A stretch of DNA of 15,564 bases from Phycisphaerales bacterium (GTDB lineage Bacteria > Planctomycetota > Phycisphaerae > WQYP01): positions 1 to 15,564 of the forward strand of contig DAIDJN010000045.1 of NCBI GenBank assembly GCA_027451365.1, given 5' to 3'. The position numbers and the translations under genes were made by a program. The notes under the pieces were generated by a model. It was given only the letters and a program-made list of their open reading frames with translations, ran no database searches and was not told the origin of the DNA. Position 1 is the stretch's first letter; each line of letters opens with the position of its first letter. Shown in pieces: positions 1-15,564 of this stretch.

Positions 1-1
1 A

Positions 2-97
2 GCCAAACGCCTGCGGCGACTGGCCCCCAACCTGACCATCCTCACTCCCGGCCAACTCGCCGAAACGCTCAAGGTCACAACTCAACGCACGGAATAA
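2..97 (+). CDS. 3' end of a gene entering from the left, possibly the C-terminus of a PIN-domain (TA toxin-type) protein
   Basis: Open frame from 2 to TAA 95-97 reads AKRLRRLAPNLTILTPGQLAETLKVTTQRTE*. The 'L.ILTP.Q/EL' ending resembles PIN_3-type protein C-termini, but only 31 aa are visible. Confidence 0.35.
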   Translation, partial: AKRLRRLAPNLTILTPGQLAETLKVTTQRTE

Positions 98-485
98 TTC
101 CGGACAACGGGCGGCTAAAAAGAAAAGCCTCACCACTGACCGCTTGTGCGTCAATGCGCAATCCCGACGCGTCGGGACGGCAGCCGCGTGGAACCCAGAA
201 GAACCCACAAAAAGTCCTTGGGCTCCTGGCAAGGCATGAGGCGACTTGATCGACCTCGCCATCCTGAATGGGGCCGGCCTCGAAATAAAAGAAGTGACGC
301 GATCCCGGCAAACCCGGATTGACGCCGAATGGATGCTTGGCATACCCCGTGCTCGTCCATATTCCTCGCCGCCGCCGCAGGCCCTTGCCCCGGGCTTTGA
401 TTCAATTTGAGACAATGGCCGCCGATGCGGCCACAAAAAAATATTGTCACCACACTTGACTTCTCTTCATGGATGCAGTGAGCGA

Positions 486-740
486 TTATAAAGACTGACG
501 TAGCCGGGTTTGTGATGGCGGAAGCTCGCGTAACCGCCGCAATAGATTGTCGCAGGCTTCGTCCTCCGAGGTGAAATATTCCTCGTCAAAGCAGGAACCT
601 CTCTCCGAATAGTAGACGCACCACCTGCCGGTTTCGAATGAAAGGCACAGTTGGTCATTGGGCAACCCCCCGTCCAAACAGTACACATTCGGATTAAATT
701 TTTCGCCATCGAGAAGCCGCTGTAGTGCATCCTTTTTCAT
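486..740 (-). CDS. Putative immunity protein for the upstream TNT toxin (Imm59-like, small and acidic)
   Basis: 84 aa, starting 3 nt after the TNT stop with an AGGTGG RBS-like sequence upstream. The motif 'Y.L.GG.PN...CL.....W.VYYSERG......F.SE.EAC' is of the type commonly found downstream of TNT/DUF4237 toxins. Confidence 0.7.
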   Translation of the reverse strand: MKKDALQRLLDGEKFNPNVYCLDGGLPNDQLCLSFETGRWCVYYSERGSCFDEEYFTSEDEACDNLLRRLRELPPSQTRLRQSL

Positions 741-743
741 AGT

Positions 744-1130
744 CTATCCACCTACCCTTTCGATATAACCATTCTTGATAAGCGATTGAATACTCTGGGG
801 AAACTGGTACTGAATGCCGCCGCCAGACTGCTGAAACCACGGTGCGGCCCTCCCGCTCTGGACGTCCAGGGGTTTAACAACGCGGAACATGCTATAAGGG
901 GCCTCGCTCGCACCAGGCGGCAAAGACCGCATATAAGTGGGCGTACCTGCCGGAGAGGCGAAGCGGCCAGTATCCAGGCCATAGCGGTCAAACATCTCGC
1001 CGGGCTGGAGAGACCGAGTGACAGGAATTTCGGCAAAGCCATTGTTTGGCGGATAGTATGGTTGGATACGATGGTCTTTGGGAATGGTATCCAACGAACC
1101 CGGTGCACTCTCTGCGGCAAAATTGCTCCT
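744..1130 (-). CDS. Orphan TNT-family (tuberculosis necrotizing toxin/DUF4237) NAD+ glycohydrolase toxin tip
   Basis: Contains YPPNNGF, L.PG..FDRYG...GRFASP.GTP...RSLPP and APWF.Q.GGGIQY. The frame stays open upstream of the TTG at 1094 to 1130 (RSNFAAESAPGSLDTIP...), with no good ATG/RBS, consistent with an orphan module. Confidence 0.88.
   Translation of the reverse strand, partial: RSNFAAESAPGSLDTIPKDHRIQPYYPPNNGFAEIPVTRSLQPGEMFDRYGLDTGRFASPAGTPTYMRSLPPGASEAPYSMFRVVKPLDVQSGRAAPWFQQSGGGIQYQFPQSIQSLIKNGYIERVGG
1107..1120 (-). repeat. Toxin-tip junction repeat, copy 2 (TTGCCGCAGAGAGT on minus strand)
   Basis: 13/14 identical to 1869-1882. Encodes (F)AAES directly ahead of the TNT domain. 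Confidence 0.7.
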
Positions 1131-1544
1131 CTATGAAGCCCGCACCTCCCTCGTCGAATCAATAATCTTCTGACCCGCAACACGTCCCGCATTCAGAAAT
1201 GCAATTGGAGAAGAATCAACACGGTGATACTCTGCCGCTTCCAAAACGATCTTCACCTTGTGCAACGGACCTGAGCCTCCGAGCATCAGTACATCAAGCA
1301 ATCCGAAGATAAACCAATCCGGGTATCCCAGTCGACGAAGCTCGACATCCTCAGGAGCCGAATCCACAACTTCAAAAGTTGAAGCAGGAAGGGCGCTCAA
1401 CGTAACTTTGGCAAACTCATAACGTGGCCCAAGATGTTGGTCGCGCTCTCCCGTTACCCTCAGTGGGGCTTTCAGGGGCAGGGAAGCCCGCTTACACAGC
1501 CCTTCAGCCCAAAGTGTAATGTAGTCTTTCATTTCAAACCTCAT
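1131..1544 (-). CDS. Stand-alone EF-G domain IV-like protein in the immunity position
   Basis: PLHKVKIVLEAAEYHRVDSSPIAFLNAGRVA aligns by eye with EF-G domain IV PVVDVKV.L..GSYH.VDSSE.AFKIA. VTGERDQHLGPRYEFAKVTL aligns with VEGK..KQSGGRGQYGHV.I. No GTPase or other EF-G domains. The ATG abuts the toxin stop (TAAATG); an alternative start at 1532 has a GAGG RBS. Confidence 0.8.
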   Translation of the reverse strand: MRFEMKDYITLWAEGLCKRASLPLKAPLRVTGERDQHLGPRYEFAKVTLSALPASTFEVVDSAPEDVELRRLGYPDWFIFGLLDVLMLGGSGPLHKVKIVLEAAEYHRVDSSPIAFLNAGRVAGQKIIDSTREVRAS

Positions 1545-2381
1545 TTAGTGCTGCGGGTGGGCAGCCGGGTTAAAGTATTCAGGAAATTGTTGAATAACCG
1601 ACGGATGATATAACCGTGCCTCATACCCGGGCTCGTACGGAATGCCCTGCCACCGAAGCGTCTGTAGGTGTGCCTCACGGGCCGACACTCCCTGATCCAT
1701 CAACCCTTTCTCGTAGATTTCATGGTTATAGAAATTAATATCCTGCGACGTTGTGTTCCCTGCGCGTAAACGTCCGATCATCGCTTCGTTGGCCGGATCA
1801 TCAAGTGCGTTGATTTCCGGCCGGGCAAGGTGCTGCTCGATCCGAAGGATGCCTCCTTCGGTGATCGTACCCTCTGCGGCAATGAAAACACCACTGGCGA
1901 CGCCGTACCGGGCGCTGCGGTCGTATCGGATGGTCCGCCGGAATCGTACCGGTGGGTCGCGGCCAAAATGGCTGGCGGTTGGGTAGATGGCCAACCGCTG
2001 GAACGTGCTTGGAATTCCGGCGTGAGGCGCGGGTATTGCCGCTGCGCCACCCGCGGGGCCGGAGGTTATATGGGTTTTGGTGGTCGCCTGCCACTGTATT
2101 TGGCCAATTAGCGTCAGGTGTTCCTTGTTGGCCGAGCAGATTGTGTTGCGGAATTCAAATCGGATCGCACTGCCGCAATTTTCCCAGACTCGGTCTTGCG
2201 GGGTGCAAGGCGTATTGGCTGATACGCTGGACGGACCAGCCAGGCCAGAAGCCAGGGCGATTAAAGCGGCTAAAATAAAAAGCAGCGGCGTCAGCCAGGC
2301 GAGGCCCGCCCTGATCCGGGAAAGTGTTATTTTTTCTTGAGTCGCGTGCATGGACAACAGTTTAACCGATGGTGCCGACAT
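1545..2381 (-). CDS. Putative secreted polymorphic toxin: N-terminal signal/TM segment, linker, C-terminal HExxE..H toxin domain
   Basis: Hydrophobic segment RIRAGLAWLTPLLFILAALIALASGLAG..VSA. Junction YD..FIAAEG at about aa 153-171. The C-terminal ~108 aa (ITEGG...HL.R..DPANEAMI.RL...FYNHEIYE...EAH...LYHP) resembles tips seen on Rhs/bacteriocin-type toxins. It is followed by a translationally coupled small gene. Confidence 0.7.
   Translation of the reverse strand: MSAPSVKLLSMHATQEKITLSRIRAGLAWLTPLLFILAALIALASGLAGPSSVSANTPCTPQDRVWENCGSAIRFEFRNTICSANKEHLTLIGQIQWQATTKTHITSGPAGGAAAIPAPHAGIPSTFQRLAIYPTASHFGRDPPVRFRRTIRYDRSARYGVASGVFIAAEGTITEGGILRIEQHLARPEINALDDPANEAMIGRLRAGNTTSQDINFYNHEIYEKGLMDQGVSAREAHLQTLRWQGIPYEPGYEARLYHPSVIQQFPEYFNPAAHPQH
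1869..1882 (-). repeat. Toxin-tip junction repeat, copy 1 (TTGCCGCAGAGGGT on minus strand)
   Basis: 13/14 identical to 1107-1120. Encodes (I)AAEG at the trunk/tip boundary of the 278-aa ORF. Confidence 0.7.
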
Positions 2382-2399
2382 GGGGAAACATTTCGTTGC

Positions 2400-2597
2400 C
2401 CCGCGGCAATACGCGAGGGATGAACCTGATACAAACCCGCCAACTCACCAATCGTCCGCTGGCCTTTCATCGCCTCCATGGCCACCTTGGCTTTGAACTG
2501 CGACGTAAACTGACGACATTTTACCGACATAAAATAGACTCCGAAAACTGGAAAAAAACTACCTTAGCAGCGCGCCCAGTTTTTGGGGAGTCTTACA
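2400..2597 (-). mobile_element. Truncated IS3-family element: left inverted repeat plus 5' part of orfA
   Basis: The minus strand begins TGTAAGACTCCCCAAAAACTGGGCGCG (IS3-type 5'-TG end) at 2597. ATG 2530 gives MSVKCRQFTSQFKAKVAMEAMKGQRTIGELAGLYQVHPSRIAA (HTH_Tnp_1-type OrfA). Similarity is lost near 2400. Confidence 0.8.
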
Positions 2598-2732
2598 TAT
2601 CGCCGGCATCCATTTCCCGTAGTATTGATACCATCTGTTCTTCCCTGAATCGCTTTTTCTTCATACGACCTCCGATCCTTTCTACTGCGAAAGCCTATAC
2701 GAAACACTGGCGTCACTTTAGAGGTGCAGCCG
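2598..2732 (-). mobile_element. Second truncated IS3-family (IS407-group-like) left end, interrupted by the element at 2400-2597
   Basis: ATG at 2664 with a GGAGG RBS gives MKKKRFREEQMVSILREMDAGD, like IS407-group OrfA MKKSRFTEEQI..IL.EAEAG, then breaks at the TG end of the other IS. A degenerate IR-like CTGCACCTCTAAAGTGACGCCAG lies upstream. Confidence 0.7.
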
Positions 2733-2773
2733 CCCCTCTTCAGTTGTCGTCCAAGTCCGGTTAGAATTCGCTT

Positions 2774-4111
2774 ATGGCTAAAGCAAAGCAACCACCCAAC
2801 CGTTTTAAGAAATCCGAGGCATTGTTCAAGCGGGCACTGGTTCTTATGCCCGGCGGCGTTTCATCACCGGTGCGTTCCTTCCAAAGCGTCAATCTCTCGC
2901 CGGTATTTATACGCCAGGGAGAAGGCTCGCGGCTGACTGATGTCGATTCCAATACCTATATCGACTACGTCATGAGCTATGGGCCGTTAATCCTTGGCCA
3001 CGCAGATCCCGCCGTACAGGCGGCCGTGGCCAAACAGATGAGCCGCGGTTCAAGCTTCGGCTGCTGCGCGGAAGAGGAAATTCTGCTGGCCGAGCTTATC
3101 GCGCAATATATGCCGAATGTTCCGATGGTGCGCTTCGTTTCCAGTGGCACTGAAGCGGTCATGAGCGCCATCCGATTGACCCGCGCGGTCACGGGCCGAT
3201 CTTTGATCATAAAAATCGCCGGCGGTTATCACGGCCATGTGGACGCGATGCTGGTAGGTGCCGGAAGCGGCGCAACGACTCATGGTGTGCCGAGCAGCCC
3301 TGGAATACCTGCGGAAGTTACCGGCAATACGCTGGTCATTCCGTTTAATGATGTGGATGCCGCCCGGCATGTATTCGCTAACCACGGCGATAAAATTGCC
3401 GGCTTGTTTCTTGAACTTGTCATGGGGAATATAGGCGTGGTGCCGCCGCAGCCGGGCTATCTGCAAATTCTGCGGGCCTTATGTGACGAACACAAGAGTC
3501 TGTTTGTAGCGGATGAAGTCATGACTGGTTTCCGTGTCGCCCGCGGCGGCGCACAAAGTCTTTTTGATGTGAAGCCGGATTTAACCTGTCTTGGCAAGAT
3601 CATCGGCGGGGGTTTGCCAGTAGGTGCCTATGGCGGCCGCGCGGAACTGATGAACCAAATCTCTCCGGCCGGCCCGGTCTATCAGGCCGGCACACTTTCA
3701 GGCAATCCGCTGTCGATGGCTGCGGGTATTGTCACGTTGCGGCACCTGCAATCCGCCGACAGCTACCAGCAGCTTGAGTCACTGGCTGGCAGTCTTGAAA
3801 CGGGTTTGATATCCGGCGCGGCGGCGGCCAAACTGCCGCTGGCGGTACAACGCTGCGGAAGCATGATCACGCCGTTTTTCGTACAGGATCAGCCCGCCGC
3901 ACAAGCCGGTATTCGCAACTACGCCGATGCGCTTGCCTGCAACACCAGAAAATATGCGCAATTCTTCCGGTTAATGCTTGAGGCCGGCGTGATGATTCCG
4001 CCTTCACAATTTGAGGCATGGTTTATATCGTTGGCACACTCACAGGTGGATATAGATACGACTGTGGAAGCCGCCGGACGAGCGATGCGGACCATGGCCG
4101 CGGAATGTTGA
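2774..4111 (+). CDS. hemL: Glutamate-1-semialdehyde 2,1-aminomutase
   Basis: MPGGVSSPVR, YIDYV.SYGPLILGH, RFVSSGTEA.MSAIRL, GGYHGH.D, DEVMTGFR, GKIIGGGLPVGAYGG (PLP Lys), YQAGTLSGNP, PSQFEA.F.S.AH. Confidence 0.97.
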   Translation: MAKAKQPPNRFKKSEALFKRALVLMPGGVSSPVRSFQSVNLSPVFIRQGEGSRLTDVDSNTYIDYVMSYGPLILGHADPAVQAAVAKQMSRGSSFGCCAEEEILLAELIAQYMPNVPMVRFVSSGTEAVMSAIRLTRAVTGRSLIIKIAGGYHGHVDAMLVGAGSGATTHGVPSSPGIPAEVTGNTLVIPFNDVDAARHVFANHGDKIAGLFLELVMGNIGVVPPQPGYLQILRALCDEHKSLFVADEVMTGFRVARGGAQSLFDVKPDLTCLGKIIGGGLPVGAYGGRAELMNQISPAGPVYQAGTLSGNPLSMAAGIVTLRHLQSADSYQQLESLAGSLETGLISGAAAAKLPLAVQRCGSMITPFFVQDQPAAQAGIRNYADALACNTRKYAQFFRLMLEAGVMIPPSQFEAWFISLAHSQVDIDTTVEAAGRAMRTMAAEC

Positions 4112-4193
4112 AATCAGTGGCAAAAGGGCCATTGTCAGGCGATCTGGTAATGAATACACATAGCCAATCGGTTGTATATATGCAGGAGTCAGC

Positions 4194-5105
4194 ATGAGCG
4201 AACCCGGGAAAGTTCTAGCCATTATTTCCGTGCAGGGGCGCGATCAGAAAGGAGTCGTAGCGCGGTTTGCAACGTATGTCGCCGGCCATGGCATTAACAT
4301 TGAAGATATGGAACAGCGTGTCCTTCGCGGCCTGTTTGTGATGGACATGCTGGTAGATATCCGTGAAATGAGTATCTCACTTGATCAACTCATCACAGGT
4401 CTGCTGGAGCTTGGCCATGAAATGGACATGCAGGTGCGGGTGTCCCTTCAAAAATCACGAAAGTCCAAGCGTGTCGCAGTGCTGGTCAGCCGGGAGGCCC
4501 ATTGTCTGGAAGCCATGCTGGATCTGTCAACAAGAAAGCAGTTGGGTGGTGAAATTGCGGCGGTCCTGGGCAACCATCCGGTATTACAGGCACGAAGCGA
4601 ATCGGCCGGCATTCCCTTTGAATGGCGGCCCAGTGGTCCTGGAGAAGTGGATAAACAGGCCCATTTCACATGGCTGACCGGGCGACTTGCGGCCTTGAAT
4701 CCGGACCTTATTGTGCTGGCACGTTACATGCAGATTCTCCCTGCCGCAATGACTCAGCACTACCAATGGAAAATCATCAATATTCATCCATCCCTGCTCC
4801 CGCATTTTCCCGGGGCCAATCCGTACCGCCAGGCGTTTGACAGCGGTGTGCGGGTCACCGGTTGCACCGCACATTTTGTTACTCAGGACCTGGATCAAGG
4901 CCCGATTATTCTTCAGGATGTGTTTCATATAAATGTTGGCGTTGATCAGGCCGAAGATGTGCGCGAACGCGGCCTGCGGCTTGAGGCGCAAACCCTGGCG
5001 AAAGCGGTCACTTATTTTCTGAACGAGGAATTAATTGTGGTGGATGGCAAAGTTGTCTTTAAGCCAGGCATCGATACCTTCGGCAAACTGGTGGAACGTG
5101 AATGA
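4194..5105 (+). CDS. purU: Formyltetrahydrofolate deformylase
   Basis: N-terminal ACT domain (G.DQKGVVA), followed by VLVSRE.HCL, LARYMQIL, IINIHPSLLP.F.GA.PY.QAF..GV and G.TAHFVT..LDQGPII.Q. Confidence 0.92.
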   Translation: MSEPGKVLAIISVQGRDQKGVVARFATYVAGHGINIEDMEQRVLRGLFVMDMLVDIREMSISLDQLITGLLELGHEMDMQVRVSLQKSRKSKRVAVLVSREAHCLEAMLDLSTRKQLGGEIAAVLGNHPVLQARSESAGIPFEWRPSGPGEVDKQAHFTWLTGRLAALNPDLIVLARYMQILPAAMTQHYQWKIINIHPSLLPHFPGANPYRQAFDSGVRVTGCTAHFVTQDLDQGPIILQDVFHINVGVDQAEDVRERGLRLEAQTLAKAVTYFLNEELIVVDGKVVFKPGIDTFGKLVERE

Positions 5106-5269
5106 ATACCCGTGCCAATATGGCTTCGCTTATTCCAATCGCATCCGCCTGATTTGATTGGATCGGTCATATCCAAAATCCCGGAGCTTGCATGGCTATC
5201 GAGCCGCAGATAACAGCACCACAAAGCCGGAAATAAAATTCGCGCCCTAATTCGCCCCGGTTATAACGC

Positions 5270-5482
5270 TCACGACCGCCGGGAACCGAACAGCGTCATC
5301 AGCAGACCGGCGACACCCAAGGCCAGTCCGCCCCCGATATAGAGAACGGTTTCCCGCGTAAACCGACCCACAAAGAAATTCTTGGTCTGATCCGCCACCG
5401 AATGCGAGGCATGCATACCGACAAAAAATAGAACGATGCCAAGAACCAGAAGAACGATTCCAACGATGCGTTGCGGACTCAT
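5270..5482 (-). CDS. DUF3185-family small membrane protein
   Basis: 70 aa from ATG 5482: RIVGIVLLVLGIVL...G..AS.S.ADQ....F.G.FT.ET..YI.GG, two TM segments. Confidence 0.8.
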   Translation of the reverse strand: MSPQRIVGIVLLVLGIVLFFVGMHASHSVADQTKNFFVGRFTRETVLYIGGGLALGVAGLLMTLFGSRRS

Positions 5483-5600
5483 AAGAAATATCCCATAAAA
5501 AAAGCTATTGCGGAAATGGCCGCATTCCACTCTAACGAAAACGAACGACATACTGGTCCGCGCGACCGTGGATTATCGTGGATCAATTCCACGCGTATGG

Positions 5601-5765
5601 TCATTTTCGACCGCGTGTCCCGCCGATCAAAGAGATCACAAATATGATCAGAAACACCACGAAAAGAATCTTGGCGATTTCGGTAGCCAGACCGGCAACA
5701 CCGAAAAATCCAAAGAATCCGGCAATAAGCGCGACAATTAGAAATACAACCGCCCAATAAAGCAT
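5601..5765 (-). CDS. DUF1328 / UPF0391 small membrane protein (YtjA-like)
   Basis: 54 aa [37 protein letters not shown], with an AGGAGA RBS upstream. Confidence 0.92.
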
Positions 5766-5881
5766 GATAGGTCTCCTTTTTTTCACGCCCGACATTCGGC
5801 AAGAAATAACGAGCAAACGATTCTTAAGCCACAAGCTTCAAGACAGCGTATTTCGCTTCAACTCATACAAACCCCGGAACT

Positions 5882-5910
5882 ACGATAGGCTCGCGGCCGA
5901 TTGATGTCAA
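5882..5910 (-). promoter_or_regulatory. Putative sigma70 promoter for the DUF1328 gene
   Basis: Minus strand TTGACA-N17-TATCGT, preceded by AT-rich sequence. Confidence 0.5.
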
Positions 5911-6023
5911 ATAGAATATTTAAACTGCAATATTTTTAGATACCTTTTTGTTCCAGATCGCAATTCCGCGGCATCAACCATTGGGGGCATCAACTATTGG
6001 GCCCTGAACTCTGAACGGGGCTT

Positions 6024-6512
6024 TTAAGACTGACGGATCAACGGCGGCACGGAAATTCCCAAAGCCTCACACAAGGCAATGGCATGGTCCTGTTCCTGCA
6101 CAATTATGCCGCGAATGGTTTGGCTTAAGGCATATTCACCCGCCGCCTCGGCCTGACGGATGCGCTGCCGGTAGTTCTCTATAGTCGTGATTTCATTATC
6201 CAGATCGAACCGGAGCAAATCTTCTGATTTATCCGACATTTTGACAGGCTTAGGCATCCGCGCCGGCACTCCGCCAAGAAAATCAATCTGCCGCGCCAGT
6301 TGAATGGCATGATCCAATTCCTCGGCCGCATGTTTTTCTAATTCCGCCGCAATATACATATATTGAGCACCATTGATAACCTGACTGTAGACGATATACG
6401 CGATAATCGCCTGATATTCGCGCGCCAGATCGTCATTCAGCAGATCAATCATCTGCTTGCGCGATACGGCTAGGCCAACGGTGGACATTTTGTTTTTGGA
6501 AATTCTGGACAT
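6024..6512 (-). CDS. Bacterioferritin-like / ferritin-like di-iron protein
   Basis: LN.DLAREYQAII.Y, EELDHA..LA.QI.FLGG.P, DLDNE...I..Y..RI, I..QEQDH: two ExxH ferroxidase motifs. AAAGGA RBS. Confidence 0.88.
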   Translation of the reverse strand: MSRISKNKMSTVGLAVSRKQMIDLLNDDLAREYQAIIAYIVYSQVINGAQYMYIAAELEKHAAEELDHAIQLARQIDFLGGVPARMPKPVKMSDKSEDLLRFDLDNEITTIENYRQRIRQAEAAGEYALSQTIRGIIVQEQDHAIALCEALGISVPPLIRQS

Positions 6513-7103
6513 AATCGAATCCTTTGTTTAGACAGGGAAGCATTTTCATGCCGATTTGATTGCCAATCAGACCGCAATCACATTGTTCAAGCTAAAGTCC
6601 GGCCGCCCCATTTTTTGCGGGAACACAGGAACAAATCGCACTGCCGATACAGATTATTTTTTGCCCCGCAAATTTATTTTAGGCGTCCAGCGACCAAGGC
6701 AGCAGAACAAAATGCCAAAAGCCCTGGGAATTTTCTGCAGATTCATTCTTGAAATGCCGTTGCCTGCTCCAAGAGCCATCATTATTCGCATAACGGAAAT
6801 AATAGCGCCACGCCTGCCCGCAAAAAAAAGTTATTTTTTTATGAACCGGTCGTATAACTCGTGCGTAAGATTGATAAACAGCGGTCCGGCTTAACTTGGC
6901 CCACCGCAAATGGTTTCCTTCCTTCTCCCCCACGAACGCCGGTGGCCGCCTCCCTGCGGCCATCGGCCTTTTTTTGATCGGGCGGTTCCGATTCTTAAAA
7001 TGCGCAGGATAGTTCAGCTCGGATTTTTCCGGGAAAAAAAATCCTGCCATGATCAGGCGGACAAACACAATTTTGGAAAGCTCTATTGAAACCCTGTACC
7101 GTA

Positions 7104-7814
7104 CTATTTCCGGTAAACCAGCATCAGCAGCAGAATAATCAATGAAATCAGCGACATGATAAATGCGGAATTGATCATCCAAGTATGGCGGTTGCGAGCT
7201 TTTTGATTCCATTCCTGAACCTGAAGCAGCGCAAAGGCGCACGTATCGCGCACCTGCTGCAGGCATTCCACGGCATGATTATTGGCCGCCTGAAGCCGGT
7301 CCACCATCATAGAGAAACGATTAAAGGACTCGACCAGTTGTCGGTCCAGTTCATTTCCAGTTTCAAGTTGTTCGCGAATGGCTGTGATGGCGGCAACGGC
7401 ATCTTTTGAATTTCCCGGCAGCGCATTGAGTGTATCGTTTAGCTTTTTCTGACGCTGGGCATGCATGGACATGCGGTCGTTAATCACCTGCAACGTATCG
7501 GCCTGAAGGCGGCTGGTTTGTGGCAAAGCTTCTACGGCATGGGGCAAAGTGCCCAGCCGCGTTAACAGTTCTTCCTGCCGCTGCAATTGCCCGTCCAGGG
7601 CGGAACGAAGTTCCTGTACTGTTTGCAGAAGCGAATCGTAACTGTGCTGTAATTTGTAGGAATTTGGTTCCGGCGTGATTCCAGCAGGCCCGACGCGCCG
7701 CAGCACATCCGGATTTGCACCATCTGTTGCGACGGTGTTCTGGTACGCTTCATAGTTGATAACGGTCGGATTATCCGAACCGATCATTTTCCGAAAATTG
7801 TTCATCAGGCTCAT
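7104..7814 (-). CDS. Hypothetical coiled-coil protein with a single C-terminal TM anchor
   Basis: 236 aa rich in Q/L/E/R heptad-like helices, ending in AFIMSLISLIILLLMLVYRK. No N-terminal signal peptide. Confidence 0.75.
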   Translation of the reverse strand: MSLMNNFRKMIGSDNPTVINYEAYQNTVATDGANPDVLRRVGPAGITPEPNSYKLQHSYDSLLQTVQELRSALDGQLQRQEELLTRLGTLPHAVEALPQTSRLQADTLQVINDRMSMHAQRQKKLNDTLNALPGNSKDAVAAITAIREQLETGNELDRQLVESFNRFSMMVDRLQAANNHAVECLQQVRDTCAFALLQVQEWNQKARNRHTWMINSAFIMSLISLIILLLMLVYRK

Positions 7815-7980
7815 AATATCATCCGGTTTCCGTATGAAACGCTCCGCCTGAGCATTCCAGCGTATTCATTTGGGCTGCCCTGGCAAAAAACTCCAGCCAG
7901 ACCAATGAGTATACCAACGCGGCATCGAAAAGTTGAATGCAAATAAAATATTTTTGCGTTTGCGAATATACCGCCGCGTT

Positions 7981-9435
7981 TTACCGCGTTTCGCCGGACA
8001 CGCCCCCAGATTTAACCGCATTGCCGGCAATCTGACCTAAGGGTTGATACATCATGGCCAGATAGATGATCGCATACAACTGGATGGGCGCAATTTCCAG
8101 AGGATAGTCAAAAGTTGAATGGCAAAACAGCCCCAAAAGCGCCACCCATGCACACGACCGAAACACGGACTCCGACGACCAATCCGGACCGTCGGCACGA
8201 GCCGATCGCAACGAATTAACAAGCCACCCGCATAGAATACCGGCCCAAGCCAGACCGCCCGCCCATCCGAATTCAACCAGATTTTGCAAGTAATCTTCAC
8301 TGGCGTAGCTCCATTGACTGACATGATGCCCAGGCTGGTAGAAGGTCTGAATCCAGTGGTCATAAAGCGCGGGAATCCAATGGTGGGATATCGGAAAGCG
8401 CAATTTGAAACTGCCCGCGCCAGAACCAAAGATCGGGTGCGTTGTCATCATGCCCCAACTCACACGCCATGCCAGAACACGGCTGGAATGCAGCGTATCA
8501 AAATAACTCGCAAACGAATGCCATCGGGGATTCAAATAAAATGTTCCAACTCCGGCAGCAAGCACCACTGCTGCGCCTGCCAATGCCACGCTCCAGCAAG
8601 CCACCCGATTTGCCGAAGCGGCCCCTGATCGGGTCAGATCGGCTTTTGCAAACCGGCGGTACAGAATAAGAATCAGGATCGCCATTTCGCCCAGGCCGAT
8701 TAACACGGCACCACGCGACACATTTGTGATAAGCCCCAGCAGTGTGACCATCGCCGCGAAGAAAAAGAAAAGGCCCCATTTGCGACCCTTTTTGCTCGTC
8801 AGGAACAGTCCCGCCAGACCGACCTGAGCAGGAATGGCCAGATTCAAAAATGCCCCGGCGATGCCATGATAATTAAACGGGCCAAATGGCGATGTCGGAA
8901 AGCTTGGCTTATGCACCATGGCCGGCAGCCAGCCCCAACGGGAAATCAGGCCATAGCACGCGACGCTCGCACCAACAATCGCCATTAAATGCCAGACCAC
9001 CCTCCGCCAGTTACAGCGGCCCATCAGATCAACCGCAATCAGCAGTGCCAGAAGAATAGCCGTAATATGAATCATTGAGGCGACCGCAATCGATCGGTCG
9101 GAAGCTCCGGGCAGAAACGGAACCGGCGGTTGCGTTGGCAGCAATTGATGTGTGTGCGGGTCATAGGCACTCCGCGCATTGAATGCCATGAACCAGCCCT
9201 GAAGCAGAATCCAGCCGGTGCAGACCTGCAAAATGCGCGGGATTTTTGGCCTCTGCAAGGCCCCTATCCAGGACAATATCCAGAACACCCCCCCAGCACC
9301 CAATAGAATTTCCAGACCCGCCAAGGGCATTGGCCAGACGCAGCCCCACGCCCATGGAGCATACACAATTGCAATGCAGATAATGCCGCCGACGACGCGG
9401 CGAAGGAAACATTGGAAACCCTGACTGCCATTCAT
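7981..9435 (-). CDS. O-antigen ligase (Wzy_C) family membrane protein
   Basis: Many TM segments. Contains GPFNY....GAFLNL, T.SRG, R...W........HPIFGSGAGSF, a DYLQ.LVEFG..G segment and H...DYPL. Confidence 0.85.
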   Translation of the reverse strand: MNGSQGFQCFLRRVVGGIICIAIVYAPWAWGCVWPMPLAGLEILLGAGGVFWILSWIGALQRPKIPRILQVCTGWILLQGWFMAFNARSAYDPHTHQLLPTQPPVPFLPGASDRSIAVASMIHITAILLALLIAVDLMGRCNWRRVVWHLMAIVGASVACYGLISRWGWLPAMVHKPSFPTSPFGPFNYHGIAGAFLNLAIPAQVGLAGLFLTSKKGRKWGLFFFFAAMVTLLGLITNVSRGAVLIGLGEMAILILILYRRFAKADLTRSGAASANRVACWSVALAGAAVVLAAGVGTFYLNPRWHSFASYFDTLHSSRVLAWRVSWGMMTTHPIFGSGAGSFKLRFPISHHWIPALYDHWIQTFYQPGHHVSQWSYASEDYLQNLVEFGWAGGLAWAGILCGWLVNSLRSARADGPDWSSESVFRSCAWVALLGLFCHSTFDYPLEIAPIQLYAIIYLAMMYQPLGQIAGNAVKSGGVSGETR

Positions 9436-9551
9436 TGAAGCTACCTGCGGGACGGTTGAGGTGGTTGGCGTCGCACTCTGCCGACGGCCGCGGGCGTAAG
9501 AACCGCTGGCCCGTACGAGCCGGTCGAGTCACGGGCAACGGCGTGTCATGG

Positions 9552-9968
9552 TTAAAGCCGAAAGGTCGCCTCTGAAGGCTTTATCTGCCGTTGGGGAGGC
9601 TCGAACACCTGATTCATATCGTACACATGATCAAAATCATTTAAGGAATCCTGCGGCGTTTTCCGCATAATTCCATCTTCCACCATGGCGAACACAATGC
9701 GACCAAAATCTTCCGTTCGATTGATATTCCAGTGCCGCAGCACTGCGCGGGCCATCACACCATACCGCCGAATGGCGAAATCGCGCAACCCCCAGGAAAG
9801 TTGCTGGCCCGTAATGTGACGCTGTGGTTCTTCGGCGGTTTTTTCCGCCTCATGAATCCGCGACACGGCATACGCCAGGCCGTGGCGAACAAATTCAAAA
9901 GCCTCGGGCGGGTAAATTCCTGTATTTCGGGCAATCTGCTTCAGGGTTTTCTTTTCTAGTTTGTTCAT
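9552..9968 (-). CDS. Minf_1886 family (Planctomycetes/Verrucomicrobia conserved hypothetical, TIGR04138-type)
   Basis: YP.EAF.FV..GL, RHITGQQL..G.R..A...YG.MA..VL..W.I..TEDFG.IVF.MV..G and DS..DF..VYD. Confidence 0.88.
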   Translation of the reverse strand: MNKLEKKTLKQIARNTGIYPPEAFEFVRHGLAYAVSRIHEAEKTAEEPQRHITGQQLSWGLRDFAIRRYGVMARAVLRHWNINRTEDFGRIVFAMVEDGIMRKTPQDSLNDFDHVYDMNQVFEPPQRQIKPSEATFRL

Positions 9969-10279
9969 GCACTCACCGATCCCTTTCCCGCAAACTCCAA
10001 GTGCGTTAACCGTCCGGCGTGGCCGGTCTTCATGTCATGCCGCCAAGTTGGTTATAACTCTACCGCCCTTCGCCTTCAAGTCGCGCAAAGGTTGTGTCCC
10101 CCGGATCCAGGTTGGTTGCAGCGGCTGACACTATTTTTTCACAAGAACCGAATCCGGCCAGTTCAGACTCCCAATCGGGGCCGATTTGCACTAAAATATA
10201 CGCTGTGGAAAAAAAATCCGGTCGGTCCGGGAAATTCCGCATTTAATCGGAGTTCCGCTTGGTTAATGTTTCTGAAACT

Positions 10280-10834
10280 ATGACTGCCAGCGGTTTGGGT
10301 AGGCCCAAACGCCAGCCAAATCGGGACCTGTTTATCGGCATAGTTCTGCTGGCCATTTTTGCCGTGTGGTTCAGCGCAAAGGGCATGCGCAGCCGGGGTG
10401 ATCTTCTCCATCCAGTTCCGATACTGCCCACCGTAAAAATGCGGATCAATCAATGCACATTCACCTTGTGGGTAGCTGCTACGGGCGCCCAGCAGGAAAA
10501 AGGCCTTATGAATATATCCAGCCTGTCCGCCAGCCAGGGCATGATATTTGTGTTCCAGCCGCCGCAGAACGCAAGATTCTGGATGAAAGATACGCTGATA
10601 CCCCTGGATATTCTTTTTCTGCGAAAATCAGGAAAAGTGACGAATTGCACGACCATGCCGGTGGACAATGGCAAAACAATATATCGCAGTCGCGGCCCAA
10701 TTTCCTTTGCCATTGAATTGAAGGCCGGTTCCATTCACCGATGCGGCCTGCATGAAGGAATGGTAATCAAATTACCTCTGCGACAGCTTAAAGCGATATC
10801 GTCAGCCGCCAGCCGGGAAGTGAGCCGTCCATGA
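10280..10834 (+). CDS. DUF192 family exported/membrane-anchored protein
   Basis: N-terminal hydrophobic segment, then VA.T...Q.KGLM, GMIFVF, FWMKDT.IPLDILF and AIEL.AG. ATG 10280 preferred over TTG 10259. Confidence 0.9.
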   Translation: MTASGLGRPKRQPNRDLFIGIVLLAIFAVWFSAKGMRSRGDLLHPVPILPTVKMRINQCTFTLWVAATGAQQEKGLMNISSLSASQGMIFVFQPPQNARFWMKDTLIPLDILFLRKSGKVTNCTTMPVDNGKTIYRSRGPISFAIELKAGSIHRCGLHEGMVIKLPLRQLKAISSAASREVSRP

Positions 10835-11682
10835 GCAGGCCAGGCGTATCGACGGCAGTTGTCCGTCACCATCGCGTGCTGTTCGTCCAGCGGTTCTTTC
10901 GTGAAATAAAGCCGACCCGACCGATCCATTATCTGGCGATATTTGGCGGACTATTTGCCGGCTTTTTTCTGCTGCTCGTGCTGCTGGTCGTCAGTTCGCC
11001 TGGCTGGTATCGCCCACTGAATCCGATTCACCGCCAGGTGCGCGACAATGCCAATCACGCACAGGCCTCTTTTCTGGCTTTGCGCAACGAATTACAAAAT
11101 CCGCGGCTAAGCCGCATCACCTGGCGGATCACACAGGACGAAATAAATTCGCTGCTGGCGGTCACACTGGAAAATGTTCAGCACGGTCGCCAGCACAATT
11201 CCGCAACAGCCTCGTTGGCCAATCCGTTTATACATTTTGAAAATAATACCATCGTTTTCGCGATTCAGGACAACCGCCTGCCATTTCGCCCGCTGGTGAC
11301 TATGGCTGTGAGTGTGCGCATGATGCCGATAGCTGCCGACCACGAACCAAGGGCGCGGGTTCGCATCCGGTCCCTGCACATCGGCCTGCTGCCGATGCCC
11401 AGGTCCTTTGTGATGCAAAAGGTCGCAGGCTTGCAGCCGGAGGTTGGCCAGTCTCTTCGCCAGACGCTGGCGGTTTACGCGGGTGCCGGATATGCCAAAT
11501 CCGCGGCACCACAAATTATGAATTGGCTGGCATCCATACTGGCCGGGAAGCCTTTTCCCATGGAAATACAATCAAAATACCGGCGCCTCTATATTGCGCG
11601 AATTTCTGTCCGTGGCACCCGCACTGGTCAGCGCGGCAACACCGACCCTCCTGAGCTGACTATTGAATTTGCGGCAAATTGA
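10831..11682 (+). CDS. Hypothetical protein with an N-terminal TM segment
   Basis: 283-aa ORF overlapping the upstream stop (ATGA). TM LAIFGGLFAGFFLLLVLLVV followed by P.WY, W.ITQDEINSLL and IG.LP.P. Confidence 0.75.
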   Translation: MSRPGVSTAVVRHHRVLFVQRFFREIKPTRPIHYLAIFGGLFAGFFLLLVLLVVSSPGWYRPLNPIHRQVRDNANHAQASFLALRNELQNPRLSRITWRITQDEINSLLAVTLENVQHGRQHNSATASLANPFIHFENNTIVFAIQDNRLPFRPLVTMAVSVRMMPIAADHEPRARVRIRSLHIGLLPMPRSFVMQKVAGLQPEVGQSLRQTLAVYAGAGYAKSAAPQIMNWLASILAGKPFPMEIQSKYRRLYIARISVRGTRTGQRGNTDPPELTIEFAAN

Positions 11683-11703
11683 CGGATAAGGGCGGTAGTT
11701 GGA

Positions 11704-12705
11704 ATGCGCAGGCAAGAGATACAGACAGTTCTGGACGCTGCGGGCAGCGGGCCGAAGCACCATTTTGGCCAAAATTTCATGATGGACGAATCCATGCTGG
11801 CGGCCATTATGGCGGAGGCGGACATCACACCCGCTGATACGATTCTAGAAGTCGGTCCGGGGCCGGGAAACCTGACAAGCCTACTGGCCCGGCGCGCGGC
11901 TGCGGTCCTGGCGGTGGATGTGGATCAACCGCTATTGCGGGCTGCGTCCGGTTATTGGTCAGCCGAAAAAAACATCCGTTGGCTGTGCGCCGATGTGCTT
12001 GCGGGCAAGCACCAGGTCAACCCTGTTGTAATCCGTGAATTAAATCGACTCGTACAAGAGTATATGTCGTGCCGGTCCAGCGTCAAGCTGGTTTCCAACC
12101 TGCCCTATAATGTCGCAAGTCCGCTTGTCGCGGAACTGCTCGTATTGCAGTGTTTAACCGGACCGATTGCCACGATTGACGGCGCGCCGGGCTTCCACTT
12201 GGAACGAATGGTGTTTACGGTTCAATGGGAAGTGGCCCAGCGCATGGCCGCCACACCCGGTACAGCCGACTATGGCGGACTAGGCGTTCTGATTCAACTG
12301 CTGGCACGCGTGGAAGTGCTGCGGTCAATTGCACCTGGTTGCTTCTGGCCCCCACCCAAAATCCGGTCCGCACTGGTGCGGATAACCCCGGATCACGACT
12401 TAATGATAAAAGTAGCCCATGTTCGATGGCTTCAGATCGTCATCACCCGCCTGTTTTCGCACCGGCGGCAGAATCTGGCAAACGCCCTGCGGCACGGCTT
12501 TAAAAATCTTTCGTTTCCGGCCCTTTCTGCCGCCGCAACGGGAGTCGGGTGCGATCTGCGAGCACGGGCCGAAACACTTCCTCCTGAACGGCTGCGGCAA
12601 CTGGCGGACGCACTTTGGAGTGTCGATGGCGCGGCCGATTCCATGCGGCGGATAACCGGCGAACAGGAAAAAGACCGGCCCTCATCGGAATCAATATTCC
12701 ATTGA
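11704..12705 (+). CDS. rsmA: 16S rRNA (adenine1518/1519-N6)-dimethyltransferase
   Basis: FGQNFM, LEVGPGPG.LT, VSNLPY.VASP, Q.EVA.R..A.PGT..YG.L, F.PPPK..S, F..RR..L.N.L, RAE.L. Confidence 0.95.
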   Translation: MRRQEIQTVLDAAGSGPKHHFGQNFMMDESMLAAIMAEADITPADTILEVGPGPGNLTSLLARRAAAVLAVDVDQPLLRAASGYWSAEKNIRWLCADVLAGKHQVNPVVIRELNRLVQEYMSCRSSVKLVSNLPYNVASPLVAELLVLQCLTGPIATIDGAPGFHLERMVFTVQWEVAQRMAATPGTADYGGLGVLIQLLARVEVLRSIAPGCFWPPPKIRSALVRITPDHDLMIKVAHVRWLQIVITRLFSHRRQNLANALRHGFKNLSFPALSAAATGVGCDLRARAETLPPERLRQLADALWSVDGAADSMRRITGEQEKDRPSSESIFH

Positions 12706-12731
12706 CCATCAAATAATATAAGGATATTTAT

Positions 12732-13604
12732 ATGTCTGATTATGTATTGCTTAATGGCGAAATTATCCCTTATGACCAGGCTCGGATAGCGCCGTTTGAC
12801 AGCGGCTTTCTGCACGGAATCGGCCTCTTTGAAACCATGCGGGCTTCCAATGGGAGTGTGCCTCTGCTGGAACGGCATCTGGGGCGACTGCATACAAGCT
12901 GCCGGGAATTGGACCTGGCGGTCGAACTGGATTCAACCATAATTGCCGCCCAGATTGCCGAGTTGCTGGAGGCCAACGACCTGACCGATGCGCGCCTCCG
13001 TCTGACCGTGTCACACGGAGACATGATGGCCGCCAATGAGGAGCATCCTGATCCGCCACGAACGGTGCTGATTTCCGCAGCGCCCTTCAGTCCTTATCCG
13101 GAAACGCTGTATGAAAAAGGAATGACCGTGGAGGTAAGCAGCTTTTATCAGAATCCGATGTCTCCCCTCTGCGGTCATAAAACCACAAGCTATATGGACC
13201 GTATGTTCGCGCTGCGCGGCGCACAAAAGACCGGCGCGGGCGAGGCGCTGTGGTTTAGCGCTTCGGAAAAGTGGCTCGCGGAAGGATGTATCAGCAACGT
13301 ATTCCTGGTGAATAAGGCCGGCGAGGTCTTTACCCCCCCGCTCAGGGTTCCCGAAAGACCCGAACTTAGACTTGTGCTTCCAGGAATTATGCGACAGCGG
13401 GTTCTGGAATTGGCAGCGGTGGAAGGAATAAGGATACTGGAAAAGCTGCTGCGCGTAGAAGATGTACTGCTGGCTTCGGAAATCTTTATCACCAACAGCA
13501 TCATGGGAATCATGCCTGTGGTCCGGGTGGAACGGCATGCGGTTGGAACTGAAAGACCAGGAGAGCAAACCCGCCGACTGCGTGCGATCCTGTTAGCTCA
13601 TTGA
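12732..13604 (+). CDS. Class IV PLP-dependent aminotransferase (IlvE/PabC/D-amino-acid aminotransferase family)
   Basis: D.GFLHG.GLFET, HL.RL, HKTTSY (PLP Lys), EG..SNVF, LPGI.R, EIFITNS..GI.PV. AAGGA RBS. Confidence 0.93.
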   Translation: MSDYVLLNGEIIPYDQARIAPFDSGFLHGIGLFETMRASNGSVPLLERHLGRLHTSCRELDLAVELDSTIIAAQIAELLEANDLTDARLRLTVSHGDMMAANEEHPDPPRTVLISAAPFSPYPETLYEKGMTVEVSSFYQNPMSPLCGHKTTSYMDRMFALRGAQKTGAGEALWFSASEKWLAEGCISNVFLVNKAGEVFTPPLRVPERPELRLVLPGIMRQRVLELAAVEGIRILEKLLRVEDVLLASEIFITNSIMGIMPVVRVERHAVGTERPGEQTRRLRAILLAH

Positions 13605-13623
13605 CCGGTTAGCTCATTGATCG
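13592..13623 (+). repeat. 16-bp tandem duplication spanning the aminotransferase stop codon
   Basis: GTTAGCTCATTGACCG followed directly by GTTAGCTCATTGATCG (1 mismatch). Confidence 0.85.
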
Positions 13624-13641
13624 GCATCAGAAAATATTTTT

Positions 13642-13651
13642 TGTGCGCACA
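13642..13651. promoter_or_regulatory. Palindrome TGTGCGCACA, candidate LacI-family operator
   Basis: Perfect 10-bp palindrome with a central CG, identical to the one at 15433-15442 upstream of the LacI-family gene. Confidence 0.6.
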
Positions 13652-13923
13652 TCAATGGCATTCTCATTATTTTTCAATCCTTTAGTATGGCATATTTATT
13701 TACGAAAAGGTCATGTCAATTGAATTTTTTCTAAGCGCTAATTCAGTTAGGTCGCTGGCTGTCACCGAGTCGCATCATTCATAAAAAATCACATCCAGAT
13801 GAAATATACGCCTATATTATGAGATTCTAGCGATCCTAAGTCGGGATCGAAGACGGCCATACAATCACGTAAAATATGTGCGCAACACATGTACAAAATA
13901 TCAAATAATATTCGATATTATTC

Positions 13924-13952
13924 TTGACACTTGCGCATTTATGTAGTATAAG
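13924..13952 (+). promoter_or_regulatory. Putative strong sigma70 promoter for the PEP-CTERM gene
   Basis: TTGACA-N17-TATAAG with an AT-rich upstream tract. The spacer contains a TGCGCA core. Confidence 0.7.
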
Positions 13953-14140
13953 TATTTTTCCAACATGCGTTCAGAAGCATGAAATATGGCTAAAGCCGCG
14001 AGCGATTCGCCCATTCGATATGAAGCAGATTCGGCTCGGTTTGCGGCTTAAAGGCAAAATTTTGCTCGCGTAAACGCGCGGCGTTCGGCAGTTTTTGAAA
14101 AAGCTTTTGTGATTCCCGCCTTCTGCGGCCAAGCGGCTCG

Positions 14141-14169
14141 TTGCTGCGACGGTCGCGGGGCAATTTTTT
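14141..14169 (+). terminator. Possible intrinsic terminator/attenuator hairpin just upstream of the PEP-CTERM RBS
   Basis: TTGCTGCGA-CGG-TCGCGGGGCAA imperfect stem followed by T6, then AGGAG at 14171. Confidence 0.35.
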
Positions 14170-14183
14170 CAGGAGTGAGAATT

Positions 14184-15113
14184 ATGATTCTCAAATCTTC
14201 AGGTCGTATTGTCGCCGCTGCCGCCCTTTTGGGAGGCTTCTGTTCCCTTGCGGGCACCGCCCACGCCAACAGCGTGGGTGTGAAGATTGCAGAAACTGGT
14301 GATGGTTACACGTTCCCAGCTTTCGCCGGAACTGCAGGCGTCACAATCGCCAACGGTGGCAGCGGCAATTATGCACAGGCAAACTGGAACAACATTTCCG
14401 GCGAGGAAGGCACCAAGATCACCAGCGGTTCATTGACCTCCCTGACTGACAACACCGGCGCAGCGGCCACCGGAGTCGGCGGCAATCCGATTACATTCAG
14501 TTACACTACGGCTCATTACATTAACGCCACCAAGTCGGTCACTTCCAGCAACAATGCCACCGCATCTGCAGACCAAATGCTTGTGTCTGGTGCCATTGAA
14601 AATGACGAAGGTACGTTAGCCACCGCCGAATTCAGCAACGTTGAATCGGGGACATATTCAGTCGTTATTTACACGACATTCCAAGGCAGCGGAGCCTACA
14701 GTGGCGCGGCGAATTTCAGTGTCAATGGCGGTTCGGCAGTCACTCTTCTGGAACAGAGCGGCACGGCCTTTGCAAATCCGACCGTGTGGCTGAGTAATCC
14801 GGGCGCAACATCCACCTCAAGCGCGGTCAGCAATTATTATGTTTTCAAGGGCATTACGCCGGATGCCAACGGAAATATCACGCTCAGTTGGAGTAAGAAT
14901 TCGCTTGGTGGCACCGACGGCAGCGGTAACGGACTCGACGCCATTCAACTGGTTTCACCCGCTAGCGCGCCCGAACCAGCTTCCTTGGCGCTGCTTGCTT
15001 TGCCGGTTGCGGGTCTGCTGCTGGCGCGGCGCAAACAACCAGCGACAGCCGGACGATGCGAGGCTCCGCCTGCGCTGGAAATGCACAAAATCTCGTTTGG
15101 ACGGGCGGAGTAA
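14184..15113 (+). CDS. PEP-CTERM sorting-domain exported protein
   Basis: AGGAG RBS and ATG 14184. Signal peptide ending AHA, then a S/T/G/N/A-rich beta-type body, then APEPASLALLALPVAGLLLARRK sorting signal plus a ~25-aa tail. Confidence 0.9.
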   Translation: MILKSSGRIVAAAALLGGFCSLAGTAHANSVGVKIAETGDGYTFPAFAGTAGVTIANGGSGNYAQANWNNISGEEGTKITSGSLTSLTDNTGAAATGVGGNPITFSYTTAHYINATKSVTSSNNATASADQMLVSGAIENDEGTLATAEFSNVESGTYSVVIYTTFQGSGAYSGAANFSVNGGSAVTLLEQSGTAFANPTVWLSNPGATSTSSAVSNYYVFKGITPDANGNITLSWSKNSLGGTDGSGNGLDAIQLVSPASAPEPASLALLALPVAGLLLARRKQPATAGRCEAPPALEMHKISFGRAE

Positions 15114-15424
15114 TCCGCGGGCGCTCGCGTCAGCCGACCCGATTCCCCGTCGATGGTGTATGACCTGTGTAACCATCCGCACAGCTCGCCACGCCTGGCG
15201 AAAGTGTCGCCACCGCGCCCGTTTGAACTTTCGCGCTGCGCGAAAAGGAGGTCGAATTTATGGATAATTTGCCCGCAGAAACCGAGCGCCTTTCATGGAA
15301 GTCTCTCGAAATGGACCGCACGGCTGGGCAACCCACCGGAAGCGGTTCAGTTGGAACTGACAAGCTCTTACTTCCGGCGGCAGGAGGCAACGTAACGGTA
15401 ACCTTTAACACCGATTCCCCCCCA

Positions 15425-15453
15425 TTGCAATCTGTGCGCACAAAGCATATTTT
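15425..15453 (+). promoter_or_regulatory. Putative promoter of the LacI-family gene with operator TGTGCGCACA (15433-15442) in the spacer
   Basis: TTGCAA-N17-TATTTT. The perfect palindrome lies between the hexamers; the ATG follows 7 nt after the -10. Confidence 0.55.
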
Positions 15454-15460
15454 AAGCACG

Positions 15461-15564
15461 ATGCCGAAGCCACCGAATCAGACATTTATCGCCCGTCAGT
15501 TGCATTTAGCCCCCGGAACGGTTTCGCGCGCCTTGCGACAGGAACCGGGAATTAAGCCGGAAAC
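15461..15564 (+). CDS. LacI-family transcriptional regulator, N-terminal HTH (runs off the window)
   Basis: MPKPPNQTFIARQLHLAPGTVSRALRQEPGIKPE matches the LacI HTH pattern IA.......TVSRAL......I...T. Confidence 0.8.
   Translation, partial: MPKPPNQTFIARQLHLAPGTVSRALRQEPGIKPE

Follow-up and report, generated by a model that had tools for sequence, protein, structure and literature searches.

Known displacement systems and the architecture of the locus

How polymorphic toxins change their tips and still keep the old ones is a long-open question; in the sections of the literature that address it, the published proposals are homologous or illegitimate recombination, and no integrase is known (PMC2935791, PMC3967940, PMC5361080). 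In the displacement of Rhs C-termini, as described by Jackson et al. (2009, PMC2935791) and Koskiniemi et al. (2014, PMC3967940), orphans retain a stretch of homologous core whose length varies, in Salmonella 522 bp at 95%, and tips are exchanged by homologous recombination; the authors know of no integrase that co-occurs. The locus described here resembles that system, as outlined in those papers, in its constant trunk, its variable tip and immunity gene, the silent tips shifted downstream and the circular intermediate that is proposed. It differs in that the DNA shared is at most 12 bp long, lies at a fixed position, is conserved at synonymous sites and is common to unrelated trunks, and in that the trunk is a short signal-like leader and not an RHS core: the 278-aa protein has no Pfam match, and its trunk, which carries neither an RHS core with DPxGL nor a VENN or MafB-N trunk, is too short for these classes.

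In the T6SS effector-immunity arrays of Vibrio cholerae, the relevant sections of Kirchberger et al. (2017, PMC5361080) describe successive insertion at the head, likened to integrons, whereby the old effector is lost and the immunity genes alone stay, and they report no evidence for an integrase. Unlike these arrays as described there, whole old tips remain here behind a copy of the core. The parts of Zhang et al. (2012, PMC3482391) concerned with such loci note that polyimmunity loci often adjoin XerC/D recombinases, and the Sec-exported toxins that they treat, e.g. MafB, share with the present ones a signal peptide (putative here), a short lineage-restricted leader, a variable tip and an adjacent immunity gene. 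Our leaders depart from the MafB type as given there in lacking a Pfam match, in falling into at least four unrelated types and in measuring 50-120 residues.

A further parallel is offered by integron cassettes, which are likewise promoter-less, bounded by a short core and arranged in arrays ordered by insertion, toxin-antitoxin genes being found in the arrays of both. In contrast to integrons, with their IntI, attI and attC, the site here is inside a reading frame and yields protein fusions; moreover, the attC core has the consensus GTTRRRY, which by inspection the GCCGCA-R-AG core does not fit. A search of this genome (93% complete) for an integron integrase gave no TIGR02249 match at E 1e-20. 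The exchange of a tip together with its immunity gene looks more like a gene-cassette system than like ordinary recombination, in bacteria of several lineages.

The window, i.e. the whole stretch of 15,564 nucleotides that was analysed, carries the locus on its minus strand in the order trunk and tip A (2381-1545), immunity 1 (1544-1131), a 10-nt gap, a start-less TNT module extending to 744, and immunity 2 (740-486). The trunk, of type A (1883..2381, probable start 2351), has no Pfam match and belongs to a set of eight related copies in the genome. It is followed by the first site copy (1869..1882; 6-bp centre GCCGCA at 1875-1880, 9-bp core at 1872-1880) and by tip A (1545..1868), an unnamed helical domain with an H-E-x-x-E...H signature. 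Immunity 1 (1131..1544, likely start 1532) is a stand-alone EF-G domain IV-like protein (PF03764, 24.6 bits against a cut-off of 24). Its stop codon (1131-1133) is separated by 10 bases from the second site copy (1107..1120; centre at 1113-1118, core at 1110-1118), and this spacer (1121..1130), which together with 1119-1120 forms the pyrimidine-rich left flank of that copy, has no in-frame start codon for TNT. The frame of the trunk-less tip (744..1106) is open from the site to the stop, and the domain belongs to the NAD-glycohydrolase-type TNT family (PF14021, E 1.2e-31, 109 bits, cut-off 27). Immunity 2 (486..740), without a Pfam match, would be its immunity gene by virtue of its position, and it travels with TNT.

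An earlier sequence-only reading had described a 14-bp repeat that is 13/14 identical, in frame, positioned at the start of each toxin domain and, in its second copy, 10 nt past the immunity stop; every one of these properties was confirmed by measurement. The minus-strand 14-mers 1882-1869 and 1120-1107 agree at 13 of 14 bases, are 762 bp (a multiple of 3) apart and stand in the same codon phase, where they are read (I)AAEG and (F)AAES. An assembly chimera was considered and dismissed by reasoning, since 14 bp is below the usual assembly word size and these flanks were seen again in separate data sets.

The surroundings of the locus are themselves repetitive. Positions 1..483 are inter-unit DNA that shares 98% identity with the end of contig C79 and in part matches C62; its 105-185 part is also found upstream of trunks on C9, C40 and C76, and the whole borders on the 3' end of an ORF that is read on the plus strand and whose 32 residues match no Pfam family. 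At the other end, an insertion-sequence remnant with a weak transposase HTH match (minus strand, 2409..2597, or 2396-2597 in its wider delimitation) adjoins the upstream end of the trunk, joining its upstream DNA at a short shared stretch; many of its genomic copies end contigs.

Conservation of the core and boundaries of exchange

The bare repeat is at chance level: the window has 26 such 14-mer pairs, against 20-35 in 20 Markov simulations, and 30% of 300 simulated 2.1-kb loci had at least one. The case therefore rests on the position of the repeat and its conservation elsewhere. The two leading T's of the 14-mer differ among loci, and the part that is conserved is the GCCGCA-R-AG core, to the left of which the two copies in the window agree at 8 of 40 bases.

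This genome (G000) has eight trunk copies on five contigs, 75-90% identical over 140-440 bp, which form two types with different linkers and have in common a hydrophobic signal-like start (in type A the stretch to about 2217, read by eye). All seven intact copies (7/7), from both types, go over to a different tip at TT-GCCGCA-R-AG, and in the eighth (on C9, L001:7266-7440) the switch lies at a copy of the core that is internal and out of frame. Similarly, a profile of trunk B gathered 33 proteins, and 20 of the 28 clear ones read LAA[EK] ahead of varied tips that include TNT (P0039), Tox-REase-7 and AHH. Homologous trunks thus switch tips at the motif as the sequence-only reading had anticipated; its further expectation of a TNT-fused trunk holds for related trunk types (P0039 and the array L110), with no such fusion found on this trunk. 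A site matrix trained on 28 junctions from other genomes placed the eight known G000 sites within the top nine of 925 core matches, a ranking that partly reflects trunk kinship, and it also picked a second trunk-less tip (C65:965, rank 8) and a junction at C65:236. Tips cross between unrelated trunk types, and most of those found have no Pfam match.

The constant N-terminal trunk with variable C-terminal toxin domains, the adjacent cognate immunity gene (a SMI1/KNR4 gene follows another tip) and the trunk-less toxin-immunity cassettes downstream place the locus among the polymorphic toxin systems. The tip-bearing toxins are small and probably secreted; we infer both their secretion and the toxicity of the tips from sequence. 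The same neighbourhoods hold other genes: an RNA 2'-phosphotransferase (Tpt1/KptA) gene lies directly 3' of an immunity gene in the toxin array on C9 of this genome (L001:3256-3831), and between toxin units elsewhere are a PIN-like gene (L002:2815-3294) and a nucleotidyltransferase-HTH gene with its neighbour (L135:15000-16167), which resemble the toxin-antitoxin cargo of cassette arrays.

A broader trunk profile matched in 9 of 45 genomes of the family. The trunk-B profile matched G000 alone among 401 genomes of the phylum; the trunk-C profile, run against 401 genomes around G457, matched G457 alone, apart from two weak unrelated matches. A degenerate trunk-C pattern gave no loci in viral contigs and four in genome contigs, three of them unrelated genes, and trunk-C and XerC queries of the viral contigs returned no useful match. 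A TNT query of 351 genomes found four other genomes with TNT, none with the core (one reads GCG GCT GAG).

The conservation is at the level of DNA. Protein homology led to 26 junctions that read A-A-E/K, related ones among them, and in 25 the codons are GCC GCA (G000 7/7, G455 4/4, G020 1/1, G002 1/2, L110 7/7, tip-A loci 5/5), as against 79 of 1247 in the genome background. Since these junctions are related by kinship, a control was run inside tip A: in five rows that are 41-70% identical pairwise, none of 13 conserved degenerate columns shares a codon and pairs share 43 of 151 four-fold codons, whereas GCC GCA is present in all five. The synonymous positions of the core are thus nearly fixed where the rest of the tip is saturated, in line with a check that the sequence-only reading had put forward; none of the outcomes which that reading had named as refuting was observed. 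Further to the right, position +15, a third codon position, is A in 33 of 39 curated junctions, over seven different residues (other third positions 4-12/39; background 219 of 925 cores). This position was not a selection criterion for the 39 junctions; the DNA motif itself served to find several of these, which biases positions +1 to +9 of the set. Counter-cases exist: among 12 tip A loci with a readable junction, six have the core and six are without it; G002 has GCC GCG twice, one of which reads A-A-G and falls outside the 26; and one tip of L185 starts GCC GCC AAA.

Trunk-less modules locate the crossover more closely. Five tip and immunity modules without trunks, from three genomes, begin at the core 3 to ~70 nt past an immunity stop: the one in the window, C65:965 of this genome, L135:4963, L135:11595 and L138:3906. 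A site at L045:3412-3460, where the stop of an EF-G-IV-like gene overlaps GCCGCAGAG, was left out of this count, as only 14 codons follow. The TNT piece was found with 5-8 differences in contigs of four public runs (three studies), and in all four the match extends up to base 1118, where the core begins, with different cassettes ahead of the TNT module; wherever its flank is readable, TNT is an orphan in these runs. In runs X4 and X5, the next 30 bases past 1118 are identical to those found ahead of a different tip at L135:4963, meaning that two orphans exchanged with 12 shared bases and no trunk. Run X1 has a variant of tip A and its immunity gene, ~77% identical (129 differences in 560 bases), ahead of a 99% identical TNT. 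In all three pairs having the same tip and a different left side, 9-13 of 40 bases are identical to the left of the core and 31-37 of 40 to the right. Boundaries fixed at 1118, together with the trunk-less modules, indicate that exchange falls in a core of at most 12 bp without trunk homology; recombination at the motif, whether site-specific or through microhomology, had been proposed from the letters of the window and gains support here. That tips are exchanged at the core is highly probable on these sequence comparisons, as both the site-specific and the microhomology readings place the event there. No 1120-1882 deletion joint or circle of 762 bp was seen in the contigs of the four runs, none of which carries this exact allele. 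Separately, an aberrant joint was noted by eye in G002 (L136, minus strand, 3086), where a tip is truncated from the core to an internal look-alike.

A proposed recombination site and its rivals

With a probability of roughly 0.55, we read the repeat as the core at which crossover takes place in a sequence-specific recombination site, located at the trunk/tip border of small polymorphic toxins. On this proposal, tip and immunity cassettes would be excised as circles between two sites, and a circle would enter another site by one crossover, so that the resident trunk acquires the new tip in frame and the former occupant comes to lie further downstream, after a second core copy. Cassettes ending in the next trunk would build tandem arrays of whole genes, and short ones ending just past the immunity stop, like that of 762 bp, would leave silent trunk-less tips. 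The circles, the directionality and a tyrosine recombinase acting in trans are all predicted steps, for which the leading candidate enzyme would be the PRK01287 XerC of primase-XerC elements.

The shape of the site bears on this proposal. The consensus is YCTT-GCCGCA-RAGR plus the conserved A at +15, so that the 6-bp centre stands between YCTT and RAGR as an imperfect inverted pair. Complementarity across the 4-bp flanks is 0.44, 0.79, 0.59 and 0.56, about twice the background of 0.20, 0.27, 0.29 and 0.20. In trunk genes the left arm also codes for L, V or I; in the five trunk-less modules, whose left flank is non-coding, 15 of 20 flank pairs are complementary. In an axis scan the inverted arrangement came second with 0.60; first place went to a trivial axis within the GC core. 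The inverted flanks are about 4 bp long and above background, the symmetry ending by position 4-6. Tyrosine-recombinase sites have a short asymmetric spacer (6-8 bp) between inverted arms, and the arms of the known ones are far longer than ~4 bp.

As for the enzyme, a search for a linked recombinase, which the sequence-only reading had suggested might lie outside the window, came back empty for the trunk contigs of this genome: its six tyrosine recombinase genes (the genome is 93% complete) are all on other contigs. Across five site-bearing genomes, PRK01287 was above cut-off in one, an integron integrase in one, IS110 in one and a resolvase in two, and a close PRK01287-like match was found in one of 331 genomes of the class. 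PRK01287 genes sit in HTH-primase-XerC elements, between an intact toxin and immunity pair and the downstream orphans. Of 16 such loci examined, with L190 judged from annotation alone, the core described here is present in two and a related one in a third; in most of the remainder the junctions are of the RHS or CDI type, with longer homology. The element, with its primase, HTH and above-threshold recombinase, was not found in this genome or beside this locus. An uncultured Verrucomicrobia locus (L110, 1-8952) has eight tandem units of signal, trunk, tip and immunity gene with three trunk types, one unit bearing TNT; all eight use GCCGCAAAG. In the middle of the array is a PRK01287 XerC that is short at its N-terminus, no primase being seen there. 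In L183 a core junction is directly 3' of xerC. On a Janthinobacterium lividum plasmid (L170), the resident toxin and four trunk-less tips start with the nine bases TCGGCAAAC (S-A-N), a related core, at 2185, 9375, 10335, 11392 and 12323, beside an HTH-primase-XerC element. The PRK01287-type XerC is accordingly named as a candidate, not as a finding. Two further observations concern these elements: in five Verrucomicrobia loci a similar xNRV[W/G] leader follows xerC, as judged by eye, and an 11.3-kb circular record from Lonsdalea populi (L191) consists wholly of RHS-tip, immunity, SymE, HTH, primase and XerC units, and may be an excised form of the element.

The main alternative, which we regard as less probable, dispenses with a dedicated enzyme: the GC-rich core of 9-12 bp would be a self-reinforcing microhomology used in RecA-independent slippage, single-strand annealing or homology-facilitated illegitimate recombination, such that loci keeping the commonest sequence stay in the exchange network. 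The boundaries at the core and the lack of a linked recombinase agree with it, a mechanism of this kind was proposed for the Vibrio arrays in the corresponding section of Kirchberger et al. (PMC5361080), and the out-of-frame switch on C9 and the truncated tip of G002 fit it, but a recombinase acting on cryptic sites accounts for both joints equally well. The A at +15, which lies beyond the variable positions +13 and +14, is not readily explained by microhomology, and neither are the pyrimidine left flank of non-coding orphans and the start of five orphans at the same base in different flanks.

Classical C-terminal displacement, with homologous recombination in a long trunk of which the 14 bp would be the last eroded remnant, is improbable as the sole mechanism. 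Homologous exchange is possible in this genome given the identity among its trunk copies and the 98% identity of the downstream 483 bp between two loci, and it is the established model for rhs in the sections cited above (PMC2935791, PMC3967940). Orphans with a long core fragment of variable length are its hallmark, whereas the five found here are without any trunk, swaps between orphans took place over 12 shared bases, and tips move from one trunk type to an unrelated one. That A-A-E/K is a mere protein linker or processing site and the DNA repeat incidental is very improbable. Two points speak for it, the chance level of the bare repeat and the in-frame position of the motif in nearly all trunk genes, but its synonymous positions are almost fixed in a saturated tip and the core persists in untranslated orphans, where it marks a DNA boundary. 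The motif may also have a role in the protein.

A translation-factor-like immunity protein and the meaning of the site

Tip A has four invariant residues, H54, E55, E58 and H72, and is found on several unrelated trunks, both RHS-like and short. Searches for its family and fold gave no Pfam match and no clear structural match (best Z 4.9), and its matches in the Atlas are unnamed clusters, with recognition below the reliable mark. The model of immunity 1 (pLDDT 87.5) matches EF-G in Foldseek (E 1.7e-9), so that profile and fold both place it with EF-G domain IV (PF03764). Homologues, searched at 75-240 aa, are stand-alone proteins of 127-163 aa; tip A precedes such a gene in 23 of 80 loci, the other 57 being without a tip A match. 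No description of a stand-alone EF-G-IV immunity protein was found in the open-licence literature.

Structure prediction supports binding of tip A to immunity 1: the complex scored 0.82 against 0.01 for the best control. Of 157 solved complexes 116 reached the mark on this measure, as did 2 of 215 mismatches; contacts agreed by 100% between runs, and the partner pLDDT was 91 or higher. In the predicted interface, residues 37-42 and 108-114 lie over the H/E cluster; in alignment they correspond to the QTGGRG and YHEVDSS loops of EF-G. Immunity 1 is accordingly predicted to plug the HExxE site of tip A. These models lead to the proposal that tip A may be a metal-dependent toxin attacking the tip of EF-G domain IV, its immunity protein being a decoy.

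The feature is real, and the displacement of toxin tips by a short DNA-level site common to several lineages is, as far as the open-licence literature goes, new: no description of this site, or of tip swapping by primase-XerC elements, was found there, and the supplement of PMC3482391 may list some of the loci. A wider picture can be offered tentatively, at somewhat less than even odds: recombinase-driven, integron-like tip cassettes would use one in-frame site on unrelated trunks in different phyla, served by roaming primase-XerC elements and drawing on a shared pool of tips, with one cassette encoding a new metal-dependent toxin that targets the EF-G domain IV tip, and a domain IV decoy as its immunity protein.

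With the crossover narrowed to a DNA-conserved core of at most 12 bp that works across unrelated trunks, and with a candidate enzyme family, the question of how these toxins change their tips becomes testable. If the exchange is site-specific, it would constitute an in-frame, domain-swapping recombination system. The site can also be used as a search key for new toxin tips, and the pairing of tip A with an EF-G domain IV-like immunity protein suggests that the target is a translation factor and that immunity works by a decoy.
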